Shown: positions 1-64,000 of the stretch, one piece after another
How the letters are laid out: each line of letters opens with the position of its first letter
Numbering within the stretch: position 1 is the stretch's first letter
UHGV virus genome: UHGV-0057547
Strand: one strand, 5' to 3'
Length of the DNA stretch: 64,000 bases
From: a virus
Translations under genes and position numbers: made by a program
The notes under the pieces: generated by a model
The model's input: the letters and a program-made list of their open reading frames with translations, nothing else
The model's database searches: none
What the model was told of the DNA's origin: nothing

Positions 1-2
1 AT

Positions 3-116
3 AGGAGTACGGCTCAAGTGATTGGAGTGGGTGAAATTCCCTTAAATGGAAGTGGGTTGCCCTTAACAGGTAATGCTGAAGGTGAAGAAATAGTCTACTC
101 TCATGTGAAAGCATGA
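3..116 (+). CDS. 3' end of an upstream gene (partial)
   Basis: Frame open from the window edge to TGA at 114-116; locally GC-richer than intergenic DNA. Confidence 0.25.
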   Translation, partial: RSTAQVIGVGEIPLNGSGLPLTGNAEGEEIVYSHVKA

Positions 117-327
117 GCAGTTCTTTGAAATTAAATGTTAAAAATTTAATAAAGAACGATATGTATGTAGCGAATACATATGAATATAAAGGAATCAGGC
201 TGATGGTAGTGGTCGCCAAACATTAAAAGTAGGTAGAAATAAAAAAGTAAGATTCAATGGTGAAGTTCAAGCAAAAGACCAAGAAGTACTTGTTTATGGT
301 GCTCCACACTTAAAAACAATAAGTGGA

Positions 328-3300
328 ATGGATGGTATAAAGCCACGACATTTATTATTAAATAATGCTCATAAATTAACTGCTGTTGAATGTCCAAATA
401 ATACAGAATTAATAAATATTCAGATTGATAACTGTTCTTATTTACAAAGATTGAATTTACAAGGTTGTAGTTCTTTAGGTAACTTAACATCTTCACAAGT
501 ACTTATAGTTGATGGATGTAATAATTTAAGATATTTAAATGCATATGGTACAATAATTACATCAATAAGAACTAATCAAGAAGGTGGAAACTTAGTTGAA
601 CTATATGTACCTAAAACTTTACAAACATTATCATTAAGAAATCAATATAGTTTAACAACTATAGGAATACCTAATGCTAATGTTCATGGTGATAGTAGAT
701 TATATGACCTTAGAAATAAAGCTAGTAATATAGCAACATTTTCATTAATAAATTGTCCTTTAGTTAATAGATTGACTTACAATTCATCATATAATATTAA
801 TAGTAATTTCTTTGATATACATGGGAATGAAAGAACTTCAAGTGAAATATCTTCTTTAACTTATGTTGGAAAATGGAGAAGGTTGATGGATTGGGGAAAT
901 GGATTAGCTAATGCTAGTGAGATTCATATAGAAAACAGTTGTCTTGATATTGAGGAAATGTCATTTAGAGGTAGTAGTAAATTAGAAAACTTAACATTAA
1001 GAAACTTACCTAATTTAAAGACGTTAATGATAGGAGCAAACTGTGCTGGTTATAGATGGAATACACAAAATAATAATTATGAATCAGATAGATATGATAC
1101 TTATGGTGAATTTAATTGGTCAGGATTAGTTATAAGAGATTGTCCTAATATAGAAGATTTTAGATTTCAAGAATTATTCCCATTCAATTGGAATGGTGGA
1201 TGGAATGGCAACTTAAGTTATCTTACATTTAAAGAAGGTACTAATTCTCTAAATCTTGCTGAAAAATTCCCTAATTTAAAAACATTTTTCTGTAATTTGG
1301 CGACTCAAAATATACATCAAATAATTTTACCTCAATCATTAACTTGTTTAAATACAAGTGCTTGGCAAACAAAACATGATGAAGGTTATCCACATGAAGT
1401 TAAATTAGAAAAATTTAATATAAATAGCGTTTATTTTGAAGGAGAACATACAGATGACTATGTAGGTATTGATTTAGGAAATCATTTAATGCATGATGTT
1501 AGAATAGTAGCACCTTATGCAACTGAATTAATAGGATTAAATATTAAAAATGAATGGGTTAATCCTATATTCCAAACATTTAAAGAAGATAATCATGAAA
1601 CAAGACCTTCATTAACACCTCAAGGTAAAATAGATTTATCTGAATTTAAATGGAAAAGAATATCAAACTGGTTTCAATACATTGACTTTACTAAAGGAAC
1701 TTGTGAAATAGTACAACCTACTAATTGGGATAGTTTCCTAAAAAACATTGAAAGAGCAAGTGGTATGTTCTATCGTTGCAAGAATCCTAATTTCACTTGG
1801 GAATTTGCAATGAAATTCTTTGGTAAAATGGCTGATACAAGTGATAAAAATACAATGTATAAATATGCACAATTAAAAGAACAAACTAGTTTTGAAGAAG
1901 ATGCTGTTGATATGATTTCTAATAAAGGAGCGTTTTATTATGATTATCAAGCTAAACCATTTGAAGGAACTAATTTAAAATATGTTAAATCTATACAGTT
2001 AACAGCAACAGATGGATGTTATGGCTTATTTTATGGTTGCGAAAGTATTATAAAAGTTGGAGATATAAGCATGACAGGAAATAATAACAACTGGTATGCT
2101 AATGAGAGTTTTTTCCAAGATGCAGTAAATCTTGAAGAAGTTGGAAACATTTATTCAACAAGAAATAAAGAAAATGGAACTACGACTAGTGCTCATGCAT
2201 TTTTTAGAAATTGTAAAAAATTAAGAAAAATAGGTAGAATTGATATGTCTGTATCAAATGGCAATTATATGTTTAATGAGTGTACTTCCTTAGTAGATGG
2301 AAGTATAGAACAATTACCATATACTGGAAAGATGACTAATGGTGCTTATATGTTTAGAAACACTAGATTTACAACAATTGAATTGGAAAATTTATCTAGT
2401 TTACAAAATGCTGATAATATGTTTTCTGCTAATCCTAATTTAAAAACAATTCATTTACCAAATATAGATAGAACAAGTCCTTTAAATAATTTGGCAAATA
2501 CATTTAATGGAGATAAGTCCTTAACAAAAATAACAATTGAAGGAGATACTTTACCAATTGGATTAAAAACTATGACTGGTACTTTTAATGGTTGTATTTC
2601 ATTAACTTCATTACCACCAATTCCTCAAGATTTTACATATGATATAAATATGCAATATTGTTGTTATAATTGTGATTCTTTAACTGATGATACGATTTAT
2701 AAAGTAATACCATACAGATGTACACATACTCAATACATGTATGGTTATTGTGATGGATTAATTAATCCAATAGTAGAAGTTAAATCTGATAGTGTTTATG
2801 CTAGACAAATGTTTGAATATTGTAAAAATATTAAAACATTAACAGTTAATTTTACAGGTAGATTATTAAGAACAAGTATGTATTTTGCTCAATATTGTAC
2901 AAATATGACTCAATTTAATATGAAGTTTCCCGATTCTTTATATATGCATGATTATTATGAAACTGGTGTTGCTCATTATAATATGTTACAATATTGTGAA
3001 AATTTATCTATTGTGAATTTAGACATGAGTAGTTTATCAAAGACTAATACTAGAAGTGATTTTGGTGGTATGTTTTATCAAGATAAACATATTACAGAAA
3101 TACATGGATTAGATTTAACATATTTAAAGAAAGTTGTACATCCATTAACATCTAATGGGCAAGACCACTACGATTGGCATAATGATTCTATCACATATGG
3201 TGGTTCATATGATGACTTAAGTGTGCTTGAATTAACTGGTAAACTAAATACAAGTTATAACTTTAGAAATATAACTACAATAACACATACTAAAGAAATA

Positions 3301-3456
3301 CTAAAACATCTTGATGTTGTTACTAATGAAACTTTAGGTTTAACTTATAATATTATGGATGCTATTAATGATGAATTAACTGAATATGTTGACCCTGAAT
3401 TAAAACAATTAGCCCTTACAGCAAGAGATAATGGATGGACTTTCGTAGTTGTATAG
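328..3456 (+). CDS. Tail fibre / receptor-binding protein with leucine-rich repeats (BspA-type LRR blocks in the C-terminal half)
   Basis: 1042-aa ORF. N-terminal LxxLxLxN-type repeats. Central and C-terminal repeated F.NC.SL..I.LP blocks typical of BspA-like LRRs. First gene of the plus-strand structural block. Confidence 0.55.
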   Translation: MDGIKPRHLLLNNAHKLTAVECPNNTELINIQIDNCSYLQRLNLQGCSSLGNLTSSQVLIVDGCNNLRYLNAYGTIITSIRTNQEGGNLVELYVPKTLQTLSLRNQYSLTTIGIPNANVHGDSRLYDLRNKASNIATFSLINCPLVNRLTYNSSYNINSNFFDIHGNERTSSEISSLTYVGKWRRLMDWGNGLANASEIHIENSCLDIEEMSFRGSSKLENLTLRNLPNLKTLMIGANCAGYRWNTQNNNYESDRYDTYGEFNWSGLVIRDCPNIEDFRFQELFPFNWNGGWNGNLSYLTFKEGTNSLNLAEKFPNLKTFFCNLATQNIHQIILPQSLTCLNTSAWQTKHDEGYPHEVKLEKFNINSVYFEGEHTDDYVGIDLGNHLMHDVRIVAPYATELIGLNIKNEWVNPIFQTFKEDNHETRPSLTPQGKIDLSEFKWKRISNWFQYIDFTKGTCEIVQPTNWDSFLKNIERASGMFYRCKNPNFTWEFAMKFFGKMADTSDKNTMYKYAQLKEQTSFEEDAVDMISNKGAFYYDYQAKPFEGTNLKYVKSIQLTATDGCYGLFYGCESIIKVGDISMTGNNNNWYANESFFQDAVNLEEVGNIYSTRNKENGTTTSAHAFFRNCKKLRKIGRIDMSVSNGNYMFNECTSLVDGSIEQLPYTGKMTNGAYMFRNTRFTTIELENLSSLQNADNMFSANPNLKTIHLPNIDRTSPLNNLANTFNGDKSLTKITIEGDTLPIGLKTMTGTFNGCISLTSLPPIPQDFTYDINMQYCCYNCDSLTDDTIYKVIPYRCTHTQYMYGYCDGLINPIVEVKSDSVYARQMFEYCKNIKTLTVNFTGRLLRTSMYFAQYCTNMTQFNMKFPDSLYMHDYYETGVAHYNMLQYCENLSIVNLDMSSLSKTNTRSDFGGMFYQDKHITEIHGLDLTYLKKVVHPLTSNGQDHYDWHNDSITYGGSYDDLSVLELTGKLNTSYNFRNITTITHTKEILKHLDVVTNETLGLTYNIMDAINDELTEYVDPELKQLALTARDNGWTFVVV

Positions 3457-3468
3457 GAGAGTGGTAAA

Positions 3469-4041
3469 ATGAAAATTTATGTAAATAATTTAGGAATAAC
3501 TTGTGTTGAACCTGATGAAGGTTATCTTCTTAAAAAAGGAGATATGATATGTAAAAAAGCATATTTAGGTATTAACGATAGAGCCGAATTATATGAACAA
3601 ATCGTTGATGAAAATTATGTTTATAAAGAAGAGGATGAAAAAGAAGAAGTAACGGAAACTTCTTCTTTGGATTCTATTAAAGCTGAATTAATTAAATTAA
3701 GTAAATCAAAATTAGCTACTTACTTAGAAGAACATCCATTATTTTCTAAAGCTAAATATAAGGAAGGTAGATATTATAATGTAGATAGTGACCATCAATC
3801 AAGAATTGCTTCACAATTATTATTGTATCAAGGTAACATATCACTGGGTTTAGAGTATCAATTAACATGGAATGATACAGGTAGTGTATGTGAAAATTGG
3901 ACTTTTGAAGAATTGTTTAAATTATCCAATGAAATAAATGCTTATATAAAACCAATAATAAAAAAACAACAAGAAATAGAAGTAGATATAAGAAATACTG
4001 AAACTAAAGAAGAATTAGATAAAATAGAAATAAAATATTAA
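3469..4041 (+). CDS. Hypothetical protein, possible tail-fibre accessory/chaperone
   Basis: 190-aa ORF with RBS GGAGAG, immediately downstream of the fibre gene. Acidic. Confidence 0.35.
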   Translation: MKIYVNNLGITCVEPDEGYLLKKGDMICKKAYLGINDRAELYEQIVDENYVYKEEDEKEEVTETSSLDSIKAELIKLSKSKLATYLEEHPLFSKAKYKEGRYYNVDSDHQSRIASQLLLYQGNISLGLEYQLTWNDTGSVCENWTFEELFKLSNEINAYIKPIIKKQQEIEVDIRNTETKEELDKIEIKY

Positions 4042-4062
4042 CGAGTGCAAAAGTCTTATTAT

Positions 4063-4100
4063 ACCTATGAGAGTAAATACTTTCATAGGTATTTTTTATT
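4063..4100 (+). terminator. Rho-independent terminator
   Basis: 8-bp stem ACCTATGA/TCATAGGT followed by ATTTTTTATT. Confidence 0.6.
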
Positions 4101-4997
4101 ATGGAAGGAGTGAAAAAAATGGATACAGAACATGGAAAAATTAATTTAGAAGAATGGGTAAATAAAGAAATTATCAAGGCTAATAAAATAAATAAATATA
4201 ACCAAAATATTGATAATTTATGGATACAAATAGAATATTTAGATTCACTAATTGGAGAAAATGTAGAATCTAATAAAATTATTTTCCATAGTGGATTAGA
4301 AGATGTTGGTGGTGATACAGTAGAAGATTTCTTAAATTATGTAAAAAATCAATTATGGTTATTAGGAAGTGCTCATATAGATATAAATAATTCCATTAAA
4401 ACAATTCAAACCAATTTTAATAATTTAGAAAATAAAAAATATAAAGCTACAGATGTAGAATTCAAAAAATATACATATGTAAATGTTGGAGATTTTTTAA
4501 ATTATTTAGACAATCAATTAACTGCAACTAATGATAAGGTTAAAACGAATGAAAAAAGTATAACAGCTACAAATACTAATGTATCAGAAAATGCCAATAG
4601 CATTACAGGTTTAAGAACTCAATTGAAAGGTATTAATACTTCTCTAGCTTCTATAAAACAAACTACTGATTCATTAAAAAATTTAACTGCTGATAAAATA
4701 ATCTTTGATAATAAAGATTATTCAAATATTATTAACGTTAATGATTTTTTAATTTTCTTAGATAATGCAATAAAAACTAATACAGGTAATATAGATATTA
4801 ATAAAGCAAATATTGAAAATGTTAAAAAAAGTTTAAATAATTTAAATGCTACTGAAGTAAAATATAATAATGAGAATTATTCTAATGTTAATGATTTTTT
4901 AAATTATTTAAATGAAAGTGTTCAAAATAATAAAAAAAATATAGATGAAATTTTAAAGAAAATAGAAGAAATTTCAAATAAATTAAACACTAATTAA
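4101..4997 (+). CDS. Asn/Lys-rich coiled-coil protein
   Basis: 298-aa ORF with RBS GGAAGGAG. Repeated DFLNYL-N-(Q/A/E) heptad-like blocks occur four times. Confidence 0.4.
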   Translation: MEGVKKMDTEHGKINLEEWVNKEIIKANKINKYNQNIDNLWIQIEYLDSLIGENVESNKIIFHSGLEDVGGDTVEDFLNYVKNQLWLLGSAHIDINNSIKTIQTNFNNLENKKYKATDVEFKKYTYVNVGDFLNYLDNQLTATNDKVKTNEKSITATNTNVSENANSITGLRTQLKGINTSLASIKQTTDSLKNLTADKIIFDNKDYSNIINVNDFLIFLDNAIKTNTGNIDINKANIENVKKSLNNLNATEVKYNNENYSNVNDFLNYLNESVQNNKKNIDEILKKIEEISNKLNTN

Positions 4998-5006
4998 TAT
5001 TAAATT

Positions 5007-5414
5007 TTGGTGATAATAATGAAAAATAATCTAATTAAAAATATGATATTATTTGTAATATTTGGTTTATTGTATTGTGGACTTGAAATATTATGGAGAG
5101 GATATACTCATCCATCTATGTTTATAGTAGGTGGTATATGTTGTTTACTAGTTGGATTGATTAATGAAATAACTCCTAATATGCCTATGTGGTTACAATG
5201 TTTATTGAGTGCTATTATTATAACAATAATAGAATTTTTCAGTGGTTGTATTCTTAATCTATGGTTAAATTTAGGTGTATGGAATTACACAAATATGCCA
5301 TTTAACTTATTAGGACAGGTGTGTTTACCTTTTTCAATGACATGGTTCTTCTTGTCATACATTGCCATAAAATTAGACGATTGGCTAAGAAGAATATTGT
5401 TTCATGAAGGGTAA
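5007..5414 (+). CDS. Small integral membrane protein (about 4 TM)
   Basis: 135-aa ORF with four hydrophobic segments. Possible holin-like or membrane accessory protein. Confidence 0.4.
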   Translation: MVIIMKNNLIKNMILFVIFGLLYCGLEILWRGYTHPSMFIVGGICCLLVGLINEITPNMPMWLQCLLSAIIITIIEFFSGCILNLWLNLGVWNYTNMPFNLLGQVCLPFSMTWFFLSYIAIKLDDWLRRILFHEG

Positions 5415-5446
5415 CTATTAATAAAAGTCTTATTATACTCATGTAA

Positions 5447-5488
5447 AGAGTTGTTTCTTTACATGAGTATTTTTATTTAAAATTAAGG
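5447..5488 (+). terminator. Rho-independent terminator
   Basis: 13-bp perfect stem ACTCATGTAAAGA/TCTTTACATGAGT with loop GTTGTT, then ATTTTTATTT. Confidence 0.7.
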
Positions 5489-5498
5489 AGATGATAAA

Positions 5499-5885
5499 AT
5501 GAGAGTAAATTTATCAATAGATAATAAAGATAAAGTTATTGAATTTCATTATAAAAAAGTGAAAGGGAATATTACAATTAAATTCATAGATGATGATACT
5601 GGTGAAGTTATAAAAACAAAAATATTATCTGATTTAGAACTTGGTACACATAATATAAAACCTACAGAAATAGAAGGATATAAGTTTGTAGGGGAAGAGA
5701 TTGTTGAAGAAACAGAAGATGAAGAAGAATATGAAGACTATGATGAAGATGAATTAGAATTAGATGATGAAGAATACGACGAAGAAATAGAAGAAGATGA
5801 CGACGAAATAGAAGAATTAGAAGATGATGAATTAGATTCTATTAAAAAATTTGTAGATGGATTAAGTGGAAAGGATGGGAAATAG
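5499..5885 (+). CDS. MucBP-like beta domain protein with poly-acidic C-terminal tail
   Basis: RBS AAGGAGATG. N-terminal ~70 aa resemble a MucBP-type fold (v.Y.d..G..i......G......P..I.GY). C-terminal 60 aa are almost entirely E/D/Y. Confidence 0.35.
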   Translation: MRVNLSIDNKDKVIEFHYKKVKGNITIKFIDDDTGEVIKTKILSDLELGTHNIKPTEIEGYKFVGEEIVEETEDEEEYEDYDEDELELDDEEYDEEIEEDDDEIEELEDDELDSIKKFVDGLSGKDGK

Positions 5886-6269
5886 ATGGATAATAAAGAG
5901 CTATTAGAACAATTAAAAAAATGCCTTAATATATGTGATAATTTAAAAGCTGAGAAAAAAGAATTAATGCAACAATTAGAAGAAACAAAACAAGAAAATG
6001 AACAATTATCTAAAACTTTAGTTGAAGCAAATAACGCAGTTGTTGAAACAATAGAAGTCTTAGGAAAAACAAATGAATCTATTATGGAATTTAAGGAAGG
6101 TGTTTTAAATTATCAAGCCTATGTAACAGTTTCTTTAGATAATATGTATAAAAAAGTTAACAGTATCATAGAAAATGAAGAAGTAAAAAAAGAAGATTTA
6201 AGTAACTTTAAAGCTGAAGTAGAAAATACAATAAAAGAATTAGAAGAATTAAATAAAGGATTAAGCTGA
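5886..6269 (+). CDS. Coiled-coil protein
   Basis: 127-aa ORF overlapping the previous stop (TAGATG). Heptad-rich. Confidence 0.35.
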   Translation: MDNKELLEQLKKCLNICDNLKAEKKELMQQLEETKQENEQLSKTLVEANNAVVETIEVLGKTNESIMEFKEGVLNYQAYVTVSLDNMYKKVNSIIENEEVKKEDLSNFKAEVENTIKELEELNKGLS

Positions 6270-6270
6270 G

Positions 6271-7224
6271 GTGAGTTTAATGGATAAAAAAGAAAAAGAA
6301 GATGATAAAAAAGTAGATGTACTTAGCAGTTCTTTATCAACAACAGTTAAAAAAAATTATACAATGGAACAAAGTAAGATTAAATTATTTTGGAATAAAG
6401 GAATTACTGGAGAAGGAATAAAAGTTGGAATAGTAGATACAGGTTTACAATTAGACCATCCTATGTATAATGGAAAAATATTATGTGGTAAAAATTTCTC
6501 TAATGATGGTAATTCTGAAAATGATTTATCTAGTAATCATTATCATGGAACTGCTGTAACATCTTTAGTATGTGGAGATTATATGAATTATCAAGCCTAT
6601 GGTATAGCACCTGATTGCAAAATTGTAATAGGTAAAGCTATGAATGATAAAGGTGTAGGTAATGCTACTAATATAGCTAATGCAATAACATATTGCGTAC
6701 AACAAGGAGTGGATATAATTAACTGTTCTTTAGGTTGTGTAGATGATACACAAGTATTAAGAAATGCTGTAAATTTAGCAGTTTCAAGTGGCATATCAAT
6801 AGTTTGTGCTAGTGGTAATGATGGTCATAATGATACAGATGGAAGTGTTAGGGAAGTAAGATACCCTGGTGCTTATGGTGAGAGTATTTGTGTAGGTGCA
6901 ATAGATATAAATTTTAAAGTAACTGATTTTAGTAATTCAAATGAATTTATTGATGTTGTAGCACCAGGACAAGATATATTATGTGCTTATCCTGGTGATA
7001 AATATGCTATAATAAGTGGAACTTCATTTGCCACACCTATAATAAGTGGGATGTTAGCATTACTTAAACAAAAATTTAGAGTAGACTTTAAAAGAGACCC
7101 AGTTGAATCAGAATTATATGGTATGCTATTAAAATATACTAGAGAAATTAAAGGTGTTTCAAGACAGCAACAAGGACATGGTTACATAGATTGTTCAATC
7201 AAACGCATAAAAACAATAAAATAG
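6271..7224 (+). CDS. Subtilisin-like serine protease (peptidase S8)
   Basis: Catalytic triad contexts GIVDTGL (Asp), HGTAVTS (His), GTSFATP (Ser). Confidence 0.8.
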   Translation: MSLMDKKEKEDDKKVDVLSSSLSTTVKKNYTMEQSKIKLFWNKGITGEGIKVGIVDTGLQLDHPMYNGKILCGKNFSNDGNSENDLSSNHYHGTAVTSLVCGDYMNYQAYGIAPDCKIVIGKAMNDKGVGNATNIANAITYCVQQGVDIINCSLGCVDDTQVLRNAVNLAVSSGISIVCASGNDGHNDTDGSVREVRYPGAYGESICVGAIDINFKVTDFSNSNEFIDVVAPGQDILCAYPGDKYAIISGTSFATPIISGMLALLKQKFRVDFKRDPVESELYGMLLKYTREIKGVSRQQQGHGYIDCSIKRIKTIK

Positions 7225-7258
7225 TTTACTTTTAATAATATTATTTGTATAATATAAA
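7225..7258 (+). promoter_or_regulatory. Plus-strand copy of the consensus promoter (TTTACT-N17-TATAAT)
   Basis: TTTACT at 7225-7230, 17-nt spacer, TATAAT at 7248-7253. Same family as the minus-strand repeats. Confidence 0.55.
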
Positions 7259-7289
7259 TATATTAATAATTATTAAAGGAGAGATATTA

Positions 7290-8249
7290 ATGAATGAAAA
7301 TAAATATTATGTTTATGAATGGATTAGATTAGATACAAATGAACCCTTTTATGTAGGAAAGGGATGTGGGAATAGATGGAAGGAATTATTAAATAGAAAT
7401 AATTGGTTTTTACGCATAGTTAATAAAATACCTTGTGTTGTTAATATATTACATGATAATTTAAAGGAACAAATGGCATATGATTTAGAAGTATGGTATA
7501 TAAGAGAATATAGAGATATAATAGGATATAATATGTGTAATATTTCTGATGGTGGAGAAGGTAGTGGATTATGTGGAGAAGCCAATGGTTTTTATGGTAA
7601 ACATCATACTGAAGAAACAAAACAAAAAATAGGTGAAAAATCAAAAGAAAGAAACCAAGGTGAACTTAATCCTTTTTATGGTAAACATCATAGTGAAGAA
7701 ACTAAACAAAAAATGCGTGGAAGAAAAAAATCTCAAGAAGAAATTGAAAAAATAAGAAAAGCAGTTATGGGGAAACAGTATTTTTATGAGAATAATCCTA
7801 AATCTAAAAAAATAATATGTCTTAATACATTAAAAGTATATAATTGTATTAAATTAGCCATAGATGAATTTGGAACAGAAGGTATTTATAATGTAGTTAG
7901 TGATAAATGTTCTCAAAAATCTATTGTATATAATAATGAAAATTATTATTTTATGTATTATGATGAATATTTAAATAGTTCAGAAGAAGAAATAAAAAAT
8001 AGAATGAATTCAAATAAAGATAAAAGAGTTATATGTCTTAACACATTGGAAGTATTTTCAACAATTAAAAGTGCTAAAGATAAATATAATATTTGTTCAA
8101 TAAGTGATTGTTGTAGAGGTAAAGCAAAATCTTGTGGTAAATTAAATGGTGAAAAATTAGTATGGATGTATTATAAAGATTATTTATTATTATCAGAAGA
8201 TGAAGTAGAATATAAAATAAAAACAGTAAACAAGAATTTACCTAAATAA
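7290..8249 (+). CDS. GIY-YIG homing endonuclease with NUMOD3-like repeats
   Basis: N-terminal YYVYEW...FYVGKG (GIY-YIG) motif. Two GKHH(T/S)EETKQK repeats. C-terminal C-C-x-G-K...G-x-K-W-x-Y module. RBS AAAGGAGAG before ATG 7290; the track ORF starts at 7245. Confidence 0.75.
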   Translation: MNENKYYVYEWIRLDTNEPFYVGKGCGNRWKELLNRNNWFLRIVNKIPCVVNILHDNLKEQMAYDLEVWYIREYRDIIGYNMCNISDGGEGSGLCGEANGFYGKHHTEETKQKIGEKSKERNQGELNPFYGKHHSEETKQKMRGRKKSQEEIEKIRKAVMGKQYFYENNPKSKKIICLNTLKVYNCIKLAIDEFGTEGIYNVVSDKCSQKSIVYNNENYYFMYYDEYLNSSEEEIKNRMNSNKDKRVICLNTLEVFSTIKSAKDKYNICSISDCCRGKAKSCGKLNGEKLVWMYYKDYLLLSEDEVEYKIKTVNKNLPK

Positions 8250-8279
8250 AATATTTATAAAATATAAGGTGGTGATAAA

Positions 8280-10187
8280 ATGCGAATCAAAAAAATTTAT
8301 TTCAATAGACTTTATAATCAATGGAAAGGTGAACCTTTATATGTAGAAGATGGTTTGAGAGATGATTGTTTATATGTAAGAATAATGGATGTTAAATATG
8401 AAGATGGTTCAATAAATGCAGTAACTGCTGATTTTAAAGATTTAAATGGTTATTCGTATTCTGTTTTAGGAGAAACAGATTATAAGAAAAAGTTGGCTAT
8501 ATTTAAAATACCTTTATCAATATTAAGCAATAATGGTGTTTATGAAGTAGGTTTTTCAATATCTTATAATTCTAAAGATACAAATAAAAATTATAAAAAG
8601 ACAGCTATCCAAACTTTTGAAATTGTAGATGCTATTGAATCAGATGATGAAGCTATCCAAAATGACCCTAAATATCCTATATTAACTGATTTAATTAATC
8701 AATTAGCAAATTATAAAATAGATATGACTGATTATCCTAAAAAAGAAGAAGTTGACAAAATAATAGATTTAAGATTTGATAATTTTCCAATTGATAAAAT
8801 AGTAGAAAAAATTCAAGAAGATGGATATATAACACAAGAAAAAGTAAATGAAATATTAAGAGATTATGTAAAGAAATTCGATTTAGGTGATTATGCTAAA
8901 AGAACTGATTTAAATAAATATGTTCCTTATATAACTTTTAATAATGCACTAGATAGATATATCTTAAAGAAAACAGTTGAAGATAATTATGTTTTAAAAG
9001 AAAATGGAAAACAATTATCTACTCATGATTTTACAGATGAATTATATGATAAATTAGTAGGTATTGATATAAATAATATTGAAGTTGATTTACATGAATA
9101 TCAAAAAATAATAGATAATAATTTAGATACAAATAATAAGGAAATAACTAAAGCTATAAATGAAGTAAATAAAAAGATACCAACTAAAACTAGTCAATTA
9201 AATAATGATAGCAATTATGTTGTCAGAAATGAATTGCATAATCATAATAATATGGATATATTAAATAATATTACATATTTTGATATAAATAGATGGAATA
9301 ATAAATCTGATTTTAGTGGTAGATATAATGACCTTGAAGGATTACCAAATATACCTTCAAAGACATCTGAATTAATTAATGATAGTAATTATGTTAATAA
9401 TAATTATGTACTTAAAAAAATAGCTGAGGCTAGTTTAAATAAAGATGTTGATTTGAGTGCTTATGCTACTAAAGATTTTGTAATTGATAACTTATCATCT
9501 GATGTTAAGAATTTGACGATAGTTAATTCAAGTGCTAAAGTTAGCCAAAATATTATAGATTATTTAAATGAAATTGTTAAATGTTTCCTAACTAATGATA
9601 CAATTAGAAATAATAAGATAAAATATTATTATATATTAAGAGGTAAAATAAATCCATTAGATGACGAATTTAAATTAAGTGTTAATGATGAATATTATAC
9701 TAATGTTTCTTATATTTCTATGTTAAATATAGAATGTAAAATATTAACAACGTTTTTATTTGCTAATGAAGGAATGATAAGATTAGAAACACCTGTCGAA
9801 GCAATTGTTGGTGGGGATGGAGTATATATAAATTTATCTATTACTGAATTAGGTAATGTTTATCTTAACAATAATAACAATAATATTGATATAGATGATA
9901 TTGTACAATCAATTATAAGTGATGATAGAAATAATTTATCTGAATTTAAAACATATTCAAATTCTATGATTGAAAATAGATTATTAGAAGTTAATGCTGA
10001 TATAACTGAAGTTTCAGATAATCTAAGTGGAGTTGGAAATAGAGTAAACTACTTGGAACAAAGAGAAACTTATTTTACTGAATCTTTGAATAATATTAAA
10101 AATTTACCTCAATTATCTTTTAATGATAATGGTGAATTAGTTGTAACTATTAATGGAGTTAGTAAAACTTTTATCCCTAAAGGATAG
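8280..10187 (+). CDS. Tail fibre / baseplate-associated receptor-binding protein
   Basis: 635 aa with RBS AAGGTGGTG. Repeated 'P(T/S)KTS(Q/E)L(N/I)NDSNYV' collagen-like fibre motifs. Asn-rich. Confidence 0.55.
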   Translation: MRIKKIYFNRLYNQWKGEPLYVEDGLRDDCLYVRIMDVKYEDGSINAVTADFKDLNGYSYSVLGETDYKKKLAIFKIPLSILSNNGVYEVGFSISYNSKDTNKNYKKTAIQTFEIVDAIESDDEAIQNDPKYPILTDLINQLANYKIDMTDYPKKEEVDKIIDLRFDNFPIDKIVEKIQEDGYITQEKVNEILRDYVKKFDLGDYAKRTDLNKYVPYITFNNALDRYILKKTVEDNYVLKENGKQLSTHDFTDELYDKLVGIDINNIEVDLHEYQKIIDNNLDTNNKEITKAINEVNKKIPTKTSQLNNDSNYVVRNELHNHNNMDILNNITYFDINRWNNKSDFSGRYNDLEGLPNIPSKTSELINDSNYVNNNYVLKKIAEASLNKDVDLSAYATKDFVIDNLSSDVKNLTIVNSSAKVSQNIIDYLNEIVKCFLTNDTIRNNKIKYYYILRGKINPLDDEFKLSVNDEYYTNVSYISMLNIECKILTTFLFANEGMIRLETPVEAIVGGDGVYINLSITELGNVYLNNNNNNIDIDDIVQSIISDDRNNLSEFKTYSNSMIENRLLEVNADITEVSDNLSGVGNRVNYLEQRETYFTESLNNIKNLPQLSFNDNGELVVTINGVSKTFIPKG

Positions 10188-10289
10188 TCTAAAAGTCTTA
10201 TTAAATAAGTGAAGAAATATAATATAAAATAAAAATAATTAGCATATAATAAATCTTTGAACATATTATATATCAAGGGGTGATGATAT

Positions 10290-11654
10290 ATGAAGTTTAA
10301 AGATTTAAATAAAATAAAAAATGGTATTGTGAAAATTGGAACTACAATAATATTGATATTTTCAATAAGTTTAAATTCTATTTTTATAAGTTTTGGAAAT
10401 ATTAATTATTCTAATAATACACAAATACAAATATTAAATGAGGTGAATGAAGAAGTGAAAACTCAAAACGGATTTACATTATTGGAAAATCAAAAAGATG
10501 TAAAAAATTGGTTAGCAAAACAAAAAGTGAGTAGAAAAATAACTAAATTACAAGTACATCATATGGATTTACCTAATTATTCTACATGGGAAAAGACAGA
10601 TAAAAAATTATTTTCTGAACCACATTTTGGAAGAACACAATCTTTAGATAGTTATGGAAAATCTAAATGGGGTAGTGGAGCTAGTGATGGACATGGTCAT
10701 CATATTGCCCAACATTTTAACATTTTCCCTGATGGAAAGATAACAACAGGTAGAAATCTTAATTCCACTCCAATTGGTATTAGAGGTTGGAACACAGGTG
10801 CAATTTGCATAGAGATATACGGATGTTTTGACAAGGGGCACGATAAAATGACATCTGCCCAAAAAGAAGCAGTGATTTATCTTTATGGTGAATTATGTAA
10901 GAGATTTGATATTCCAGTTAATACTACTCATATAAGACCACATTGTTGGTTTACTGCCGGTGGTACTTATCTTGGAAAATATAACCCTAATAGAAGTGCT
11001 AAAACTTGTCCAGGAACAAACTTTTGGGGAGTTGGATGTAGTCCTGAAGGCTTTGCTAAATTTATAGCAGATATTAAAAATTATGTCAATGGTAAAGGTA
11101 TTAAAGTTCCAGTTATTAAGAAAGTAGACAGAACAGGAGAAAAAGATGTACCTAATTATACAGTACAAGTAATAACAGACTCATTAAATGTAAGATATGG
11201 AGCTAGTACTAGTTATGATAAAATATATGCACTTAAAAAAGGTGAGAAAGTTGTAATAACACATGAGAAAGACGGATGGGGATTGATTCAAGGTGCTAAA
11301 GGTTGGATATCTTTAAATAATAAATATGTGAAAAAAGTTAAAGTTAAAAAAGACGATGAAGTAAAGAAAGATACCGATACAAAAAAAGATGAAGAAAAAA
11401 ATGAAACAACTTTTTATAGAGTTGTAACAGGTTCTTATTCAGATAGAGATAATGCTATAGCAGAACAAGATAAATTAAAGAAATTAGGATATGATGCATT
11501 CTTAGTTACTGCTGAAGTCAATAAAAAAATAATATTTAGAGTAGTAGCTGAATCTTTTAAAGATAAAAAAGAAGCTGAAAATTTAATGACACAATTGAAG
11601 AAAAAAGGTTATGACCCTTTTATAGTTATATATGTAAAAAATAATACAAATTAA
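10290..11654 (+). CDS. Cell-wall hydrolase (endolysin/exolysin): N-terminal signal-anchor, amidase-like catalytic domain, SH3b, two SPOR domains
   Basis: Hydrophobic segment at residues 14-35. Catalytic region has His/Cys-rich zinc-amidase-like motifs. SH3b-like 'VQVITDSLNVRYGAST..GEKVVITHEKDGWGLI'. Two SPOR-like repeats 'FYRVVTGSYSDRDNA...LGYDAFLV' and 'IFRVVAESFKDKKEA...GYDPFIV'. Confidence 0.65.
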   Translation: MKFKDLNKIKNGIVKIGTTIILIFSISLNSIFISFGNINYSNNTQIQILNEVNEEVKTQNGFTLLENQKDVKNWLAKQKVSRKITKLQVHHMDLPNYSTWEKTDKKLFSEPHFGRTQSLDSYGKSKWGSGASDGHGHHIAQHFNIFPDGKITTGRNLNSTPIGIRGWNTGAICIEIYGCFDKGHDKMTSAQKEAVIYLYGELCKRFDIPVNTTHIRPHCWFTAGGTYLGKYNPNRSAKTCPGTNFWGVGCSPEGFAKFIADIKNYVNGKGIKVPVIKKVDRTGEKDVPNYTVQVITDSLNVRYGASTSYDKIYALKKGEKVVITHEKDGWGLIQGAKGWISLNNKYVKKVKVKKDDEVKKDTDTKKDEEKNETTFYRVVTGSYSDRDNAIAEQDKLKKLGYDAFLVTAEVNKKIIFRVVAESFKDKKEAENLMTQLKKKGYDPFIVIYVKNNTN

Positions 11655-11668
11655 GGAGAAGATAAGAT

Positions 11669-11947
11669 ATGATAGATTTAAATATTTTAACAAATTATGT
11701 AGTTTTACTAGTGGTAGGAATTTGTGTGTGTATAGGATATATACTTAAAAATAGTTGTCCTAAACTAGATAATAAATATATACCACTTATAATGGGATTA
11801 TTAGGATTGGTACTTAATATTTGGTTAAGCAATTGGCAAATTAGTGGTGAAATAGTATTAGGTGGATTATTCAGTGGATTAGCTAGCGTTGGATTGCACC
11901 AGTCATTTAAACAATTAATAAATGGAAACAAAAAAGAAGATAAATAA
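11669..11947 (+). CDS. Holin (phi-LC3 / LL-H family-like)
   Basis: 92 aa with two or three TM helices. Motif GLASVGLHQ. Directly downstream of the lysin. RBS AAGGAGAAG. Confidence 0.65.
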   Translation: MIDLNILTNYVVLLVVGICVCIGYILKNSCPKLDNKYIPLIMGLLGLVLNIWLSNWQISGEIVLGGLFSGLASVGLHQSFKQLINGNKKEDK

Positions 11948-11950
11948 TAA

Positions 11951-11990
11951 AAAGGCTAGAGAAAATAATCTCTAGCCTTTAATTTTTTTA
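11951..11990. terminator. Bidirectional rho-independent terminator at the strand switch
   Basis: GGCTAGAG / CTCTAGCC stem flanked by A-run and T-run. Lies between convergent genes ending at 11947 (+) and 12000 (-). Confidence 0.7.
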
Positions 11991-11999
11991 TAATATTTT

Positions 12000-12239
12000 T
12001 TATTTAAAACTTAATACAATATCATGTGATTTTATGATTCTATTATCTTTGTATTTATCTCTAATTTCATCAGTACTATTATATATTCTCACATTGTTAG
12101 TAGTTTCAGTTAAATCTATAGTGATAGCTTTTTGCTTAACATAATCCCATCCGATTAATAAATATCTATCTCCATCTATAATTATATCACCACTAGTAGC
12201 TAAATCTCCTTTAGGATAGTTTTTCTTTTTAATTTCCAT
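12000..12239 (-). CDS. Hypothetical protein
   Basis: 79-aa ORF, RBS GGAGGG. Confidence 0.4.
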   Translation of the reverse strand: MEIKKKNYPKGDLATSGDIIIDGDRYLLIGWDYVKQKAITIDLTETTNNVRIYNSTDEIRDKYKDNRIIKSHDIVLSFK

Positions 12240-12242
12240 GTG

Positions 12243-12929
12243 TTATCCCTCCTTTATTCTTATATAATCTTTTAAATACATCCATTTAAATCCTTTGTGT
12301 TTTTTTAATTTACCGTTGCAACATCTGTTTATATGAGAAGCATAACCATTAACATCTCTCGAAGCTTCAGCTAAACTTTCATATATACATATAAATTCAT
12401 TTTCTAATGAAAGTTTTACAACTTTTATTTTATTTGGATTGTTTTCTCTACAATACCTTCCTTTTAATGTATTTGATATTTTTTCTTTTTGTTCCTGTGT
12501 TTTTGCTTTACCTTTATTAGCATTTGATATCTTTTTATTTCTTTCAACATTTCCCCATACATTTATTTTATTATGTTTATCCCACTCTTCTCCATATGCT
12601 AAACTACATTGACATTGTCCTATTGACCAATAATATTTTTGAAGTTCATATTCAAATTTTAAAGCATCTTGTTCATTTTTAAATTCTTGAACCACTTCAA
12701 TATTATAATTATAATTTATACTTTTTACATATTCTAGCCATACTTCATTCCTTCTACTTTTACCTTCTTCCAGTTTTCTATCATAGTTTTTACGTTCATT
12801 ATTAATTGTACCTTTTCCTACATAAAAAACTTCTTTAGTTTCTTTATTAATATATTTATACACATAATATGTTTTATTCATTTTTATCAACTCTAGGGTA
12901 TGGGTTTTTACAACAAAAATCGCCTTCAT
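12243..12929 (-). CDS. GIY-YIG homing endonuclease, free-standing, overlapping the 3' end of thyX
   Basis: YYVYKYI...FYVGKGT motif. C-terminal CCNGKLKKHKGFKWMY module. The start may be the ATG at 12881; the longer start at 12929 has a good RBS inside thyX. Confidence 0.7.
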   Translation of the reverse strand: MKAIFVVKTHTLELIKMNKTYYVYKYINKETKEVFYVGKGTINNERKNYDRKLEEGKSRRNEVWLEYVKSINYNYNIEVVQEFKNEQDALKFEYELQKYYWSIGQCQCSLAYGEEWDKHNKINVWGNVERNKKISNANKGKAKTQEQKEKISNTLKGRYCRENNPNKIKVVKLSLENEFICIYESLAEASRDVNGYASHINRCCNGKLKKHKGFKWMYLKDYIRIKEG

Positions 12930-13620
12930 TGCATTTACCTCTTACACAATCTGCACCAGCATATTTAAATAAAGTAGGTGCTACTTCTTTACATAATCTT
13001 AACATTTCATTAGCTAGTTCACATATAGGTTCTTGTGCTCTATGGCAACATCTTTTATTAAAGAAATGTAATAATTCTCTTACATTCATAGTCATTACCA
13101 TTTTAGTTTCACAAGCATTAGGCAACATTCCTCTTGCATTTTCATTTGCTACTTTTTCTGCATTCATACCATTAGTTGGATAATCATTTATTTCTACATA
13201 TTCTTTTATTATTTTTTGCCATTTAATATACTTGTCTAATATCTCCATCATATCTTCATGCCATTCATCTGCCATATCCATCTCTTTTACCACATTAGGT
13301 GTAGTGTGTTTAAATGTTTCATCAAGATTAACATATCTTTGAGATTGTTGACTATATGAAGCCACTCTGTGACGGACAATTTGATGTGAAATTGTTCTAT
13401 CAATTCCTTCAATAGCAAATGTAAACGAAACATGTTCTAATGGGCTATCGTGACCTATTTCAATTAAATGTGCTAAAAATTTTTCTATTTTTTCAGGAGT
13501 AAGTTTCTCCATTATTTCATCTACACCAACTTTACTATAACATAATTTTGCAGATTGGGCAATTACTTCTTCAGGATTTGGTGTATGTGCTAATATTTTT
13601 ACTTTTAATAAATCATTCAT
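12874..13620 (-). CDS. thyX: Flavin-dependent thymidylate synthase ThyX
   Basis: ThyX signature RHRxxSxxxxSQRY present as HQIVRHRVASYSQQSQRY. Confidence 0.85.
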   Translation of the reverse strand: MNDLLKVKILAHTPNPEEVIAQSAKLCYSKVGVDEIMEKLTPEKIEKFLAHLIEIGHDSPLEHVSFTFAIEGIDRTISHQIVRHRVASYSQQSQRYVNLDETFKHTTPNVVKEMDMADEWHEDMMEILDKYIKWQKIIKEYVEINDYPTNGMNAEKVANENARGMLPNACETKMVMTMNVRELLHFFNKRCCHRAQEPICELANEMLRLCKEVAPTLFKYAGADCVRGKCNEGDFCCKNPYPRVDKNE

Positions 13621-13667
13621 ATATTTCTCTCTCCTATCAAATTATATTATATTATATTATTATTTAT

Positions 13668-13787
13668 TTATTTTCTTTTTCTTCTATTTCTTTTTGCATT
13701 TCTTTTTTTACTACTTCTTTGTACATTGTTTAATAATATTTGAAAAGTATATCTAGCTCTATCCATTCCTTGTAATTCGTTTGACAT
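13668..13787 (-). CDS. Small basic protein (39 aa), not in ORF track
   Basis: RBS GGAGTTGG, 7 nt, ATG. Product MSNELQGMDRARYTFQILLNNVQRSSKKRNAKRNRRKRK. Confidence 0.25.
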   Translation of the reverse strand: MSNELQGMDRARYTFQILLNNVQRSSKKRNAKRNRRKRK

Positions 13788-13814
13788 ATTTACCAACTCC
13801 TTTATTAATCATTT

Positions 13815-13852
13815 ACTTATATTATACTATTATTCTTGTTAAAAGTAAAGTA
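13815..13852 (-). promoter_or_regulatory. Consensus promoter repeat (TTTACT-N17-TATAAT)
   Basis: -10 at 13821-13826 and -35 at 13844-13849 on the minus strand, spacer 17. Confidence 0.55.
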
Positions 13853-13855
13853 TTT

Positions 13856-14161
13856 TTATATTAACATTGCAAATCTTGATATTTCAAAACCATTTAAGTA
13901 ATATGTGAATTCATATATTTTCAATCCATCTATTCTTTTTTCTTCTTTAGTATGTAAACTTAATGGATACATAGTTAAACTTTGCATTTTTTCTTTTAAC
14001 TCATTAGCAAAATGAAATAATTCTTCTTTCTTCCATTCTGTAAATTTATTAGTATCATAACATATTGATTCACATCTTAATATTCTTTCATTAAAATATT
14101 TTATCTCAATATCTACAAAATCCATTAACTTATTTCTATCATTATTATATTCGTCTCCCAT
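13856..14161 (-). CDS. Hypothetical protein
   Basis: 101-aa ORF, RBS AGGAGGG. Confidence 0.4.
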   Translation of the reverse strand: MGDEYNNDRNKLMDFVDIEIKYFNERILRCESICYDTNKFTEWKKEELFHFANELKEKMQSLTMYPLSLHTKEEKRIDGLKIYEFTYYLNGFEISRFAMLI

Positions 14162-14173
14162 TAATACCCTCCT

Positions 14174-14623
14174 TTATATATCATCATTATATTTAAGACA
14201 ATTGATACCCCTTAAAGAAGCTAATTTCTTACTTAATGGTGCATCATAATCTTCTAAATATATTATTGTAGTTATACCACTGTTAATAATTGCTTTCATA
14301 CAATTGACACATGGAAAAGTTGTTACATAAAGAGTAGCACTTTCGCAAGATACCCCTACTTTAGCACATTGTAAAATTGCATTCATTTCTGCATGGACTG
14401 CAAAACAAGTATCTAAATTTTCTCCACTTTTACTTTCTTTTCTTATACAGTAACCTTTATCACAACAAGGTTCTATACCTTGTGGTGAGCCATTATATCC
14501 TGTTGCTAATATCCTTTTATCTTTTACTATTACTGCTCCTACTTGCCTAGATAAACAACTAGAACGTTTAGCTATGTCTAAACATACAGTCATAAAATAT
14601 TCTTCCCATGTTAATCTTCGCAT
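14174..14623 (-). CDS. dCMP deaminase (cytidine/deoxycytidylate deaminase family)
   Basis: Zinc-binding motifs HAEMNAI and PCVNCMKAI. Confidence 0.8.
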   Translation of the reverse strand: MRRLTWEEYFMTVCLDIAKRSSCLSRQVGAVIVKDKRILATGYNGSPQGIEPCCDKGYCIRKESKSGENLDTCFAVHAEMNAILQCAKVGVSCESATLYVTTFPCVNCMKAIINSGITTIIYLEDYDAPLSKKLASLRGINCLKYNDDI

Positions 14624-14639
14624 TCAATCATCTCCTTTG

Positions 14640-14675
14640 TTTATATTATACTATTAATATTATTAAAAGTAAATA
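14640..14675 (-). promoter_or_regulatory. Consensus promoter repeat
   Basis: -10 at 14645-14650, -35 at 14668-14673, spacer 17. Confidence 0.55.
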
Positions 14676-14706
14676 AAATCCTAAGAAAAAATTCTTAGGA
14701 TTTTTT
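14676..14706 (-). terminator. Rho-independent terminator
   Basis: AATCCTAAGAA/TTCTTAGGATT stem plus T-run, directly downstream of the permease gene. Confidence 0.6.
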
Positions 14707-14708
14707 AA

Positions 14709-15887
14709 TTATTTCAATTCTTTGTGATTTAAGATTATATTTAATATAATTCCAATTATAGCAGATAACGCTAAAGAAGATAATACTACAGTTCCTAATG
14801 TTAATGTAAATCCACCTAGTCCTATAATTAACATGATTATTATAATAATTATATGTTTTATAGATTCATATGATTTGTTATCTTTTAATGACTTCATACC
14901 AACCCAAGCTATCATAAAATAAAGTTGTAAACTAATTGCTCCTACCACAAAACTAGGGATTGATTGTAGTGTTCCACTAAAATAACCACACAAAGATAAG
15001 ATTATAGCTAATATACCTGCCCTTCTAGTTAACTTGCTATCATATTGTTTTGTTAAAGCTAATACCGAAGTTGATTCTCCATAAGTAGTATTTCCTACAC
15101 TTCCAAATAATCCTCCTAAAGCAGTAGCTAAACCATCTCCAATTAATGTTTTATGCAAACCAGGGTTTTCTATGAAATTTTTATTAGTAACAACGCTTAA
15201 TGTAGTTATATCTCCTATATGTTCCAAGCAAGTTACTAATGCGACAGGGGCAATAATCATAATTGCCGTTAAATCAAATTTAGGTAATACTATACTAGGT
15301 AACATTATACTTTGTGATTGTGTTACAATAGAAAAATCAACTAAACCACATGAAATAGATATTACATATCCAACTAATAATGCTATCATTATTCCTAATT
15401 GTTTTAATAATCTTTTTCCAAATAATAGAATTAATAATGATATACTTAAAGATATTATAGCTATCAATACATTTCCTTGTATATTTGTTATAGCACTAGG
15501 AACTAAAGATAATCCAATTATTATTATCATTGTCCCTGTTATATGAGGTGGCAATATTTTATTAATTTTGTTTACCCCTATCTTATAGATTAATAGTGCA
15601 AATACAATATATATTAATCCTACTATTATAAATCCACCACAACTATATTCATAACCATATTGTGAGACAATCATGGACATAGGAGTTATAAAAGCAAAAC
15701 TAGAGCCTAAGAATGCCGGTACTTTATTTTTTGTAATAAAACCAAATAACAAAGTACCAACGCCAGCAGTGAATAACGCAGTAGATGGAGGAAATCCAAC
15801 CAATAATGGCACGAGCGTAGTTGCTCCTACACAAGCCAATAATATTTGTAAGCTTAATAACCATTCTTTTATATTTTGTTTTTTCAT
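14709..15887 (-). CDS. uraA: Uracil permease (NCS2 family, UraA/PyrP-like)
   Basis: 12-14 TM. Strong resemblance to UraA blocks (GATxLVPxL...GxGTLLFxxITKxKxPAxLGSSFAFIxP and TTYGEsxxVxAxT). Confidence 0.8.
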   Translation of the reverse strand: MKKQNIKEWLLSLQILLACVGATTLVPLLVGFPPSTALFTAGVGTLLFGFITKNKVPAFLGSSFAFITPMSMIVSQYGYEYSCGGFIIVGLIYIVFALLIYKIGVNKINKILPPHITGTMIIIIGLSLVPSAITNIQGNVLIAIISLSISLLILLFGKRLLKQLGIMIALLVGYVISISCGLVDFSIVTQSQSIMLPSIVLPKFDLTAIMIIAPVALVTCLEHIGDITTLSVVTNKNFIENPGLHKTLIGDGLATALGGLFGSVGNTTYGESTSVLALTKQYDSKLTRRAGILAIILSLCGYFSGTLQSIPSFVVGAISLQLYFMIAWVGMKSLKDNKSYESIKHIIIIIIMLIIGLGGFTLTLGTVVLSSLALSAIIGIILNIILNHKELK

Positions 15888-15946
15888 TATACCAAATCCT
15901 TTCTCTATCTCTCATGGATAGAATTAAAATTATTTATTATATTATT

Positions 15947-16321
15947 TTAATCTAAAACATACCATTTATCATTAATTTCATCAAATGTAAATAAATTATC
16001 ATTACAACGATAATATGTTTTACTATCGTAATATACAGCCATTACCTCATTTTCTGATAAACAATATGCAATTTTACTATCTACACTTTGTATCACATAC
16101 CCATCTTTAAATGCCTTAAATGCTTCAGTAAAATCATACTCTTTCTTTTCTAATTCAAGTTCCAAATCATCAGGAATAGTATTAATTCTATAAACATTAT
16201 AGATTAACCCAAATTCAATTCCATTTTCTGTTTTTGTAATATATCTTATATCACTTTTATCATCAACACTTTTATACTTTTCACCAACTTTTATATTATT
16301 GATAACATCTATAAATTTCAT
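15947..16321 (-). CDS. Hypothetical protein
   Basis: 124-aa ORF, RBS GGAGGGA. Confidence 0.4.
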   Translation of the reverse strand: MKFIDVINNIKVGEKYKSVDDKSDIRYITKTENGIEFGLIYNVYRINTIPDDLELELEKKEYDFTEAFKAFKDGYVIQSVDSKIAYCLSENEVMAVYYDSKTYYRCNDNLFTFDEINDKWYVLD

Positions 16322-16349
16322 ATTATCCCTCCTTTAAAATATTATTTAT

Positions 16350-16865
16350 TTATTTCATATTACCTTTTATTACATTCATAATATTTTTCATGTCATTATT
16401 AGTAAAAGTAAAATAATTAATATTATTAGATTCTAATATATGTTGTGTTATATTATCTATTTCTATAGCCTTTTCTTCATTTTGAAGTCTACCATTTTCT
16501 TGATATACTGTTTGTCTTCTTAATAAGAAATTAAGATTATTATATTGATTAAATGTTTTTAAGCATAAATCACATAATTCCTTATTATCTTGATTATAAG
16601 CATTAGTTAAAAGTATTGGTCTATCAGTAACTATTATATCAACTTTTCCATTAACTCTAAATAATCTATGATTTTGTTTAGCAAATATATATAGTTCATC
16701 TTTAAAAGTTTCACCTCTCCTTTCCCATACAAGGTCTTTAGCAAATTCAGTAACCATCTCACAGTCATATCCTTCGGTTTTAAGTTCTGCAAATATTTTA
16801 GCCATAAGAGTAGATTTACCAACTCCAGCACCACCAAATAAATTAACCACTAGAGTGTTTTTCAT
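16350..16865 (-). CDS. P-loop NTPase, possible (d)NMP kinase
   Basis: Walker A NLFGGAGVGKSTL at the N-terminus; 171 aa. Confidence 0.45.
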   Translation of the reverse strand: MKNTLVVNLFGGAGVGKSTLMAKIFAELKTEGYDCEMVTEFAKDLVWERRGETFKDELYIFAKQNHRLFRVNGKVDIIVTDRPILLTNAYNQDNKELCDLCLKTFNQYNNLNFLLRRQTVYQENGRLQNEEKAIEIDNITQHILESNNINYFTFTNNDMKNIMNVIKGNMK

Positions 16866-16990
16866 TGTTCATCCCACCTTTTATAAAAATAAAATATATT
16901 AATATAATACTTATTTACATTTTCTTATGTCAATAGTTTTAATAAATCTTCTACACATAATATTCCACCAAATTCTTTCTCTATCTCTAT

Positions 16991-17749
16991 TTAATCAGTT
17001 ATCTCTACCTCATATTTATATAATGCTTCATATAATTTATTTGGTATTTTATCTTTATATTTATCAGCAACTTCTTTAATTCCTTTTTCTTTAAATTGTT
17101 TGTATACTTGAAATGCTTCTTCTTTAGTTTGATAACGTCCTAAATGCTTACCCTTATAGCTACTCGCATACTTATTGTCTTTTGTTTCATATACACCTAT
17201 TGGACATTTACCTCTTCGCTTTTTATTTGTTTCAAAAGATTTGTTGATGCTACTTGGAATAAAAACACACGTTTCAGGAGAGTATATTTTATTACCTTTT
17301 ATTAAAATATCTTTATCTAATTCCATTTTCTCTCTTTCTATTTCATAATAATTTTCATAAAACCATTTAGCATAATTTTGGAAACATAAAAATTCGTCAC
17401 AAACTTTACAATCTTTATAAGCAGGTTCTTTTATTAAATATTTTTTATTATAACATCTTTTTAACATTGATAACCATTTGGAAAATGCAACAGTTATCTT
17501 TTTATCAATATAAGTTGGAAAATTACCTTCTCCTAAATATCCTACTCCATAATATCTAGGCTCATATGGACACAACACTGCTCCTTTACTAAAATTTTTA
17601 TATGTTTTACAATAAGCAATATAATTATATTTAGGAAACAATATATCTACATCATTTCTTCCTTTACATTTTATTATTATCATCTTGCTTCCAAAATTAT
17701 TATAATTAACTTCTCCTGTTCTATCTTTAAACCAACCTTTACTTGGCAT
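16991..17749 (-). CDS. HNH-type homing endonuclease with C-terminal AP2-like DNA-binding domain
   Basis: N-terminal NFGSKMIII...GAVLCPYEPRYYGVGY motif shared with 56215..56985. C-terminal GVYETKDNKYASSYKGKHLGRYQTKEEA (AP2-like). Confidence 0.55.
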   Translation of the reverse strand: MPSKGWFKDRTGEVNYNNFGSKMIIIKCKGRNDVDILFPKYNYIAYCKTYKNFSKGAVLCPYEPRYYGVGYLGEGNFPTYIDKKITVAFSKWLSMLKRCYNKKYLIKEPAYKDCKVCDEFLCFQNYAKWFYENYYEIEREKMELDKDILIKGNKIYSPETCVFIPSSINKSFETNKKRRGKCPIGVYETKDNKYASSYKGKHLGRYQTKEEAFQVYKQFKEKGIKEVADKYKDKIPNKLYEALYKYEVEITD

Positions 17750-19163
17750 TGTTAATCCTCCATTCTTTTAATATATCCTCAGCACATAAAATTCCTTGAC
17801 TACATGCAGTTGTTAAACCACGCCCCATTCCACTACAATCACCTATAAAATATATATTAGAATTAGAACTTTTACCATATTTATCTATCAATACTTTATT
17901 ACTATGGAATTTCGCTTCCAATCCATATAGCAATGTATTATCTCCATTTATACCTGGTACTATCTTATCTAATTCTTCTATAAATTCTAATATAGTTACT
18001 AATGTTCTATATGGTATAGAACTTGTTAAGTCACCTTTGTATACATTTGCAGTAGGTATTATATCTAATTCTCTTATTCTTTCTTCGGTACTTCTTCTAT
18101 TTAGTTTAATATCTTTTAAACTTTGAAGTATAACGCTTCCTTTTCCTAAAGAATTTGTTGCTTGGATTATTGTATAGGCATAATCCTCTAAAGGATTTTC
18201 TAAGTCTTCATTAAAATTTCTACTAACTAATATTGCAAAGTTTGTATTATCTGATTTCTTATCTGCATAAGCATGACCATTAGCAGTAAATAATTTTTTA
18301 TCACCATGAGAATAACTTTCTACAGTTACAAATCCACTAGGATTTGTGCAAAACATTCTTGATTTATCTCCAAAACTTCCTTGAAAATATATTTTACATT
18401 CATAAAAATTATCGTTTAATCTTTTCATTACTTTATTAGGTACTTCTATTCTAACTCCCATATCTACCCTACCATTCTTATAATCTATGGCATTATTTTC
18501 ACATATTTCTTTTACTAGTTTATTGCCAGTTCTTCCCATCGCTACTATTATTTTATCAAATATAAAAGTTTTATATTCTTTATTTTGCAAACAATATACA
18601 TATTTATCCTTAACAGTAAATACTTCACATTCACTAATTATTTCTACTCCATGTTCTTCTAAAAAATACAACATTCTTTTATATACTGTTCTGCTATTCT
18701 CTGTTCCTAGATGAATTGTAATACAATCGCCTATATCTAATTTAGGATTATCTTTAATTATTTGCATTATTTCTTTTGCTTCTTCAGTATGTTCTTTTCC
18801 ATATGCTTTAGATTTAAATTCTTCTATTCCAAATTGTTGATATATTTCATAAGTCTTTTTTAAATATTTAGTTATCTCTTCTTCGGTCATTAATTCAGCC
18901 ATATCTCCTCCTACTCTACCTGTAGTATCAAAGTTAAGTTTGCTATCTGAAAAACTTCCAGCTCCACCACAACCATGTGTTATAGAACATATTTTACATT
19001 TTTTACAAGATGTGTCAGCAGTTACAAAACATTTTCTTTTATCTATTGTCTTTCCTTTTTCTAACATTGTTATATTAGCACCATCAAATCCATTATTGAT
19101 TAATTCTATTGCTGTAAAAATTCCTGAAGCACCAGTTCCAATTATTCCTATATTATTATACAA
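17739..19163 (-). CDS. FAD-dependent oxidoreductase (COG2509-like)
   Basis: N-terminal GxGxxG (IIGTGASGIFTA) dinucleotide fold. Cys cluster CKKCKICSITHGCGGAG; 474 aa. Confidence 0.5.
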   Translation of the reverse strand: MYNNIGIIGTGASGIFTAIELINNGFDGANITMLEKGKTIDKRKCFVTADTSCKKCKICSITHGCGGAGSFSDSKLNFDTTGRVGGDMAELMTEEEITKYLKKTYEIYQQFGIEEFKSKAYGKEHTEEAKEIMQIIKDNPKLDIGDCITIHLGTENSRTVYKRMLYFLEEHGVEIISECEVFTVKDKYVYCLQNKEYKTFIFDKIIVAMGRTGNKLVKEICENNAIDYKNGRVDMGVRIEVPNKVMKRLNDNFYECKIYFQGSFGDKSRMFCTNPSGFVTVESYSHGDKKLFTANGHAYADKKSDNTNFAILVSRNFNEDLENPLEDYAYTIIQATNSLGKGSVILQSLKDIKLNRRSTEERIRELDIIPTANVYKGDLTSSIPYRTLVTILEFIEELDKIVPGINGDNTLLYGLEAKFHSNKVLIDKYGKSSNSNIYFIGDCSGMGRGLTTACSQGILCAEDILKEWRINNAK

Positions 19164-19189
19164 TATATCATCTCCAATCTAATGTCTTT

Positions 19190-19228
19190 AATGTTATTAT
19201 ACTAAATCAATTATAAAAAGTCAACAAT
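19190..19228 (-). promoter_or_regulatory. Consensus promoter repeat (TTGACT-N17-TATAAT)
   Basis: -10 at 19197-19202, -35 at 19220-19225, spacer 17. Confidence 0.55.
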
Positions 19229-19260
19229 TTTATAAAAAAATAGGAAGAAAATTTCTTCCT
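19228..19260 (-). terminator. Repeated terminator hairpin AATAGGAAGAA/TTCTTCCTATT
   Basis: Downstream of dut. Same hairpin recurs at 54.15, 55.31 and 59.51 kb. Confidence 0.6.
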
Positions 19261-19271
19261 ATTTTATATTG

Positions 19272-19841
19272 TTATCTACTTGATGTCGTCCCAAAGCCCC
19301 CTCTATTTTCTGTACCTAAATCATCAGTTTCATTAAATTCAATAGTTGGTGGAATTTGACATATCTCCATTTGACATATTTTGTCACCTTTTTTAATCCA
19401 CGTTCCACTTACAGTTACTTTGTGTCCATTTATTATAACTTTTTCAGTTTGTTTTGCCATAGTACATTGACAAGGATACATATAAACGTCTTCATTCCCG
19501 CAGTATGAATTATCAATTATTGCGACGTGATTGGTTTGTATTATCCCCCACGTTTTAAAAGTTGAACTTCTAGGATATAATTTAGCCATATAACCTTCAG
19601 GTAATTTTAATGAAAATCCTAGAGATACTAATGCTTGACCCATATAAGGAATAAATACATCTTCATATGCATATAAATCTATAAAGTCACCTTTTGATAT
19701 TTTTAATAATTTATTAGCACCTTCTAAATATTTTATATCTGCTTTTAAAGTTTTAGTATCTTCAGAAGTATCATCTATAATATCTTCTCCTTTTGTATCT
19801 TTTAATCCTTTAAAATATTTATTTAAATCTATATTTTCCAT
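19272..19841 (-). CDS. dut: dUTP diphosphatase (trimeric dUTPase)
   Basis: Motifs PRSS (motif 2), GIIDNSYCGE (motif 3), C-terminal RGGFGTT (motif 5). Confidence 0.8.
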   Translation of the reverse strand: MENIDLNKYFKGLKDTKGEDIIDDTSEDTKTLKADIKYLEGANKLLKISKGDFIDLYAYEDVFIPYMGQALVSLGFSLKLPEGYMAKLYPRSSTFKTWGIIQTNHVAIIDNSYCGNEDVYMYPCQCTMAKQTEKVIINGHKVTVSGTWIKKGDKICQMEICQIPPTIEFNETDDLGTENRGGFGTTSSR

Positions 19842-20077
19842 TATTCATTTTCTCCTTTTTTATTTTCTTCTTCTTTTTCAGTTTCTCTTATGATTTCATT
19901 AATTTTACCTATAATTATTTCATTCATTTTTGTTAATGCATCACTTAATTCTTCTGAATCTTCTTTAGTCATTTTTTCTTTTATATCTATTTTTTTACCA
20001 TTTATCTCTAATTCATATATTTCTAATGCTAAAGTACCATTCTCACCAATTAATAATTCACCTATTTGGTCTTTCAT
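19841..20077 (-). CDS. Hypothetical acidic protein
   Basis: 78-aa ORF overlapping the dut start. Confidence 0.35.
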   Translation of the reverse strand: MKDQIGELLIGENGTLALEIYELEINGKKIDIKEKMTKEDSEELSDALTKMNEIIIGKINEIIRETEKEEENKKGENE

Positions 20078-20099
20078 AAGTATCAGCTCCTTATATTTT

Positions 20100-20137
20100 A
20101 TTTATATTATACTATTATTTTTCTTTATTGTCAAGAG
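20100..20137 (-). promoter_or_regulatory. Consensus promoter repeat (TTGACA-N17-TATAAT)
   Basis: -10 at 20106-20111, -35 at 20129-20134. Confidence 0.55.
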
Positions 20138-20164
20138 AAATTTTAAATTTTTTCTTTTAATCAT

Positions 20165-20695
20165 CTATTTTATATTATTTATTTTTTTATATAAACAATA
20201 GGCGAGCCCGACAGCATCCATCATATCAGAATTTTTATCTTTATTATCTCTATCATTGTATTCACCTAAGTCTATAACATTCTTCCTAAGCCATTTAAAT
20301 GCCCCTTCTTTTGATTTGCCAGTACCCGTTGCTATCTTTCTCCATTGAGAAGGAGAATAGATATAAATTAAATTATATCCATTCTCAAGTAACAATGTTA
20401 TTATTCCACCTTGTAATTTAGCAAGTGTTTTACCAGTTCCTTGATGTTTTCCTATATAATTATCTTCTATTGATATGTGGGTTACATTATATGATTTGCA
20501 TAATTCAAGACAAGTATGTGCAATGTATTGTATTTTTTTATTTTCATCACTATTGAAATCTTTTGTCTTTATAGGTAATCTATCATAAGCTATAACTTCT
20601 CCTGTTTCTCCATCTAATATAGCAAGACCACTACTTTTTATACTAGCATCAATTCCTAATATTATCTTCTTTTTCTCCAAAACAAACAACTCCAT
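20165..20695 (-). CDS. RuvC-like Holliday-junction resolvase
   Basis: N-terminal ILGIDASIKSSGLAIL with catalytic Asp context, as in phage RuvC-type resolvases. Confidence 0.65.
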   Translation of the reverse strand: MELFVLEKKKIILGIDASIKSSGLAILDGETGEVIAYDRLPIKTKDFNSDENKKIQYIAHTCLELCKSYNVTHISIEDNYIGKHQGTGKTLAKLQGGIITLLLENGYNLIYIYSPSQWRKIATGTGKSKEGAFKWLRKNVIDLGEYNDRDNKDKNSDMMDAVGLAYCLYKKINNIK

Positions 20696-20707
20696 TTATA
20701 TTATGTT

Positions 20708-21355
20708 TTATTTCTTCTTTGTTTTCTTACTTTTACTTTCTTCACATTCTTTAATATGTTTATTTATTATAGCTTTTACTTCTTTAATTGCTTCATCTAA
20801 TCGACCATTACTATTTTTTACTTCACTATATACAGTATGAACTCTAAAAGGCATAAAACGTTCATAATCATCTTTTAATCTTCTATCAATTTCTGCTTCT
20901 AAGTCACCTCTAGCTAATGCTCTAGCTTTTATTTCTTCTTGTGGAGCAGTTATAAATATTGGAACTATCTTATTATTTCCTACATATGCTTTAAGTTCTT
21001 TAAAACCAATTGAATCAACTATAACTATCAAATAATTATCTTTTTCCAATTCTGCTCTTTCTATACCATATCTCCAAGTTGCATCTTTTTCTATGCCATT
21101 TTCTTCTACTTTAGTATGATATACTCTTTGTTCTACAAAATCTGTTCCTCTTTCAAAGAAATCTTTATCATTAATAAAATAATATTCTACACCATCTGTC
21201 TCACCATTTCTCATAGGTCTAGTTGTTGTGCTAATTATTGGTTTTACATTTTCCATATCTTTTAATACCTGCTTAAGTATCGTATCTTTACCAGCACCCA
21301 TATAGCCAAGTAATACAAATATCTTTTTAGCCTTTACATTTCTACTCATTAACAT
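20708..21355 (-). CDS. gmk: Guanylate kinase-like (d)NMP kinase
   Basis: P-loop GYMGAGKDT. Guanylate kinase signature STTTRPMRNGETDGVEYYF. Confidence 0.7.
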   Translation of the reverse strand: MLMSRNVKAKKIFVLLGYMGAGKDTILKQVLKDMENVKPIISTTTRPMRNGETDGVEYYFINDKDFFERGTDFVEQRVYHTKVEENGIEKDATWRYGIERAELEKDNYLIVIVDSIGFKELKAYVGNNKIVPIFITAPQEEIKARALARGDLEAEIDRRLKDDYERFMPFRVHTVYSEVKNSNGRLDEAIKEVKAIINKHIKECEESKSKKTKKK

Positions 21356-21374
21356 CTCTCCTTTTATCCATTTA

Positions 21375-21411
21375 CTTATATTATACTATCATTCTTATTA
21401 AAAGTCAATTA
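21375..21411 (-). promoter_or_regulatory. Consensus promoter repeat
   Basis: -10 at 21380-21385, -35 at 21403-21408, spacer 17. Confidence 0.6.
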
Positions 21412-21627
21412 TTTTTCTTCCCATTTTGTATTTTTATAATCTGCTTCTATTTTTTCTAATACTTCATCAATTGTCAATTCACCACTTACACCTTTACTCA
21501 AAGAAAATAACATTGAACAATAATTATATATTGGACAAAATTCTTCACATTGCATAATTGTATCACATGGTAAATTAGAAAAATCAACTAATAATTTGCC
21601 TAATTCTAAGAGTTTATTTTCATCCAT
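21409..21627 (-). CDS. Small Cys-rich hypothetical protein
   Basis: 72-aa ORF, RBS AAGGAG. Confidence 0.35.
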   Translation of the reverse strand: MDENKLLELGKLLVDFSNLPCDTIMQCEEFCPIYNYCSMLFSLSKGVSGELTIDEVLEKIEADYKNTKWEEK

Positions 21628-21639
21628 ATTATCAACTCC

Positions 21640-21680
21640 TTTATCTATATAATACTATTAATATTATTAAAAGTCAAGAG
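21640..21680 (-). promoter_or_regulatory. Consensus promoter repeat (variant -10)
   Basis: TATTAT-type -10 and TTGACT -35 upstream of 21409..21627. Confidence 0.45.
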
Positions 21681-21726
21681 TATAAAAAGAAAAAACCTAG
21701 ATAAATATTTATCTAGGTTTTAAATT

Positions 21727-24700
21727 TTAATTACATTTGCTATATCCACAATTTAAACATGAATCACATCCATTAGTTTTTATTAATGATGACTCTCCAC
21801 ATTCAGGACACACATTTCCTTTAAGTTCTTCTTTTTTATCATTATTCTTATTTGATTTTTCAACAACTTTCTCTATAACCTTTTCTTCTTTTCCTATCTC
21901 TTTTAAAAATGCCTTCATTTCTTTTAATATAGCCATACCACAATAACTACCATCTGATAAATGATTTCCTTTTCCTCTTTCTCTAGTAAAACTTGGACAA
22001 GCTGATACTCCAGCAAAACTTTTTTCAATCATAGATAAATCTCCACCAATTCTAAGTATAGAGGACATTAATATAGCTATACATTGTAAATTCTTTTCAC
22101 ATCCACCACTACCACTCTTAGTTATATAGACATCTTGTATAGTGTTTTCACTAGGAGACCAACCTATAAATAATTTAAGTTTTCCACAACCAATTATTAA
22201 ATTACGTTTAACATAATAAGTATCTTCTGCTAAAGATTTCCATTGACCACGTTTTAATAATTCTTTTTCTTCGTCTTCTTTTTCATCTTTTGTTGTAAGA
22301 ACACCTTGTCTAGCACATCCATCACGATATATTGTTAATCCTTTTAATCCTTCTTTCCATGCCTCCATATACAATTCTTCAACTTCTTCTACTGTTGCTT
22401 CATTTGGTAAATTTATAGTTGAACTAATTGAAGCATCTATATGTTTTTGCCATACCCCTTGCATTTTAACTCTCATGTGAGGATTTAAAGTTTGGGCAGT
22501 TACAAAGAAATTAGGTAATTCTTCTTCCTCGTTTAAACCATGAAGTTCCATATATTCTTTTGCTATTGGAGTGTATACTTTATAATAAACATCTCCTTCT
22601 TTATGAAGTGATTCAGTTTTTCTAGTATATGATAAATTAAATATAGGTTCTATACCACCACTTACCCCTATCATTGTAGATATTGAACCAGTTGGTGCTA
22701 TTGTTAATAACTGAGAATTTCTAAGTCCATATTTCTTTACTAACTCATAAGTTTCTACACTTGCATTTTTTATTAAAAATTCAGAAGTTAATATAGAAGG
22801 TTTATATTTAGGATAATGACCTTCTTCTTTAGAAAGTAATGCACTAACTTTTATTGATTCATCTGCTAATATTTTGCCTATAGTATCACATATTTCTGTT
22901 GCTTCATCAGTATCATATTTTAATTCAAGTTTAATTAACATATCAGCTATACCCATAACACCAATTCCTATTTGTCTATAATCTCTAACGGTATCTCTTT
23001 GTATTTGCAATGGATGTAGTGGTAAACCTTGGTCTAATACATCATTCATTGCTTTTACTATTGTATGAATATCTTTCTTAAATGCACATATATCAAAAAT
23101 TTTATCATTAACATAAGCTGATAAATTTATACTTCCTAATAAACAGCTTCCACCATTTGGAAGTGGTTCTTCTGCGCAATTATGAGCCACATAACCTTCT
23201 ATTATCCCCCAATGGTTTCTAGGCTCTTTAAAATCATATACTAACTTTTTACCATTATCTTTTATATTTCTAACATAAGGAACTCTACTTTCTATTAATT
23301 TATTAAGTTTTATCTTTTTATAAGTTTGATAAAATCCTATAAATTGTGCAAATAATAATATATCATCATATTTATTTATATTTACATCATAACTTTCTCT
23401 ACATTCATATTCACCATTTTCAAATTCTACCATATGTTTTTTATTTATTGTTAAATTTGCAGTTATCCCAAAATCTTTTTCTAAATTATTTATAAGTTCT
23501 AAAGCAAATTCTTTACAAGTTGTTTTATAACTTATTCTTTTATTTGAATTAACACACCCATTAGCAGAAAAACAACCTTGTAAAAAGTTTGCTTTTTGAT
23601 TTAGATTCCATTCATTATAAGCCTTAGGCATGATTCTATTTGGTAATACTTCTTGTGAAAACTGAAGTTGTTCTAGTAAATCATTATAACCTTGTAAATA
23701 TATAGCTCTATATGATTTTGTAGTATATTCATCATTTTCAAATAAATATCTTATATCTCCATCTTTAACACCTATATTAACTTCTATTCCATTATGCCAT
23801 TCACTGTTTAATCTACTTAATTGTCCATCTCCTTGTATAAAGCCTAATTTAATAAACAATTCATCATCTTTTATTGTTTTATATATTTTAGGCATAATTT
23901 TTTTATTTTTTAAATTTTTAGCTTCACATTCCTCTCCATTGATAGTCATAAATCTATGGTCAGGAGTACATGTTATTTCTTTATTGTTTGATAGTATTAA
24001 TTTTATTGTATCCTTTTCACCATTACACCATACTTTTCCTTTTGAAACTAAACCATCATAACTATATATTAATGGTTCTGTATCACATAATTCTTTTAAA
24101 GTTTTAAATCCTTCATGTGTTAATAATTTCATATCTCCAGTAAAACAAGGATTTACACCTGCATATTCAAATTCATCATCTTCACTTAATAAATTATAAT
24201 CTTCTATTCTTGACCAATATAATATCCCAGGTTCTGCGAAGTCCCAGTTGTTTCTACATAATAATTTAAATACTTCTTTAGCTTTAACAACTTTTTCCAT
24301 TTTATCATTTTCTGCTTCAAAATGTAATACCCAATCTTCATCATTTTCTACTGCCTTCATAAAATCATCATTAACTCTTACTGATATATTTGCTTTAGTA
24401 ACTTTATTTAAATCTGTTTTTATATTTATGAAGTCTATAAGTTCGGGATGCGTACAATCTAATGATAGCATCAAAGCTCCTCTACGACCATTCTGACCAA
24501 TTGTAGATGTGACCTGAGAGAAGGTATCCATAAAACTACAAGCTCCAGTAGTTTCTTTAGAAGCATTATTTACTTTCATACCTTTAGCTCTTAGCTTAGA
24601 TATGTCGACCCCACAACCTCCTCCATAAGAAAATGTTCTAGCCAAATCACTACAAGTTTTATATATATCTTCTATACTATCATCTGTTTTAAGTACATAA

Positions 24701-24927
24701 CAATTTGAATACGTTACTTTTTTACCATGTTTTTCTAATCCTCTATTGCTTAAAATTCTTCCTCCAAACAAAAATTTCTTATCTCTAATTAATTGTTTAA
24801 GTTCTTCATTTTTATTTGATACTCTATCTAACCAATCTTCAAAACTTTCACCCTCAAATTGATATTTATTATGCCATATATCAATTCCTAATTGATTATC
24901 TTCTCCTAGCCATTCTTTTATATCCAT
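21727..24927 (-). CDS. nrdJ: Class II (B12-type) ribonucleotide reductase NrdJ-like, interrupted by an in-frame intein
   Basis: YGGGCGVDISKLR block. NPC...(intein)...CAEEPLPNGGSCLL active-site region. C-terminal Cys-rich zinc ribbon CPECG...CDSCLNCGYSKC. Start likely ATG 24927 (RBS AAGGAGAGAT); the track gives 24975. Confidence 0.8.
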   Translation of the reverse strand: MDIKEWLGEDNQLGIDIWHNKYQFEGESFEDWLDRVSNKNEELKQLIRDKKFLFGGRILSNRGLEKHGKKVTYSNCYVLKTDDSIEDIYKTCSDLARTFSYGGGCGVDISKLRAKGMKVNNASKETTGACSFMDTFSQVTSTIGQNGRRGALMLSLDCTHPELIDFINIKTDLNKVTKANISVRVNDDFMKAVENDEDWVLHFEAENDKMEKVVKAKEVFKLLCRNNWDFAEPGILYWSRIEDYNLLSEDDEFEYAGVNPCFTGDMKLLTHEGFKTLKELCDTEPLIYSYDGLVSKGKVWCNGEKDTIKLILSNNKEITCTPDHRFMTINGEECEAKNLKNKKIMPKIYKTIKDDELFIKLGFIQGDGQLSRLNSEWHNGIEVNIGVKDGDIRYLFENDEYTTKSYRAIYLQGYNDLLEQLQFSQEVLPNRIMPKAYNEWNLNQKANFLQGCFSANGCVNSNKRISYKTTCKEFALELINNLEKDFGITANLTINKKHMVEFENGEYECRESYDVNINKYDDILLFAQFIGFYQTYKKIKLNKLIESRVPYVRNIKDNGKKLVYDFKEPRNHWGIIEGYVAHNCAEEPLPNGGSCLLGSINLSAYVNDKIFDICAFKKDIHTIVKAMNDVLDQGLPLHPLQIQRDTVRDYRQIGIGVMGIADMLIKLELKYDTDEATEICDTIGKILADESIKVSALLSKEEGHYPKYKPSILTSEFLIKNASVETYELVKKYGLRNSQLLTIAPTGSISTMIGVSGGIEPIFNLSYTRKTESLHKEGDVYYKVYTPIAKEYMELHGLNEEEELPNFFVTAQTLNPHMRVKMQGVWQKHIDASISSTINLPNEATVEEVEELYMEAWKEGLKGLTIYRDGCARQGVLTTKDEKEDEEKELLKRGQWKSLAEDTYYVKRNLIIGCGKLKLFIGWSPSENTIQDVYITKSGSGGCEKNLQCIAILMSSILRIGGDLSMIEKSFAGVSACPSFTRERGKGNHLSDGSYCGMAILKEMKAFLKEIGKEEKVIEKVVEKSNKNNDKKEELKGNVCPECGESSLIKTNGCDSCLNCGYSKCN
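23179..24147 (-). mobile_element. Intein with LAGLIDADG homing endonuclease domain inside the RNR
   Basis: 323 in-frame codons begin with Cys directly after extein GVNP and end ...VAHN, followed by Cys. Two LAGLIDADG-like motifs (LGFIQGDGQL, FLQGCFSANGCV). Placed at the conserved NPC(G/A)E active-site motif. Confidence 0.75.
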
Positions 24928-24984
24928 ATTATCTCTCCTTTTCAAATCTAATATAACCACTATATATTGTAGCATATAAAAAAT

Positions 24985-25122
24985 AAGACACTATATATTG
25001 TATTTTATAACCCCTAACCGTGAACTACCAACAAGCTAAAACTTATTTGCTTCTTAGGTAAAGTTACTATTGCAACTAATTTACTAAGCTCAAAAGGTCG
25101 TTCCAACCTCTATTTTTTTTAT
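24985..25122 (-). ncRNA. Putative omega-RNA (reRNA) / right end of the IS605-family element
   Basis: Locally GC-rich, structure-prone 130-nt segment directly 3' of the tnpB stop, the position where TnpB guide RNAs are encoded. Confidence 0.5.
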
Positions 25123-26223
25123 TTATTTATTTAATATTCTTAGTCCTTCATATAATATATTAATACTAGCGTTAATATCTCTATCATGATGTTTGCCACA
25201 ATATGGACAATCAAATTCTCTTATAGATAATTCTTTTTTACCAGTATTATTTCCACAATTACTACATATTTGACTAGAAGGATAATATTTGTCTATGATA
25301 ACGACAGTTCTACCATACCAATTAGCCTTATATTCTAATTGTCTTCTAAATTCATACCATGATACTTCGCTTATTGCTTTGGCTAACTTATGATTTTGTA
25401 AAAGATTTTTTACTTGTAAATCTTCTAAACATATTACTTGGTTTTCGTTTATAAGTTCAGAAGATAATTTATGTAAAAAATCTTTTCTTTGATTAGTTAT
25501 TTTTTCATAAGCTTTAGCTAAGTCAACTCTAGCCTTATTTTTATTCTTACTTCCTTTTTTCTTCCTAGATAAATCTCTTTGTAGTTTTTTTATTTTATTT
25601 TCTTGTTTTCTTAGCCATTTAGGATTAGAATATTTAACTCCATCACTAATTATAGCAAAATCAGTTAATCCTAAATCTATACCAACCGCAAATTCATTTT
25701 TAGGCAATTCTTTTATCTCTTGTTCTACTAATATAGATATATAATATTTACCACTAGGATTTTTAGATATCGTCGCCGATTTAATCTTTCCATCTTTAGG
25801 AATTTGTCTATGTTGTTTAATTCTAACTAGAGTTTTCAATTTAGGTAATTTAATATGTTTATCATCAACTATTCTAAGGATTTGTGTTTTTTGATTATTA
25901 TTTGTAGTATAACTATAATAATTATTTTTTTTAGATTTAAATTTAGGAAAACCTACATTTCTATCTCTAAAAAAATTTTTATATGCTTTATCTAAATCCA
26001 TTTGTGTATTTGCTAATGCTTGACTATCCACTTCTTTTAACCATGGAAATTCTTTTTTGTATTGAGCAGGTCTATTATACAACATTTTATTGTTCTTTTT
26101 ATAATATTCAATTTTATCATTTAACATTTTATTATAAATAAATCTTACACTACCAAAGCATTTAGAAAAATATATTTCTTGTTCTTTATTTGGATATAAT
26201 CTAAATTTATATGCTTTTAACAT
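25123..26223 (-). CDS. tnpB: TnpB (IS200/IS605-family OrfB, RuvC-like RNA-guided nuclease)
   Basis: 366 aa. RuvC-I ([11 protein letters not shown]), RuvC-II Glu region, C-terminal zinc finger CSNCG...CPYCG, then Ruv[15 protein letters not shown]. No tnpA nearby. Confidence 0.85.
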
Positions 26224-26439
26224 TTTTTCACCTCCTATCTTTAATTATTTATATATTCTTGCAATTGTTTTTCTATACTTACTATGAAATTTTACAATAT
26301 TATTCCTTTCATCTCGTTAGCTAAAATCAATTAATATTTATAAAATTTCATAAGTTGATATAATGTTAAAGTTTGTTGTTTTTCTAATGAAGCTAATATA
26401 TTATTCATAATTCATCTCTCCTTTATTAAGATTATTTTA

Positions 26440-26478
26440 ATTATATTATACTAATATTATTTATAAAAATCAATAGAA
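26440..26478 (-). promoter_or_regulatory. Promoter repeat with weak -35
   Basis: TATAAT at 26445-26450 (minus); -35 TTGATT. Confidence 0.35.
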
Positions 26479-26519
26479 TACATGTATATTTTGTAAATCT
26501 TTTGATAATAATATTAGTA

Positions 26520-26606
26520 TCAAAGAGTTATCAACGTGCTTTCATGATGAATACAACCTATCGCCTTTTTACCAACTGACTAATTGTAAATTTGATAACT
26601 CTTTAA
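26520..26606. repeat. Long inverted repeat (14-bp perfect stems, 56-nt loop)
   Basis: AAAGAGTTATCAA ... TTGATAACTCTTT immediately downstream of the stop of 26612..27598. Confidence 0.5.
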
Positions 26607-26611
26607 TAGAA

Positions 26612-27598
26612 TTATTTTGCTGAATTATCTGCGTTGTGTAAAGCTAATAATCTAGCATAGTTTAAATACCCAATTTTTCTAACCAATTTTTCAGATGAAT
26701 ATCCATTTTTAAATATCATATGATTATTTATTAACCAAGCTATATCCATAATATCTCTATCACAAAATTTAGTATATTTTATTAATATATTTATCACATC
26801 ATAAGCTGACATATTTTCATGATTGTAATAATGACAGTATCTATTTTCCTTATCTTCTGTTTTTGCTATTGGTTTACTTATATCATGTAACATAGAAGCT
26901 ATTAATAAATTTTTATCAAGTTTATCAACCTCTTTTATTTTTTTATAACAAAAATACATATGTTTACTCAAGGATAAATTATGCCATTTACTATCTTGTG
27001 ACATTTCTACACAACTACTTAGTCCTAATTCAATTAATAAATCAATGTATTCTTTATAATTATTACATTCAATAAATCTTTCTTTATCCATACCTAAGTT
27101 ATTTTTTCTTCTGTTATTAATATATAATTTTCTTCCAATATCATAATCTATAATAACTTCATCGAATCCTTCACATTTATGTGGTATTTCTATATTCTTA
27201 TACATTCTTTCTATAACTTCATCAGGAACTCGTTTGCTCCTTGTATCATTATCTATAATACAATCTATTAAATTTTTATATTTAAACAAACAAATTGCTT
27301 TAGAATAATATTTTTTCATTTCTTTTAATAAAGCTCTTCTACGTTTACTAGATATATTTGTAGCTTCATATATAGTTATATGACCATTAGATAAACTTCT
27401 TTTCGTTCTTTCCTTCATTATATCAAATATTTCTTTATTTTTACTTTGGTCTTTTATATCATTTAATAACTCTTTTCTAATTTCATCCGATGATATAACT
27501 TCTATATTTTTATCCTTATTTTCTTCTATATAATCTTTAACCCAAGATGTTTTTCCACTTCCAGGTATCCCAACTGTAACAATTAAAATTCCTTTCAT
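26612..27598 (-). CDS. P-loop polynucleotide-kinase-like domain fused to an HD phosphohydrolase domain (RNA/DNA end-repair candidate)
   Basis: Walker A GIPGSGKTS (AAA_33-like kinase) at the N-terminus. C-terminal H..D motif LHDISKP...HYYNHENM. Confidence 0.55.
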   Translation of the reverse strand: MKGILIVTVGIPGSGKTSWVKDYIEENKDKNIEVISSDEIRKELLNDIKDQSKNKEIFDIMKERTKRSLSNGHITIYEATNISSKRRRALLKEMKKYYSKAICLFKYKNLIDCIIDNDTRSKRVPDEVIERMYKNIEIPHKCEGFDEVIIDYDIGRKLYINNRRKNNLGMDKERFIECNNYKEYIDLLIELGLSSCVEMSQDSKWHNLSLSKHMYFCYKKIKEVDKLDKNLLIASMLHDISKPIAKTEDKENRYCHYYNHENMSAYDVINILIKYTKFCDRDIMDIAWLINNHMIFKNGYSSEKLVRKIGYLNYARLLALHNADNSAK

Positions 27599-27636
27599 TT
27601 ACATCACTCCTTAAAAATAATAGTTTGTGTACTTTA

Positions 27637-27672
27637 GTTATATTATACACAAACTATTATTGAAAGTCAATT
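27637..27672 (-). promoter_or_regulatory. Consensus promoter repeat
   Basis: -10 at 27642-27647, -35 at 27665-27670, spacer 17. Confidence 0.55.
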
Positions 27673-27686
27673 ATTTTTTATTATTT

Positions 27687-28619
27687 TTATTTATTATCTT
27701 CATCATCTTCATATTTACTTAATATTTCACCTAATGTTTTAGATGATTCATCTTCAACTTCATCCTCTTTATCTTCTACTTCTTCATCTTCATCATCTTC
27801 TTTATGACATTTGCAATTTCCGTCACATTCACAATTTCCACCACATTTGCATTCTTTCTTATCTTCCATTCCTTCATCTCCTTCCTCATCTTCATCATCA
27901 TTTAATCCTAAAATTTCAGATAAACCTGTGTGTAATAAAGTTATTGCTAATTCTCCTTCTTCCATATCCATTAATTGAGCAAAGGTTTGGACTGCTAAAG
28001 CAGTTGCTTGATTAAATTTTTCATCTAATTCATCCCAATCAGGTTCACAACCTTCATATCCATAATTTATTATTCCTAACTCTATTGCTTCCTCATAGCC
28101 ATAGTATATACATTTTAATCTACTTGCTTCAATTTGTTCTTCAGGTATATTTGTTTGTTCTCTTATCATCTTATCATATAAATCATCCATATAATCACTA
28201 TGGTCTAAATCACTTCTAACTTCTTCTCTATATCCCATATAATGAGAACGACTACTATGATTCATACCAGCAAATAATTTATCTGCTGTCCTTTTATTAA
28301 ATGCTATATATATTATGAATGCCATAGACATACAAGTTATTCCATTCGCTATTAAAGGTATCCCTAATTCTTGCATCTCTTTTATTCTTGATATAATTAA
28401 GTTACCATCATATATATTTCCTCCGGGAGAGTTTATAGTAACTGTTATCATAGGAAATTTTTGTTGCATAATTTCTTTTATATAAGAAGTCTCCATTTTA
28501 TATGATGTAAATTCATCTATTATATCTTGTGTTTCTTCAATAAACTTATTAGATACATTATCATCAATTATTCCAGTTATAAATAATTCAGTTCTTAATC
28601 TATTTTTTTTATCTACCAT
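27687..28619 (-). CDS. ClpP-family serine protease with Cys-rich / acidic C-terminal extension
   Basis: ClpP core INSPGGNIYDG...GITCMSMAF. The tail carries KECKCGGNCECDGNCKCHKEDDEDEE (metallothionein-like) and a poly-acidic end. Confidence 0.6.
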   Translation of the reverse strand: MVDKKNRLRTELFITGIIDDNVSNKFIEETQDIIDEFTSYKMETSYIKEIMQQKFPMITVTINSPGGNIYDGNLIISRIKEMQELGIPLIANGITCMSMAFIIYIAFNKRTADKLFAGMNHSSRSHYMGYREEVRSDLDHSDYMDDLYDKMIREQTNIPEEQIEASRLKCIYYGYEEAIELGIINYGYEGCEPDWDELDEKFNQATALAVQTFAQLMDMEEGELAITLLHTGLSEILGLNDDEDEEGDEGMEDKKECKCGGNCECDGNCKCHKEDDEDEEVEDKEDEVEDESSKTLGEILSKYEDDEDNK

Positions 28620-28667
28620 ATCAACTATATCTTCCCTCTTATGAGGTACTTCCTTTCTTATTATTTT

Positions 28668-28704
28668 AATTATATTATACTAAGAAATTTATTAAAAGTA
28701 AATA
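28668..28704 (-). promoter_or_regulatory. Consensus promoter repeat
   Basis: -10 at 28674-28679, -35 at 28697-28702. Confidence 0.55.
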
Positions 28705-28706
28705 GA

Positions 28707-29270
28707 TTATTTCAATATTTCTATTTCTAAAGTTGTAGGATTAATATTTATGATTTCTACAATATTTTTTTGTTGTAAAGCATATCTAATAGTATACCAT
28801 GTCCCACCATGTTTTTCATGATTCCAACATGAAATAAGAACATTAGAATTATCTATCATTAATTCATTTCTTTTTATTAATTTTGCAATATGATACTCTC
28901 CTTCTATTGTATCTTTAACTTTATATTGTTCTACAGTATCAACATAAATAACCTCATCACATTTCGACTTCATAATATTATAAACTTCAATATCATTCTT
29001 TCTCCATTTTTTATATTGTTTTTCAAAAGGTATACAACCTATTATGTTAGTTTTTTGTCTACTAAACCATAATTCCTCAAAAGCTATTGTATCAAATCCT
29101 AATGCTAAACCATTATAAGCATTATTTATTTCACCATATTTATTTTCAACATAAGAAAAAACTTCTTGTAATTTATCTCTTAATATGTCATATTTTTTAC
29201 TATAAATACTACCACCATATAATTTTTGAACCCTATGACCAGTGAAGGATATGTTAACCATATATTTCAC
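28707..29270 (-). CDS. DUF1273 / SLOG-fold protein (YoqJ-like)
   Basis: N-terminal ISFTGHRVQKL motif typical of DUF1273. Confidence 0.45.
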   Translation of the reverse strand: MKYMVNISFTGHRVQKLYGGSIYSKKYDILRDKLQEVFSYVENKYGEINNAYNGLALGFDTIAFEELWFSRQKTNIIGCIPFEKQYKKWRKNDIEVYNIMKSKCDEVIYVDTVEQYKVKDTIEGEYHIAKLIKRNELMIDNSNVLISCWNHEKHGGTWYTIRYALQQKNIVEIININPTTLEIEILK

Positions 29271-29913
29271 CTACTTTTATTATATTTTTATTATCTAAAA
29301 TTAAACATCCATTATCTGTTATTGCATAATTTAAAGTTTGTTTAAAAGAACAATCTAAAAATCTATTAAATTCTCTAAATAATTCTTCATGATTTTCTTT
29401 ATCATAATGGACAAATAAGTTAACTATATCTATTAACCCTATTCCTTCATATTTCATTGGTATTGCATTTGTCATTACTACATAATATTCTAATAAGCAT
29501 AATACCCCAGCTGACTCCCCTATTACAATTTTGTTATCTAATTGTTTTATTATATCTAATAATTTATATTTCTTTAACATCATCATTAGCATATCCATAG
29601 AACCACCAGTAAAATATATTACATCTGACGTATTTATTAGCCATTTAATGAGGTTTAAATTGTCTAAAGGAGTAATTACATTAAAATCTTTAATCCCATA
29701 CTCTCTAAAGTGTTTAAAGTGTTTATTATAAAATTTACCATTATATTGTAAATCAGTTTGATTTTTAAATAAGTATTCTAAGTCACAAGCAAATGGAATA
29801 CATGCTACTCTTGAATTAGGCTTTATATATTCTTTAACTTTATCATAACATTGCTTATCTTCTAAATAATTAGCATTAGATAATAATATATATTTATTCA
29901 TATTAATCACCAC
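29254..29913 (-). CDS. Peptidase S51-like (dipeptidase E / class I glutamine amidotransferase-like)
   Basis: IYFTGGSMDMLM ... IGESAGVL motif pair. Confidence 0.5.
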   Translation of the reverse strand: MVINMNKYILLSNANYLEDKQCYDKVKEYIKPNSRVACIPFACDLEYLFKNQTDLQYNGKFYNKHFKHFREYGIKDFNVITPLDNLNLIKWLINTSDVIYFTGGSMDMLMMMLKKYKLLDIIKQLDNKIVIGESAGVLCLLEYYVVMTNAIPMKYEGIGLIDIVNLFVHYDKENHEELFREFNRFLDCSFKQTLNYAITDNGCLILDNKNIIKVGEIYG

Positions 29914-29916
29914 CTT

Positions 29917-30141
29917 TTAATATATTTGTCTAAAGAATTGCAATGTATTTGAACAACGTGTATTATAAGTTACGATTATTTCAATTCCTTTATAAAATTC
30001 TCCGGTCTTTATACGATATCCAGTTTCTTTAGACAATTCATTAGCAAAACATTGTTGCATAACACAACTGTTTGGAGATATACCAGTCTGCTTATAAAAT
30101 TCTTTTCTTTTTTCTGTAAAAAATTTTTCATATATATCCAT
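29917..30141 (-). CDS. Hypothetical protein
   Basis: 74-aa ORF. Confidence 0.3.
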   Translation of the reverse strand: MDIYEKFFTEKRKEFYKQTGISPNSCVMQQCFANELSKETGYRIKTGEFYKGIEIIVTYNTRCSNTLQFFRQIY

Positions 30142-30153
30142 AATATCACTCTC

Positions 30154-30522
30154 CTATCTTTCAGCACTAAAAAGCGCACCACTTTCAACATGATATAAAG
30201 TAATTGTTACTTGTGGTTTATATCCATAATCTTTATAATAATTTTTAATTAATTTAGCTAAACTATCTACATCTTCAATAATATCACGATTATCAGCTAC
30301 TGTTACTATTATATTATTTCCATTATTTATAACTTTAGCATTATAAAAACTGCCACATAAAGTTCCTTCTACCTCAGAATCCACCTGTTTCATTGTAACG
30401 AATGGTTTATTTGTTTCACTTAGTCCACTATTACCTGTGCCTAATGCAATAATTCCTGCAAATGTTGTAAGTCCTAACGTTAATCCTATACCTAGTCCTA
30501 AAATTTTATTATTTACTTTCAT
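30154..30522 (-). CDS. Secreted or membrane-anchored small protein
   Basis: N-terminal hydrophobic signal-like segment GLGIGLTLGLTTFAGIIALG. Confidence 0.4.
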   Translation of the reverse strand: MKVNNKILGLGIGLTLGLTTFAGIIALGTGNSGLSETNKPFVTMKQVDSEVEGTLCGSFYNAKVINNGNNIIVTVADNRDIIEDVDSLAKLIKNYYKDYGYKPQVTITLYHVESGALFSAER

Positions 30523-30552
30523 ATTATCAACTCCTTTTATTTATCTTATTTA

Positions 30553-30588
30553 CTTATATTATACTACTACTCTTATTAAAAGTCAATA
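30553..30588 (-). promoter_or_regulatory. Consensus promoter repeat
   Basis: -10 at 30558-30563, -35 at 30581-30586. Confidence 0.6.
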
Positions 30589-30617
30589 TAAATAAAAAAA
30601 AGGATAAGCTAATTTAT

Positions 30618-31898
30618 TTAACTTATCCTTTTATATCTTTTATTATGATTCCAATTTATATATTTCCATACTAATTTAGTCCCATCTTTTAACTTACCAC
30701 AATAATTTCTTTTACCTTGACAACATGAACATAAATTTTTAATATTAATATTATAATATGCAGAACCTTCATTTAAAGTATAAAAAATTCTATTTGTTGT
30801 TATACATATAACACTTCTTGATTTAGAATTATTTTTTCCACTATTTCTAATACCTTTTTCTTTTCTTGATTTTTCTACACTATAATCACATTTACCTATA
30901 ATATATCCATGCTTTAAATATTTTGCAACTGTTTGACGACATATATTTAATATATTACCTATTTCAACCGTATTATGTATTCCACTATTCCATAATTTCC
31001 AAGCCTTTATACATAAACTATTTTGACTTTCTTCCCATGCTAATTTCCAATCAATATTGCTTAAGTCAAAACATGGTGACAACTCTTTTATGATATTTTC
31101 TTTTAACCATTCTAATTCACTATATCTACAATCAATTACTATATAATTATTAATATGATTTTTAGCACATTTATATTTAAATAAATCATTCATTTGTTCT
31201 TGTTTTAAAGGTTTCCAATAATTTGCTTTATTTTCTATATAATGTTGTTCTCCATGAGTTTCTATTATCATGTTATGTCTAGGTAAATAAAAATCATATT
31301 CAAAATATCCACACCATTTAAAATTTGATTTATTTAATTGATATATAAAATCTTCATCTAATTGTTTTAATACATTTGACATAAACTTTTCAGTTATAGG
31401 TAAACCATCAGAACAAAATTCACATGAATATCTTCTTTTTACTACATTATCTAATATTTTTTTATTTTTTGATATATTACCACAATCTAAACATTTAAAA
31501 TAATATTTTTTATGACTTTTACAAGATATATTATAACAATCATCAAAAATTAAATCATTCTCAGTTATAGCAATCATTTTAGCTACATTTGGATAATTAT
31601 ATGCTAAACTATCTTTATAATGAACTTTATGATTTCCACAATATCCACATTTTCTATTATTATAAAAATTACTACAACTTATTTCGTACCCAATTTTATT
31701 GCCTTCTCTATCATAATTATGGTAATCATTTTCTAAACAATATAGCCAAACTTTTTTATTTGATTGTTTTCTGATTTCATAAGGATGAATATCTAACTCA
31801 TTATTCTTCTCCCAATTCCATATGTCATTTAAATTTAATCCTAATTCAACTTCTATATGATAAGCAAACGAATTATCATATTTTATTTTCTTATTCAT
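30618..31898 (-). CDS. Homing-endonuclease-like protein: Zn-ribbons + PD-(D/E)XK (DUF559-like) nuclease domain + shared C-terminal DNA-binding module
   Basis: Multiple CxxC pairs. YDFYLPRHNMIIETHGEQHY nuclease motif. C-terminal CSCCQGKRNYCGKLKDGTKLVWKYI. Paralog of 52646..54067. Confidence 0.5.
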   Translation of the reverse strand: MNKKIKYDNSFAYHIEVELGLNLNDIWNWEKNNELDIHPYEIRKQSNKKVWLYCLENDYHNYDREGNKIGYEISCSNFYNNRKCGYCGNHKVHYKDSLAYNYPNVAKMIAITENDLIFDDCYNISCKSHKKYYFKCLDCGNISKNKKILDNVVKRRYSCEFCSDGLPITEKFMSNVLKQLDEDFIYQLNKSNFKWCGYFEYDFYLPRHNMIIETHGEQHYIENKANYWKPLKQEQMNDLFKYKCAKNHINNYIVIDCRYSELEWLKENIIKELSPCFDLSNIDWKLAWEESQNSLCIKAWKLWNSGIHNTVEIGNILNICRQTVAKYLKHGYIIGKCDYSVEKSRKEKGIRNSGKNNSKSRSVICITTNRIFYTLNEGSAYYNINIKNLCSCCQGKRNYCGKLKDGTKLVWKYINWNHNKRYKRIS

Positions 31899-32082
31899 TT
31901 ATACCATCTTCTTTATGTAATAATTCAAAATATTTTAAATCACATAAATATAATATCATTTCTGTTCTATTCATATCTAATTTATCACATATGTATTCGA
32001 TTCTATCATTTTCTATTTTATTAATTTTCATTGTTATAAGTTTATCTTTTTTCAAACTAATCTCTCCTTTAAAGTAAAACAA
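31891..32082 (-). CDS. Hypothetical protein
   Basis: 63-aa ORF. Confidence 0.3.
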   Translation of the reverse strand: MFYFKGEISLKKDKLITMKINKIENDRIEYICDKLDMNRTEMILYLCDLKYFELLHKEDGINE

Positions 32083-32133
32083 GGTATATACAAATATATA
32101 ACATATCTGTATATACCTTTAATAAGACTTACT

Positions 32134-34040
32134 TTATATGAAAAATATACTATTATCTTTATCAGCACAAATTATTTTAGTAGTTTTATTTGATTTTCTA
32201 AGTTCTTCTTCCATCTTATCTCTAAATTTATATTTACTATCATCGCTATGATGTATAACAATTAAATTAGTATTGATACCTTTCATCATTTTAATTATTT
32301 CTTTTCCTTGTATATGAGAAGACCATGTATTATATCTTATGACTTTAGCTTTCTTTTTAAATGACATATTTTCAATTTTAACTTCTTTAGTATTGTCGTT
32401 TAATAATAATCCTCCTACTGTTGTTGGAGCACAATAACCAATTATCATTATAGTATAATTACTATCCTCTATATTTGCTTTTAAATGATTTAATATTCTA
32501 CCTATATTACACATGCCAGCAGATGATATTACAATTTTTTGTTGTTCTTTATTAAGTGCTAAATTCATAGATGTCTCAAAGTCTTTTACAAAATGAAGTT
32601 TTTCCCATGATAATATTTGTTCAAATATGTCTTTATCTTCCTTGTTTAATATTTGTTTATAAACATCATTGATTTCCAAAGAAAGTTTACCATCTAAGAA
32701 TATAGGAGTTTTAAAATTTGGGTCATTAGAAAAAGTATTATATAAGTAATATAATAAATCTTGAGTTCTAGCTTGAGCAAAAGCTGGTATTAAAATTGAA
32801 TGACCTTGTTTTAATTCATTAATTATATCATCTTTCATTTTTTTTCTTTCTTTTTCAATATCTTTTGCATTAAATCCTCTTGATAAATCTGAATAAGTTG
32901 CTTCTGTTATTACTAAATTGGCATTTGATATAGTTTTAGTTTTTTTACGGAATGGTTGTTGATTATTAAAACTACCTGTATCTCCACTATAATATATTTT
33001 TTTTGTAACTCCACTTGGCATTTTAAAGAATAATTCTATTGAAGTTGCTCCTACTATATGGTTATTTGGCAAAAGTCTAAAGCTAACATATTCATTTAAC
33101 TCATGTATAACATCTTCTTCATAAGTAGAAGTTTTTGATAACATTCTATATACATCGCTTTCAGTATAAAGAGGTTCTACCTTATATCCTTGATTACTCA
33201 TTTGTCTACAATTTCTTTGTAATATATAAGCACCATCTATCAATAAAGGTTCAGATAATTCTTTATTCTCATAACCCATAATAAATTTATCTACATTATC
33301 TACTATAGCTGGTAGATTTCCTATATGGTCTAGTGATTTCAAAGATGTGAATGAGATACAAAACAAGCTTTTATTTGACCACATTCACAAACTTTTTCAA
33401 CCACCCCCTTATTAACCACATATTCTTCTCTTAAAGCACCATTCATTTGAACCATACCACATTCAATAAGAACTTTTTCATAGTCTCCTTCTTTTGTTGG
33501 ATATGATAAAAGTATAGATGTTCCAACAACACCATTATGACTTTCTCCTACAAATTCAACTATTACTTTATTTTTATTTTTCTTACTTATAATATATGGA
33601 TTCTTTTTCTTCTTTTTCTTTTTCTTAATTACATTGAGATTTTCTTTTCTACAATCTAAAAAATCACCATTTATAAACTCTATTTTATTATCATTTCCTA
33701 ATATATAATTTTGTAAAGTTGTATTTTTGCCTAGCACATCTCCAATAATACAAGAATGTTTTTTGTTCCATCTTACATTTTTACATGTTTTTACATCGTC
33801 TAAATCTATCAACACTCTTTCTTCAAGCTCTTCTTGAAACAAGGCATCATACAATACAATTTCAGCATAATCTTTATGTATTATTATTTCATTATTGTCA
33901 AATTCTGTTATAGGACTATCTGATATACAGAAACCATATTTCCTATATTCGTCCCAATGTTTTTTGCAAAGTCCATTTTTATTTTTTTTGCTTAATAGTT
34001 TTCCACATTGGTTACAGTATTTTTTATTATCTTTGTTCAT
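32134..34040 (-). CDS. HNH-endonuclease N-terminal domain fused to an MBL-fold beta-CASP-type nuclease, with the MBL HxHxDH motif interrupted by an 11-nt stop-containing insert
   Basis: Two track ORFs (33339..34040 and 32134..33384). Frame A ends FVSHSHL-TGA. Frame B continues DHIGNLP after the 11-nt TGAAATCACTA (plus strand 33331-33341). Removing it restores FVSHSHLDHIG. The N-terminal 140 aa carry a Zn-finger and HNH-like motif INGDFLDCRKENLNV. Confidence 0.55.
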
Positions 34041-34184
34041 TTATTTCCCTCCATCCATACCCTGATACATATATTTTTACATTTTTAATAATAATGTTCT
34101 TTGAATGATAAATCTATTTTTCATCTTATCACCTCATTATCTACATATATTAAATAAGTCAAACTCTTTATAATTATTTATTTA

Positions 34185-34220
34185 CTTATATTATACTATT
34201 GCTATTATTAAAAGTCAAGG
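34185..34220 (-). promoter_or_regulatory. Consensus promoter repeat
   Basis: -10 at 34190-34195, -35 at 34213-34218. Confidence 0.6.
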
Positions 34221-34338
34221 AGTAAATTTTATTTCACTTCCCTTATCTTATTTGCTAAATAATTAGTTTGCAAAAAGTAATCACCTAGACTATGTGCAAA
34301 TAATATTTTTAATAACATTTAAACCTCCTAATAAAATC

Positions 34339-34551
34339 TTATTTTCTTATTGTATATCCTTTATCCTTTATATTTTCTAATTTTCTACCACAGATAGGAC
34401 AAAAGTTAATTTCTATATTTATTTCAGGTACATGAGGACTATCAAAATCTATATCTAATCTATTACCATCCATCACATCAATGTAAGCTCCTGTATCAGT
34501 AACCATATAACTATCACTGTTACATAAAAAACATTTTTCCATATTCAACAT
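34339..34551 (-). CDS. Small zinc-ribbon protein
   Basis: CxxC ... CPICG pairs; 70 aa. Confidence 0.35.
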   Translation of the reverse strand: MLNMEKCFLCNSDSYMVTDTGAYIDVMDGNRLDIDFDSPHVPEINIEINFCPICGRKLENIKDKGYTIRK

Positions 34552-34575
34552 TCCTCCTTTTATTTATCTTATTTA

Positions 34576-34611
34576 CTTATATTATACTATTACTATTATT
34601 AAAAGTCAAGG
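34576..34611 (-). promoter_or_regulatory. Consensus promoter repeat
   Basis: -10 at 34581-34586, -35 at 34604-34609. Confidence 0.6.
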
Positions 34612-34619
34612 AGTAGAAA

Positions 34620-35018
34620 TTAATCTACTCCTAATTCTGCAATATTTGTATTAAAATTTTCATTTAAGTATTCACGCAAAATATGCCTATGGCAAAAATC
34701 AGTAGACTTTTCATAGCATAATAGCACAATTTCCGTATCTGTAATTCCTTCATAATCATATAAGTCTTCAAGTATTTGCTCTAAGTCTAACTCTTTTAAT
34801 TTATCAGTATACGCATTTATAAAATCTTCTTGTGACATTTTGTTGTTCTTTAGTTTAAAAACATTGTCACTAGATGGAGCTAATAATTTATATTCCATAT
34901 AATACTCTTCTCTATCTAAGAACCATTTAGGCAAACTGGTTGAAATTAATACAGGCATATATCTATTCTTTTCTTCTTTTGGCAACCTAGAAAATTTCGC
35001 ATAATAACTAGTCTTCAT
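34620..35018 (-). CDS. DUF488-like protein
   Basis: ISTSLPKW ... LLAPS pattern. Confidence 0.35.
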   Translation of the reverse strand: MKTSYYAKFSRLPKEEKNRYMPVLISTSLPKWFLDREEYYMEYKLLAPSSDNVFKLKNNKMSQEDFINAYTDKLKELDLEQILEDLYDYEGITDTEIVLLCYEKSTDFCHRHILREYLNENFNTNIAELGVD

Positions 35019-35031
35019 AAAATTCCTCCTT

Positions 35032-36630
35032 TTATTTATTTAATTTTCTATATTCATATTCTTCTTTATTTAATTCTTCTATTTCTTCTTCATTAAGTAA
35101 ATGATATTCATCACACCATATTTCAAACTCTCCATTTTGTACCCACTTTGTTTTAATTATTGTATTTCCGTCTTTATCTGTTGTTTCAACTTCTTTTTTT
35201 TCTTTTTTTGCCTTTTGGAACATATGATATACATTAATTACACTAAATGCTTTAAACGGTTGTGCTTCATAAAATCCTTCACCAACTTTTACCTCCATAG
35301 TTTTTCCAGTGCTTATATTAAAAATCCATGCTTTTTTATTCTTAAATTTAGTTACAACGTCAATAACAATACAAGTTGATGAATCATAATCTTCAAAATA
35401 ATAATTACATTCTCCAGTCATTTCAAGATTAATTTTAACTTTATCTATTGATGGCATTTCGCTATCTTCTATGTTCGACATTAATTCATTACATAATTCT
35501 AATGCTTTTTCTACTTTATATTGTTTATATTTATCTTCTTTACTCTTTTCAGTTGCATATTTTTCTATTATTTCTTTAGGGTATGGTAAATTAATTTTAT
35601 TAAATGATACTTCACCTTTTTTACTTTTTATTTTTTTACTTATTATATTTTCATATAACTTTATTATATCTAATAATTTTTGAGATTTACCAAATTCCTT
35701 GAAGAAATCTATTGATATCAGTATATTGAGTTGTCTTGAGTTTATAGATGTTTTATCATTTAAATCAATAAGTAAATCCATAAAACTATCATATTTATTA
35801 TCTTTTAACATATATAATTCTTGTGATACTTGTTCGTTCATATATTTTATACTAGCCATACCTTTATATATAGAGTTACTTTCTTTATCCATAAAATATT
35901 CAGCTTTAGAATATCTAAATTTAGGAGGTAATAATTTTATATCAAAATAGCTTAATTCTTTTATTAGTCTATTTGTTCTAGTTGAATCATCGGAATAAAT
36001 AGATAGGGCAACTGTATAATACTCAAGAGGATAATGTGATTTTAAAAATGCACCATATAGACTATCATAAGCATAAGAAAGTGAATGTGAAGCATTGAAT
36101 GAATATTTTGAAGCATCATTAACTACTTGCCATGTTTCTTCAAAACCATCTATTGAACCAACTTTATCTATCCAACCTTTTTTTAATTTTTCTTCTAGTT
36201 CTATTAATTCTTTTTCTTTAAATTTTTTCTTTGATATTTTTTTTATAATTCCATATGTTTCAGGTTCAGGAATACCTAACCATATTAAATATTTCATAAT
36301 AGATTCTTGATACATTAAATAATGATAACTATCTTCTAATAAATCATCTAATTCTTTTACGCCTGTTGTATATGGTTTCCTTTCTATAAAATTATCTAAT
36401 AAAGAAGCAAATCCAGGTCTAATAGATGCAACAAAAGCACTCATTTCAGCTACACTAGAAATTTTATATCTTGATGCTAAATTAGTTGCAAAATCTGAAT
36501 CAGATTGATTTATTGTGCAAGTTATTTTATCTTCATATATTTTAAATGTTTTTTCATCTAACATTTTTTCTAATTCTTTAATAGTTGGTATTTTAATATT
36601 AGCTAATTCACAAGTTTTTCTTATTAAAGT
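35032..36630 (-). CDS. dnaE: DNA polymerase III alpha (DnaE-like), exon 2 (fingers and C-terminal domains)
   Basis: IRPGF...FIERKPYTTG...YQESIMKYLIWLGIPEPETYG block matches the DnaE fingers. The frame stays open upstream of the annotated ATG (36564) to about 36630. Confidence 0.65.
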   Translation of the reverse strand, partial: TLIRKTCELANIKIPTIKELEKMLDEKTFKIYEDKITCTINQSDSDFATNLASRYKISSVAEMSAFVASIRPGFASLLDNFIERKPYTTGVKELDDLLEDSYHYLMYQESIMKYLIWLGIPEPETYGIIKKISKKKFKEKELIELEEKLKKGWIDKVGSIDGFEETWQVVNDASKYSFNASHSLSYAYDSLYGAFLKSHYPLEYYTVALSIYSDDSTRTNRLIKELSYFDIKLLPPKFRYSKAEYFMDKESNSIYKGMASIKYMNEQVSQELYMLKDNKYDSFMDLLIDLNDKTSINSRQLNILISIDFFKEFGKSQKLLDIIKLYENIISKKIKSKKGEVSFNKINLPYPKEIIEKYATEKSKEDKYKQYKVEKALELCNELMSNIEDSEMPSIDKVKINLEMTGECNYYFEDYDSSTCIVIDVVTKFKNKKAWIFNISTGKTMEVKVGEGFYEAQPFKAFSVINVYHMFQKAKKEKKEVETTDKDGNTIIKTKWVQNGEFEIWCDEYHLLNEEEIEELNKEEYEYRKLNK

Positions 36631-36985
36631 CCAAACGGTAACTGCAAGATACGTTAATACCGTTCCTTTCGGAATACTTTAACACCCATTTAAGGGTCGG
36701 ACTAGACTATACCTTTATCTTCGACATTACTCGTTAAGATATGCCTATTATAGTCGTTGAAGGTTTCCCATCTTAAAGGGACTTCCCTGCTGATTATCCA
36801 TTCATTCACCCTTAGCACTCTCACAAGGCTTTTATTTCAGCTTAGGCAATCCTTATAATTTTTTCTGCTTTCGCAACCATCAAGTTTAATGTTACCATTT
36901 ACTTTGTGGTTTATAAGGCTTTAGGAACTCCCAGCAATTTAAGGCATCATAATCTACATAATTTCTTATATAGACGACTATTAAA
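36631..36985 (-). ncRNA. Group I self-splicing intron (ORF-less) in dnaE
   Basis: Structured, GC-richer 355-420-nt ORF-free segment between the two DnaE halves. P/Q/R/S core elements occur in the right order on the minus strand (AAAUUGCUGGGAG; AAUCAGCAGGGAAG; UUCAACGACUAUAA; AAGGUAUAGUCUAGUCCG, giving P7 GACUA/UAGUC). Candidate IGS GUCGU pairs with exon end AUGAU. Exact 3' splice site unresolved. Confidence 0.75.
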
Positions 36986-38668
36986 TTAATCATTCTTTAA
37001 ATATTTATAAACATCACAATTATAACCATCTAAATTACAACATATTCCTTCTTTAGTTTTTATTAAACCAATTTCTTCTGAAACATTTTTATCATATAGT
37101 AACATTGAACAAGGTGATTCTGATATACTTTCCACTACTCCCTTAAATACTTTTGAATCTTTTATTATTTTTCCCCAATATTCATCGTTTTCATATTGCT
37201 CTAAATTTTTAGCTATTTCATCGTATTTACTAACATGCATATCATTTGCTTTACACCATAATCTAAAAGCAGATGAATCTTGTAAAGGTTTATATGATAA
37301 AATCCAAGCACAATTTTCTTCGCCTAATAAATCTTTAGTTGCTTGTATAAAAACTGAACGGTCTTCTGTATTTAAATCAACATCGGGTAATGAACGAGTA
37401 CCTAATATACGTTCTATACTCATAAATCTAGTTGGATACAATGGAACTGGTGCTGATAATCTATCTATTTCTGTTAAGCCTAATAATTTGTTTATAAGAA
37501 AACTTACAGCAGAACCTCTTCCTGTCTTAGTTAATAAGCCATTATATTTATTTATTGCTCTTTGACATATTTTATAATCTAATATAAAATAATCTTCCAT
37601 ATGTGTTTTCTCAATTATATTAAATTCATATCTTATAGCTTCTAAATATTCATTCCATCTCTCTTTAGGTATTGTATCTCTTATTTCCATCCATCTTTTA
37701 TTAATTATATCTTTTAATTCTTTATTTGGATTATTTGATATTGATGGCATTTTAATTTCTTTATCTAATATAATATTTTCACATTCATCAAAAATTAAAG
37801 TATTATTAATTGCATCTTTTATTTGCTCTTCATTTAATATATTTTGTTTATTATATCGTTCTATTATAGTTTCTACATCAGGATAATCTAATATAAAGTT
37901 TGTTTCTTCTTTATATATGATGCCTTTTGCTTTAAGAAATAATTCTCTATAAATATAATCTTGTGGATTAATATAATGTGAATCGTTACCATGAATAATA
38001 TTAATATTATATTTTTCACTTAAGCATAGAATTTTTTTATTAAGATTTTTTTGTATATCTTCATTATGGTTTTGAACTTCTAAATAAAAATTATTACCAA
38101 AATATTCTTTCATTTTTATAATCCAATCGTCTAAGCCTTCATCATTTCTTAAACGACCAGCAACACAAGCAGTTGTTATAATTGTATTATTTGGATTAAT
38201 ACTAAATAATAATTCATCATCTATTCTATTTTTATAATATACCCCATCTATATTGCTATAGGATAATATTCTATTTAAGTCTCTATATCCATCTTTATTT
38301 TTTGCTATTATAACTAAGTGATAATTAGAGTTATCTTTTTCTTTTCTATCTTTAACATAATATGCTTCTGCACCAACTACCATTTTAATACCTTTATATG
38401 ATTTATCGCATGTATCTTTATATTTACATTTTTCACAATTATGTTTTGTATATTCATTATTTTCTTGAGTAAGTTTTACACATACTTCACTACATAAAGT
38501 ATTTGCTTCATATACATTACCTTGATAACCATGTTCAGTAGTAAAATATATTGCATCTTTACCATCTAATTCAATTGCTCTAACTATATATTCTATTGGT
38601 TTAGTAACCACATCTAAACTTTTAATATTGCTATATATTTTATGTGAATGATAATTATTACATCTCAT
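36986..38668 (-). CDS. dnaE: DNA polymerase III alpha (DnaE-like), exon 1 (PHP and palm domains)
   Basis: PHP start NNYHSHKIYS. GRGSAVSFLINKLLGLTEIDRL. Catalytic LPDVDL (PDxD). Ends ...YLKND at the position of the third catalytic Asp. Confidence 0.7.
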   Translation of the reverse strand: MRCNNYHSHKIYSNIKSLDVVTKPIEYIVRAIELDGKDAIYFTTEHGYQGNVYEANTLCSEVCVKLTQENNEYTKHNCEKCKYKDTCDKSYKGIKMVVGAEAYYVKDRKEKDNSNYHLVIIAKNKDGYRDLNRILSYSNIDGVYYKNRIDDELLFSINPNNTIITTACVAGRLRNDEGLDDWIIKMKEYFGNNFYLEVQNHNEDIQKNLNKKILCLSEKYNINIIHGNDSHYINPQDYIYRELFLKAKGIIYKEETNFILDYPDVETIIERYNKQNILNEEQIKDAINNTLIFDECENIILDKEIKMPSISNNPNKELKDIINKRWMEIRDTIPKERWNEYLEAIRYEFNIIEKTHMEDYFILDYKICQRAINKYNGLLTKTGRGSAVSFLINKLLGLTEIDRLSAPVPLYPTRFMSIERILGTRSLPDVDLNTEDRSVFIQATKDLLGEENCAWILSYKPLQDSSAFRLWCKANDMHVSKYDEIAKNLEQYENDEYWGKIIKDSKVFKGVVESISESPCSMLLYDKNVSEEIGLIKTKEGICCNLDGYNCDVYKYLKND

Positions 38669-38692
38669 ATATATTCTCCCTTCCTTCCTTTA

Positions 38693-38728
38693 TATATATT
38701 ATACTATAAATTTTATTAAAAGTAAAAT
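38693..38728 (-). promoter_or_regulatory. Consensus promoter repeat
   Basis: -10 at 38698-38703, -35 at 38721-38726. Confidence 0.55.
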
Positions 38729-38760
38729 AGGATAGAGAATTTATCTCTATCCTTAATAAA

Positions 38761-39219
38761 TTAATATATTAATATAATATTATCTAAATATTTTCCATTA
38801 TTATTGACAGTCAATGGTAATAGATAGTGAATTATTATATCACTATTTATATTAATATCACTATCACCTATACAATCAATAAAAACTTGGTCAACTCGCA
38901 TACCTTTAATTTCTTCTATATTATAATCTTTTTTTATTATTATTAGAATTTTTTCTTGATTACCTATTAAACAATCTATAATTATTTTATTAGGTATTTT
39001 TCTTATATTCATAATATCCATACAATCCATATATGTGACTATTGCCTTATGGATTGTACTATAAGTTTCCTCTATATCCGATGTTATAAATAATAATGTT
39101 CCATGATTTTTTTCTCTAAATACCCAATAATTATCTAATAATTTTTCAAAGGTTCTAACTCTTTTACTTTTTCTAATGTGTAATACACTATCACAATATT
39201 GAAATAATTCTTTTTTCAT
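38761..39219 (-). CDS. Hypothetical protein
   Basis: 152-aa ORF, RBS AGGAGGAG. Confidence 0.4.
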   Translation of the reverse strand: MKKELFQYCDSVLHIRKSKRVRTFEKLLDNYWVFREKNHGTLLFITSDIEETYSTIHKAIVTYMDCMDIMNIRKIPNKIIIDCLIGNQEKILIIIKKDYNIEEIKGMRVDQVFIDCIGDSDININSDIIIHYLLPLTVNNNGKYLDNIILIY

Positions 39220-39255
39220 TTTTATATAACTCCTCCCTTTTATATGAAATTTTAT

Positions 39256-48541: not shown

Positions 48542-48542
48542 A

Positions 48543-49070
48543 TTATTCTTCTCCTTTATCTTCATTATAACTAAACACATCATTAAATCTATCTAAATCT
48601 AATAAATTATTTCTTTTCAAAACATTCAAAACGGCGATTATTCTGCAACTATTATCATTGCAATTTAAACATAAATCGTCTATTATACATTTACTACAAG
48701 AATCATAATCAATTGCATGTGTGACTTTATTGAAAAAATTTGCAAATGCTTTTTTTGAATGTTCTTTTTCTCGGACACAACAATATTCTTCAATTAATTG
48801 CTCTTTAGTTTTTCCACTGTTAGCTAATAAATAATTTAATAAATCATCTGCACTATATTCTACCAATTCAAGCATTTCAAAAGAAAAAGTAAGTGGATAA
48901 TATTTAGAATCAAGTATTTTACAAGTTCTATGTTTTTCATCTACATTTATAACAGTAAATATCATATTTTCAAATTGTTTCATACCATCTAAATAAACAA
49001 TTCCATCATAACATTCACCTACAATTAAACCACTTTTTAATCTAACTTTATCTCCATTTTTTATTTTCAT
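48543..49070 (-). CDS. Hypothetical protein with C-terminal Cys cluster
   Basis: 175 aa. CSKCIIDDLCLNCNDNSC. Confidence 0.4.
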   Translation of the reverse strand: MKIKNGDKVRLKSGLIVGECYDGIVYLDGMKQFENMIFTVINVDEKHRTCKILDSKYYPLTFSFEMLELVEYSADDLLNYLLANSGKTKEQLIEEYCCVREKEHSKKAFANFFNKVTHAIDYDSCSKCIIDDLCLNCNDNSCRIIAVLNVLKRNNLLDLDRFNDVFSYNEDKGEE

Positions 49071-49097
49071 AATATCATCTCCTAATTATTTTATTAT

Positions 49098-49481
49098 TTA
49101 TTCTTTATCATAACTACTCACATCTATTATTTCACCACAAACAGGACATCTTAATTCAACAATAGTTATCACATTTGTTGGTGTAACCGTATATACAAAA
49201 CTTTTATATCCTGTATCACATTTTTTGTAATGTTCGTGTATAAATTCATCTGCTCTTTTCTTTTGTACATCACTTAATGTGACTAAACTATTTCTTTTGT
49301 AAAACTCTAATTCTTCTCTTAATCTTGTTAATTCCTCATCTTTAAATTTTTCGTCTTTAACTTCTAAATATGCTTGTCTATAATCTTCTTTATCTTCTTG
49401 TAATAGGTTTATTAACGCTTCTAATTCTTTTAACGTATTTTTTATATCTTTCCCTCTAAGAACGGCTTTTCTCCAATTCAT
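49098..49481 (-). CDS. Hypothetical protein with C-terminal zinc ribbon
   Basis: 127 aa. CPVCGEII at the C-terminus. Preceded by the conserved leader element. Confidence 0.4.
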   Translation of the reverse strand: MNWRKAVLRGKDIKNTLKELEALINLLQEDKEDYRQAYLEVKDEKFKDEELTRLREELEFYKRNSLVTLSDVQKKRADEFIHEHYKKCDTGYKSFVYTVTPTNVITIVELRCPVCGEIIDVSSYDKE

Positions 49482-49585
49482 AATAATTCCTCCTTATTAA
49501 CAATAATATGAAAATACTAAACTATCATTTTCCGTTTCAATATTTATTCTTAAATTTCCCTATTCAACGTGTTCTTTTTCACTTT

Positions 49586-49650
49586 ATATAAGCTACTCAA
49601 GTTTTTATAACACTCCAAGGGCGTAAATTCGGATTTGAACATCCCTACAT
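49586..49650 (-). promoter_or_regulatory. Conserved structured 5'-leader element, copy A
   Basis: Core ACTCAAGTTT.TAT.A.ACTCC.AGGGCGTAAATTCGGA..TGAAC shared with 63010..63075. Lies between the promoter and the gene start. Confidence 0.45.
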
Positions 49651-49682
49651 ATCTATTGCTTTGTTTTTTTATTTCTTATTTA

Positions 49683-49716
49683 CTTATATTATACTATTAC
49701 TCTTATAGGATTTTTA
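49683..49716 (-). promoter_or_regulatory. Promoter repeat with degenerate -35
   Basis: TATAAT at 49688-49693 (minus); -35 region replaced (AAATCC). Confidence 0.35.
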
Positions 49717-50286
49717 TATATTTTCATAATAATTTAAAATTTCACCTAAGCAATAATCCAATTCTTCCCAATTGTCAACTCTAGTATGAACACTAGATTT
49801 TATATTTTTATTATGTGGTGCAGAAAACAATATTGTATATGCAAAAGGATGGTATTTCTTATAATTGTCTAAATTCCCTATATAATCATCTACTAATACA
49901 TCGGCTGATACAATATGCTTACAATCAGTATTTACAAATTTATCAAAATATTTATCTATTTCATATTTTCTTAATAATTCTATTTTCTTTTCAAAAGTAT
50001 TTTCTTCTTCAGTAGCAGAAACCAATATAAAATGTACACCTTTATTGTGATATTTTTCTAAGACATCTTTTATAATTTCACTTTTTATTTTCATCTCAAG
50101 TATAATGTTGGAGTCTTCTAATAATTGGAATAATCCATGTGTAAACTTTGTTCTATCTATTTTCCAATCGGTTACATCATTTTCAACAGTAAAATTTGTT
50201 CCATATTTCTCATTATATTTATCTACTAAAGTTGGTATAAAATTTATAAGAACATCATCATTATCTAAAGCTACAGTTAATTCCAT
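49714..50286 (-). CDS. 5'(3')-deoxyribonucleotidase (HAD superfamily, NT5C-like)
   Basis: N-terminal DxDxV motif ALDNDDVL. HAD-like downstream blocks. Confidence 0.65.
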   Translation of the reverse strand: MELTVALDNDDVLINFIPTLVDKYNEKYGTNFTVENDVTDWKIDRTKFTHGLFQLLEDSNIILEMKIKSEIIKDVLEKYHNKGVHFILVSATEEENTFEKKIELLRKYEIDKYFDKFVNTDCKHIVSADVLVDDYIGNLDNYKKYHPFAYTILFSAPHNKNIKSSVHTRVDNWEELDYCLGEILNYYENI

Positions 50287-50298
50287 ATTCTCACCCCA

Positions 50299-50718
50299 CT
50301 AATCAAATTTTTCCATTTCATAATCTAACAACATGAATTTTTCATTTGTAAGTTGTGGTAAATTCTTAATCCAATTACGTAATTCAGTCCATGTTAATAA
50401 TAGTAATTGTTCTTTTGTAAATAATTCAACTTCTTCTTTACTATAATATCTTCTTATTGTCATTAATTCACTATCATCAATAGTCCAATTATTTGGAATA
50501 TTTTTTGCATATACTTTCAATCTAAATCCACCTATGGTATTAAATTTTATATATGTTCCCATATGATATACACCATTATCTGTTTCAAAGAATTCTTTAA
50601 TATGTCCTTCACAACAGAAATCTGTAAAATATCCCATTTCATTTAATGCAATTATGTCGTCTACTATATTATCATCTAATTCAAATACTTTAGTTTCTTT
50701 AATTAACATATACATCAC
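50299..50718 (-). CDS. Hypothetical protein
   Basis: 139-aa ORF. Confidence 0.35.
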   Translation of the reverse strand: MMYMLIKETKVFELDDNIVDDIIALNEMGYFTDFCCEGHIKEFFETDNGVYHMGTYIKFNTIGGFRLKVYAKNIPNNWTIDDSELMTIRRYYSKEEVELFTKEQLLLLTWTELRNWIKNLPQLTNEKFMLLDYEMEKFD

Positions 50719-50729
50719 TCCCCTTATTT

Positions 50730-51035
50730 TTAATCTAAATATTTTGAATCTAAACTTTTCATTCTTCTCATTGGTAAGTCTTTGTATTTCTTTAATATTT
50801 CTTTATTAGACATTGGTTTTAAATACCATTCACCTAATTCCTCATCTTTTTCAGTTATCATTGTTATATTTCCAACTTTGTTGCATTCTACACAATACTT
50901 ACATAAAAAATAACCATTTATATCGCTAACATATACTAAACATTCTTTGTATTCGTGTTTATGATTTGATTTTTTAACTGTTTTATGTTTCTTCTTTTTA
51001 TATTTTGGTATTTCATTTTCATTATAATTTTTCAT
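50730..51035 (-). CDS. Small Cys-rich (zinc-finger) protein
   Basis: HKHEYKECLVYVSDINGYFLCKYCVECNKVG. Confidence 0.35.
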   Translation of the reverse strand: MKNYNENEIPKYKKKKHKTVKKSNHKHEYKECLVYVSDINGYFLCKYCVECNKVGNITMITEKDEELGEWYLKPMSNKEILKKYKDLPMRRMKSLDSKYLD

Positions 51036-51200
51036 TTATTTCACACCATCCTTTTTTATTATTCTTTCTAAATCATCAACTATTTGTGAATAGACTATCC
51101 ATTTTCCAAATTCTGTTTCAGTTTGAAAGTCTCTAAATCTTTCTTCTGTTTCAAATAAATTTTTCTTATATATTTCTAATAAGTTTTCTATTTCTTTATT
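51036..51200 (-). CDS. Micro-ORF (about 54 aa), coupled TAAATG to the next gene
   Basis: RBS GGAGAG. Product begins MNKEIENLLEIYKK. Confidence 0.3.
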   Translation of the reverse strand, partial: NKEIENLLEIYKKNLFETEERFRDFQTETEFGKWIVYSQIVDDLERIIKKDGVK

Positions 51201-51227
51201 CATTTATTTTTCTCTCCTTTATCTTAT

Positions 51228-51263
51228 TTACTTATATTATACCATTGATATTATTAAAAGTCA
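51228..51263 (-). promoter_or_regulatory. Consensus promoter repeat
   Basis: -10 at 51233-51238, -35 at 51256-51261. Confidence 0.55.
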
Positions 51264-51301
51264 ATAAGTATTTAATAAAAAAACTGAGAAAATTTTCTCA
51301 G

Positions 51302-51583
51302 TTATATTACTAAACAAAGTAATGCAAACATTATTATTATAATTACTATTATTATAAAAGTAATTGCTTTTGCAATAACATAAATTTGTTGATATAAAAA
51401 ATCATCATCTGTATTCATATTTATATCTTTTTCTTTACAATAATCTACAATTTCATCTGAGACTTTTTTATATAATTCACTTTCTTCACCATCTTTAAAT
51501 AGTTTTATGCAGGGCAATAAGAAAAAAAATATTAAATATGATGCAAAACAAATAAAACAAAATATTAATAAAAATTTTGGCAT
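51302..51583 (-). CDS. Small membrane protein
   Basis: Two hydrophobic helices flank an acidic middle; 93 aa. Confidence 0.35.
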   Translation of the reverse strand: MPKFLLIFCFICFASYLIFFFLLPCIKLFKDGEESELYKKVSDEIVDYCKEKDINMNTDDDFLYQQIYVIAKAITFIIIVIIIIMFALLCLVI

Positions 51584-51594
51584 ATAAACATCTC

Positions 51595-52686
51595 CTATTT
51601 ATTATAATTTTTATATTCTTTAATTAGCTTCTTTGTATAATTAAATAAACTATTCGAATCTTTTCTTTGTATTTCAACATCATACCATTCCATAGGTGTT
51701 CTTGAATAAAAATCCCCAAACCCTCCTGGTGCAACATGACCATTATGTACTCCCATACCTATTTCAGTACCATAATATATGCATATATCATTATTTTTAA
51801 AAGAGAACATTATTTCTAAAGCTTGTTTTATTTTATTAATATCATGATTAAAACTTACAGATATTCTCGTTTGGTCGTGATTGTCTAAAAATATAACAGA
51901 CCTTTCTTCATTATTGTCAATAACTAAATGTTGTTTATTTATAACTGTGTTTTTAACCCATCCAGCTTCCTGGAAGTTAAATGTCTTCATACCTGTTTCT
52001 TTTGCATACATATCACTTATTTCAAAACTATCCCATGCTTCTCCTACAATATATGCGTTAGGTTTTATTGAATAAACCATATTACAGAACCATTTCCAAA
52101 ATTCAATCTTATCACCACTTGCAAAAATAATAGCATCAAGTCTAAAACCATCTACCTTATGTTCTAATAACCAAAATCTAATTACACTTTCAATCATTTC
52201 TCTAACTTTTTCAGATTGATTATTAAGTTGTGGCATTTGCTCTGACCAAGGGGCTAGATACCATTTTTTATTACTATAGCAGTATTTCCATTGGTTATTT
52301 ATTTGAACATCAGACCAAAAGTAGCAGTCATTTTTTCCTTCTATACTCTCTTGAAATAATTTATGATGATATCCGGTATGACATAAAACTAAATCTAATA
52401 ATACTTCTAAACCATTTTCATGTGCCTTTTTAATAAAATTATCAAAATCTTCTAAAGTCCCATATTGTTCTCTAATTTTAAAATATGAATCTACAGAATA
52501 CCCATGTTCATTATCAGATGGATGAATAGGAGTTAACCATAAAGTTGTAACTCCCAATTCTACAAAATAAGGTATTTTTTCAGTTAAATCTTTAAAATCT
52601 CTACAAAATGATGGAAAATATATTTCATATATCACTCTTCTTTTTTTATTCATTTTTTTCTTCACACTCCTTGATATAATCTTCAT
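51595..52686 (-). CDS. Glycoside hydrolase family 13 (alpha-amylase superfamily catalytic domain)
   Basis: GH13 signature regions DLVLCH, GFRLDAI (nucleophile Asp), GEAW (acid/base Glu), FLDNHD. Confidence 0.7.
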   Translation of the reverse strand: MKIISRSVKKKMNKKRRVIYEIYFPSFCRDFKDLTEKIPYFVELGVTTLWLTPIHPSDNEHGYSVDSYFKIREQYGTLEDFDNFIKKAHENGLEVLLDLVLCHTGYHHKLFQESIEGKNDCYFWSDVQINNQWKYCYSNKKWYLAPWSEQMPQLNNQSEKVREMIESVIRFWLLEHKVDGFRLDAIIFASGDKIEFWKWFCNMVYSIKPNAYIVGEAWDSFEISDMYAKETGMKTFNFQEAGWVKNTVINKQHLVIDNNEERSVIFLDNHDQTRISVSFNHDINKIKQALEIMFSFKNNDICIYYGTEIGMGVHNGHVAPGGFGDFYSRTPMEWYDVEIQRKDSNSLFNYTKKLIKEYKNYNK

Positions 52687-54067
52687 AATACATCCATTTT
52701 AATTTTGTTCCATCTTTTAATTTACCAGCATGTTCTCTTTCACCATTACAACAACTAGAAATATTACTTTTTCCCATATTGAAATATTCTTCAGCTTCGC
52801 ATATAGAATCAAATTTTTTATCTATTGTTATACAATATACTTCTCGTGAACCATAATGATTACGACCTCTATTTTTATTATATCCTATCCTTTTACTTTC
52901 TTCTATTGTATAATCACATTTATCACATTCCACTCCTCTTTTTAGGAATTTTACAACAAGACTTCTATTTATTTTTAACATATCTCCTATTTTAACAACA
53001 TCATGTATTCCACTATTCCATAATTCCCAAGATTTAACACATAAGCTATTTTGACTTTCTTCCCATGCTAATTCCCAATCAATATTAGATAAATCAAAAC
53101 AATCACTAAGTTCTTTTATGATGTTTTCTTTTAACCAATTAAGTTCACTATATCTACAATCAATTGTAATATAATTATCAATATGATTTTTAGCACATTT
53201 ATATTTAAATAAGTCGTTCATTTTTGTTTCGTCTAATTTTCCCCAATTTCCTCCTGGTTGAACATAATGTTGTCCTCCATGTGTTTCTATTATCATATTT
53301 AAGCTAGGAATATAAAAATCATATTCATAATTATTACACCAAGTAAAATTTGTTTTTGATAAATGTAATATATAATCAATTTTCAATTGACTTAATATGT
53401 TTAGCATAAATTTTTCAGGTATGTTTATTCTATCTCCACATATATAACATGAATAACCTCTTTTTACTATATTAGACAAAAGTTTTTTATCTCGTGATAT
53501 TGCGTTACAATCTAAACATTTGAAATAAAACTTTCTATTACTATAACACGATATTTTATAACAATCTTCAAAAGTTAAGTTGTTTTTAGGTATCGCAATC
53601 ATCTTAGCTATTTTGGGATAGTTATAAGCTAAGGAATCCTTTGGATGAAGTTTATTTTGTTTTCTACAATAGCTACATCTATTTCCTTCATAAAAATGTG
53701 AGCAAGTAACACTGTATCCACCATAATCATTATGATAATCACATTTAAGACAATATAACCATATTTTCCTATTACTCCTTTTAGTAATCTGATAAGGATT
53801 AATTCCATTTTTATTATTTTTATCCCAATTCCAAATATCATTTATGTTTAATTTTAATTCTTTTTCTATATAATATCCTATAGTTTCTTCATATCTAATT
53901 GGATGTTTTACTGACCCATCTTTAAAATCTCTATAACTTCTATGCTTAATGATAACTCCATCTTCAAATTGAATACTTATATCTTGATTATTTATGTATT
54001 CTATTATAGTTATTTTCTCACCTTTTTTATTATAGTTGCTTTCTCCTACTCTATTTATTAAAGGCAT
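52646..54067 (-). CDS. Homing-endonuclease-like protein (Zn-ribbons + PD-(D/E)XK DUF559-like + C-terminal module), paralog of 30618..31898
   Basis: YDFYIPSLNMIIETHGGQHY. C-terminal ISSCCNGEREHAGKLKDGTKLKWMYY. Confidence 0.5.
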   Translation of the reverse strand: MPLINRVGESNYNKKGEKITIIEYINNQDISIQFEDGVIIKHRSYRDFKDGSVKHPIRYEETIGYYIEKELKLNINDIWNWDKNNKNGINPYQITKRSNRKIWLYCLKCDYHNDYGGYSVTCSHFYEGNRCSYCRKQNKLHPKDSLAYNYPKIAKMIAIPKNNLTFEDCYKISCYSNRKFYFKCLDCNAISRDKKLLSNIVKRGYSCYICGDRINIPEKFMLNILSQLKIDYILHLSKTNFTWCNNYEYDFYIPSLNMIIETHGGQHYVQPGGNWGKLDETKMNDLFKYKCAKNHIDNYITIDCRYSELNWLKENIIKELSDCFDLSNIDWELAWEESQNSLCVKSWELWNSGIHDVVKIGDMLKINRSLVVKFLKRGVECDKCDYTIEESKRIGYNKNRGRNHYGSREVYCITIDKKFDSICEAEEYFNMGKSNISSCCNGEREHAGKLKDGTKLKWMYYEDYIKECEEKNE

Positions 54068-54101
54068 TTATCATAATCGCTCCCTCCATTTATATTATTT
54101 A

Positions 54102-54137
54102 CTTATATTATACTATTACCATTATTAAAAGTCAACA
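54102..54137 (-). promoter_or_regulatory. Consensus promoter repeat
   Basis: -10 at 54107-54112, -35 at 54130-54135. Confidence 0.6.
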
Positions 54138-54147
54138 ATTATTAATA

Positions 54148-54182
54148 AAAAAATAGGAAGAAATTTATTCTTCCTATTTTTA
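54148..54182 (-). terminator. Repeated terminator hairpin AATAGGAAGAA/TTCTTCCTATT
   Basis: Identical to the hairpin at 59512-59542. Confidence 0.6.
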
Positions 54183-54183
54183 T

Positions 54184-54276
54184 TCATTTAAACAAATCAG
54201 TTACAGCAAGTATAAAAATAAATAAACATATTGCGCATAAAACAATCGCTATTATCATACCTAATGTTTGTAACAT
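54184..54276 (-). CDS. Hydrophobic micro-protein (30 aa), first of a tandem pair
   Basis: RBS AAGGAGAAT. Product MLQTLGMIIAIVLCAICLFIFILAVTDLFK. Confidence 0.45.
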   Translation of the reverse strand: MLQTLGMIIAIVLCAICLFIFILAVTDLFK

Positions 54277-54290
54277 CTTATTCTCCTTTA

Positions 54291-54383
54291 TTATCTAAAT
54301 ATTTCTGCTACACTAACTGCAAACATGAATAAACATCCAACACACAAAGCACTTACTACTATTGCACCTAATATTTGTAACAT
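54291..54383 (-). CDS. Hydrophobic micro-protein (30 aa), second of a tandem pair
   Basis: RBS GGAGATG. Product MLQILGAIVVSALCVGCLFMFAVSVAEIFR. Confidence 0.45.
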   Translation of the reverse strand: MLQILGAIVVSALCVGCLFMFAVSVAEIFR

Positions 54384-54404
54384 ATCAACATCTCCTTCGT
54401 ATCA

Positions 54405-54572
54405 TTAATCTTCATTGTCATAAATAAATACTTGAATAAAACAATTACAATTTTTACATTCATAGGAATACACCATTCCATCGTATCCTCTAATTCCTTC
54501 ATCATATAATGTTTTCTCATCTACTAATTTTAATTCTCCATCACAGTTTATACATCTTTTGTTATTATTCAT
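54405..54572 (-). CDS. Micro-ORF zinc-ribbon protein (about 55 aa)
   Basis: RBS GGAGAAG. Product MNNNKRCINCDGELKL...YECKNCNCF. Confidence 0.35.
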   Translation of the reverse strand: MNNNKRCINCDGELKLVDEKTLYDEGIRGYDGMVYSYECKNCNCFIQVFIYDNED

Positions 54573-54787
54573 TCTATCTTCTCCTATTTTGAAATTTTAT
54601 ATTATAACCTCCAATTATTTTTGTTGCTTATTATTTTCATAGTATTTATAGTATTTACATGAGTATGCTCTATGAACATCGTAATTAATATTATGACCAT
54701 CTATATAACACAAATTTTTTACACTATAAAAACAATCTTTACAATTTTTAGTATGTGTTAATTCTTTTTCTTCCATAATATCACCAC

Positions 54788-55207
54788 CTATAAATTAGTA
54801 CTATCATAACTACCAAATGCTTTTACTTTTAAAATCAAATAATCTACTTCTGTCATTTTCATTTTATCTAAATACATAGAATAAAATTTTGTATTATTAC
54901 CATCTACTAAATATGTCACTCTCATATCAGCTATTCTATTTTTATCTTTTAATAATACTTTACCATTTATTTCTACGAATTGATTTCCTTCACTATCTTT
55001 ATAATAAGTGTAATTTAATTTTTGTATATATTTACTATATGCTTTATCTAATGTTGTATCTTTATTTATATTAGATTTTATATTTTTTACTGAATTAATT
55101 GCATTTACTTTTTCTTCATGTTTTTTGTAACCTACAATACTAGTTACTAAAGTTAAAACTATCAATCCTAACCCTATATATTTTTTTATCTTTTTACTTA
55201 TTTTCAT
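54788..55207 (-). CDS. Secreted or membrane-anchored protein
   Basis: N-terminal signal-anchor KKYIGLGLIVLTLVTSIVG; 139 aa. Confidence 0.4.
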   Translation of the reverse strand: MKISKKIKKYIGLGLIVLTLVTSIVGYKKHEEKVNAINSVKNIKSNINKDTTLDKAYSKYIQKLNYTYYKDSEGNQFVEINGKVLLKDKNRIADMRVTYLVDGNNTKFYSMYLDKMKMTEVDYLILKVKAFGSYDSTNL

Positions 55208-55263
55208 TTACATCTCTCCTTTAATCACCACTTTCATAAAATTATTTATCATTTGTTTATTTA

Positions 55264-55299
55264 CTTATATTATACTATTGCTATTATTAAAAGTCAATG
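55264..55299 (-). promoter_or_regulatory. Consensus promoter repeat
   Basis: -10 at 55269-55274, -35 at 55292-55297. Confidence 0.6.
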
Positions 55300-55307
55300 A
55301 TTATTGT

Positions 55308-55342
55308 AAAAAAATAGAAAGAAAATTATTCTTTCTATTTTT
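55308..55342 (-). terminator. Terminator hairpin AATAGAAAGAAAA/TTCTTTCTATT
   Basis: Variant of the repeated hairpin, plus U-run. Confidence 0.55.
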
Positions 55343-55390
55343 ACTATTTTATTTTATAACATCTCAATCAATCATTTAACGTCACCTCTT

Positions 55391-56068
55391 TTAATATTTT
55401 ATAGCATTTTGCTTATTCATAAAGAAGTGTATTCCAGTTGAACATTCATTCCATCTATTCTCATCAAAATTATCTACTTTTACTATCTCTCCAACTTTAT
55501 ATATAAAATTAATATCATAGTCACTAGGGGTACTTTCTATTTTTTCACCAGTATCAATCTTTTCTATATCTAATACTTTAGCTTTATCACATCTACATTT
55601 AAGAGTTGTAGCACTATTTCTTTTGCTATCCTCCATTATTAGTAATTTAACAATATACTTTCCAACTTTCTTATACCCTATAAAACTACCTTCTTCAGGA
55701 CAAGCTAAATTATATCCTATAGTATACATATTTGTTTTAACATTATTTAAATTTGCATTATTTAAATTAGAGCTATATAAATTAGCATTATATAAACTAG
55801 CACCACTTAAATTAGCATTATATAAACTAGCACCACTTAAATTAGCACTATTTAAATTAGCACCACTTAAATCAACACCTCTTAAATTAGCACATCTTAA
55901 ATCGGCACTATTTAAATCGGCACTATTTAAATTAGCACATCTTAAATCAATATTATATAAATTAGCATATCTTAAATCAGCACCTCTTAAATTAGCACAT
56001 TCTCCACCTTCACCATTTAACCATAATTTATGATTTTTTAATATTTCATTTAATTTATTTATTTCCAT
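55391..56068 (-). CDS. Pentapeptide-repeat protein with C-terminal globular domain
   Basis: About 20 tandem A(N/D)LxxA(D/N)L pentapeptides (LRGADLRYANLYNIDLRCANLNSADL...) over residues 20-110. Confidence 0.7.
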   Translation of the reverse strand: MEINKLNEILKNHKLWLNGEGGECANLRGADLRYANLYNIDLRCANLNSADLNSADLRCANLRGVDLSGANLNSANLSGASLYNANLSGASLYNANLYSSNLNNANLNNVKTNMYTIGYNLACPEEGSFIGYKKVGKYIVKLLIMEDSKRNSATTLKCRCDKAKVLDIEKIDTGEKIESTPSDYDINFIYKVGEIVKVDNFDENRWNECSTGIHFFMNKQNAIKY

Positions 56069-56099
56069 TTAACATCTCTCCTTTTATTAATTTATTTAA

Positions 56100-56134
56100 T
56101 TATATTATACTATTGCCATCATTAAAAGTCAATT
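56100..56134 (-). promoter_or_regulatory. Consensus promoter repeat
   Basis: -10 at 56104-56109, -35 at 56127-56132. Confidence 0.6.
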
Positions 56135-56214
56135 AATTTTCATAAAAAACTTTATATAATTTATATGTTTCAATCAAATCACGCTTTGATAATATTTCTT
56201 GAGGTGAATGCATG

Positions 56215-56985
56215 CTAATCATCATATTCTATTTCATATTTACACATAGCGTTATATAGTTTTTGTGGTATGAGTTCTATATATTCATTAGCTATTTTTC
56301 GTATGACCGATTCTTTATATTGTTTATAAGCCTGAAATGCTTCTTCTTGTGTAGGATATGTTCCTATAGTAGTCCATTTTTTGTAACCATTACTACAATA
56401 TGCTTGATAATTTCCTGAAGGTAATACACGTACACCTAATGGCAGTTCTCCTCTATTTCTTTTGCTATTAACAAATAAACTATTTATAGTTTGAGGTACA
56501 AATACACAAGTATCAGGACTGTATATTTTATTATTTTTAACTAATATATCTTTATCTAATGCCATATTCTTGGCATTATCTATTTCATAATAATTCTCCT
56601 CAAACCATTGAGCAAATATTTGGAAATTGCACCATTCGCCACACACCGTACATCCTATGTATGATGGTTCTTTTTGTTGAAATTTTTTATAATAGCACCT
56701 TTTTAGCATATTGTTCCATGTATTATATGCTTTTTTACTATTTAAAGAAGAATATATTCCTTCTCCCATGTATCCATGTCCCCATAAACGTGCTTCATAA
56801 GGACATTTTATGTTTCCAATATTAAATTCTTTATAGTCCGAATTGTATTTTGTCCAATTATATTCAGGAAAATAAACATCCATACTTCTTGAATTTTTAT
56901 ATCTTGTTATTATCATGACACTTCCAAAATTATTAGTTTTTTCTTCTCCTGTTCTATCTATTTTAGCTACCATATTTTTATACAC
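56215..56985 (-). CDS. HNH-type homing endonuclease with AP2-like domain (paralog of 16991..17749)
   Basis: NFGSVMIITRYKN...NIKCPYEARLWGHGYMGEG. C-terminal GVRVLPSGNYQAYCSNGYKKWTTIGTYPTQEEAFQAY. Confidence 0.55.
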   Translation of the reverse strand: MYKNMVAKIDRTGEEKTNNFGSVMIITRYKNSRSMDVYFPEYNWTKYNSDYKEFNIGNIKCPYEARLWGHGYMGEGIYSSLNSKKAYNTWNNMLKRCYYKKFQQKEPSYIGCTVCGEWCNFQIFAQWFEENYYEIDNAKNMALDKDILVKNNKIYSPDTCVFVPQTINSLFVNSKRNRGELPLGVRVLPSGNYQAYCSNGYKKWTTIGTYPTQEEAFQAYKQYKESVIRKIANEYIELIPQKLYNAMCKYEIEYDD

Positions 56986-56988
56986 CTC

Positions 56989-58605
56989 TTATTTATTACT
57001 TTCATAAAAAACTTTATATAATTTATATGTCTCATATAAATCACGCTTACTAATTGTTTCCATAGGGCTATGCATGGATGCCGTAGGCACACCAGCATCC
57101 ATTGTTTCCATTCCTCTTATTCCAAAGAACATAGCAACTGTTCCTCCACCAGTTTCACTAACTTTAGTTGTATCAACTTGATATTTTACATTATTATCAA
57201 CACATAAACCTTTAATATATTCTCTCATCTCTATACTTGCATCATTTCCTCGTTTTAATCCAGTAAATGGTACTAATGCAACACCATTACCACATACTGC
57301 TTTGGCACTATCTTCAAAGTGACTACTATAATTACTATCAAATCCACCAGTTACATCTGCACTAATTACCTTTGTATTTCTCATAAACTCTCTAGTCAAT
57401 AATGTATGTCCATTTGCTAAAATAAGAAATATATCATCTATAAATTGAGTTTCAGCACCACTCATTTGTCCACTTCCAGTTTCTTCATAAGCAGTGAATA
57501 AAGCTATCTTTGTTCTTTTATTAGGCTTGCTAGTTAATATAGCTTCTAATTCAGCATAAGCACAACTTTTATCATCATGTCCATAACCTAATAATAAATC
57601 TTTATCTAATCCCATTTCTAAAGTTCTAAAATAAGGTACAAAACTTAAATCAGCTAATTCAAAATTCTCTTTTGTTATTCCATATTCTTTTTCTAGCATT
57701 TCAAATAATTCTTCTTTATTTCCATTACTCATTCTTACTAATAATTTATCATAAGACAAGTCTTTCACTTCTTTTCTACCTCTTAAATGAGGCAATAAAC
57801 TAGTTATAGAAAATAAATATCCTTTTTCTCCAGTATTTATATATTTGATTTCATCATCTACTTTTATTTTTCCAACCATTACAAAAGGTCTATCCAACCA
57901 TAATTGTGGTATTATTCCTCCATATGGTTGTGTTTTTATAAATGTTCCATCATCATTAGATACAAATGGTTCACCTACTATAACATCTAATCTAGGACTA
58001 TCAATATGACTTACTATTAAATTAGCACCTTCTGATATATCTTCACCTACTTCTACTAAAGCTATCAATTTATCTCTAAATTCAAATATTAATTTATCTC
58101 CTACATTAAAGTGTTTATAATTATAAGTTTTATATCCCACATCTTCTGCTTTATCTTTTATATATTTTAATACTTGTGTTTCATGTAAGCCTTCTTCTAA
58201 TAAATATTTATATTCATCTATAAAATTATCCTCTTCATTATTATCTTGTGCCTTATATAATTCTTCTAATAAAACATCTAATACATCTCTATCTTTTTCT
58301 TCATCAATTATTTCTTTTAAGGTATCATATTTTATATCAGGAAGCCATTTTGAATACATAACATTATCTCTAAATATTATTTTTATTCTTGATTTTTTAG
58401 CTATAATAGATTTTGTGTTTAATTCATAAATCTTTTTCCATTGAGTTGGCAATTCTCTTCCATTCGACCAATAATAACCCAATTCTTCTAATGATATTAA
58501 TACTTGCTCAATAACTTCTTTATCATCATTAACTTCTATTATAACTTGTTTATCATTTTTTTTACTTAATTCCTCTATTAAACTTGTTATCCTTCTTATA
58601 CTCAT
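56989..58605 (-). CDS. Two-domain protein with C-terminal M42/M18-type aminopeptidase-like domain
   Basis: C-terminal half has metallopeptidase-like blocks (GHDDKSCAYAELEA, TAYEETGSG, SMHSPMETISKRD); 538 aa. Confidence 0.45.
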   Translation of the reverse strand: MSIRRITSLIEELSKKNDKQVIIEVNDDKEVIEQVLISLEELGYYWSNGRELPTQWKKIYELNTKSIIAKKSRIKIIFRDNVMYSKWLPDIKYDTLKEIIDEEKDRDVLDVLLEELYKAQDNNEEDNFIDEYKYLLEEGLHETQVLKYIKDKAEDVGYKTYNYKHFNVGDKLIFEFRDKLIALVEVGEDISEGANLIVSHIDSPRLDVIVGEPFVSNDDGTFIKTQPYGGIIPQLWLDRPFVMVGKIKVDDEIKYINTGEKGYLFSITSLLPHLRGRKEVKDLSYDKLLVRMSNGNKEELFEMLEKEYGITKENFELADLSFVPYFRTLEMGLDKDLLLGYGHDDKSCAYAELEAILTSKPNKRTKIALFTAYEETGSGQMSGAETQFIDDIFLILANGHTLLTREFMRNTKVISADVTGGFDSNYSSHFEDSAKAVCGNGVALVPFTGLKRGNDASIEMREYIKGLCVDNNVKYQVDTTKVSETGGGTVAMFFGIRGMETMDAGVPTASMHSPMETISKRDLYETYKLYKVFYESNK

Positions 58606-58624
58606 TTAACATTTCTCCTTCTTC

Positions 58625-59431
58625 TTATTTATTATTCTCTATTCTATCTTTAGACATATTAAAATAATCCTTATCCAATTCTATACCTATAAAATTCCTA
58701 TTAGTCTTTAAACAAGCAACTCCTGTACTACCACTTCCCATTGTAAAGTCCAATACTAAATCATCTTCATTAGTATAAGTCTTAATTAAATATTCTAATA
58801 ATTCAACAGGTTTTTGAGTAGGATGGACACCACCTCTTCTCACCTTATTAAATTCAATTAATGTTATTGGATTTTTATATTCATATGTTTTTTTATATTC
58901 TTTTCCTTTACCCATACATTTAAAATCAGCATATGCACCTGCTTGAATATTGTTGCCACCACTTTTATAGGTTTTTCTCTTTTAATCATTTGTGGATAAT
59001 ATATTGTCTTTTCTCCATTTTTCGTAAATACACATATATCTTCAGTTTGTTGCATAGGTCTATATTTCGCATTTCCCATACCACTAGGTATTTTCTTATT
59101 CCAATCCCATCTATATTTAAATCCCTTTAAATTACTACATATTAAATTACTTGTAAATGGTTCATTCCCAAATAAACATATAGCCCCATTAGGTTTTATC
59201 AACTTATTTATTCTTTCCCACATTTCATTAAATGGAATTACACTATCCCATTTACATGTAGTAGTTCCGATTTCAACCATACGGAGGGTCAGTAAGTATA
59301 CAATCTACTTGTATATCATGTTCTATTAAATAATCCATTACTTCTAAACAATCTCCATTAAATAGAACACAATTAGAGTCTCCGTATGAATTGAAATCAC
59401 CTCCTTTAACTAAATCATTTAAATCTATCAT
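58625..59431 (-). pseudogene. Beta-class DNA (N6-adenine or N4-cytosine) methyltransferase split over three reading frames
   Basis: Fragment A 59273..59431 (…DCILTDPPYG, then TGA). Fragment B 59280..58864, +1 relative to A (…KWDSVIPFNEMWERINKLIKPNGAICLFG). Fragment C 58915..58625, -1 relative to B (…GVHPTQKPVELLEYLIK…DLVLDFTMGSGSTGVAC). Motif order DPPY … HPTQKP … FxGSGST is that of one contiguous beta-class MTase. Confidence 0.6.
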
Positions 59432-59471
59432 ATTAAATAATCACCTATCCTTTTCTTTATTATCTTATTTA

Positions 59472-59507
59472 CTTATATTATACTATTATTCTTATTAAAA
59501 GTCAATA
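59472..59507 (-). promoter_or_regulatory. Consensus promoter repeat
   Basis: -10 at 59477-59482, -35 at 59500-59505. Confidence 0.6.
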
Positions 59508-59509
59508 AT

Positions 59510-59545
59510 TATTTAATAAAAAATAGGAAGAAATTTATTCTTCCT
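59510..59545 (-). terminator. Repeated terminator hairpin AATAGGAAGAA/TTCTTCCTATT
   Basis: Downstream of 59558..60616. Confidence 0.6.
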
Positions 59546-59557
59546 ATTTTATTTACT

Positions 59558-60616
59558 TTATCTATTTTCTTTTATTAAATCTTTCATTTCTTCTATACAT
59601 AATTCTAATGCTTCGGCATTATCTTGTATTGCTTCATCTAATGTTCTTTGTACTCCTTCTGAATCAGTACCTAATGCTTTATTCATAATCAATATAGCCT
59701 TATCTCTTAATCCTAATTCAGCACATTCTCCACCTAATTTAACTACATCTTCTTTTATTTCATCTATATCTCTATACTTTTCTGTAAACTCTCCTATTGT
59801 AGCTTGTTTTCTTTCTGTTGTTATATTATCTTCACCAAAACCTTTTATTGCTCTTTCTACTTCTGTCCATACTTTCTTAGCACTATCTTTTTCATTTTTT
59901 TCTAATTCTATTTCTAATGGCATTCTTACATATTTATTAGTTTTGTTTTTACCAAAAGAAGTTTTACATTCATCAGTTACTAAAAATCTGTGAACTTTTC
60001 CTTCATCATCATATCTTTTATCTATAAACCAAACGTAATCCATTTCTTTTTTTAGTATATCTAAAATTCTTTTATTAGATTGTGGTTCATATCTTAAATA
60101 ACTATGTCCTTTATTATCAGTTAATTCTTCTACAGTAGCATGGCAAGTCCATACAATATTCCAACCAGCAGATTTTATAGGGTCAAATATTTCATCAAAA
60201 TATCTAGTTACTAAACCATAAGCACCATTCCATTTTTTTACTTCATCCATAAATTGTTTACCTGCTCTTGATAGTATATATGATTCTATATACGAACCAA
60301 CTTTAGTAGCAGTATCGACAATCAATGTTGAATATCCTAATTCTTCAATACTTTTTGGGTCAGATAAAACTTTTGACATTTCTTTTAAATCTTTAAATGA
60401 TGCAACTTCTATTTCATTTGCACAAAGACAAGCTTTTGCACCATATTCAGTAGCTAACATTAAATGTTTCCCTTCAAACATACCACTAACCAATGATGTT
60501 TTTCCACCATCAGGTAAAGAATAAACTAAATAAGAATATGAACGTGGGTCTATACTTACTTTTTTCTCTTTATTTTCTTGAGTTCTTTTTTTAATATCAT
60601 TTAAATTTAGTGCCAT
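59558..60616 (-). CDS. RecA-like recombination ATPase (AAA_24 / Sak4-like)
   Basis: P-loop YSLPDGGKTSLV followed by RecA-fold pattern; 352 aa. Confidence 0.5.
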   Translation of the reverse strand: MALNLNDIKKRTQENKEKKVSIDPRSYSYLVYSLPDGGKTSLVSGMFEGKHLMLATEYGAKACLCANEIEVASFKDLKEMSKVLSDPKSIEELGYSTLIVDTATKVGSYIESYILSRAGKQFMDEVKKWNGAYGLVTRYFDEIFDPIKSAGWNIVWTCHATVEELTDNKGHSYLRYEPQSNKRILDILKKEMDYVWFIDKRYDDEGKVHRFLVTDECKTSFGKNKTNKYVRMPLEIELEKNEKDSAKKVWTEVERAIKGFGEDNITTERKQATIGEFTEKYRDIDEIKEDVVKLGGECAELGLRDKAILIMNKALGTDSEGVQRTLDEAIQDNAEALELCIEEMKDLIKENR

Positions 60617-60647
60617 TATACATCTCTCCTTTTTATTAACTTATTTA

Positions 60648-60683
60648 CTTATATTATACTATCACTCTTATTAAAAGTCAATA
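60648..60683 (-). promoter_or_regulatory. Consensus promoter repeat
   Basis: -10 at 60653-60658, -35 at 60676-60681. Confidence 0.6.
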
Positions 60684-60697
60684 TTTATTTTTAAATT

Positions 60698-61171
60698 TTA
60701 TATTTCAAACATAATTTCTAATTCTAACATTTTATTCATTCTCAAAAGATAACCTAACGCATAGTCACCCATTTCAACCTCTCTCAAATTATCTTTTTCA
60801 TTTTTTATATATTCCCTTAAGTTATACATATTGATATAATATAATTTATCTACTTCTGATAAGTAGTAAAACATTACATCACACTTTGTTTTCTCAAAGC
60901 AACCTTTCGTTCCATAATGCTTATTACTTGTATATTCATATACTATATTTTTAGAAAGATGTGCTTGAGTATCAGTTTTTACTTCTATCTTTAATAAATC
61001 ACCATTTTTACAAATCAATATGAAGTCGACATCGTTATCTCTCCAAAATTTATCATCTCTAACATCTATTATATCTTGTGTAAAATTTTCTTTTTGTAAG
61101 TATTCTATTGTTTTTATCTCTCCTATTTCACCAGTTTTAAGGTCTATTATAAATTTATCGTTATTCCCCAT
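60698..61171 (-). CDS. PD-(D/E)XK nuclease-fold protein
   Basis: D...DVDFIL...IEVK arrangement typical of the restriction-endonuclease-like fold. Confidence 0.4.
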   Translation of the reverse strand: MGNNDKFIIDLKTGEIGEIKTIEYLQKENFTQDIIDVRDDKFWRDNDVDFILICKNGDLLKIEVKTDTQAHLSKNIVYEYTSNKHYGTKGCFEKTKCDVMFYYLSEVDKLYYINMYNLREYIKNEKDNLREVEMGDYALGYLLRMNKMLELEIMFEI

Positions 61172-61185
61172 AATCTCTCTCCATT

Positions 61186-61226
61186 ATCCTATAAAAATAG
61201 AGATAGGAAATCAATCAGCTATCTCT
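61186..61226 (-). terminator. Rho-independent terminator
   Basis: AAATAGAGATAG / CTATCTCTATTT stem downstream of ssb. Confidence 0.55.
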
Positions 61227-61256
61227 ATTTTTATTTTATATTATACTATTTTTATA

Positions 61257-62264
61257 CTAGAATGGTAAATCTGTTGAAGTCTTTTTACCAAATCCTTTAT
61301 GTGCAGTAAAATCTTTTGGTTGGTCTTGTTTAAGTTCTTCTAGTTTTCTTTCGTATTCTTCTACACCTTTGCTATATAATTCTAAGTTAAATGCATTATC
61401 ACCTTCATATTCTTCTTCTTCAAGTGGGAAACCACCTATTGCTCTTATTTCTCTTACAACTTTTGTAGAAGGTGTAAATTCAACTTTTTTACCAAATCCT
61501 CTTTTACTAGTTGGTGTTTCTTCTTCAACTGCAACTACTTTTACTGTTGGTACTATTGAAGTTGATACAACTACATTTTCTTCAAATTCACTTTCTACGA
61601 AATCTTTAGCACCTTCAAATTCGTCATCACTATTAAAATCTTCTTTTTTCATTACTATTTCAAATTTATCAACTGCTACACTTTCTTCTCTATCTCCCCA
61701 TGCATTTCTATATTCAGGAACAGTTAATTCAAATTTTATATATTCCCCATCACTATCTTCTAATATAACTGGAACTTTACTTACTACACCTATTAATTCA
61801 CCTTCTAAATAAGGTTCTTTAGCATCTGTTTCTTTTGCTCTATTTACAAAGTTCACAGATAATCTAAAGTTTGAATTTAATTGACCATCTCTCATATAAT
61901 GATTCATTGAAATTTTAATACCTTTATTAGCATATACAAAATCACATTCTTCTAAGCTACCTACTGTTGTTGCTTCATCTTTTTCAGGTTTTGCATCACT
62001 ACTCATTCTTTTATTTGTTACTGTACTATCCAAAGATTTATATTCATCTCTTATAGTTTTAAGTGCTTGATAAGATTTATTTGCACTACCTGTTGATGTA
62101 AATTCATTTGCAAATATAGTTAAGTCAACTTCTTGATTTTCAGCAATTCTTAATTTTAATTGTCCCATCATCCAATTTTTTCTAGTTTCTTTGTTTACAC
62201 CTAACATTATATTTTTACTTATTAAATAACCACCACATTTTACTCTATTACATTCTAAAGCCAT
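61257..62264 (-). CDS. ssb: Single-stranded DNA-binding protein with acidic C-terminal tail ending DLPF
   Basis: Acidic C-terminal region ending ...GFGKKTSTDLPF, matching the SSB D-(I/L)-P-F tip. 335 aa; sits next to recombination genes. Confidence 0.5.
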   Translation of the reverse strand: MALECNRVKCGGYLISKNIMLGVNKETRKNWMMGQLKLRIAENQEVDLTIFANEFTSTGSANKSYQALKTIRDEYKSLDSTVTNKRMSSDAKPEKDEATTVGSLEECDFVYANKGIKISMNHYMRDGQLNSNFRLSVNFVNRAKETDAKEPYLEGELIGVVSKVPVILEDSDGEYIKFELTVPEYRNAWGDREESVAVDKFEIVMKKEDFNSDDEFEGAKDFVESEFEENVVVSTSIVPTVKVVAVEEETPTSKRGFGKKVEFTPSTKVVREIRAIGGFPLEEEEYEGDNAFNLELYSKGVEEYERKLEELKQDQPKDFTAHKGFGKKTSTDLPF

Positions 62265-62305
62265 TATACATCTCTCCTTTTTATTTTTATTTATTTATTA
62301 TTTTA

Positions 62306-62341
62306 ATTATATTATACTATTACTCTTATTAAAAGTCAATA
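62306..62341 (-). promoter_or_regulatory. Consensus promoter repeat
   Basis: -10 at 62311-62316, -35 at 62334-62339. Confidence 0.6.
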
Positions 62342-62343
62342 TC

Positions 62344-62589
62344 TTAATAGAAAAACATTTTTGAAAAAAAACTATTAACCATTTCTTCATCTATAAATTC
62401 TACTAGTTTATTGTCATCATCTTTATAAGTATGTATTTTCATTACTTTTTCATTATTTTCATCATATCCTAATGTTACTACATAGCTATTCTTACCATTG
62501 TATCCTATTTTAACTACATTCTTACTTCTTATTGGTATAAATTTACCATCATATATAGTTATTGCTCTAGGTTCTCTCATGTACATCAA
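62344..62589 (-). CDS. Hypothetical protein
   Basis: 81-aa ORF. Confidence 0.35.
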   Translation of the reverse strand: MMYMREPRAITIYDGKFIPIRSKNVVKIGYNGKNSYVVTLGYDENNEKVMKIHTYKDDDNKLVEFIDEEMVNSFFSKMFFY

Positions 62590-62592
62590 CTC

Positions 62593-62766
62593 CTATTTAT
62601 CATATATTTTAAAATCATCTGATACTACTTGAAAATACTTACCATCTAGTTTCATAGAACTATTATTTAGCATTTTACAAAGTTCATTTGCATATTCTTC
62701 ATCTACTCCCATACAAAATAATTCATCAGGTTTCATTTTATACAAGTCTCTAACTAAAATTTTCAT
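62593..62766 (-). CDS. Micro-ORF (57 aa), overlapped ATGA with the upstream ORF
   Basis: Product MKILVRDLYKMKPDELFCMGVDEEYANELCKMLNNSSMKLDGKYFQVVSDDFKIYDK. Confidence 0.35.
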   Translation of the reverse strand: MKILVRDLYKMKPDELFCMGVDEEYANELCKMLNNSSMKLDGKYFQVVSDDFKIYDK

Positions 62767-62942
62767 TTTCCATCAACCCCTAATTCTTTTAAAATTTTAT
62801 TTTCTAATTCATTAGTTGTCATTTCTAGTATCCCATTTATCAAGTGACCGAACATTCTAGTTTTTTCTAATTCTATTATTTCTACTGAAACATCATTACC
62901 TTTTCTAATAAATATTACTTTACAATCTTTTTCAGCTATCAC
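62763..62942 (-). CDS. Small ORF (about 59 aa, GTG start)
   Basis: Product (M)IAEKDCKVIFIRKGNDVSVEIIELEKTRMFGHLINGILEMTTNELENKILKELGVDGK. Lies downstream of leader copy B. Confidence 0.25.
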   Translation of the reverse strand: MIAEKDCKVIFIRKGNDVSVEIIELEKTRMFGHLINGILEMTTNELENKILKELGVDGK

Positions 62943-63009
62943 ACAATAACGTTTCAGTGCTTGTTACAATTTCAGAACAAGCTTCCCTATTCATCGTATC
63001 CTCTTTCCT

Positions 63010-63075
63010 TTTTACAAAGTACTCAAGTTTGTATGATACTCCCAGGGCGTAAATTCGGAACTGAACTTTCCTATT
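63010..63075 (-). promoter_or_regulatory. Conserved structured 5'-leader element, copy B
   Basis: Same core as 49586..49650; the hairpin stem differs by compensatory changes (UACAAA/UUUGUA vs UUAUAA/UUAUAA). Confidence 0.45.
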
Positions 63076-63088
63076 TATTTCTTATTTA

Positions 63089-63124
63089 CTTATATTATAC
63101 TACTACTCTTATTAAAAGTCAATA
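63089..63124 (-). promoter_or_regulatory. Consensus promoter repeat
   Basis: -10 at 63094-63099, -35 at 63117-63122. Confidence 0.6.
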
Positions 63125-63139
63125 ATTATTTTAAAAAAA

Positions 63140-64000
63140 TTATTCAACATTTGTATCGTCTATTCCTTCCTTATCAAATCTTATATATTCTCTGCCTTTC
63201 CAGGTCGCAAACCTAAATCCATATTCACCTTGTTTATTTGTGCTTATCTCAAAATAGCTTATAGTTATTACTTTACCTATTAATTCATCTTTATGTTCCC
63301 AATAATATTTTCTTTCACTATCATTAAATCCTGAACCAACATAATTAGTATAAATTTTATCGTTATATTTAAATTGAACTTCAATTTTACCTAAAGTGCC
63401 AACTAATCTTCCTTCTCCTTCTATTATATCTGTTACTAATACATCTCCATCTTGAAACTTTTTAACCTTCATTATTGTTTTAGGTCGTTTACCAAATTCA
63501 TATTTACCATTTAAATCATTCAACATTAAACCTTCTAATTGTTGACTTACAACTTCATTTAACTTACTATATATCTCATCAATATCTTTAGTAATACCAA
63601 ATTTAGGAACAAGTCTTATAAACTCATTTCCCTTTCCAATTTTTTCTTCCATAAGTTTTAATCTTTCTGTATATGTCATGTTGCATTTACCCTTGTGATA
63701 ATCTTCTATTGGTGTCATATCAAACACAACAAATTCTAAACCTTCCTTATTATCTGATTTACTATTTACAATAGTTGTTGTTAATCTAAAGTTTTCATCG
63801 GAAGGTATATTGTCATAATTAATTCTGATAAGTTCACCATCTATGAAATAACCATCCAATTTCAATTCTTCTAATGCTTTATTTATTTGATTTAACCCTT
63901 CTACTACTTTACCTTGTCTTGACTTATGAAGTATTCTATTGTTTTCAATCATAGCACTATTTCTAACTCCATCAAGTTTTAAACTCATAGATACTTCATT
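63140..64000 (-). CDS. ATP-dependent DNA ligase (nucleotidyltransferase superfamily), 5'-partial at the window edge
   Basis: Motif I KLDGVR (lysine adenylation site). Downstream EGLMLNDLNGKYEFGKR and KVKK (motifs IV and V). The frame is open to the window end. Confidence 0.6.
   Translation of the reverse strand, partial: NEVSMSLKLDGVRNSAMIENNRILHKSRQGKVVEGLNQINKALEELKLDGYFIDGELIRINYDNIPSDENFRLTTTIVNSKSDNKEGLEFVVFDMTPIEDYHKGKCNMTYTERLKLMEEKIGKGNEFIRLVPKFGITKDIDEIYSKLNEVVSQQLEGLMLNDLNGKYEFGKRPKTIMKVKKFQDGDVLVTDIIEGEGRLVGTLGKIEVQFKYNDKIYTNYVGSGFNDSERKYYWEHKDELIGKVITISYFEISTNKQGEYGFRFATWKGREYIRFDKEGIDDTNVE

Follow-up and report, generated by a model that had tools for sequence, protein, structure and literature searches.

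In UHGV virus genome UHGV-0057547, a DnaE-like DNA polymerase gene lies in two separate open reading frames (ORFs), and the locus raises the question of what separates the two halves and how one enzyme might be made from them. The original prediction, drawn from the 64,000-nt stretch of DNA that we analysed as a whole (hereafter, the window), held that a group I intron splits the gene. We find that a 337-nt group I intron at 36652-36988 on the minus strand interrupts this DnaE-type polymerase gene; the prediction is upheld by the score of the Rfam group I model (RF00028), an exact junction, the alignment of residue D560 and covariation in the RNA core. Judging from sequence, the ORF-less element is very probably a functional self-splicing intron, inserted in phase 0 after the codon GAU of D560.

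The interrupted polymerase and its splice junction

Exon 1 (36989..38668, minus strand) encodes 560 aa with the PHP domain and the Pol III alpha palm, as assigned from the ORF list, Pfam and PDB alignments, while exon 2 (35032..36651, minus strand) adds 539 aa and a stop codon, with the fingers, HhH and C-terminal domains (translation and Pfam). Pfam scores were 67 bits for PHP, 82 for DNA_pol3_alpha, 53 for DNA_pol3_finger and 37 for HHH_6, and identity to CST061 of phage c-st, annotated as a YorL homologue, was 53-59%. The first two catalytic aspartates, D429 and D431 (37384-37376), align with the PDxD pair of Taq alpha, and the third, D560, is the final codon of exon 1 (GAT, 36991-36989) and aligns with D555 of E. 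coli alpha (K553-F554-D555, PDB 2hnh). By these domains and alignments, the host enzyme is a C-family (DnaE / Pol III alpha, SPbeta YorL-like) polymerase with three catalytic aspartates. The polymerase relatives found in a search of contig sequences (Terrisporobacter, C. difficile CD160 and MAGs) were all uninterrupted and at most 61% identical.

In the ORF list, the exon-1 ORF (36986-38668) terminates in ...YLKND*, and the exon-2 ORF runs from the ATG at 36564 to 35032. This first in-frame ATG lies 29 codons past the junction, inside a stretch that uninterrupted homologues conserve; exon 2 itself opens with TAT CTT GCA (YLA...). The splice junction reads GAU|UAA...ACG|UAU, in phase 0 and directly 3' of the aspartate codon, so that the intron starts with an in-frame UAA and ends in ...UUAACG, with omega-G at 36652. 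Joining 1680 and 1620 nt leaves an uninterrupted frame for a 1099-aa polymerase (...YKYLKND-YLAVTVW...), whose predicted junction peptide is ...YLKNDYLAVTVW.... About 74 uninterrupted homologues read ...YLKND|YL... over the junction, c-st CST061 having ...KNDYLTVSVW, and the position of the junction is fixed because these homologues read through the same residues. The intron does lie within the predicted extent of 36565-36990, but its true span is shorter, as 36565-36651 still codes for exon 2, ahead of its first ATG. Likewise, the insertion had been placed on the D555-equivalent codon; the residue was identified correctly, but the site falls directly after the codon and not within it.

The higher G+C content ascribed to the segment is borne out, with 0.37 at 36600-36899 versus 0.18-0.30 in the flanks. 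The only ORF in the gap between the exon ORFs of the program-made list is a 40-aa GTG ORF across P5-P7; the list has no endonuclease ORF within 36652-36988, the feature expected of a mobile (homing) group I intron. With nhmmer, no second copy of the intron family was found within the window. At least 20 assembled contigs encode the exact exon-1 protein, next to the same neighbours. Three IMG/VR contigs also have this intron at the identical position, there with a LAGLIDADG gene placed in P6a: L011 (3300000360_000171), L016 (3300045988_163643) and L070 (3300045988_126140).

Detection, architecture and covariation of the RNA

When 36400-37150 was searched alone, RF00028 matched 36684-36998 on the minus strand with 61.9 bits (E 3e-15; model 1-253 of 253), above the gathering score of 50 bits, and group I was the best and sole significant RNA-family match of the insert. 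The covariance-model check suggested with the prediction thus succeeded on the region alone, while Rfam scans of the whole 64-kb window, in both 'gathering' and 'evalue' modes, did not report the intron, a miss that we attribute to speed filters dropping it. Absence of a covariance-model hit had been named as grounds for refutation; since whole-window scans lose the intron, a naive run would raise that objection wrongly. The whole-window scans returned two RAGATH-18 RNAs only. The generic group I model matches the intron only moderately, and the P5 extension of ~125-130 nt is handled as an insertion. An Rfam 'evalue' scan of 70 kb covering seven interrupted homologous loci, including intron-bearing L016, gave no matches, and neither did a scan aimed at the Staphylococcus SPbeta-like intron. 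Both null results are uninformative, because L016 holds the same intron and nhmmer, run with a profile built from a 13-sequence intron alignment, finds group I 3' halves in loci L056, L058-61, L081 and L109. With default filters, the single group I model of Rfam misses such introns in long AT-rich phage DNA, and phage intron counts from routine scans are therefore too low.

The fold was evaluated on the alignment of 13 related introns from differing host genes, in which 71 pairs were scored. Overall, 96.9% of cells were paired and 46 of the 71 pairs showed double changes; shuffled controls gave 74% pairing (0 of 500 attained the observed value), slid partners gave 32-41%, and the MFE z-score was -3.1. 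At the 5' end, P1 (36974..36993) brings exon AUGAU (36993-36989) and intron U1 and A2 together with U9-A10-G11-U12-C13-G14-U15 (36980-36974). Within it, the internal guide GUCGU (intron 11-15) pairs with AUGAU and leaves a U(-1).G11 wobble at the 5' splice site, as read from the sequence and the Rfam alignment; L070 shares both this guide and its location. For P10, A8-A10 could pair with exon-2 UAU over at most 3 bp. The P2 hairpin (36955..36972; intron 17-34), supported by the MFE fold and the Rfam alignment, has 7 bp and a GAAA tetraloop, and its covariation is partial.

The 5' strand of P3 (36943..36947; AUGCC, intron 42-46) pairs with GGCAU (244-248; 36741-36745) in a pseudoknot with P7, and here covariation extends to all four pairs, with 100% of cells paired. 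An alternative pairing proposed by RNAalifold, of alignment columns 47-49 with 351-353, showed zero compensation against four of four covarying pairs in canonical P3 and was dropped. The P4-P5 domain (36788..36936; RNAalifold) comprises P4, formed by P/Q (UGCUGG, 53-58, with UCAGCA, 196-201), P5 (63-65 with 190-192) and the branched P5 extension (66-189), which includes P5a (8 bp) together with two invariant parts, a hairpin capped by GAAA and the A-rich segment GAAAAAA. Its helices are 91-100% paired, and all eight P5a pairs covary. The next element (36762..36786) consists of P6 (GG 203-204 with CC 226-227) and the P6a hairpin (207-223, GUCCCUUUAAGAUGGGA), both with covariation. In the catalytic core (36705..36755), the guanosine-binding helix P7, formed by R/S (GACUAUA, 234-240, with UAUAGUC, 278-284), encloses the 3' strand of P3 and P8 (249-253 with 268-272). 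Four of the five P8 pairs covary, and P7 is nearly invariant, so covariation is uninformative there. The P/Q and R/S pairings and the guide with its terminal U.G are thus all present on the minus strand, as had been proposed.

The 3' part (36663..36697) holds P9 (292-295 with 302-305) and a P9.1-like, GAAA-capped hairpin (315-326), a region where one helix covaries in four of four pairs. P9 also offers a compensatory series: CC/GG in the window, UU/AA in L011, UC/GA in L070 and UGC/GCA in Enterococcus phage phiEF17H. The compensatory changes between the window and L011 point to ongoing selection for pairing.

As for the subgroup, IA2, typical of T4, Twort and SPO1 introns, is defined in the Michel-Westhof scheme by P7.1/P7.2 between P7 and the 3' strand of P3. 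In the window, the spacing between P7 (ending at 240) and P3' (starting at 244) is only ~3 nt and leaves no P7.1/P7.2; the peripheral mass is instead the ~125-nt P5 extension. Classical polymerase introns of the SPO1/SP82 type have IA2-type P7.1/P7.2 and a family A host, while the window intron has neither helix and a family C host.

Proposed splicing and rival explanations

From established group I chemistry we infer the following course. One pre-mRNA would be made, and ribosomes translating exon 1 would halt at the first codon of the intron, UAA, freeing the ribozyme to fold. The guide GUCGU would then form P1 with the exon end AUGAU and set the U.G wobble at the splice site; an exogenous guanosine, held by P7, would attack after U(-1); omega-G (36652) would take the site, and the 3'-OH of exon 1 would attack behind it, so that GAU|UAU is ligated. 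The spliced mRNA would encode a single 1099-aa polymerase.

The intron might instead be a decayed relic that no longer splices, the two polypeptides (PHP-palm, and fingers to C-terminus from the ATG at 36564) assembling non-covalently. Gene callers and GenBank do give two genes (560 aa and 510 aa; dnaE2/dnaE1 in Staphylococcus phage PhiSepi-HH3), and a missing homing endonuclease gene (HEG) is the state expected late in a homing cycle. Yet all core helices are intact and covarying, the U.G, omega-G and P7 sequences are preserved, and P9 differs between the window and L011 by compensatory changes, although the ribozyme parts are 96.5-98% identical. Moreover, a start at 36564 would remove 29 conserved residues (YLAVTVW...) and leave the third catalytic aspartate at a C-terminus, and we consider a relic quite improbable. 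That the insert is some other element (an intein, a group II intron, an IStron or an IS insertion) or an assembly artefact seems to us next to negligible. Inteins do occur in this polymerase gene family (Intein_splicing matches): L016 and L069 have one at GRG|S, and L029 has one at SFN|. These, like the cyanobacterial DnaE split intein, also interrupt a C-family polymerase at a conserved motif, with splicing restoring the product. However, DnaE inteins act by protein splicing through an in-frame Hint domain, whereas the window element would act at the RNA level, and its insert is out of frame and ended by a stop codon: it begins with in-frame UAA and lacks a long ORF or a Hint/intein signal. 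Against the remaining elements stand the absence of a transposase and RF00028 as the only significant RNA-family match, and against an artefact, the fact that the arrangement recurs in at least 20 independent contigs and, in a version with a HEG, in L011, L016 and L070.

A functional intron that splices may still be mobile, moved by an endonuclease acting in trans, either free-standing or from a co-infecting phage, and here the comparison with the endonuclease-bearing copies is instructive. L011, L016 and L070 share the insertion site and guide of the window, with ribozyme identities of 96.5-100% (L011, L016) and ~80-83% (L070). Their P6a is a 12-14-bp stem around a ~820-nt ORF for a ~263-aa, double-motif LAGLIDADG_3 protein (Pfam), whereas the window has the 17-nt hairpin. 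By comparison of the two forms, this hairpin is no deletion remnant of the LAGLIDADG stem. On these data, the absence of the ORF is polymorphic: the window intron is the endonuclease-free form, and near-identical phages carry the LAGLIDADG form. The polymerases of the window and of L011 share 96-99% of their amino acids. Over the gene, the two sequences match at 100% outside the intron, exon-1 nt 882-1669 and exon-2 nt 54-507, and the divergent patch amounts to ~1.3 kb of exon centred on the intron. The sampled flanks are also 100% identical, except that L011 has a TnpB-like insertion of 1.36 kb further downstream. The patch looks like a gene-conversion (co-conversion) tract. As the only divergence in the polymerase gene, and with the cognate LAGLIDADG gene present in sibling phages, it speaks for mobility in trans, and such collaborative homing is documented in other phages (review PMC3984707). 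On the other side, the window holds no homologue of the LAGLIDADG gene (tblastn E > 2), no confident free-standing HEG adjoins the polymerase gene among the neighbouring ORFs, and the patch could have arisen because L011, and not the window, was converted, or through ordinary recombination. We therefore regard trans mobility as possible, with the balance on the whole against it. Among the neighbouring ORFs, the sole HEG signal is a sub-threshold HNH_3 match (E 0.04) in the ORF at 33339-34040.

The ORF-less intron cannot home by itself. Its persistence is probably explained by a silent phenotype, the presumed destruction of the endonuclease target site and exchange between co-infecting phages through recombination or gene conversion; that it protects against the endonuclease is conjecture.

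Related introns and phage polymerase annotation

By its relatives, the window intron is a member of a known Firmicute-phage intron family. The ORF-less intron in the nrdE-like gene of Enterococcus phage phiEF17H/EF7H is 74% identical (phiEF17H) over 87% of the window intron, and the tandem ORF-less introns beside the tail-tube gene of the Twort-like Staphylococcus phages BE05, Quidividi and phiIPLA-RODI are 68-70% identical. These Herelleviridae introns share the P3-P9.1 helices, the P5 extension, the GAAA-capped hairpin, the A-rich segment and a short P6a with the window, but they sit in nrdE or tail genes at other sites, and P1 and the guide are site-specific and unrelated. Group I introns that lack an ORF are common in phages. 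The lack of a HEG, singled out as notable in the original prediction, is real, but it loses weight given the LAGLIDADG-bearing copies in L011, L016 and L070 and the closest Enterococcus and Staphylococcus relatives, which are ORF-less as well.

Homologous introns also lie unannotated in DnaE-like genes of Staphylococcus SPbeta-like phages, of Lactococcus phage AM2 and of several IMG/VR contigs. In Staphylococcus PhiSepi-HH3 and SPbeta-like 2 (dnaE2/dnaE1), a DnaE/YorL-like gene carries an intron whose 3' end is 84% identical, and the core of the AM2 intron (AM2_136 / AM2_139) is 74.5% identical. Their sites differ from that of the window, being LP|DIDID, at the first catalytic aspartate, and ...NAVG|.SFNSSH; unlike the window intron, the Staphylococcus and Brochothrix introns have extra helices between P7 and P3', and AM2 has degenerate LAGLIDADG ORFs near the intron 5' end. 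The Staphylococcus and AM2 loci are deposited in GenBank as split genes without intron annotation. The claim that such introns are uncommon in DnaE-type phage polymerases needs softening: the literature searched gave no account of one in a phage DnaE / Pol III alpha gene (an incomplete search and weak evidence of novelty), but the unannotated homologues named above do exist. Group I introns at conserved, critical codons of replication genes are known from the SPO1/SP82 polymerase (I-HmuI), Bastille (I-BasI) and T4 td, whose ORF also lies within P6a, as in the LAGLIDADG relatives of the window (in part from literature cited in PMC3984707).

The intron is real but an ordinary example of a well-known phage mobile element, and it leaves current concepts unchanged. 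Taken jointly, the data tempt us to suppose that DnaE/YorL genes of Firmicute phages are an unrecognised hotspot for self-splicing elements and that the window and L011 capture a turn of the homing cycle, a tentative reading that we place only somewhat short of even. If so, group I introns would have colonised at least three sites independently (first catalytic aspartate, third catalytic aspartate and SFN-SH) and inteins at least two further ones, and the ORF-less intron would be either a resistance allele against the endonuclease or mobilised in trans. The insertion after D560 widens to family-C polymerases the rule by which group I introns settle at the codons of catalytic residues. The window and L011, near-identical genomes of which only L011 has the endonuclease gene, offer natural material on homing, co-conversion and endonuclease gain or loss. 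For annotation, the locus should be given as a single 1099-aa polymerase and not as two genes; the same mis-annotation ('dnaE1/dnaE2', or two 'DNA polymerase III alpha subunit' CDSs) is found in deposited Staphylococcus and Lactococcus phages.

Position of the intron in the polymerase gene

The DnaE/YorL-type polymerase is split between two ORFs, as the original prediction had proposed. The exon-1 ORF (36986-38668, minus strand; 560 aa, ending ...CNLDGYNCDVYKYLKND*) matches the Pfam families PHP and DNA_pol3_alpha, while the following ORF (minus strand, from an ATG at 36564 to 35032; 510 aa as listed) matches DNA_pol3_finger and HHH_6. The gap between them is GC-richer than its surroundings (G+C 0.37 vs. 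0.18-0.30), and the strings that had been quoted as P/Q, R/S and guide sequence were all found on the minus strand. Whole-window Rfam scans, run with gathering and with 'evalue' thresholds, reported two RAGATH-18 RNAs only and not the intron. When 36400-37150 was searched alone, RF00028 (Intron_gpI; gathering score 50) matched 36684-36998 (minus strand) with 61.9 bits and E 3e-15 over the complete model (1-253), a segment of ~130 nt being handled as an L5 insertion. Such a score indicates that the whole-window scans missed the intron through filter losses. Thus, the absence of a covariance-model hit, suggested earlier as a refuting test, would have misled if applied naively to the whole window.

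In P1, exon AUGAU pairs with intron GUCGU (11-15), with U(-1).G11 at the splice site, which places the 5' splice site after GAT (36989). At the other end, 36652 is the sole 3' G compatible with both the frame and the homologous protein sequence (...UUAACG|UAUCUU). The intron delimited by P1 and this G occupies 36652-36988 (minus strand; 337 nt), so that 36565-36651, originally counted as part of an intron at 36565-36990, is exonic. Exon 1 (1680 nt) and exon 2 (1620 nt) are each divisible by three and give a spliced protein of 1099 aa. The predicted junction reads ...AAGAATGAT|TATCTTGCA..., and the intron-less site in two outgroup loci, L005 and L006, reads AAATATTTAAAAAATGAT|TATTTATCAGTAAC. 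The uninterrupted CST061 of Clostridium phage c-st, an annotated SPbeta YorL homologue, has ...YKYLKNDYLTVSVW... in the stretch where the spliced window protein has ...YKYLKNDYLAVTVW..., and ~74 of the loci recovered from IMG/VR and GenBank have no interruption at ...YK[YF][LV]KND|[YLI]L....

In a phmmer alignment, 'vkfdfl' of E. coli Pol III alpha (2hnh) stands opposite 'lkndyl' of the window protein; counting from chain residue 483 gives K553-F554-D555, and D560 therefore aligns with D555. Likewise, 'SMPDIDTD' of Taq alpha stands opposite 'SLPDVDLN', which makes D429 and D431 the first two catalytic aspartates. The phase-0 intron sits directly 3' of the codon of the third catalytic Asp (D560, GAU), whose last U is the splice-site U. 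The D555-equivalent residue had thus been recognized properly, but the insertion follows its codon immediately rather than falling on it. Elsewhere in exon 1, the PHP domain carries a Cys-rich insertion of ~27 aa relative to CST061 (...CSEVCVKLTQENNEYTKHNCEKCKYKDTCDKSYKG..., exon-1 residues ~58-95, approximately window 38461-38380), possibly a zinc-binding insert.

Ribozyme structure and predicted splicing

A blastn search of 50,697 phage records with the intron found related sequence in 153. The best match, with 74% identity across 87% of the intron, was an ORF-less intron that separates two ribonucleotide-reductase CDSs in the Enterococcus phages phiEF17H/EF7H and carries no annotation; introns of Twort-like Staphylococcus phages came next (68-70%). 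We aligned 13 introns: those of the window, of its relatives L011 and L070 (ORF loops removed), of phiEF17H, of Lactococcus phage AM2 and of three IMG/VR loci, together with Staphylococcus introns (two in tandem from each of BE05 and RODI, one from Quidividi). From these, RNAalifold recovered P2, P4, P5, a branched P5 extension, P6/P6a, P7, P8 and a 3' hairpin, with compensatory changes in 40/66 pairs. After the P3 pseudoknot and P9 had been added by hand for pairing counts, 96.9% of 893 cells held standard pairs, as compared with 74.0 ± 1.0 in shuffles (0/500 reaching the observed value) and 32-41% when partners were slid by 1-3 columns. Both sides had changed in 46/71 pairs; all four P3 pairs and all eight P5a pairs covaried, and P7 was almost invariant. 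The alignment also reveals GAAA tetraloops on P2, on a P5 sub-helix and on a P9.1-like hairpin, as well as an invariant GAAAAAA segment after the P5 hairpin. The P7 to P3' spacing of ~3 nt means that IA2-type P7.1/P7.2 helices are absent. Folded alone, the window intron reaches -81.3 kcal/mol (z = -3.1).

Overall, the group I intron is real and had been interpreted correctly, and very probably it is a functional self-splicing intron that would restore a single polymerase mRNA. Its in-frame UAA (intron 1-3) would halt ribosomes ahead of the ribozyme, a stop of the kind known for T4 td. The chief competing view holds that the intron is dead and that the polymerase is produced as two polypeptides. 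Against this view, the core is intact and covarying, the P9 changes are compensatory although the ribozymes compared share 96.5-98% identity, and exon 2 has no start codon at its 5' end. As to the mobility of the intron we regard as self-splicing, it is possible that it moves in trans; no cognate endonuclease gene was found within the 64-kb window. According to the literature, homing endonucleases aim at codons of critical residues, and free-standing endonucleases can cooperate with ORF-less introns (PMC3984707).

In the full-text literature, of which our coverage is incomplete, we found no description of a phage DnaE / Pol III alpha gene with a group I intron. Apart from its new host-gene family, the intron is an unremarkable case of a well-known phenomenon; the novelty of DnaE as host gene is weakly supported, given that coverage. 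What is added here is an endonuclease-plus/endonuclease-minus polymorphism with a conversion tract, the repeated colonisation of DnaE-like phage genes at catalytic motifs, and a practical warning on covariance-model filters.

Endonuclease polymorphism and a signature of recent exchange

The intron itself contains only a 40-aa GTG ORF, in line with its description as ORF-less, but this state is polymorphic. A protein-guided IMG/VR scan gave 78 loci (the window's own contig is L004), and tblastn located an insert of ~1.16 kb at the window's insertion site in L011 and L016, whose polymerases show 91-99% amino-acid identity, as well as in L070 (55-65%). Judged by sequence, these inserts are the window's intron, its positions 1-206 and 224-337 being matched at 96.5-100% identity by L011/L016 and at ~80-83% by L070. 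Instead of the window's P6a hairpin (207-223), all three form a perfect stem of 12-14 bp around a double-motif LAGLIDADG ORF (Pfam LAGLIDADG_3, 30.5 bits vs. a cut-off of 22.5), whose products in L011 and L070 are 68% identical. The window hairpin is no leftover of the endonuclease-bearing stem; its 17 nt resemble P6a of the ORF-less Enterococcus and Staphylococcus relatives. We infer that it came from an ORF-less lineage, by descent or by recombination, rather than through simple deletion.

Between the window and L011, identity is 100% over exon-1 nt 1-881, exon-2 nt 508-1620 and ~890 nt directly downstream, and 99-100% over the 1500 nt upstream of the gene. Besides those in the intron, there are 29 differences in exon-1 nt 882-1669 and 15 in exon-2 nt 54-507. 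They form a divergent patch of ~1.3 kb, with the insertion site at its centre, in genes that otherwise match exactly; within it, L016 is about equally distant from both. A patch of this kind would be expected from co-conversion during homing or from localised recombination. L011 also has a 1.36-kb insertion (L011 8356-9711) where the window has ~50 nt (~34091-34142), and its 405-aa ORF looks, by eye, like an IS605-family TnpB/OrfB.

Related elements and neighbouring features

Other sites of the same polymerase family are occupied as well. Out-of-frame inserts lie directly after the first catalytic Asp (SLPD|VD) in six loci (L056, L058-61 and L081), with 3' ends that nhmmer matches to the intron profile (E 1e-7 to 1e-12); that of L081 bears an HNH_3/NUMOD4 ORF. 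A further insert, of 1.39 kb, is present in L082. In Staphylococcus phages PhiSepi-HH3 and SPbeta-like 2, 462 nt separate 'dnaE2' from 'dnaE1', the 3' 62 nt of this spacer being 84% identical to the window intron, and the exons join as ...ELP|DIDID.... Lactococcus phage AM2 has an intron with degenerate LAGLIDADG ORFs between two 'DNA polymerase III alpha subunit' CDSs, at ...NAVG|.SFNSSH..., with a core 74.5% identical to the window's. None of the inserts in these three phages is annotated as an intron in GenBank. Inteins occur in three loci: L016 (1708-3000) and L069 (4051-5358) each have one with LAGLIDADG at TGRG|SAVSF, recognised by Pfam Intein_splicing, and L029 (5182-5907) has one with HNH at YSFN|. 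The L016 polymerase gene has both an intein and an endonuclease-containing intron. Beyond polymerase genes, BE05, Quidividi and phiIPLA-RODI carry two tandem, related, unannotated ORF-less group I introns ~45-70 nt apart, downstream of a tail-tube CDS (L111/L116 1457-2148, L112 1463-2136). A further copy of the family (nhmmer E 7e-42) occupies 2-202 in the IMG/VR contigs L033 and L062, on the margin of the fetched locus and ~2.8 kb upstream of the polymerase gene.

The exact exon-1 protein is found on at least 20 assembled contigs with unchanged neighbouring genes, the longest being 204 kb (ENA ERZ1310023). At 53-61% aa identity, the polymerase has its nearest cultured relatives in c-st/D-1873 of C. 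botulinum, in Clostridioides phages and in prophage-like contigs of Terrisporobacter and C. difficile. The host is probably a clostridial Firmicute.

The two RAGATH-18 RNAs lie at 49556-49621 (69.4 bits) and 62983-63047 (62.9 bits), both on the minus strand and against a gathering score of 44.9; the former is intergenic and has no TnpB-like ORF next to it. At 33339-33384 (minus strand; ...cat tca cat CTT TGA aatca CTA gac cat ata gga...), the HxHxDH motif of a beta-CASP/metallo-beta-lactamase nuclease gene is interrupted: UGA comes right after one Leu codon, another Leu codon stands 8 nt further downstream, and an 11-nt skip restores HSHLDHIG. The break is identical in two more contigs, L016/L102 and L100 (the L011 contig), from independent assemblies and is therefore no assembly error; it may mean that the gene is a conserved pseudogene, or else point to programmed frameshifting or a short translational bypass. 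The ORF ending there (33339-34040, minus strand) begins with ~145 aa resembling a zinc ribbon and HNH_3 (Pfam sub-threshold, E 0.04), with the first His apparently replaced, and continues with an eight-lysine run (A-tract) and, from ~residue 153, the nuclease domain (phrog_36352); it may represent a decayed free-standing HNH gene fused to the nuclease.

What the first reader, a model, noticed from the sequence alone, without database searches (positions are those of the whole stretch)
49586..49650. Conserved ~50-nt leader element with a covarying hairpin, present twice between promoter and start codon
Two intergenic leaders share the core (+ strand) ACTCAAGTTT-TAT-A-ACTCC-AGGGCGTAAATTCGGA--TGAAC. 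The second copy is at 63010-63075. On the transcribed strand the element forms a hairpin whose loop AACUUGAGUA is conserved. The stem differs by compensatory changes, UUAUAA/UUAUAA in one copy and UACAAA/UUUGUA in the other. The hairpin is preceded by an invariant ~30-nt stretch GUUCA..UCCGAAUUUACGCCCU.GGAGU. Covariation argues for a functional RNA structure. It could be a regulatory leader, a protein-binding site such as a translational operator, a processing site, or a small-RNA remnant. Both copies sit downstream of promoter copies and upstream of small regulatory-looking ORFs.
Basis: seen in the sequence. Interest (0 to 1): 0.55.

Follow-up and report, generated by a model that had tools for sequence, protein, structure and literature searches.

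The report
Solo TnpB guide-RNA genes in phage
The repeated "leader" is a known structured RNA, RAGATH-18, which is the scaffold of the guide RNA of IS607-type TnpB nucleases; here it occurs as stand-alone copies behind phage promoters that most likely supply extra guides to the phage's own TnpB.

Summary
Both copies are real, but each element is larger than described: 49534-49648 and 62951-63073, minus strand. It is also not a new motif. Both are full-length matches to Rfam RAGATH-18 (RF03064; 69 and 63 bits, threshold 45). RAGATH-18 is the scaffold of the guide RNA (reRNA/omegaRNA) of IS607-type TnpB nucleases.

The Rfam fold, extended by a 5' hairpin, a 3' hairpin and a loop-tail pseudoknot, is conserved: 95% paired with 13 covarying pairs.

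The context is unusual. Neither copy has a tnpB next to it. Each follows a resident phage promoter and replaces the 5' UTR or 5' end of the next gene.

The same 204-kb gut phage encodes one cognate TnpB with intact catalytic motifs, 9.8 kb beyond the window, and at least one further solo copy. Relatives carry 4-8 copies per 21 kb.

The about 20 nt after each scaffold differ between copies. In relatives that lack the element, the matching sequence is preceded by TTR at 13 of 15 junctions (P about 3e-14). That is a guide/TAM relationship.

Best reading: these are dispersed solo guide-RNA genes that serve the phage TnpB in trans for homing or competition between phages. The family is known; this is a new variant.

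The parts
49668..49693 (-). Copy 1: promoter remnant. It has the -10 box TATAAT (49688-49693) and the conserved initial transcribed sequence ATAAGTAAATAAGAAATAAA. There is no recognisable -35 box.
   Evidence: Exact 26-mer shared with copy 2. Alignment of the 7 promoter copies. The consensus scan finds no -35/-10 pair here.
49631..49645 (-). Copy 1: 5' stem-loop GGGAU-GUUCAA-AUCC. Loop bases UUCAA (49635-49639) form the 5' strand of the pseudoknot.
   Evidence: Helix 1 and helix 2. Corresponds to the 5' flanking stem-loop of canonical reRNAs (PMC11061315).
49556..49621 (-). Copy 1: RAGATH-18 core, comprising helices P1-P4, the k-turn (GGAG / UGAA) and an internal loop.
   Evidence: Rfam RF03064: 69.4 bits, E 8e-12, model positions 1-71 of 71.
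49534..49555 (-). Copy 1: 3' hairpin AUUUA-agaa-UAAAU, then AUUGAAAC. UUGAA (49536-49540) is the 3' strand of the pseudoknot, and the scaffold ends here.
   Evidence: Helices 7 and 2. The nhmmer envelope is 49648-49534.
49514..49533 (-). Copy 1: candidate guide GGAAAAUGAUAGUUUAGUAU. These are the first 20 nt after the scaffold.
   Evidence: Assigned by position, by analogy with the canonical reRNA. Sequences diverge between copies exactly here. No target was found in the data held.
63094..63122 (-). Copy 2: promoter TTGACT-17 nt-TATAAT.
   Evidence: 11 of 12 consensus matches. Member of the 7-copy promoter family. The same promoter is present in alleles that lack the element.
63057..63071 (-). 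Copy 2: 5' stem-loop GGAA-AGUUCAG-UUCC. Loop bases UUCAG (63061-63065) form the 5' strand of the pseudoknot.
   Evidence: The A/G at the last loop position covaries with U/C before UGAAAC.
62983..63047 (-). Copy 2: RAGATH-18 core.
   Evidence: Rfam RF03064: 62.9 bits, E 4e-10, model positions 1-71 of 71.
62951..62982 (-). Copy 2: long 3' hairpin GCUUGUU-cugaaauugu-AACAAGC, then ACUGAAAC. CUGAA (62953-62957) is the 3' strand of the pseudoknot.
62931..62950 (-). Copy 2: candidate guide GUUAUUGUGUGAUAGCUGAA. In relatives that lack the element, the homologous DNA lies inside an intact gene of about 105-110 aa and is preceded by ...GATTG (a TTG motif).
   Evidence: (L023, L041, L215, L223) and L238. 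The window's guide differs from these targets at 2 of 20 positions. The guide of the occupied allele in L237 matches L238 exactly.
62763..62942 (-). Truncated ORF of 59 aa with a GTG start. It is the 3' remainder of the gene whose 5' UTR and first 46 or so codons were replaced by copy 2.
   Evidence: Comparison with the intact gene behind the same promoter in L023, L041, L215 and L223, and with the 110-aa gene in L238.

Best explanation
Each element is a compact but complete scaffold of the guide RNA (reRNA/omegaRNA) of an IS607-type TnpB nuclease. Its parts, in order, are:
- a 5' stem-loop;
- the RAGATH-18 core, which includes a k-turn;
- a short 3' hairpin;
- a tail whose bases YUGAA pair with the 5' loop (a pseudoknot).
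About 20 nt of copy-specific sequence follow the scaffold and would act as the guide.

The copies are not attached to a tnpB gene. Each is transcribed from an ordinary phage promoter. The phage's single cognate TnpB gene lies 9.8 kb beyond the window. It has its own phage promoter, conserved RuvC motifs and no tnpA. This TnpB would load these RNAs in trans.

Each guide equals the DNA that follows its own scaffold. The complex would therefore cut related, co-infecting phage genomes that lack the element at that locus, where the same sequence sits next to a TTR motif. Recombinational repair from the element-bearing genome would then copy the cassette across. The result is a homing or gene-drive system that also acts as a weapon between phages.

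Shown: the identity of the RNA, its fold, its orphan and promoter-driven arrangement, the cognate TnpB in the same genome, the presence/absence polymorphism, and the TTR rule.

Inferred: loading in trans, cleavage, and homing.
For: Identity.
- Rfam RAGATH-18 matches above the gathering score, both full length.
- RAGATH-18 is the core of the IS607 TnpB reRNA, as shown by RNA-seq of bound RNA, cleavage assays and cryo-EM (PMC11061315).

Fold under selection.
- Across 28 distinct copies, 94.6% of cells pair, against 33-51% when partners are slid.
- 13 pairs show changes on both sides.
- The covariation score is 0.324, against 0.189 in shuffles (0 of 500 reach it).
- RNAalifold finds the same helices independently.
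- The loop-tail pair is A-U in 15 copies, G-C in 9, G-U in 1 and mismatched in 3.
- Canonical elements use CGUUG/CAACG at the same place. This matches the PK2 pseudoknot of the cryo-EM structure.

Same family as TnpB-linked copies.
- The 19-mer GAATTTACGCCCTKGGAGT is found about 41-43 nt after tnpB-like ORFs in 51 of 125 hits in genomes and metagenomes.

Cognate nuclease in the same genome.
- The window is 100.000% identical over 12.7 kb to the 204,438-bp contig ERZ1310023 NODE_1.
- A contig of identical length from JGI sample 3300045988 (one search lists NODE_1's source as ENA+JGI) carries a 393-aa TnpB at record positions about 73.9-75.1 kb.
- That TnpB has a phage promoter upstream and a phage-type reRNA downstream, whose core is identical to window copy 1.
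- Its closest solved structure is the RAGATH-18 partner ISFba1 TnpB (8iaz, E 3e-70), ahead of ISDra2 TnpB (2e-41). The D/E/D motifs are conserved.
- The gene is syntenic in more than 12 relatives.

Many solo copies.
- There are 4-8 copies per 21 kb, all on the same strand.

Guide/TAM relationship.
- The sequence after ...YUGAAAC is found without the element in relatives, and is preceded there by TTR at 13 of 15 curated junctions. The background frequency of TTR is 6.5%, giving P = 3e-14.
- In an enlarged set the count is 21 of 25.
- At 13 of 21 junctions the first 20 nt match an element-free allele exactly.

Presence/absence among near-identical phages.
- L237 is the empty allele for copy 1 and L238 for copy 2.
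Against: - There are no expression, binding or cleavage data.
- Some copies in relatives have a terminator hairpin immediately after the scaffold, which leaves no sensible guide (L019:12083, L206, L314:6702).
- The element replaces 20-300 nt of sequence rather than being cleanly inserted. No transposase or left end is present. How new scaffold/flank junctions arise is therefore unexplained.
- Copy 1 is a transplanted block. Its guide has no target in the data held.
- The window's copy-2 guide differs at 2 of 20 positions from the known empty alleles, and ISFba1 TnpB is reported to be mismatch-sensitive.
- Characterised IS607-type TnpBs use G-rich TAMs (AGGAG, GAGGG, TGGG). A TTR TAM is therefore an inference that runs against precedent. 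It is supported only by the junction statistics and by substitutions at the aligned TAM-contact residues.
- Mismatches between guides and empty alleles are not concentrated in the guide (13, 9 and 11 per successive 20-nt block, P = 0.29). There is thus no arms-race signature.
Confidence: 0.6

Rival explanations
1. Cis-acting leader. The structured RNA in the 5' UTR controls the downstream genes. It might do so through stability, processing, attenuation or translation, possibly when TnpB or a k-turn-binding protein binds it.
For: - Every copy lies between a promoter and the first gene of a unit.
- Both window copies lack a terminator before the next ORF, so they are co-transcribed with it.
- TnpB is known to process its own transcript (title and abstract of PMC10278001, listed).
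- The RAGATH-18 k-turn binds L7Ae in vitro (PMC8191799).
Against: - The downstream genes are unrelated to one another: a sigma-like factor, YopX-type fragments and unknown small ORFs.
- Several of these genes are truncated by the element itself.
- Some copies are followed at once by a terminator and a new promoter.
- This model does not explain the TTR rule at the junctions.
Confidence: 0.13
2. Inert relics. The copies are right-end fragments of IS607-type insertions whose tnpB was deleted. They persist and are shuffled by recombination between promoter repeats, and have no function.
For: - 36% of RAGATH-18 hits in a large survey are not next to a TnpB.
- Fragments of scaffold 3' ends lie downstream of several copies.
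- Copy 1 looks like a block moved by recombination.
Against: - Compensatory changes maintain six helices and a pseudoknot across 28 distinct copies, with modules reshuffled between copies.
- All copies keep precisely the parts of the reRNA reported as required. The part they lack is the 5'-most segment, which is reported as dispensable.
- All copies are in the sense orientation, directly behind promoters.
- The junctions follow the TTR rule.
Confidence: 0.12
3. Decoy or sponge. The solo scaffolds titrate a TnpB. The target could be the phage's own TnpB (to limit self-damage), one from a host IS607, or one from a competing phage. This would resemble phage RNA anti-CRISPRs built from solitary repeats.
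For: - The scaffold is complete.
- The 'guide' is sometimes only a terminator.
- Many copies are driven by strong consensus promoters.
- IS607 TnpB/RAGATH-18 elements are abundant in Firmicutes of the human gut.
Against: - The phage keeps its own TnpB with conserved catalytic motifs, under the same promoter type.
- A decoy does not need its flank to be TAM-adjacent in other genomes.
- The phage scaffold has diverged from host-type scaffolds at the pseudoknot and 3' flank. This argues for pairing with the phage's own TnpB rather than a host enzyme.
Confidence: 0.1

Closest known systems
RAGATH-18 RNA (Rfam RF03064), the reRNA scaffold of IS607-family TnpB (e.g. ISFba1; Ren et al., Cell Res 2024, PMC11061315)
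   Same: - Full-length covariance-model match.
- Same k-turn and helices.
- Same 5' flanking stem-loop and linker GAAUUUACG.
- Same loop-tail pseudoknot (PK2).
- Variable guide immediately 3' of the scaffold.
- The cognate nuclease is most similar to ISFba1 TnpB.
   Different: - Not adjacent to tnpB; transcribed from its own phage promoter.
- The first, dispensable hairpin of the 5' flank is missing.
- The 3' flank is 22-33 nt (one hairpin) instead of about 64 nt (two stem-loops).
- The scaffold ends ...GAAAC, not ...ACGG.
- The inferred TAM is TTR instead of AGGAG/GAGGG.
- No tnpA and no left end.
PATE-like, protein-less IS200/IS605 elements that encode omegaRNAs used in trans (Meers et al. 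2023, PMC10055086)
   Same: A guide RNA without its nuclease gene, presumed to be served in trans by a TnpB encoded elsewhere in the same genome. It behaves as a non-autonomous partner of a homing system.
   Different: - PATEs have transposon ends and are mobilised by TnpA in bacterial chromosomes.
- Here there are no recognisable ends and no transposase.
- The RNA sits behind resident phage promoters.
- It belongs to the IS607/RAGATH-18 scaffold type and lies in a virulent-looking 204-kb phage.
TldR (nuclease-dead TnpB) plus guide RNA in prophages (Wiegand et al., PMC10705468)
   Same: A TnpB-family protein and guide RNA kept by a phage without a transposase, and used for a purpose other than transposon maintenance.
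   Different: - TldR has lost its RuvC residues, represses host genes, and has a single adjacent guide.
- Here the D/E/D motifs are conserved.
- The guides are many and dispersed, and they match phage alleles rather than host promoters.
Free-standing homing endonucleases of phages and marker exclusion (e.g. PMC10055350), and mobile promoter-stem-loop cassettes of T4-type phages (the latter recalled from memory)
   Same: Presence/absence polymorphism at gene boundaries among co-circulating phages. Predicted cutting of the allele that lacks the element, followed by gene conversion. Cassettes are bounded by repeated promoters.
   Different: Specificity would come from a short RNA encoded at the site, with one shared nuclease gene elsewhere. 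A homing endonuclease, by contrast, is a protein encoded at each site.

Membership tests
RAGATH-18 (Rfam RF03064) | Score at or above the curated gathering threshold of the covariance model, over the full model | tested here: met
   69.4 and 62.9 bits against a threshold of 44.9; model positions 1-71 of 71; E 8e-12 and 4e-10.
RAGATH-18 (Rfam RF03064) | Consensus helices P1-P4 supported by covariation | tested here: met
   Helices 3-6 are 85-100% paired. 8 of the 11 pairs in P2-P4 show changes on both sides. RNAalifold reproduces the helices.
RAGATH-18 (Rfam RF03064) | K-turn between P1 and P2: tandem G.A/A.G pairs, with C:G closing the C helix | tested here: met
   GGAG (A2 columns 33-36) and UGAA (columns 83-86) are invariant in 28 copies. 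The motif is as crystallised in PMC8191799. The 4b:4n position is U.U or U.G here, where the consensus has G.U.
IS607 TnpB reRNA (functional guide RNA) | Located immediately 3' of an IS607-type tnpB ORF | tested here: not met
   The upstream genes are an NT5C-like nucleotidase and a DNA ligase. The only TnpB in the window (25123-26223) is ISDra2-like and has no RAGATH-18 beside it.
IS607 TnpB reRNA (functional guide RNA) | A cognate IS607-type TnpB with intact RuvC motifs is encoded in the same genome | tested here: met
   A 393-aa TnpB lies on the 204,438-bp source contig, 9.8 kb beyond the window. It is followed by a reRNA with the same core as copy 1. Its best solved-structure match is 8iaz, and the D/E/D motifs are conserved.
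IS607 TnpB reRNA (functional guide RNA) | 5' flanking stem-loop whose apical loop pairs with the last bases of the 3' flank (PK2) | tested here: met
   UUCAR pairs with YUGAA. Four pairs are invariant. The fifth is A-U in 15 copies, G-C in 9, G-U in 1 and mismatched in 3. Canonical copies use CGUUG/CAACG (structure described).
IS607 TnpB reRNA (functional guide RNA) | 3' flank of about 64 nt with two stem-loops, and PK1 to the RAGATH-18 core | tested here: not met
   The 3' flank is 22-33 nt with a single hairpin. PK1 could not be located. The reRNA adjacent to the phage TnpB has the same short flank, so the short flank is a property of this subfamily rather than a truncation.
IS607 TnpB reRNA (functional guide RNA) | Variable guide directly after the scaffold, whose target in element-free DNA is flanked 5' by a fixed motif (TAM) | tested here: met
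   Flanks diverge exactly after YUGAAAC. TTR precedes the homologous sequence at 13 of 15 junctions, P = 3e-14, and at 21 of 25 in the enlarged set.
IS607 TnpB reRNA (functional guide RNA) | G-rich TAM (AGGAG, GAGGG or TGGG) and a scaffold ending in GG | tested here: not met
   The scaffold ends in AAC and the inferred motif is TTR. In the alignment, the ISFba1 TAM-contact residues K80, K83, Y117, N121 and N122 align with M, V, A, H and Y (my reading; the alignment is uncertain in this region).
IS607 TnpB reRNA (functional guide RNA) | RNA is bound by TnpB and directs DNA cleavage | not testable with these tools
   Needs RIP-seq and cleavage or interference assays.
IS607 transposon | Serine-recombinase tnpA, left and right ends, GG crossover dinucleotide | tested here: not met
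   There is no tnpA or left end near the phage tnpB, which sits behind a phage promoter. The junction dinucleotides are not GG.

The most novel reading that the evidence does not exclude
A large gut phage has domesticated an IS607-type TnpB, together with a dispersed set of independently transcribed solo guide-RNA genes. There are at least 4 in this genome and 4-8 per 21 kb in relatives. The system uses a TA-rich TAM (TTR). It would work as a multi-guide gene drive or interference system among co-infecting phages. New guides would arise when deletions or rearrangements bring the scaffold next to TAM-flanked sequence. This would be a route from a one-guide transposon nuclease to a multi-guide system that does not involve CRISPR arrays.
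Probability: 0.4. Interest if true: 0.8.

Novelty: new variant of a known kind. Interest (0 to 1): 0.6.

Why it matters
RAGATH-18 and its role as the TnpB guide scaffold are already known, so the motif itself is not new. What is not described in the papers I could search is the arrangement found here.
- A phage keeps one nuclease gene and many separate, promoter-driven guide genes.
- The junctions obey a TAM-like rule.
- Alleles with and without the element co-circulate.

If this is confirmed, it would have four consequences.
- It would explain part of the roughly one-third of RAGATH-18 RNAs that have no adjacent TnpB.
- It would show RNA-guided homing operating between viruses.
- It would add a TA-rich TAM to a compact nuclease family now used for genome editing.
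- It would provide a natural intermediate between single-guide transposon nucleases and multi-guide systems.

All four points can be tested directly with the sequences given here.

Tried and rejected
- **tRNA-like T-arm.** GUUCAAAUCC looked like one, but the flanking bases cannot form the T stem, and the stretch is the loop of the 5' hairpin.
- **Small ORF.** An ATG-started 20-codon ORF overlaps the 3' part of copy 2. The ATG is absent from most copies (CGUUGAA), so it is not conserved.
- **The window's own TnpB (25123-26223) as partner.** It is ISDra2-like (8bf8, E 1e-83), and no RAGATH-18 match lies beside it. Rejected as the cognate nuclease.
- **Known phages.** Megablast of the locus against 50,697 phage records gave no match. 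Only distant protein similarity to large C. difficile phages was found.
Tested in both registers and not supported.
- **Self-targets.** The two window guides have no second match in the window or in the loci held, with up to 2 mismatches in 16 nt. The origin of copy 1's flank was not found.
- **Orphan-bearing phages without TnpB.** I first thought some lacked a cognate TnpB, because the search for related loci did not list their contigs. The cluster look-up showed this was a false negative: P0154 lies on the 197,570-bp contig and P0135 on the 204,438-bp contig.
- **Escape signature.** Mismatches between guides and empty alleles are not enriched in the first 20 nt (13, 9 and 11; P = 0.29).
- **Family-wide pseudoknot test.** A simple complement search gave 41 of 57 elements with a match, against about 14 for scrambled loops. 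My regular expression missed most phage-type copies, so this is only rough support.
- **Two apparent 'junctions'.** They are only a 4-nt AAAC duplication at the scaffold end in L327. Three others are repeated terminators. The curated count of 13 of 15 is the safer figure.

Full report
**What is in the sequence**

All genes in this part of the window run on the minus strand. On that strand the two intergenic regions have the same order of parts.
- A copy of a repeated phage promoter comes first.
- A conserved element of about 115-125 nt follows.
- Sequence that differs between the two copies comes next, and then the next ORF.

The similarity is far beyond chance. A 16-mer from the element occurs exactly twice, where 0.09 matches are expected. 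A 26-mer of the promoter and leader occurs seven times with at most 3 mismatches, where none is expected.

**Identity**

A scan of the whole window against Rfam at curated thresholds returns only two hits. Both are full-length matches to RAGATH-18 (RF03064):
- 49556-49621, minus strand, 69.4 bits;
- 62983-63047, minus strand, 62.9 bits.

The gathering score is 44.9. RAGATH-18 was an orphan motif until 2024. It was then shown to be the central module of the guide RNA ('reRNA') of IS607-family TnpB nucleases.

The canonical RNA is built as follows. It starts 13 nt after tnpB, with a 5' flank of about 37-50 nt. The 73-nt RAGATH-18 core follows, then a 3' flank of about 64 nt, and then the guide. 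The TAM is AGGAG or GAGGG. [quoted passage not shown] The motif contains a crystallographically verified k-turn (PMC8191799).

I collected phage-type copies from viral contigs, metagenomes and look-ups by protein, and aligned 28 distinct sequences as alignment A2.

Only about 61% of cells pair, no pair shows a compensatory change, and it does no better than the shuffled controls.

The Rfam helices, extended by a 5' stem-loop, a 3' hairpin and a loop-tail pseudoknot, do much better:
- 94.6% of cells pair, against 33-51% when partners are slid by 1-3 columns;
- 13 pairs have changes on both sides;
- the covariation score is 0.324, against 0.189 in shuffles (0 of 500 reach it).

RNAalifold recovers the same nested helices without guidance.

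The real covariation between the two window copies is in P2 (GUGUU/AACAC against GUAUC/GAUAC), P4 and the 3' hairpin.

The pseudoknot pairs UUCAR with YUGAA. It has four invariant pairs. The fifth is A-U in 15 copies, G-C in 9, G-U in 1 and mismatched in 3.

**Relation to canonical, TnpB-linked copies**

The 19-mer GAATTTACGCCCTKGGAGT spans the linker and the start of the core. It also occurs in many Firmicutes genomes. In 51 of 125 matches, a TnpB-like ORF ends about 41-43 nt upstream.

Those canonical copies have the same 5' stem-loop position, but with loop CGUUG. They end ...GGCAACGG, so CGUUG can pair with CAACG. The phage copies have changed both strands, to UUCAR and YUGAA. The pseudoknot is thus kept by compensatory change.

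Phage copies differ from canonical ones in three further ways.
- They lack the first hairpin of the 5' flank, which was reported dispensable for cleavage.
- Their 3' flank is one short hairpin.
- They end ...GAAAC.

**Where the nuclease is**

Neither window copy has a tnpB next to it. The upstream genes are an NT5C-like nucleotidase and an ATP-dependent DNA ligase.

The window does contain a TnpB at 25123-26223. It is ISDra2/IS605-like (8bf8, E 1e-83), and no RAGATH-18 match lies beside it. It is a different system.

The cognate enzyme lies just outside the window.
- The window is 100.000% identical over 12.7 kb to ERZ1310023 NODE_1, a 204,438-bp contig. Window coordinate equals record coordinate minus 85.
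- A contig of identical length from JGI sample 3300045988 (Ga0495776_060529) carries a 393-aa TnpB at about record 73.9-75.1 kb. I treat it as the same contig, because one search lists NODE_1's source as ENA+JGI.
- That is 9.8 kb beyond the window end, on the same strand.
- It is preceded by a copy of the phage promoter.
- It is followed 46 nt later by a phage-type reRNA whose core is identical to window copy 1.

A homologue 95% identical to this protein matches the RAGATH-18 partner ISFba1 TnpB best (8iaz, E 3e-70), ahead of ISDra2 TnpB (2e-41). The RuvC D/E/D motifs and the zinc-finger cysteines are conserved in that homologue and can be read in P0135 itself. The gene is syntenic in more than a dozen ~180-208-kb relatives. 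No tnpA and no left end accompanies it.

These genomes carry 4-8 elements per 21 kb around tnpB, all in the same orientation. The window's own genome has a third solo copy 5.3 kb beyond the window end, at L236:2859-2970.

**The elements are polymorphic and replace sequence**

*Copy 2.* Relatives L023, L041, L215, L223 and L238 have the same promoter at the same place after the ligase gene. In them it drives an intact gene of about 105-110 aa. In the window, the scaffold replaces that gene's leader and first 46 or so codons, which leaves the 59-aa ORF at 62763-62942.

*Copy 1.* L237 has only a 21-nt spacer between the nucleotidase gene and the next gene. The window has a block of about 210 nt there, made of a -10-only promoter, the scaffold, and about 60 nt of flank of unknown origin.

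**A guide/TAM relationship**

The sequence immediately after ...YUGAAAC differs from copy to copy. For many copies, the same sequence is found in related phages without the element.

At 13 of 15 curated independent junctions, that sequence is preceded by TTA or TTG. The other two have TTC and TCA. The background frequency of TTR is 6.5%, which gives P = 3e-14. With more loci the count is 21 of 25, though a few of those are artefacts or repeated terminators. At 13 of 21 junctions, the first 20 nt match an element-free allele exactly.

This is the relationship expected between a TnpB guide, its target and a TAM. The motif is TA-rich, however, whereas characterised IS607-type enzymes use G-rich TAMs. 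In the alignment, the TAM-contact residues of ISFba1 are all replaced in the phage enzyme (the alignment is uncertain in this region).

**Mechanism proposed**

The solo elements are guide-RNA genes transcribed from phage promoters. The phage TnpB loads them in trans. Each directs cleavage of the allele that lacks the element in a co-infecting relative, and repair then copies the cassette across.

The RNA identity, fold, arrangement, cognate nuclease, polymorphism and TTR rule are shown. Loading, cleavage and homing are inferred.

**What does not fit**

- Some copies in relatives have a terminator right after the scaffold.
- The left side of each element is always a resident promoter, and sequence is lost at the site. 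The events are therefore not simple insertions.
- Tandem remnants of scaffold 3' ends lie downstream of several copies.

How new junctions form is unresolved. One idea is that random deletions occur downstream of a scaffold, and only those that land beside a TAM create a driving guide. This would explain the replacements, the TTR rule and the absence of a transposase, but it is untested.

**Rivals**

- A cis-regulatory leader fits the position, but not the copies with no gene downstream, nor the TAM rule.
- Inert relics do not fit the compensatory changes.
- A decoy fits the guide-less copies, but not the phage's own TnpB with conserved catalytic motifs, nor the TAM rule.

**Novelty**

The motif and its biochemical role are known. 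Protein-less omegaRNA elements that act in trans have been noted for IS605 (PATEs), and 36% of RAGATH-18 hits are known to lack a neighbouring TnpB.

I found no description of promoter-driven solo RAGATH-18 guide genes in phages, or of a TA-rich TAM for this clade. A paper on Staphylococcus Silviavirus phages merely lists RAGATH-18 hits. I therefore rate it a new variant of a known kind.

Noticed in passing
window 24976-26223 (-): Intact IS605/ISDra2-like TnpB of 366 aa, with HTH, OrfB_IS605 and TNB domains. A 147-nt non-coding stretch follows its 3' end and may encode its omegaRNA. It is unrelated to the RAGATH-18 system. Relatives carry copies at other sites (L202:5457-6553 at about window 54.4k; L239, L240, L326), so it is an active or recently active insertion.
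   Followed up: partly
L006:11002-11206 (equivalent to window ~59,570): A mini-element of about 205 nt, made of the 3' omegaRNA region and a piece of the coding region of the IS605-like tnpB. It is inserted in a near-identical phage but absent from the window. It resembles a PATE-like deletion derivative.
   Followed up: no
window, minus strand; TATAAT ending at 13826, 30563, 34586, 41463, 49693, 59482, 63099: Seven copies of a highly conserved promoter-leader cassette: TTGACTTTTAATAAGAnTAnTAGTATAATATAAGTAAATAAGATAAATAAAAGGAG-N7-ATG. Conservation extends about 30 nt past the -10 box. The two RAGATH-18 copies start where the Shine-Dalgarno sequence would be.
   Followed up: partly
L320:11330-11480; L316:7691-7730; L218 near 13,590: Downstream of several elements there are tandem repeats of the last 11-23 nt of the scaffold (...AACAAGCACUGAAAC), separated by 4-45 nt of unique sequence. 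This gives a small repeat-spacer-like pattern of unknown origin.
   Followed up: partly
L243-L249 (viral contigs with TnpB 73-80% identical): In this sub-lineage the RAGATH-18 element lies 400-850 nt upstream of tnpB rather than downstream, and no match was found after the gene. Its 3' end reads ...AUUGCACUUG instead of ...AUUGAAAC.
   Followed up: no
window 30618-31898 and 52646-54067 (-): Two paralogous ORFs (about 72% nucleotide identity) with DUF4379 zinc-finger and I-HmuI/NUMOD-like domains. They are likely free-standing homing endonucleases.
   Followed up: no
window 14709-15887, 51595-52686, 56989-58605, 55391-56068 (-): Host-like auxiliary genes: a xanthine/uracil permease, an alpha-amylase-family enzyme, an M18/M42 aminopeptidase and a pentapeptide-repeat protein. 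The pentapeptide-repeat gene varies in length and copy number among relatives.
   Followed up: no
L236:500-7750 (0.5-7.8 kb beyond the window end): Three sigma-70-like genes and three tyrosine-recombinase/MrpR-like genes lie in the same early-looking region. One solo RAGATH-18 copy lies directly upstream of a sigma-region-4 gene.
   Followed up: no
L117-L186 (bacterial genomes): Canonical IS607 reRNA copies end ...GGCAACGG. The ATG of the next gene often follows 5-8 nt later. These elements therefore sit between a Shine-Dalgarno sequence (which equals the AGGAG TAM) and the start codon.
   Followed up: no
whole window: Host and identity hints. Related loci average 24% G+C. The helicase is 36% identical to those of large Clostridioides difficile phages (LIBA2945, phiCD211). 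TnpB relatives are annotated in Intestinibacter sp. MAGs. The source contig is 204,438 bp, and near-identical genomes occur in many human-gut assemblies.
   Followed up: partly

Follow-up and report, generated by a model that had tools for sequence, protein, structure and literature searches.

A conserved stop-first coding gap in a phage DNA methyltransferase gene as a candidate site of short-range translational bypassing

The window analysed here, a 64,000-nt stretch of the virus genome UHGV-0057547, carries a DNA methyltransferase gene whose reading frame is interrupted twice, while its relatives have one break only. Comparison with these relatives revealed that the two breaks are different things. 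The first is a conserved coding gap that opens with a stop codon directly after the catalytic DPPY-Gly, and the second is a private one-base deletion. The variety of related junctions in other phages suggests that ribosomes cross the first by stop-stimulated short-range translational bypassing, the best explanation in our judgement, with a probability of roughly 0.6.

The methyltransferase gene in the window

The gene lies on the minus strand at 59431-58625 and is split over three consecutive ORFs.

59431-59273, minus strand: ORF 1, 52 aa, ending ...TDPPYG-TGA
59280-58864, minus strand: ORF 2, 138 aa, starting MVEIGTTTCKWD
58915-58625, minus strand: ORF 3, 96 aa, carrying HPTQKP and FTMGSGST

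ORF 3 shares the frame of ORF 1 (59431-58915 = 516 = 3x172). The catalytic motif IV, (D/S)PP(Y/F), is present in the TDPPYG that closes ORF 1. The AdoMet-binding motif I, FxGxG, appears as DFTMGSGST in ORF 3, after HPTQKP and C-terminal to motif IV, which is the beta order. A sequence-only reading had proposed a methyltransferase split over several frames with the order DPPY, HPTQKP, FxGSG, and both points were upheld. The Pfam N6_N4_Mtase profile matched ORF 2 (profile 33-121) and ORF 3 (profile 159-220), and the separate ORFs scored 25.8 and 88.1 bits against PF01555, for which the cut-off is 26.7 bits. The conceptually repaired protein scored 126.9 bits over the whole profile (1-220). It aligned end to end with intact methylases of the phage collection at up to 68% identity, and with the protein database at 83-84%. 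These motifs and matches identify the gene product as a beta-class N6/N4 DNA methyltransferase. The repaired gene is composed as follows.

59276..59431, minus strand: segment 1, 52 codons from the ATG at 59431 to the take-off codon, with GDCLEVM and the catalytic motif IV DPPY
59276..59278, minus strand: proposed take-off codon GGT, the Gly of DPPYG
59269..59275, minus strand: 7-nt coding gap TGAAATC, with the in-frame stop TGA (59275-59273) first; intact homologues lack the gap
59266..59268, minus strand: proposed landing codon GGA, the first GG downstream of take-off; decoding would resume at ACT (59265)
58967..59265, minus strand: segment 2, TTTCKWD ... REKPI, shifted by +1 with respect to segment 1
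58963..58966, minus strand: A4 run, the second frame break; A5 in all five aligned relatives (L004-L007, L023)
58625..58962, minus strand: segment 3, SGGNN ... HPTQKP ... FTMGSGST ... stop TAA, in the frame of segment 1

The exact 52-aa N-terminal product of segment 1 is on record in 72 contigs.

A conserved insertion after DPPY-Gly

Set against intact homologues, the first break is a 10-nt insertion, DPPY-GGT/TGAAATC/GGA-ACT. Intact homologues read DPPYGTTxCKWD here, and intact relatives carry DPPYGTTACKWD or DPPYGTTTCAWD, which equal the product of a hop. A skip from GGT to GGA restores DPPYG-TTTCKWD exactly, the reading found in P0002 and P0375, both intact. The junction sequence was identical in the five related contigs read at the DNA level, which had 92-99.8% nucleotide identity and a partly different genomic context. 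Lineages separated by a dS of about 0.3-0.4 all share the break, and the dN/dS of segments 2 and 3 together was 0.04-0.16, with values >1 in the wrong frames. Every gapped relative retains all motifs, and the gapped N-terminal part was found combined with various central (TRD) regions. On these comparisons the insertion is real and old, and decay is excluded as the cause of the first break because the junction is conserved and the gene is under purifying selection.

The TGA stands immediately 3' of GGT in the window, so that the stop occupies the A site at take-off. RNA structure prediction around the methylase gap, and around a nuclease gap described below, yielded nothing beyond shuffled controls (z-scores +0.4 to -1.4), and no Rfam family matched at either gap. 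No SD-like element was evident at the window methylase junction. Since neither a stimulatory structure nor an SD-like element was seen, the efficiency of the predicted hop may be low. There were no tRNA genes within the window.

Junctions in other phages

We scanned for T-D-P-P-Y-G followed by a stop; a stop was thus a selection criterion, and the counts are no test of the stop requirement. The scan gave 43 distinct junctions in two methylase subfamilies, on contigs with a GC content of 0.23-0.63. The landing codon that restores canonical spacing was GGN in 28/43, AGN in 13/43 and another codon in 2/43. In the 41 junctions that fit the rule it was always the first GG, or the AGN, downstream of take-off, and no earlier GG occurred inside the gap (41/41). 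AGN landing involves a first-position mismatch, and the two further junctions fit no rule. Skip lengths ranged from +5 to +17 (gaps of 2-14 nt) and covered all three frames, with 9, 13 and 21 junctions at a length mod 3 of 0, 1 and 2. The landing codon was kept when the gap length changed between close relatives, as in a 7- versus an 8-nt gap (TGAAATC/GGA and TGAAATCA/GGA). A 6- versus a 5-nt gap (TGAGTT/AGT and TAGTT/AGC) likewise preserved the landing. As a control in the same collection, HPTQKP plus TGA gave 0 methylases and TDPPYG plus TGA gave 23 loci.

The junction types are partly related by phylogeny and so are not all independent. A search of the phage collection for a cultured-phage example of the commonest family-B junction gave no match. 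The split methylase of E. coli phage vB_EcoM_011D4 (H15) is broken mid-gene, away from DPPYG, and was set aside as unrelated.

Nuclease and primase sites in the same genome

Two further interruptions in the window were compared with the methylase gap.

32134..34040, minus strand: MBL/beta-CASP nuclease gene, two ORFs joined at a gap
33331..33344, minus strand: the nuclease gap, with take-off CTT, gap with stop TGAAATCA, landing CTA, then GAC CAT
42365..42373, minus strand: primase +1 site CCC-A-CAT-AG, with the zero-frame stop TAG at 42367-42365

In the nuclease, the skip from CTT to CTA (+11) restores HSHLDH (HxHxDH), and both halves of the gene are under strong purifying selection. Eight lineages of this nuclease have a Leu codon and a stop at the site, followed by gaps of 1, 2, 5, 7, 8, 8, 8 and 11 nt. 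Here the stop was found in 8/8 although the lineages had been collected without requiring one. The landing codon was CTA (CTN to CTA) in 5/8, L026 and L027 were without a cognate landing codon, and L031/L032 read CTT-TGA-C at the same site.

The primase site had been described as a sense codon, a stop and an A, of the same form as the methylase site. This description did not hold. Intact primase homologues read IIIPHRD, which places the extra base after CCC (CCC/A/CAT), ahead of the stop, and re-pairing from CCC to CCA would fall one codon before it. The earlier suggestion that several enzymes carry mid-gene stops beyond what decay would produce was supported, as the first methylase break and the primase and nuclease breaks are conserved with low dN/dS (0.00-0.13 on both sides of the latter two). 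This conservation under purifying selection supports the view that the phage lineage carries several mid-gene interruptions that must be recoded.

Broader scans of the window added no further sites. The string TTGAAATC was rejected as a repeated element, the window having 5 copies where 5.9 would be expected; only the two junction copies were sense-oriented and frame-breaking, and extra copies in related loci were ordinary in-frame codons. A generic scan for a codon, a stop, a gap and the same codon between long ORFs was swamped by chance AAA/TTT matches, and homology supported only the methylase and nuclease sites.

The second break is a private deletion

The second break had been placed at A-runs near 58.95 kb; an A-run is indeed involved, and it could be located to the A4 at 58966-58963. 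Restoring one A gives PIK-SGGNN, as in the homologues. A4 occurred on 18-20 contigs, A5 on at least 48 and A6 on one, in a tract of only 4-6 nt. From these allele counts, the break is an ordinary A5-to-A4 one-base deletion, private to the window's sub-lineage and unprogrammed. With A4, HPTQKP and FxGSG are out of frame in the window copy, and the break probably inactivates it. A phase-variable homopolymer switch would be marked by repeated changes in the length of a long tract in independent backgrounds. P0365 was the one candidate for a second background of the A-run frameshift, and the split there proved to be a scaffold N-gap.

Variation of the breaks between isolates had been named as the mark of a pseudogene. 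The second break varied (A4/A5/A6) and the first was invariant. The choice originally offered, between a decaying pseudogene and systematic recoding, was therefore answered separately for each break, with recoding favoured for the first and decay for the second only.

Proposed mechanism

In the proposed stop-hop, the codons for the catalytic DPPY-Gly would be followed at once by a short gap in the coding sequence of the methylase mRNA. A ribosome with peptidyl-tRNA(Gly) on GGU would meet UGA in the A site. In some cases the tRNA would unpair, the mRNA would slide by 10 nt, and the tRNA would re-pair at the first downstream GG codon, GGA. Decoding would then resume at ACU to give the canonical DPPYG-TTTCKWD enzyme, and other ribosomes would terminate after 52 residues. 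The window nuclease may follow the same logic, with CUU to CUA at +11, and the primase a minimal form of it, with CCC to CCA at +1. From the A4 copy in the window, full-length enzyme would probably arise only through a -1 slip of tRNA(Lys) on A-AAA-G. The flanking GG repeats could partly stem from the origin of the insertion, through microhomology, as opposed to selection for re-pairing.

A wider proposal, to which we give about even odds from the junction comparison, is that phage DNA-acting enzymes carry widespread and undescribed stop-first gaps of 2-14 nt that are hopped by peptidyl-tRNA(Gly) or peptidyl-tRNA(Leu). Such gaps may throttle toxic enzymes or shield the site from homing endonucleases. 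Linkage to a homing endonuclease, raised by the HNH-like look of a long N-terminal ORF in L033-type loci, was unconfirmed by Pfam, and the neighbours of the nuclease gene matched only DUF4379 and one sub-threshold NUMOD-like profile. Homing-like co-conversion was likewise rejected: identity to the window has no peak at the junction and follows the conserved N- and C-termini around the variable TRD.

Alternative explanations

The first break had originally been taken for a programmed +1 frameshift at GGU-UGA-A, in which the ribosome omits the U of the stop and makes DPPYG-EIG-TTTCKWD, with three extra residues (junction peptide DPPYGEIGTTTCK). Stop-adjacent shifts of this kind are well known, as in prfB and antizyme. 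The gap can be read through in the +1 frame in the window (E-I-G) and in TGAAATT variants, and the Pfam score of the +1 product is only 2 bits below that of the hop product (124.8 versus 126.9). However, GGU cannot re-pair at +1, where it would face GUU. The close relative L175, with its 8-nt gap, would need +2, the shifted frame meets stops in L064, L037 and L291, and nine junctions are in frame. Altogether a simple shift fails to resolve 12/43 junctions. In the nuclease it would insert 1-4 residues inside HxHxDH, with loss of the Lactamase_B match. Shifting would need a separate mechanism in each lineage, whereas hopping alone covers 41/43 junctions. We consider the +1 shift unlikely; the 43 variants point instead to a +10 hop from GGT to GGA, without the inserted E-I-G.

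A split enzyme seems equally doubtful. Termination at UGA would here be followed by reinitiation at the overlapping ATG (ATGgtTGA), and peptides of 52 aa (with DPPY) and 218 aa would assemble non-covalently. Phage genes are commonly coupled by stop-start overlaps, and the 218-aa ORF is annotated by gene callers in many contigs. All +10 junctions have an ATG 5 nt ahead of the stop; in several of the +5, +8 and +11 type, the stop is overlapped by a TTG (TTGA). Against this, the sequence ahead of the ATG is CCUCC, with no SD sequence, and an in-frame start before the conserved residues is absent in 10/19 family-A junctions and, before the conserved DH, in nuclease lineages L030 and L031. Reinitiation also fails to account for a second copy of the Gly or Leu codon exactly where spacing is restored in 41/43 junctions, and for the absence of an earlier GG within the gap. 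Moreover, a break in DPPY/G-TT or HxHx/DH would put chain termini in the catalytic loop. For the window junction taken alone, with its open +1 frame and its ATG over the stop, a +1 shift or reinitiation would still be conceivable.

That the gene is simply a decaying pseudogene, with both breaks inactivating and no recoding, is very improbable. The confinement of A4 to the window's sub-lineage, the coexistence of A4, A5 and A6 alleles and the displaced HPTQKP and FxGSG would all agree with it, but these concern the second break. For the first it is already contradicted by fixation to a dS of about 0.3-0.4 at low dN/dS since its origin, by the whole motifs of every gapped relative, and by the recurrence of 43 junction variants at one site when the control motif gave none.

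There is a similarly slight chance that the insert is excised before translation, at the RNA or DNA level, between short direct repeats. Repeats of 2 nt do flank the inserts (GG...GG, CT...CT), and the canonical gene would result if the inserts were cut out exactly. We know of no excision process for inserts of 5-17 nt in bacteria or phages, and the gaps showed neither an Rfam match nor a predicted structure. The upstream-frame stop in all eight nuclease lineages points rather to a ribosomal event.

Stop-codon reassignment was dismissed, as it cannot repair out-of-frame gaps and code 11 leaves the window genes intact. Errors of sequencing or assembly are almost certainly not the cause: some assemblies do have homopolymer indel variants (P0362, P0363) and one apparent split was a scaffold N-gap, but the 10-nt insert does not look like a homopolymer error and was met again in contigs from JGI, ENA, Logan and NCBI, the A4 carriers include contigs of about 204 kb, and the window and its nearest relative differ by one gap in 2.6 kb.

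Implications

If the proposed bypassing is true, these junctions would constitute the first large collection of natural stop-hops, in-frame ones included, and bypassing would be a recurrent feature of phage gene expression over contig GC contents from 0.23 to 0.63. The mechanism could then be dissected with dozens of naturally occurring junctions that differ in gap length, stop codon and landing codon. Gene callers split or truncate gapped methylases and nucleases, which are consequently missed by annotation pipelines and in methylome interpretation; REBASE-type inventories may likewise miss gapped methylases. For the window genome, a conserved and probably functional interruption can now be told apart from an ordinary inactivating allele.

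Comparison with known recoding systems

To our knowledge, natural bypassing has been recognised in very few cases, namely T4 gene 60 and its relatives, the yeast mitochondrial byps and the phiHau3 terminase. T4 gene 60 has a 50-nt gap with a take-off stem-loop, a nascent-peptide signal and an SD-like element, and is bypassed with an efficiency of about 40-50%. It resembles the methylase junction in its matched Gly take-off and landing codons, in the stop directly 3' of take-off, and in an insert missing from homologues of a phage enzyme that acts on DNA. In contrast to its long, stimulated gap, the gaps here are 2-14 nt, with structure and SD-like elements undetected. The byps of Magnusiomyces capitatus mitochondria are GC-rich, apparently mobile elements of 27-55 nt in one mitochondrial genome. 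They are also many short coding inserts flanked by matched take-off and landing codons. Byps are bypassed by ribosomes in a single genome, whereas the inserts here are much shorter and sit at one catalytic-motif codon in many phages.

The prfB gene (RF2) uses a +1 programmed frameshift at CUU-UGA-C with an upstream SD-like stimulator and overlapping re-pairing. Nuclease lineages L031/L032 have the identical CTT-TGA-C, so a stop-adjacent shift of tRNA(Leu) may represent the one-nucleotide end of the series. The window methylase gap differs in its non-overlapping re-pairing (+10) and its lack of an SD element.

The synthetic stop-hops of Weiss et al. in 1987 were engineered, and their efficiencies reportedly were of the order of a percent. 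In synthetic stop-hops and shifty stops in E. coli, as proposed here, peptidyl-tRNA re-pairs past a stop at a nearby matched codon. The synthetic CUU-stop-CUA and the +5/+6 geometries correspond to the nuclease junctions and to GGC-TGA-GGC. These E. coli systems are cited in PMC10732093 (its ref. 47) and PMC5009743, and a 2016 review knew of no natural in-frame stop-hops. The nine in-frame junctions found here are natural candidates, in contrast to the engineered ones.

Another close comparison is the terminase of Streptomyces phage phiHau3, in which two 10-nt inserts are bypassed and a junction peptide was detected by mass spectrometry in E. coli with a stop as the A-site codon (PMC10732093). 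The natural event is triggered by UUA, a rare sense codon linked to the host bldA tRNA, and only three such genes are known (PMC10732093). Both systems have short frame-disrupting inserts (10-nt; 7-nt in a prophage) missing from homologues, a slow A-site codon at take-off, a predicted +10 skip and a Gly junction (GWG/NDP in phiHau3). A stem-loop and an SD element were proposed for phiHau3, whereas the present gaps have a true stop as trigger and no structure was found. The phiHau3 case concerns a terminase, and the present one methylases and a nuclease, with dozens of junction variants on contigs of very different GC content.

Organization of the methylase gene and its two breaks

The window is AT-rich (GC 0.25) and matches contigs of about 204 kb; Clostridium phage c-st and two phage records from Clostridioides are distantly related to it. 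The beta-class N6/N4 DNA methyltransferase gene is divided into three open reading frames (ORFs):

within 59431-58625, minus strand: methylase ORF 1, 52 aa, C-terminal TDPPYG followed by TGA
within 59431-58625, minus strand: methylase ORF 2, 138 aa, beginning MVEIGTTTCKWD
within 59431-58625, minus strand: methylase ORF 3, 96 aa, with HPTQKP and FTMGSGST

ORF 3 shares the frame of ORF 1, and the Pfam N6_N4_Mtase match spans ORFs 2 and 3. The conceptually repaired protein covered the full profile (126.9 bits) and aligned over its whole length with intact methylases; identity reached 68% within the phage collection and was 83-84% against the protein database. The ORF layout and these matches therefore confirm the sequence-only reading that one methylase is split over several frames.

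We compared the gene with homologues and with five related contigs (four from IMG/VR, one from Logan) of 92-99.8% identity. Break 1 is a 10-nt insertion, ...CCG TAT GGT / TGAAATC / GGA ACT ACT ACA TGT AAA TGG, and was identical in all five. Break 2 lies in a run of four A residues (A4, 58966-58963) that is A5 in every one of these relatives; with A5, one open frame extends from junction to stop codon and encodes PIK-SGGNN, like the homologues. Exact-sequence look-ups found A4, the allele with the 138-aa and 96-aa ORFs, in 18-20 contigs, some of about 204 kb, an otherwise identical A5 allele in 48 and an A6 variant in one. What had seemed to be another background with the A-run frameshift was in fact split by a scaffold N-gap. 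A poor-sequence artefact was ruled out, as the alignment of the window with its nearest relative had one gap in 2.6 kb. From the contig counts and the N-gap result, break 2 is a true allele specific to the sub-lineage of the window, and it is probably inactivating. It is an ordinary frameshift allele. The middle-ORF (58864-59280) variants in database proteins P0362 and P0363 showed A6 at the break-2 run and A5 to A4 at ACGAAAAATGG; both were seen on one short contig apiece, so they could be genuine minor alleles or could stem from misassembly.

On the A4 allele, HPTQKP and FxGSG would be missing even from the product of a hop at break 1, barring a -1 slip of tRNA(Lys) on A-AAA-G, and for this reason the methylase copy in the window is probably off.

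Selection on the methylase

The insertion is common to all compared lineages and thus older than their divergence. Downstream of it, the gene had dN/dS values of 0.04-0.16, with dS up to 0.40, while the wrong frames gave values above 1. The upstream 52 codons were open in every lineage; their dN/dS of 0.2-0.7 comes from few changes and is not firm. The gapped N-terminal part was found fused to several distinct central (TRD) regions, implying that the architecture persisted through diversification. P0375, a close relative without the break, reads DPPYGTTTCAWD. Judged from these comparisons, break 1 is kept by selection. The suggestion of a decaying pseudogene thus fails for break 1, which is invariant and selected, and fits break 2, where the run length varies.

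Survey of junctions at the DPPYG motif

IMG/VR, one genome per species, and JGI metagenomes were scanned for ACN GAY CCN CCN TAY GGN followed by TGA; the version with TAR was run on IMG/VR only. After removal of chance matches, at least 43 distinct methylase junction strings were counted in two subfamilies. Canonical spacing is DPPYG-TTxCKWD in one (checked in intact homologues) and DPPYG-xx-FMGKxWD in the other (checked in Mycobacterium phage Daenerys gp61). Among the matches listed, contig GC ranged from 0.23 to 0.63, and skip lengths ran from +5 to +17, with remainders modulo 3 of 0, 1 and 2 in 9, 13 and 21 junctions.

Selected methylase junctions
GGC TGA GGC ACT: +6, in frame
GGT TA GGA ACT: +5
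GGA TAATTAA GGA ACA: +10, stop in the +1 frame
GGT TGAATAAATT GGC TAT: +13, stop in the +1 frame
GGT TGACTAATCTAAAA GGT ATA: +17

The last skipped codon restoring canonical spacing was GGN in 28 of the 43 listed, against about 2 expected by chance (G being ~0.13-0.32 of bases; the junctions are not all independent), AGN in 13 and another codon in 2, both with take-off codon GGG. In these matches, no GG intervened between the take-off codon and this last skipped codon, which was the first GG (or the AGN) 3' of it in every case. Close relatives of the window had TGAAATT/GGA, TGAAATC/GGC and TGAAATCA/GGA, the last with an 8-nt gap that needs a different frame from that of the window. The junction GGT-TAGTT-AGC did not vary between contigs of GC 0.36 and 0.59, which differ at flanking synonymous sites. 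As a control, HPTQKP followed by TGA gave four matches, none a methylase; TDPPYG with TGA after it gave 23 methylase loci in that collection.

The window junction had been read as a +1 shift at GGU-UGA-A, which would insert E-I-G. The window junction by itself would be compatible with such a shift or with reinitiation at the overlapping ATG. The shift is unlikely in view of the comparative series, in which a simple +1 or +2 shift fails for 12 of the 43 junctions listed. Reinitiation is likewise unlikely; the same series argues against it, and 10 of the 19 family-A junctions listed have no start codon for it.

The junction GGT TG AGC ACG (+5) occurred on five contigs (L085, L093, L111, L178, L183) of one cyanobacterial MAG (Leptolyngbyaceae, CBDHHL01), implying a repeated or mobile element there. 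The commonest family-B junction among those listed, GGT TGAATTA AGC TAT GGA, was seen in contigs L033, L034, L039, L048, L049 and L054 and in metagenome relatives. The L033 ORF ending at the take-off stop has 237 codons; its N-terminal region looked HNH-like by eye and was not recognised as such by Pfam. In mycobacteriophages, an HNH endonuclease gene lies directly 5' of the intact homologue (Daenerys gp60/gp61).

The MBL nuclease and primase genes

The MBL/beta-CASP nuclease gene is broken within HxHxDH, as CAT TCA CAT CTT / TGAAATCA / CTA GAC CAT. The gap opens with TGAAATC, the same seven bases as the methylase gap, places a stop in the upstream frame and is flanked by matched Leu codons (CTT, CTA). 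The junction was identical in four relatives, dN/dS was 0.00-0.05 in both halves, and solely the exact-skip product regained the Lactamase_B match. Many database homologues were C-terminal-only ORFs beginning at or near the motif DH (47-99% identity), interleaved with intact genes in the homologue list. Where DNA was read, all eight lineages had a Leu codon and then a stop at this position, and CTA preceded GAY-CAY in five.

MBL junctions by lineage (sequence; inserted nucleotides; codon before GAY)
L031/L032: CTT T GAC, the exact sequence of the prfB site (CUU-UGA-C); 1; overlapping
L030: CTC TA GAT; 2; CTA, overlapping
L027: CTT TGATA GAC; 5; ATA
L025: CTG TGAA CTA GAT; 7; CTA
L024: CTG TGAGT CTA GAC; 8; CTA
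L028/L029: CTT TGAAG CTA GAC; 8; CTA
L026: CTT TGAAACCA GAC; 8; CCA
Window: CTT TGAAATCA CTA GAC; 11; CTA

In L030 and L031, the downstream frame had no ATG, GTG or TTG ahead of DH.

The primase break (minus strand, 42365-42373) was conserved in six contigs at identities down to 88%, and dN/dS of 0.11-0.13 on either side indicated purifying selection on both halves. Intact homologues read IIIPHRDQLG, so the lesion is a one-base insertion, CCC/A/CAT. The site had been described as sense codon, stop, A; the extra base instead makes CCA available for re-pairing, and tRNA(Pro) on CCC is a candidate for slipping +1 onto CCA. For methylase, MBL and primase alike, conservation and purifying selection support the earlier proposal that conserved mid-gene interruptions are recoded.

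Proposed mechanism

We infer short-range hopping. The peptidyl-tRNA would sit on a codon whose 3' neighbor, here a stop, is slow to decode; it would unpair and re-pair at the first matching codon downstream, which would set the new frame. With overlapping codons, bypassing would grade into a +1 or +2 shift at the stop. Such a hop would fit 41 of the 43 methylase junctions listed, six of the eight MBL junctions (five with CTA landing plus the prfB-like +1 site) and the primase. It would also account for the drift of gap length by non-multiples of three with both ORFs intact, for the absence of an earlier cognate codon within the gap and for a restored protein that is always canonical. AGN landing implies that a first-position mismatch would be tolerated, and a few of the junctions listed conform to no landing rule. 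Hop efficiency may be low. Gaps in catalytic-motif codons might throttle toxic enzymes, allow RF2-dependent regulation or keep homing endonucleases off a conserved DNA site. Protection of this last kind has reportedly been proposed for gene 60; the link of the present gaps to homing endonucleases is weakly supported.

Other features of the window

38689-36989, minus strand: DNA polymerase III alpha, PHP and NTPase domain
36679-36988, minus strand: interruption of about 310 nt, GC-richer, closed in all frames
36678-35035, minus strand: DNA polymerase III alpha, finger and HhH
49556-49621 and 62983-63047, minus strand: intergenic RAGATH-18 RNA matches, 69 and 63 bits (gathering score 44.9)
25126-26244, minus strand: TnpB/IS605 OrfB-type protein with OrfB_IS605, Cas12f1-like TNB and HTH_OrfB domains
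12246-12941, minus strand: sub-threshold I-HmuI NUMOD-like match adjoining thyX
52649-54067, minus strand: sub-threshold I-HmuI NUMOD-like match with DUF4379 treble-clef zinc finger, adjoining the alpha-amylase-family gene
30621-31898, minus strand: DUF4379 protein immediately downstream of the gapped MBL gene
42998-44899, minus strand: FtsH-like AAA+/M41 protease, unusual phage cargo
56992-58605, minus strand: M18-family aminopeptidase with N-terminal extension, unusual phage cargo
27690-28679, minus strand: ClpP-like protease, unusual phage cargo
51598-52698, minus strand: alpha-amylase-family enzyme, unusual phage cargo

The polymerase interruption looks like structured RNA and may be a group I intron without an ORF; at the gathering threshold, Rfam had no match to it. 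The MBL gene of the related contig L024 is likewise followed by a NUMOD-like ORF.

Relation to known systems

No stem-loop or SD-like stimulator was found at the sites, which are therefore closer to simple stop-hops than to gene 60. A 2016 review lists few natural cases of bypassing and no natural in-frame stop-hops (PMC5009743), and in the literature searched, whose coverage was incomplete, we came across no account of DNA methyltransferases made by bypassing. The closest documented case to the methylase junctions is the phiHau3 terminase, with two 10-nt inserts and a predicted +10 bypass, for which mass spectrometry in E. coli detected the junction peptide with a stop as the A-site codon (PMC10732093). 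Short stop-hop bypassing is a known type of event; the candidate sites described here have an unexpectedly broad distribution.
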